Source: an uncultured archaeon
GTDB lineage: Archaea > Asgardarchaeota > Thorarchaeia > Thorarchaeales > Thorarchaeaceae
Reading direction: 5' to 3'
Length of the DNA: 13,125 nt
Assembly (NCBI GenBank): GCA_964648855.1
Contig: CAZYLT010000033.1
Span: 1-13,125 of the forward strand
Position numbers and translations under genes: made by a program
Notes under the pieces: model-generated
The model's input: only the letters and a program-made list of their open reading frames with translations
The model's database searches: none
What the model was told of the DNA's origin: nothing
Shown: positions 1 through 13,125 of the stretch, one piece after another
Layout of the letters: every line of letters begins with the position of its first letter
How positions within the stretch are numbered: the first letter of the stretch is position 1

Positions 1-24
1 TCCACCGACTCAACCACCTGGAGT

Positions 25-1260
25 GTGCTGGGAGGTGATTTATTTTACAGGGCCCTTAGCTCCACATTTAGAGACCTTAAAGAACATAGAAAGGCGGTTC
101 TCGAAGCCATTGATAGGTGTGATATATACCCTAGAGGGATGGAGGCATTTGGGGCGCAACCAAAAACCCCTGTTAAGGCAAGCCTTGAAGAAGTAAGAAA
201 GGCGGATATTTTTGTAGGAATCTATGCTCATAGATATGGCTCTATACCTGAGAGATATGAAAGTTCCTTGATTGAATTAGAACTCAACTGTGCTGAAGAG
301 AACGGAATACCCATTCTAGCGTTCATTGTTGATTCATCACACACTTGGCCTAGCGAACTCAAAGACACTGGAGAAAAGAAGAAGAAACTACAGGAGCTGA
401 AAAAGAGAATCGATGCAAGTTATACGCGAGATAATTTCACAACTCCAGATGACCTTGCCATAAAGGTAATTTCTTCCATTGGAAGGCACCTCAAAGAATT
501 ACTTGATAAAACAAGAAAGTCACATCAACCTTCAACTCTCAAGCCAATAGTGGATATATCCAAGGCTTTCAAAAGAAAAGATGACTTATTCCAACCATAC
601 ATGAATGAGTATTTCCGCCCAGATTTCTTGATGCATTTTCAGAAATCACGTAAAGAGAAGTTTTTTGTTATGAAACGACTACACAAAGAGTTTCTTGATA
701 CATTTCAAAAGTCATGTTCGATGGACGTGAAACCCAGCATCGATATCATTCCAGATGATATGTTGCCGTCGGTTTTGGCTCGGTGTATAGGTATTATGGG
801 TACAACGTATGTCCGCGCCACAGACAACATAAAAGACAACGAGATATCTATTACATTTACGCTCAACACAGATTCTCTGAGAAACAGCCGAGAGGAAAAC
901 GAATCATTTCTTGCATGGATGGACGAATTTACAGAATATCAGAGGAAGAACTATGATGATGCATTATTAAATTTGCACGAAAAAATGCAAAACATGGAAC
1001 GAAATGATATATTCGAGAAACTGCGGGCTTTATCTCTTAATCCGATTGAAGGCCTTGCCAGGATAAACAAGCTTCTTGAGCTGAAGATAAAATTTATTGA
1101 TTTGAGAAAAGATGCGTATCGGGAGTATCCAGCGCTCTGGTGGGCATTCATTTCTAGTATGATGATAGACTCCATTCCGGAAACAAAAGACCCTCCAAGC
1201 GACTTTTTGAAATGGGTGATAAGGCAAATGAAGAAACAATCAGAACTAGGAGTCCTGTGA
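25..1260 (+). CDS. DUF4062 (TIR/NDT-like fold) domain protein with an uncharacterised C-terminal region; start codon uncertain
   Basis: The N-terminus SSTFRDLKEHRKAVLEAI...GMEAFGA...SLEEVRKADIFVGIYAHRYGSIP...SLIELELNCAEENGIPILAF matches the DUF4062 pattern. The frame is open back to base 1, and a strong SD (GGAGGTGA, 31-38) lies just inside the called ORF. Confidence 0.8.
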   Translation: MLGGDLFYRALSSTFRDLKEHRKAVLEAIDRCDIYPRGMEAFGAQPKTPVKASLEEVRKADIFVGIYAHRYGSIPERYESSLIELELNCAEENGIPILAFIVDSSHTWPSELKDTGEKKKKLQELKKRIDASYTRDNFTTPDDLAIKVISSIGRHLKELLDKTRKSHQPSTLKPIVDISKAFKRKDDLFQPYMNEYFRPDFLMHFQKSRKEKFFVMKRLHKEFLDTFQKSCSMDVKPSIDIIPDDMLPSVLARCIGIMGTTYVRATDNIKDNEISITFTLNTDSLRNSREENESFLAWMDEFTEYQRKNYDDALLNLHEKMQNMERNDIFEKLRALSLNPIEGLARINKLLELKIKFIDLRKDAYREYPALWWAFISSMMIDSIPETKDPPSDFLKWVIRQMKKQSELGVL

Positions 1261-1273
1261 ACAGAGGAAGGTG

Positions 1274-1405
1274 ATGCTCAATCTGCGAGAGAGCGGACTT
1301 TTTTGGGGGAACATCTCGGAAACGTTGTTTGATGAATTCGGATACACTTGGCCGTACTATGCCATTTCCAAGCGGCACAAGAAATGGAAGAAAGAGGGAG
1401 AATAA
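1274..1405 (+). CDS. Small 43-aa ORF, HTH/Myb-like (MLNLRESGLFWGNISETLFDEFGYTWPYYAISKRHKKWKKEGE); possibly a gene remnant
   Basis: Translated by hand; it is below the ORF-track cutoff. It is preceded by purine-rich GAGGAAGGTG (1264-1273) and followed by a T-tract at 1423-1429. It has an LRExGLxWxxIxxxL...AIxKR pattern. Confidence 0.4.
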   Translation: MLNLRESGLFWGNISETLFDEFGYTWPYYAISKRHKKWKKEGE

Positions 1406-1410
1406 AGCCC

Positions 1411-1430
1411 TCTTCACACCTCTTTTTTTA
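1411..1430 (+). terminator. Oligo-T archaeal-type terminator at the convergence with etfA
   Basis: Pyrimidine-rich tcttcacacctcttttttt directly after the + strand ORFs, overlapping the etfA stop codon. Confidence 0.4.
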
Positions 1431-2627
1431 TCTCTCAGACTGAATCCGTTCAATCTCCTCAATGATATGCGGAACGACCTTGAACAAGTCGCCAACGATA
1501 CCGAAGTCTGCTAAGTGAAAGATAGGAGCTTCCGAGTCCGTATTGACAGCCACCACGAGATCACTGGCCGACATGCCCGCCGCATGTTGCGTCGCCCCAC
1601 TAATCCCCAGCGCGAAATAGAGTTTGGGGCAGATAGTCCTTCCAGACTGACCGACCTGCTGCGTGGGAGGTAGCCACCCGAGGTCCACGATGGGGCGCGA
1701 CCCGCCGACGGCAGCGTCGAGCAAGTCAGCGAGTTTCCTGGGCAGTTCGAGATTGGCGGGATCTTTGATACCGCGACCGCTGCAGACGACCACGTCGGCC
1801 TCTTCAACGGACTTCATGCCCTCGGTGACCTGACTGACTTTCTCGAGGATTTTTGTTCTGACCTGCACGGGGTTGATTTCGATGTCCACCTTCTCAATCT
1901 CGCCTTCTCGTGACGTATCGGGCTCCATCGGTTTGAAGACATTGGGACGACCAGTTGCCATCTGAGGTCTCGTATAGGGAGAGAGTATCTCAGCCATGAT
2001 GTTACCACCAAAGGCGGGACGAGTCTGAACGAGTTGTCGTTCGTCGTCAATGTCCAGCCCTGTGCAGTCTGCAGTGAGGCCAAGACCCATTCGGGCTGCA
2101 ACCCTGGGGGCGAGGTCTCTTCCGTTGCTGGTTGCTCCGTAGAGTACGATTGCTGGTTTTCTTGGTGCAATCAAGGTGTTCATGGCGATGGTGTATGCAT
2201 CAGTAGTATAGTCCTTGAAAATCTCATCATCAACCACAATGACCTTGTCAGCACCGTGATGGATGAGTCGCTCGGCGTCTTTCTCAATGTCATGACCGAT
2301 GATGACAGCCACAACATCTTCTTCCAGCTTATCCGCAAGGGCTCTAGCCTTTCCGAGGAGTTCGGGACCCACACTGCGGATTTTGCCTTCATTGGTTTCA
2401 ATCCATACCCAGACGTCTTTGAATTCAGCAAGATGTTCCTGGTCGATGATTTTCCGTTCTATCGTGATTGCATCGACAGGACATACCTCTTCACAGGAAC
2501 CGCAGAGAACACAATTCTCGAGCTTGAACTTGACCTTGTCACCATCTACCTCAATTGCTCCGAAGTTGCATACCTTTGGACACAACATACAGCCGGTGCA
2601 GGTATCTCTATCATAATGCAGACTCAT
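1428..2627 (-). CDS. etfA: Electron transfer flavoprotein alpha subunit with an N-terminal 2x[4Fe-4S] ferredoxin domain
   Basis: Ferredoxin motifs CTGCMLCPKVC and CVLCGSCEEVCP. ETF-alpha motifs GRDLAPRVAA, GLTADCT, QTRPAFGGN, GRGI, QQVGQSG, LYFALGISGATQH and DFGIVGDL. Confidence 0.96.
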   Translation of the reverse strand: MSLHYDRDTCTGCMLCPKVCNFGAIEVDGDKVKFKLENCVLCGSCEEVCPVDAITIERKIIDQEHLAEFKDVWVWIETNEGKIRSVGPELLGKARALADKLEEDVVAVIIGHDIEKDAERLIHHGADKVIVVDDEIFKDYTTDAYTIAMNTLIAPRKPAIVLYGATSNGRDLAPRVAARMGLGLTADCTGLDIDDERQLVQTRPAFGGNIMAEILSPYTRPQMATGRPNVFKPMEPDTSREGEIEKVDIEINPVQVRTKILEKVSQVTEGMKSVEEADVVVCSGRGIKDPANLELPRKLADLLDAAVGGSRPIVDLGWLPPTQQVGQSGRTICPKLYFALGISGATQHAAGMSASDLVVAVNTDSEAPIFHLADFGIVGDLFKVVPHIIEEIERIQSER

Positions 2628-3416
2628 CTAGATCGCCCCCTTCTTTGCAAGAAATTCAACAAGTTGTCTCGCTGCTTCCTTCGGATCTTCGGCTTCGATT
2701 TTGATGCCGCCTTTCTTCTTCTCGGGCGGGTATACCTTGCGCACTTGTGTTGGTGATCCAGATAGCCCAAGTTCGTCCTCGTCCACATCAAGATCATCAG
2801 CACATATCTCCTCGAGGGGTTTCTTCTTCGCCTTCATGATCCCCATGATGTTGGGAAGACGGGGTTCGTTCAGTCCCTTGTCAGCAGTGATGAGCAAGGG
2901 CATCTTCGCCCGAACAATTTCATAGCCTTCGTCCGTTCCTCGATGGGCAATGACATGTTTCCCATTTTCATCTATCTCGAGATGTCGGACATAGCAAATC
3001 TGGGGGATTCCAAGGAGTTCGGCCATTTCTGGACCCACTTGAGCAGTATCACCATCAATTGCTTGCTTTCCGCAGATTATCAGGTCAAACTCCATCTTCT
3101 TGATTTGCTGTGCCAGGGTCAAGGCGGTAGCCCACGTATCAGCCCCTGCAAACTTCATATCAGTCATATGGACAGCTTTGTCGCCGCCCATGGCAAGAGC
3201 CTTGTACAGAGCCTCTTTTGCTTGTGGGGGGCCCATTGTAATAATGGTGACCTCACCGCCATGTTCTTCCTTCAGTTTGATGGCTTCTTCTACAGCATAT
3301 TCATCAAATGGATTCAAAATGCTGGGAACGCCCTCTCGAATCAGTGTGCCAGTTTCCGGGTCAACCTCTACTTCGGCAACCTCCGGAACTTGCTTGACAG
3401 GTACTATTATCTTCAT
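2628..3416 (-). CDS. etfB: Electron transfer flavoprotein beta subunit
   Basis: Motifs VPVKQVP, LNPFDEYAVEEA, TMGPPQA, AGADTWATA, GKQAIDGDTAQVGP, NEPRLP and GLSGSPTQV. Its stop codon directly abuts the etfA ATG, consistent with an operon. Confidence 0.97.
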   Translation of the reverse strand: MKIIVPVKQVPEVAEVEVDPETGTLIREGVPSILNPFDEYAVEEAIKLKEEHGGEVTIITMGPPQAKEALYKALAMGGDKAVHMTDMKFAGADTWATALTLAQQIKKMEFDLIICGKQAIDGDTAQVGPEMAELLGIPQICYVRHLEIDENGKHVIAHRGTDEGYEIVRAKMPLLITADKGLNEPRLPNIMGIMKAKKKPLEEICADDLDVDEDELGLSGSPTQVRKVYPPEKKKGGIKIEAEDPKEAARQLVEFLAKKGAI

Positions 3417-3600
3417 CAGCTATACACCGCGTTGTATAATGCTCAATCTATGCTTCGCAGACTAGCACTATTATAAAGAAATTTCCATACGGAAAAGAAA
3501 ATTGAAAAGTGCAACCTAGCATTGCCTTACGTAATGCTTTTATCTGACCCATTGCGGATACGATATACGTTCCAATTACACCAGTTGAGGTAGTTTAAAA
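3417..3600. promoter_or_regulatory. Divergent promoter region for etfB and the small membrane protein
   Basis: AT-rich intergenic region. TTTATAATA on the minus strand (about 3469-3477), TTTTAT on the plus strand (about 3538-3543), and SD-like GAGGT at 3587-3591 before the ATG at 3601. Confidence 0.45.
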
Positions 3601-3954
3601 ATGGGCAAAGAAAAGATACTTGGTGCACTGATACTTATCTTCGCACTCTTAGTGATGATTTACTATACATGGGGACTGGTCTTGCTTCAGAACCCCTGGT
3701 TTGGTCTAGGCATGCAGAATTGGGTCACGGATACATTTGACCCAGGCATTCTTCGCGATATATTCCTGCCAGACCCGATGTTTCTGATTATCCTTCCAGT
3801 TTGGTTAGCAGCAGTCTTGATATGCGTAATCGGCATGTGGATAGGTTGGACAATGCTGACAACTCCGGCTCCTGAACCCCTCGAAGACTTCGATTTCGAT
3901 GAAGAGAGCATCGAAGAAGAAGAAACCGAGGAAGCAGTCGAAGACGTCGACTGA
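3601..3954 (+). CDS. Two-TM membrane protein with an acidic tail; DPM2-like (dolichol-phosphate-mannose synthase regulatory subunit-like)
   Basis: TM1 is ILGALILIFALLVMIYYTWGLVLL, the loop ends in FLP, and TM2 is IILPVWLAAVLICVIGMWIGWTMLTT, followed by PAPEP and a D/E-rich tail. An SD is present. The CDS itself is certain; the DPM2 call rests on recalled motif similarity. Confidence 0.65.
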   Translation: MGKEKILGALILIFALLVMIYYTWGLVLLQNPWFGLGMQNWVTDTFDPGILRDIFLPDPMFLIILPVWLAAVLICVIGMWIGWTMLTTPAPEPLEDFDFDEESIEEEETEEAVEDVD

Positions 3955-3980
3955 ACTGGTGTATAGTAATTTGGATTATT

Positions 3981-4002
3981 GAGAGGGTCTTCAGACCCTC
4001 TC
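3981..4002. terminator. Perfect inverted repeat between convergent genes; likely terminator or RNA 3' hairpin
   Basis: GAGAGGGTC-TTCA-GACCCTCTC, a 9-bp stem with a 4-nt loop, between the stops at 3954 (+) and 4043 (-). Confidence 0.6.
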
Positions 4003-4042
4003 CACACATTCTATTTTATAATAACAAACTGAAATTCTCACA

Positions 4043-7000
4043 CTATCTCTTGCATTCCGGAATTTGCAGGACAAATCTGGTTCCGGAAGAAACCTCGCTA
4101 GGCACCGTATCTTCTACCCGCACTGTCCCACCATAACGCTCAATGATTCTCTTGACAAGGGTGAGTCCGATTCCCGACCCAGACCTTCTATCAGGAAGGA
4201 GTCTTGCAAAAAGGGTTTCTTTATGGTCATCTGATATTCCGGGGCCATAGTCGGCAACCGAGATTTCAATCATGTCTTGCGAAGGGATTCTACTTCCTGT
4301 CACTTCAATTTTGGTTTCGTCTGATTCGTCGAATTTTACAGCATTATGGAACAGATTGTAAAAGACATCTACCAGAAAATCGTCAGCTCTTGCACAACAG
4401 TCTTCATCCAAATCGGTCGTTATAGTAACCTCTCTATTCGGAAATGCATTGATGATAGCTTGCCGAGCGCGTTCCACAACGCCAGAAATTTGTGTCTTTG
4501 TGAGCTCGAAGGGGGCCACATCCACCGCAGAAAACTTTCGTACATTCGCAATCAGCTCAAGGCTTCTATTCACTTGATCCAATGCAGCCTGCAGCTTATT
4601 CTTGAGATGGGGAGGCAGGTCCGGATTTAGCAGTAAGAGCTCGAGGGAGATCATAATTCCTTGATGTACGTTGTTTAGGTCGTGTGCCATCAAGTCATTG
4701 AAGAATTCTGCTCGGGCTCTAGCGGCTCTTACTTCTTCTTCAGCCAGTTTCCTTTCAGTTGCATCAGTGATGATGATGTAGTGACTTGCAGATCCATCCT
4801 CATTCATCATGATGGTATACCTATTCTTTACGAATGCCCGTTTTCCGTCCTTCTTTTCAATCCAAAACTCTAGCTCCGTCAACTCGGGCTCACAGGTTCT
4901 CATTTCATTAAAGGCCCTCTCAAGGCGTTCTTGCTCTGCGGGAATTGCAAGGTCCATAGTAGTCTTGTTCATCAGTTCTTCACGCGGATATCCTAGTATC
5001 TCACATGCACGGTCATTTATGAGAACAACACGGTCGTCGCGTCTGATGACCAACCCATCGCGAACAGTCTCAGCAACTAGTTGGAAGTGTTCCTCTGTCG
5101 TTCTGAGTTGTTCTTCAGTCTTCTGTCGCTCTAGGACTGTGGCTAGCAAATCTGCGATTGTATCAAAGAGGGTTCTGTCCAAGTCAACAAATTCCCTTTT
5201 TTCCTTTGCCGCAATACTGAAGACTCCCAACACGTTTTTAGTCGCGTCGAGGATTGGCCAGATTATCAACGATTTAATTCCCAATTCGTGAATTCGTTTG
5301 ATCTGAATTTGAGTTTCATCACTGGCCTCAACATCTCCTACAAGAATGGGTCTCTTGGTTTTTGCAGTACGTGCGATAAGCATATCGGAACCCTCTACAG
5401 ATTCTAAATCGATTTCTTGCTCCACTAGGTCTCTATTGATTCCCTCTAGCGCTATCAGTTGTAACTTGTTTTCCTCTGGCACTAGCAATCTCATGACACC
5501 GAGATCAAAATCAAGTGTTTTAATCAGACCTGATAATACACGACTACACAAATCTGCTGCATTTTCAGAGTGGACGGCAGCATCAGCAACCAAACGGTAG
5601 GCCTCCCGTTCACGATGTAGCATCATCTTAGCTCGATTTCTTTCAGTTATGTCCAGCATTGCTACATATAGGCGGTCCCATGTGTCCTCATGTCCGGGAG
5701 GAATCGTGACATCCAATAGTAGATCCCTAAATTCGCCTGATGCTAGTTGAAATTCCGATTCGCCGCGGAAGTGAGTGGCACCATCAACCAAAGCCAAGAG
5801 TTCTTCTTTGAATACATCAATAGCACCCTCTGAGATGATAGAATCAACCCCTTTGACAAGTTCCTGCTGTGACTCTACGCCATGTAGTTCAAGTGTTGCC
5901 TCGTTTACATTCAGGAGTTTAACAAGGTGAATACATTTTCTTAACTCGTCGGGATGTTCATCGAAGTGCGTCCTGAAATCAGTTATCCCAGAATCACGGA
6001 GCTCATCGAAGTATGCTTTCACTCGGGAGAAATCTTCCTCCCAAAGAGAGATTGGAGAGTCTTCAAACAAGCTTCTGAACCTGCTTTCGCTCTCTCTTAG
6101 TAGTTCTTCAGCCCGACGCTGGTCGCTAATGTCACGAACATATTCAATCACTCCTGTAAGCTCATTTGAGCTTTGGTCAAAAAGGGGAAAAGAATGAAGC
6201 TCAATCATACCTGTCTTTTCGCCATCAGGTCCTATCCTGGGGACATATTCAGTGGCTGGTACGCCTTGTTCAAGAGAAACCCTAGTAGGACACTCGTCAC
6301 AAGGGCTATCACTAAGATGATACGCCTCATAACATTTCTTACCCACAAGAGGAGCCGCATGCATATACCATTTCTTCATGGTTTTGTTGACGCGGATGAT
6401 ATTCAGGTCTTTGTCTAGAATGCTGATTCCATCGGTTATGCTAGAGAATACACTTGAGAGTAGTTTTTCACTCTTAGCCAGTGCTTCATTCGCGACTTGT
6501 ATTTCGCTTATATCCCTTGCAATCCCATAGACTACATTTTCCCCCTGCCATTGCCCCTCAAAGACACGAAGAATGACTGGAATCTGTTTGCCTTCCGCTG
6601 TTAAGAGAGAGAGTGTGCATTGGTCTATCTTCTCATCTAAAATGCCACTTACGAGATTTTCAATTTCCTCTTGGTTCTCAAGTGGATGTAGCTGCGCAAT
6701 ATGCATCCCTTTGAGATCTGAGGGCGTATAGCCAATACGTTGCTGAAAGAATTCATTAAATGCCAGAATTTTGCCTTCGTTATCCAAGACAAAGAAAAAG
6801 TCTTCTGCCCTATCAAGAATGGATTTGATTGAATTCATGCTCTCTTGAGCACGTTTTTCTGCTTGATGCACTCGTTTTTCAGCTGCTTCAATGGCAGTTT
6901 GTTCTGTAAGATCTCGGATGAGGAGTGAAACCATGCTGTCCTCTCCTAGCTTTGTAACATCCGTAGATACTGAAATTTTTCGAACTCTGCCACGAGAATC

Positions 7001-7300
7001 AACAAACTCGTACTCATCCTCATCATGTGTAGCGTCGCCGTTTAGAAGCATGAAGTATCGCTCAAGAACAGCTGGCGCTGCATTGTGGAGGAGTGACTTG
7101 GAAACATCAGTGATTCTCTTGCCTAGCAGTTCTTGTTTCTCAGTTTCAAACAAATCAGCGAGAGCCTGATTGACATATAGAATAGTATTATCTCTCAGCA
7201 CCAAGATTCCGTTGGTAGATTTGTCCATAAGCAGTTTTATTGAATCAGCATCAAGCCCTGGTATTTCACGCTTGGTATCCTGATTTGTCAATTGCTTCAC
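4043..7300 (-). CDS. Soluble sensor histidine kinase: PAS x4 - GAF - PAS - HisKA - HATPase_c
   Basis: Repeated PAS/PAC ends (RDLTEQ, RDISE, RDISDQRRAE, LDITERNRA, TDATERKLAEE) and a GAF region (SLIIWPIL...LGVFSIA). H-box DLMAHDLNN, N-box NLFHNAVKF, G1 DYGPGI, G2 GSGIGL. The real start is probably the TTG at 7291, because the SD GGAGGTGA overlaps the called GTG. Confidence 0.95.
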   Translation of the reverse strand: MKQLTNQDTKREIPGLDADSIKLLMDKSTNGILVLRDNTILYVNQALADLFETEKQELLGKRITDVSKSLLHNAAPAVLERYFMLLNGDATHDEDEYEFVDSRGRVRKISVSTDVTKLGEDSMVSLLIRDLTEQTAIEAAEKRVHQAEKRAQESMNSIKSILDRAEDFFFVLDNEGKILAFNEFFQQRIGYTPSDLKGMHIAQLHPLENQEEIENLVSGILDEKIDQCTLSLLTAEGKQIPVILRVFEGQWQGENVVYGIARDISEIQVANEALAKSEKLLSSVFSSITDGISILDKDLNIIRVNKTMKKWYMHAAPLVGKKCYEAYHLSDSPCDECPTRVSLEQGVPATEYVPRIGPDGEKTGMIELHSFPLFDQSSNELTGVIEYVRDISDQRRAEELLRESESRFRSLFEDSPISLWEEDFSRVKAYFDELRDSGITDFRTHFDEHPDELRKCIHLVKLLNVNEATLELHGVESQQELVKGVDSIISEGAIDVFKEELLALVDGATHFRGESEFQLASGEFRDLLLDVTIPPGHEDTWDRLYVAMLDITERNRAKMMLHREREAYRLVADAAVHSENAADLCSRVLSGLIKTLDFDLGVMRLLVPEENKLQLIALEGINRDLVEQEIDLESVEGSDMLIARTAKTKRPILVGDVEASDETQIQIKRIHELGIKSLIIWPILDATKNVLGVFSIAAKEKREFVDLDRTLFDTIADLLATVLERQKTEEQLRTTEEHFQLVAETVRDGLVIRRDDRVVLINDRACEILGYPREELMNKTTMDLAIPAEQERLERAFNEMRTCEPELTELEFWIEKKDGKRAFVKNRYTIMMNEDGSASHYIIITDATERKLAEEEVRAARARAEFFNDLMAHDLNNVHQGIMISLELLLLNPDLPPHLKNKLQAALDQVNRSLELIANVRKFSAVDVAPFELTKTQISGVVERARQAIINAFPNREVTITTDLDEDCCARADDFLVDVFYNLFHNAVKFDESDETKIEVTGSRIPSQDMIEISVADYGPGISDDHKETLFARLLPDRRSGSGIGLTLVKRIIERYGGTVRVEDTVPSEVSSGTRFVLQIPECKR

Positions 7301-7457
7301 CTCCGGCTCTCGCTATCAAACGAACCCTCGTAGAGCCTCAACTTCGATGACATCCCTGATGACAATATTGGGATTACAGAACTATATAGGTAATTCGAAT
7401 ATCTAATTTACTCTCATGAATAGAATAGAGTGCCTTGATTATCGCCAGATGTGCTTC

Positions 7458-13125: not shown

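What the first reader, a model, noticed from the sequence alone, without database searches (positions are those of the whole stretch)
3601..3954. Archaeal DPM2-like protein: candidate eukaryotic signature protein
Seen: a two-TM layout, (E)K-x-LG...IYYTW...FLP...IILP...IGMWIGWTMLTT. Established (recalled): human DPM2, the regulatory subunit of dolichol-phosphate-mannose synthase and of GPI-GlcNAc transferase, is an ~84-aa two-TM protein reading roughly DQVVG...FTYYTAW...YFLP...AIP...VGLFISYVMLKT. The anchors G, YYT, FLP, P, G-x-aromatic-I and ML-x-T occur in the same order, with a longer loop here. The C-terminal WIGWT..TTP.P.P plus acidic tail also resembles a small, poorly annotated archaeal membrane family. 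Inference: this protein may link that family to eukaryotic DPM2, suggesting an archaeal origin of the multi-subunit DPM complex.
Basis: partly seen in the sequence, partly recalled or inferred. Interest (0 to 1): 0.75.

Follow-up and report, generated by a model that had tools for sequence, protein, structure and literature searches.

The report
Archaeal DPM2/PIG-P-like membrane hairpin protein
This is a real, strongly conserved 117-residue two-helix membrane protein of a Thorarchaeote, related to DPM2 and PIG-P (small helper subunits of sugar-lipid enzymes in the eukaryotic ER); that kinship is already published, and its partner enzyme in archaea is still unknown.

Summary
The ORF at 3601-3954 (+) is a genuine gene. 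dN/dS is about 0.06 against the same-genus ortholog. Relatives were found in 276 of 301 sampled genomes of its phylum, usually as one copy. AlphaFold gives a two-helix hairpin with pLDDT 87.

Pfam DPM2 matches at E=6.3e-6 (26.8 bits, cut-off 27.3), and PIG-P is the second hit. In a wider alignment of 89 archaeal relatives, only three Pfam families match at E<=1e-5: PIG-P (22 members), DPM2 (10) and one holin family (3). In six-frame scans of whole genomes, family members are the top DPM2 and PIG-P hits, 10-19 bits above noise.

An Asgard origin of DPM2 and PIGP is already in Kay et al., Nature 2025, and an earlier report of this scan reached the same verdict on another genome.

New here:
- near-universal presence in Asgard genomes, and presence in Bathyarchaeia and other TACK-group MAGs;
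- an invariant cytosolic motif, WIGWTM-x-TTPAPEPLEDFDFDEE;
- conserved synteny with S19, archaeal GlmM and a GlmS-like gene;
- a DPM1-like synthase without membrane helices in this genome, which does not co-vary with the family;
- no DPM3, PIG-A or PIG-C;
- two paralogs in Heimdallarchaeota, one scoring best as DPM2 and one as PIG-P.

The origin of a multi-subunit DPM complex is not shown. Interest is modest.

The parts
3601..3954 (+). Gene for the 117-aa DPM2/PIG-P-like two-helix membrane protein (P0001)
   Evidence: ORF and translation. Pfam DPM2 E=6.3e-6 and PIG-P E=0.046. About 150 close homologues, nearly all Thorarchaeota. dN/dS about 0.06.
3587..3591 (+). GAGGT, a Shine-Dalgarno-like motif 9 nt upstream of the ATG
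   Evidence: Read directly from the sequence; not tested.
3604..3684 (+). N-terminal KEK..G motif and transmembrane helix 1 (residues 2-28), ending in the invariant YYTW
   Evidence: AF2 helix 2-28. G8 is conserved in 89/89 and Y22 in 80/89 of the wide family; Y21 and W24 are invariant in Thorarchaeota.
3685..3774 (+). Extracytoplasmic loop (residues 29-58) with two short helices; variable in length and sequence except P57
   Evidence: AF2 helices 35-46 and 50-55. Alignment gaps and variability. Net acidic charge read from the sequence. This loop splits the DPM2 match into two stretches.
3775..3861 (+). Transmembrane helix 2 (residues 59-87), with LP at its start and WIGWTM at its end
   Evidence: AF2 helix 59-87. 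Best DPM2 stretch is residues 55-87 against profile positions 39-71 of 75. P66, W80, I81, G82, T84 and M85 are invariant in Thorarchaeota.
3838..3906 (+). Most conserved segment, residues 80-102: WIGWTMLTTPAPEPLEDFDFDEE, at the cytoplasmic membrane interface, plus a docking-type tail
   Evidence: Invariant or nearly so in 38 Thorarchaeota sequences. In the wide family: W-I-G-[WY]-T-M-x-T-T-P-[PA]-P-x-P-[IL]-E. Model pLDDT is 78 falling to 60, extended conformation.
3907..3951 (+). Variable acidic low-complexity C-terminal tail (residues 103-117)
   Evidence: The alignment shows variable length and composition.
7458..8903 (-). Archaeal phosphoglucosamine mutase (GlmM). It is the conserved syntenic neighbour of the family gene, separated from it here by a histidine kinase
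   Evidence: NCBIfam TIGR03990 Arch_GlmM, 562 bits, cut-off 439. Within 3 genes of the family gene in 15 of 39 Asgard loci; directly adjacent and convergent in most Thorarchaeota loci.
9580..9990 (+). Ribosomal protein S19, the most widely conserved syntenic neighbour
   Evidence: Pfam Ribosomal_S19 E=7e-29. In 24 of 39 Asgard loci.

Best explanation
The gene encodes a small helical-hairpin protein of the cytoplasmic membrane. Its N-terminus (KEK) and its acidic C-tail face the cytoplasm, and the loop faces outside.

It belongs to the DPM2/PIG-P superfamily and represents the archaeal form that predates the eukaryotic DPM2/PIG-P duplication.

By analogy with its eukaryotic relatives, it most likely has no catalytic activity. 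It would act as an accessory subunit: it packs in the membrane against an enzyme that loads a sugar onto a membrane lipid carrier, and stabilises or activates that enzyme at the cytoplasmic face. The contact would come from the invariant end of helix 2 and the juxtamembrane stretch (WIGWTM-x-TTPxPxP-L-E-D-F), with the acidic tail as a docking site for a soluble catalytic domain.

Shown: gene reality, topology-type fold, superfamily kinship at HMM level, near-universality in Asgard genomes, and the conserved motif.

Inferred: the accessory role, the use of the tail, and the partner.

My split for the partner:
- a GT2 dolichol-phosphate-hexose synthase of the DPM1 type, about 0.3;
- a UDP-GlcNAc-using lipid glycosyltransferase (PIG-P-like role), about 0.2;
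- another membrane enzyme, about 0.1.
For: Pfam matches.
- DPM2 E=6.3e-6 and PIG-P second.
- Family-wide hits: 34/38 and 22/38 among Thorarchaeota; 63/89 and 69/89 in the wide family, with best E of 1.7e-8 for DPM2 and 2.3e-10 for PIG-P.
- At E<=1e-5 only PIG-P (22), DPM2 (10) and a holin family (3) remain out of 24,736 models.

Natural-background control. Six-frame scans of whole genomes with both models put family members on top (33, 26 and 32 bits). All other hairpins score 15 bits or less, and none of 14 control genomes passes the cut-off.

Motif level. The published PIG-P consensus for helix 2, YWALAIPIYLL..., matches the archaeal ..YWALAIPVL.. and ..IILPVWL...

Literature. The PF07297 tree has Asgard as sister and a DPM2/PIGP duplication.

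Core-gene status. 276 of 301 genomes, 87 of 90 high-quality ones, and 65 of 70 genera. dN/dS is 0.06.

Fold. Two-helix hairpin, pLDDT 87.

Partner candidates and context.
- This genome has a 238-aa GT2 without membrane helices whose best solved relative is Pyrococcus Dol-P-Man synthase (5MLZ, E=3.8e-48, catalytic part only). A GT87 GT-C enzyme follows it.
- Sugar-activation genes are syntenic across Asgard families: glmM, then a GlmS-like SIS gene, then the family gene, on one strand with gaps of 12-20 and about 80 bp, in two families. GlmM is convergent in Thorarchaeota. A PMI-like cupin and a ribokinase are neighbours in a third family.
Against: - The kinship rests on two hydrophobic helices and a short linker. 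Wong et al. 2010 (PMC2912341) showed that the Pfam PIG-P model gives false positives driven by transmembrane helices.
- A holin family also matches, with best E of 2.4e-6.
- No eukaryotic protein appeared in the profile search of 1.84 billion representatives (top 150 of 197 read), in PDB searches, in Foldseek or in the ESM Atlas.
- The Kay et al. result uses the same Pfam model, so it is not independent.
- No DPM3, PIG-A or PIG-C was found in this genome.
- The DPM1-like enzyme is patchy, 37 of 121 genomes at E<=1e-30, so it does not co-vary with the family.
- Genomes with a self-anchored type-III synthase also keep the gene.
- TACK-group loci show no sugar-gene context.
- The synteny also includes the S19 ribosomal operon and may simply be inherited gene order.
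Confidence: 0.6

Rival explanations
1. PIG-P-like reading. The protein assists a UDP-GlcNAc-dependent transferase that puts GlcNAc on a membrane lipid, either a phosphoinositol lipid or dolichol phosphate. It would not assist a mannose enzyme.
For: - The wide family scores better on PIG-P than on DPM2: 22 against 10 members at E<=1e-5, best E 2.3e-10.
- The match to PIG-P runs past helix 2 into the conserved juxtamembrane stretch: residues 10-103 against profile positions 9-85.
- The conserved neighbours are hexosamine genes. These are an archaeal GlmM equivalog (562-568 bits) and a two-SIS protein closest to the GlmS isomerase half, in an operon-like row in two Asgard families.
Against: - No PIG-A-specific domain and no PIG-C/GPI2 were found in this genome or in five Heimdallarchaeota genomes. 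The PIG-C search rang in no control genome, so that result is weak.
- For this Thorarchaeota protein, DPM2 is the better match.
- Archaeal mutases of this family are often also phosphomannomutases (my own knowledge), so the neighbour does not separate GlcNAc from mannose.
Confidence: 0.2
2. Chance resemblance. This is an independent archaeal two-helix membrane family whose similarity to DPM2/PIG-P comes from helix composition and spacing. Its function would then be unrelated to glycosylation.
For: - Published warning about exactly this Pfam model.
- A holin family also matches at 2.4e-6.
- No direct sequence, structure or embedding link to any eukaryotic protein.
- This protein is 0.5 bit under the DPM2 cut-off.
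Against: - The two related eukaryotic families are the top two hits across a diverse family.
- The family stands 10-19 bits above every other hairpin in six whole genomes.
- Non-hydrophobic anchors are shared: G at the start of helix 1, an aromatic pair at its end, YWALAIP at the start of helix 2, and G..M..T at its end.
- Heimdallarchaeota members pass the cut-off over the full model length.
Confidence: 0.15
3. Membrane adaptor for something else. The invariant proline-rich and acidic tail would recruit a non-glycosylation partner, for example a ribosome- or translocon-associated factor, to the membrane.
For: - The most widespread neighbour is the S19-L22-S3 ribosomal operon (24 of 39 loci).
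- The tail is more conserved than the helices.
- A few members carry C-terminal helix-hairpin-helix domains.
Against: - No protein-level similarity to any known translocon or ribosome-receptor family.
- The synteny with the ribosomal operon is not seen in TACK-group loci.
Confidence: 0.05

Closest known systems
DPM2 (Pfam PF07297), regulatory subunit of eukaryotic type-II Dol-P-Man synthase and of GPI-GlcNAc transferase
   Same: Small two-helix hairpin. HMM match E=6.3e-6, covering both helices. Shares G at the start of helix 1, the YY.W end of helix 1, P at the start of helix 2 and an aromatic-I-x-aromatic-x-M end of helix 2. A published tree places Asgard sequences as sister.
   Different: 117 aa against about 84 aa. 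The loop is about 10 residues longer and splits the match. There is an invariant TTPAPEPLEDFDFDEE tail where, as I recall, DPM2 has a short basic end. The score is 0.5 bit under the curated cut-off. No DPM3 is present. The family is also found in TACK-group archaea.
PIG-P / Gpi19 (Pfam PF08510), essential subunit of GPI-GlcNAc transferase
   Same: Two helices with a similar start of helix 2 (consensus YWALAIPIYLL). The match extends into the juxtamembrane stretch. The wide archaeal family scores best on this model (2.3e-10).
   Different: This Thorarchaeota protein scores only 14 bits (cut-off 39.3). It lacks the longer cytosolic region of PIG-P. No PIG-A or PIG-C was found in the genome.
Membrane domain of type-III Dol-P-Man synthase (Pyrococcus furiosus, PDB 5MLZ)
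   Same: Gandini et al. 2017 proposed that its two helix pairs correspond topologically to DPM2 and DPM3, and saw some similarity to DPM2.
   Different: Tested here. The membrane domain of an Asgard type-III orthologue (5MLZ E=2.5e-103) shows no profile match to the family (hhalign probability 0.15%). The two coexist in the same genomes.
DPM3, membrane tether of DPM1
   Same: A functional analogy only. It is a small membrane protein whose cytosolic tail holds the soluble catalytic subunit at the membrane, which is what I propose for the conserved tail here.
   Different: No sequence relation. Weak DPM3 hits in 15 of 89 members are at noise level (best 0.0039). No DPM3 gene in this genome.

Membership tests
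DPM2 (PF07297) | Score at or above the curated Pfam cut-off (27.3 bits) on the DPM2 model | tested here: inconclusive
   26.8 bits, E=6.3e-6, in two stretches because of the longer loop. The 96%-identical same-genus protein carries a precomputed PF07297.18 hit. Heimdallarchaeota homologues score 33 bits over model positions 2-71 of 75.
DPM2 (PF07297) | Small protein made of two transmembrane helices joined by a short loop | tested here: met
   AF2 helices 2-28 and 59-87, pLDDT 87. The protein is longer (117 aa), with a 30-residue loop and an extra acidic tail.
DPM2 (PF07297) | Works with DPM3 and DPM1: stabilises DPM3 and raises Dol-P-Man synthase activity | not testable with these tools
   No DPM3 found. 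A DPM1-like GT2 without membrane helices is present, but it is patchy across the phylum.
DPM2 (PF07297) | Groups with eukaryotic DPM2 in a tree | not tested
   No eukaryotic sequences could be fetched. Kay et al. place Asgard sequences outside the DPM2+PIGP pair, that is, before the duplication.
PIG-P (PF08510) | Score at or above the curated Pfam cut-off (39.3 bits) | tested here: not met
   14 bits, E=0.046 for this protein. The best member of the wide family reaches E=2.3e-10.
PIG-P (PF08510) | Part of a GPI-GlcNAc transferase with PIG-A and PIG-C | tested here: not met
   No PIGA domain and no GPI2 match in the 94.6%-complete genome. The GPI2 search rang in no control genome, so absence is weakly shown.
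DPM2/PIG-P superfamily (pre-duplication archaeal branch) | Both eukaryotic models are the best and specific hits, family-wide and genome-wide | tested here: met
   family-wide; top hits in six-frame genome scans, 10-19 bits above noise.
Archaeal WIGWTM-TTPPP family (unnamed) | [KR]-[DE]-[KQ]-x2-G, helix 1 with Y, helix 2 starting ..P and ending W-I-G-[WY]-T-M-x-T-T-P-[PA]-P-x-P-[IL]-E, then an acidic tail | tested here: met
   All positions are present in P0001. Frequencies in 89 sequences are. 197 cluster representatives at E<=1e-3.

The most novel reading that the evidence does not exclude
The archaeal protein is the single ancestral adaptor from which both DPM2 and PIG-P descend. Its invariant cytosolic tail (TTPxPxP-LEDFDF) would be the docking site that brings soluble sugar-lipid glycosyltransferases to the membrane, doing alone the jobs that eukaryotes later divided among DPM2, DPM3 and PIG-P.

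A sharper form: the split had already begun in Heimdallarchaeota. Their two paralogs score as DPM2-like and PIG-P-like respectively, which would place the duplication before eukaryotes rather than on the eukaryotic stem.
Probability: 0.15. Interest if true: 0.6.

Novelty: new member of a known kind. Interest (0 to 1): 0.35.

Why it matters
DPM2 and PIG-P are tiny and poorly understood, yet they are medically relevant: congenital disorders of glycosylation and GPI deficiencies map to them. A single-copy archaeal ancestor, near-universal in the closest relatives of eukaryotes, offers a simpler system for asking what these hairpins do, and a marker for how the ER glycosylation machinery was assembled.

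The kinship itself is already published. The value here lies in the details: distribution, the conserved tail, synteny, the lack of co-variation with a DPM1-like enzyme, and the Heimdallarchaeota paralogs. It does not lie in the discovery of the link.

Tried and rejected
1. Detached-module idea: that the family is the separated membrane hairpin of type-III Dol-P-Man synthase. hhalign of the family profile against the membrane domain of an Asgard 5MLZ orthologue gave probability 0.15%. Rejected at sequence level.

2. Obligate partner of the DPM1-like GT2 without membrane helices. That enzyme was found at E<=1e-30 in only 37 of 121 Asgard genomes, and in 8 of 17 of the same family. Weaker short GT2s exist elsewhere. 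One Thorarchaeota copy sits at a contig end, so assembly gaps blur the picture. There is no co-variation.

3. GPI-GlcNAc-transferase core. No PIG-A or PIG-C in this genome or in five Heimdallarchaeota genomes.

4. DPM3. Noise only. The overlapping weak DPM2 and DPM3 hits on contig C1 lie in an Mrp/Mnh-type antiporter subunit.

5. Solved structures. phmmer and three profiles against PDB sequences found no DPM2 or PIG-P. Foldseek against the PDB found nothing below E=5.

6. Fetching eukaryotic DPM2/PIG-P for a profile-profile test or a joint tree.
- The representative search listed only archaeal-looking proteins.
- A word-indexed search with a Heimdallarchaeota member gave 5 close relatives.
- The ESM Atlas gave only archaeal clusters.

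7. Fused forms as a clue to the partner. The 'longer' search found none, which is weak evidence.

8. Neighbourhoods in TACK-group archaea: no recurrent sugar or glycosyltransferase gene.

Neighbourhoods were taken with the genome search and the fetch from genomes instead.

10. Holin reading. Rejected because this is a single-copy core gene in housekeeping synteny.

Full report
**What is there**

The window is from a Thorarchaeote; the closest homologues are nearly all named Candidatus Thorarchaeota. It stands alone between two flanking transcription units. Upstream lies a divergent ETF beta/alpha pair, and downstream a convergent PAS/GAF histidine kinase. A GAGGT lies 9 nt before the ATG.

The gene is real.
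- Against the same-genus orthologue dN is 0.024 and dS 0.423. Against more distant Thorarchaeota, synonymous sites are saturated while dN stays at 0.15-0.28.
- AlphaFold2 on an 89-sequence alignment gives a hairpin: helix 2-28, a loop with two short helices, helix 59-87, then an extended tail. Mean pLDDT is 87.
- The lysine-rich N-terminus and the net acidic loop fit a topology with both ends in the cytoplasm. This is an inference from the positive-inside rule.

**Conservation**

In 38 Thorarchaeota orthologues, Y21, W24, P57, L62, P66, W80-G82, T84, M85 and the whole stretch T87-F97 are invariant. The segment WIGWTM-x-TTPAPEPLEDFDFDEE is therefore more conserved than the helices.

A profile search of 1.84 billion cluster representatives found 197 relatives at E<=1e-3. 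Those I read share this plan: M-x-[KR]-[DE]-[KQ]-x2-G, two helices, W-I-G-[WY]-T-M-x-T-T-P-[PA]-P-x-P-[IL]-E, and an acidic tail.

Distribution:
- With the wide profile, 276 of 301 sampled genomes of the phylum have the gene. That is 87 of 90 high-quality genomes and 65 of 70 genera, nearly always one copy.
- It also occurs in Bathyarchaeia, Methanomethylicota, Nitrososphaerota and Thermoprotei MAGs.
- It is thus a core gene of Asgard archaea and widespread in the TACK group, not an Asgard-only trait.

**Is it DPM2-like?**

Pfam DPM2 matches this protein at E=6.3e-6 (26.8 bits, cut-off 27.3), and PIG-P is second at E=0.046.
- At E<=1, 34 of 38 Thorarchaeota orthologues hit DPM2 and 22 of 38 hit PIG-P.
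- In the wide family, 63 of 89 hit DPM2 and 69 of 89 hit PIG-P, with best E-values of 1.7e-8 and 2.3e-10.
- At E<=1e-5, only PIG-P (22 members), DPM2 (10) and one two-helix holin family (3) remain out of 24,736 models.

Two-helix similarity is risky evidence. Wong et al. 2010 used the Pfam PIG-P model itself as an example of false positives driven by transmembrane helices. I therefore used whole genomes as a natural background.
- In six-frame scans of this genome and five Heimdallarchaeota genomes, family members are the top hits of both models (33, 26 and 32 bits).
- Every other hairpin scores 15 bits or less.
- No control genome reaches either cut-off.

The published PIG-P consensus for helix 2, YWALAIPIYLL, is matched almost letter for letter by Heimdallarchaeota members (YWALAIPVL).

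I rate true homology at about 0.8. PDB, Foldseek and ESM Atlas searches gave no eukaryotic link.

**Already known?**

Yes, in outline.
- Kay et al., Nature 2025, list the PF07297 tree with Asgard as the sister lineage. DPM2 and PIGP appear as a pre-LECA duplication dated 2.06-2.88 Ga. This rests on the same Pfam model, so it is not independent evidence.
- Automatic annotation already names a Thorarchaeota cluster after DPM2.
- I found no paper that studies the archaeal proteins themselves.
- This scan met the same family before on other genomes. One follow-up report (e1-5421984) reached the same verdict.

**Partner and mechanism**

This genome encodes a 238-residue GT2 without membrane helices. 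Its best solved relative is the catalytic part of Pyrococcus Dol-P-Man synthase (5MLZ, E=3.8e-48). It is followed by a GT87-type GT-C enzyme. That is the DPM1-like situation in which eukaryotes need DPM3 and DPM2.

The simple picture does not hold up, however.
- No DPM3 was found.
- Close homologues of this GT2 were found in only 37 of 121 Asgard genomes. Other lineages have only more distant short GT2s.
- Genomes with a complete, self-anchored type-III synthase (5MLZ E=2.5e-103) keep the family gene as well.
- The membrane domain of that type-III enzyme is not related to the family (hhalign probability 0.15%).
- PIG-A and PIG-C were not found.

**Gene context**

I compared 39 loci from about 20 Asgard families.
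- The family gene lies near ribosomal protein S19 and the L22-S3 operon in 24 loci.
- It lies within three genes of an archaeal GlmM equivalog in 15 loci.
- In two small-genome families, glmM, a two-SIS protein closest to the GlmS isomerase half, and the family gene follow one another on one strand, with gaps of 12-20 and about 80 bp.
- In Thorarchaeota, GlmM is the convergent neighbour. In this window a histidine kinase has come between them.
- In another large family, the neighbours are a PMI-like cupin and a ribokinase.
- TACK-group loci show none of this.

The context thus hints at sugar activation, hexosamine more than mannose. It may equally be inherited gene order beside a ribosomal operon.

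**Best reading**

The protein is a non-catalytic accessory hairpin for a membrane enzyme that loads sugars onto a lipid carrier. The invariant cytoplasmic interface motif and tail would be its working surface. The identity of the partner is open.

**Side result**

Heimdallarchaeota carry two paralogs.
- One scores best on DPM2 (33 bits, over the cut-off). The other scores best on PIG-P (27-32 bits).
- In an archaea-only tree, both fall in one Heimdallarchaeota clade (SH-aLRT 92), and the PIG-P-like copies are monophyletic (96).
- The PIG-P-like copy is followed directly by a PlsC-type acyltransferase in two loci.
- Whether this mirrors the eukaryotic split needs a joint tree with eukaryotic sequences.

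**Verdict**

The DPM2-like reading is supported as membership of the DPM2/PIG-P superfamily, in its pre-duplication form, though the link is not new. The claim about the origin of a multi-subunit DPM complex is not supported.

Noticed in passing
window 11101-13107 (runs to the window end): CRISPR array. At least 27 copies of a 37-nt repeat (CTTTCAATCCTCACAATATGAGATTAGCTTCTGCAAG) with spacers of about 38 nt. The small ORFs listed there are artefacts of the repeats.
   Followed up: partly
L079-L088 (Heimdallarchaeota genomes G015, G036, G054, G148, G169): Two paralogs of the family per genome. One scores best on Pfam DPM2 (over the cut-off) and the other on PIG-P. Both sit in one Heimdallarchaeota clade in an archaea-only tree. 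No PIG-A or PIG-C in these genomes.
   Followed up: partly
L089:6322-7050 and L094:6257-7000: The PIG-P-like Heimdallarchaeota paralog is followed on the same strand by a PlsC-type acyltransferase (PF01553, E about 1e-22 to 1e-24), either after a 3-nt gap or overlapping. This hints at a link to ester-lipid metabolism.
   Followed up: no
G000:C49:222-938 and 942-2204 (L077): A Dol-P-Man-synthase-like GT2 without membrane helices (5MLZ E=3.8e-48), directly followed by a GT87-family GT-C glycosyltransferase, on a short contig of the window's genome.
   Followed up: partly
P0183, P0213, P0219, P0254 (family members from the representative search): Some members carry a C-terminal extension that looks like helix-hairpin-helix motifs after the acidic tail. 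This was read by eye and not scanned.
   Followed up: no
alignment A2 against PDB 6BMS/6BMM (DHHC20 palmitoyltransferase): A weak profile match (E 0.011-0.024) of the whole hairpin plus the W..W..TPPxP stretch to helices 1-2 of DHHC20. Probably chance.
   Followed up: no
window 1-1260 and 10086-11012: A DUF4062-domain protein, cut off at the window start, and a 308-aa acidic protein with no Pfam match just upstream of the CRISPR array.
   Followed up: no
window 9580-9990: In Thorarchaeota the S19 gene is detached from the L22-S3 operon, which it precedes in other Asgard families. Here it follows a small TPR protein.
   Followed up: no
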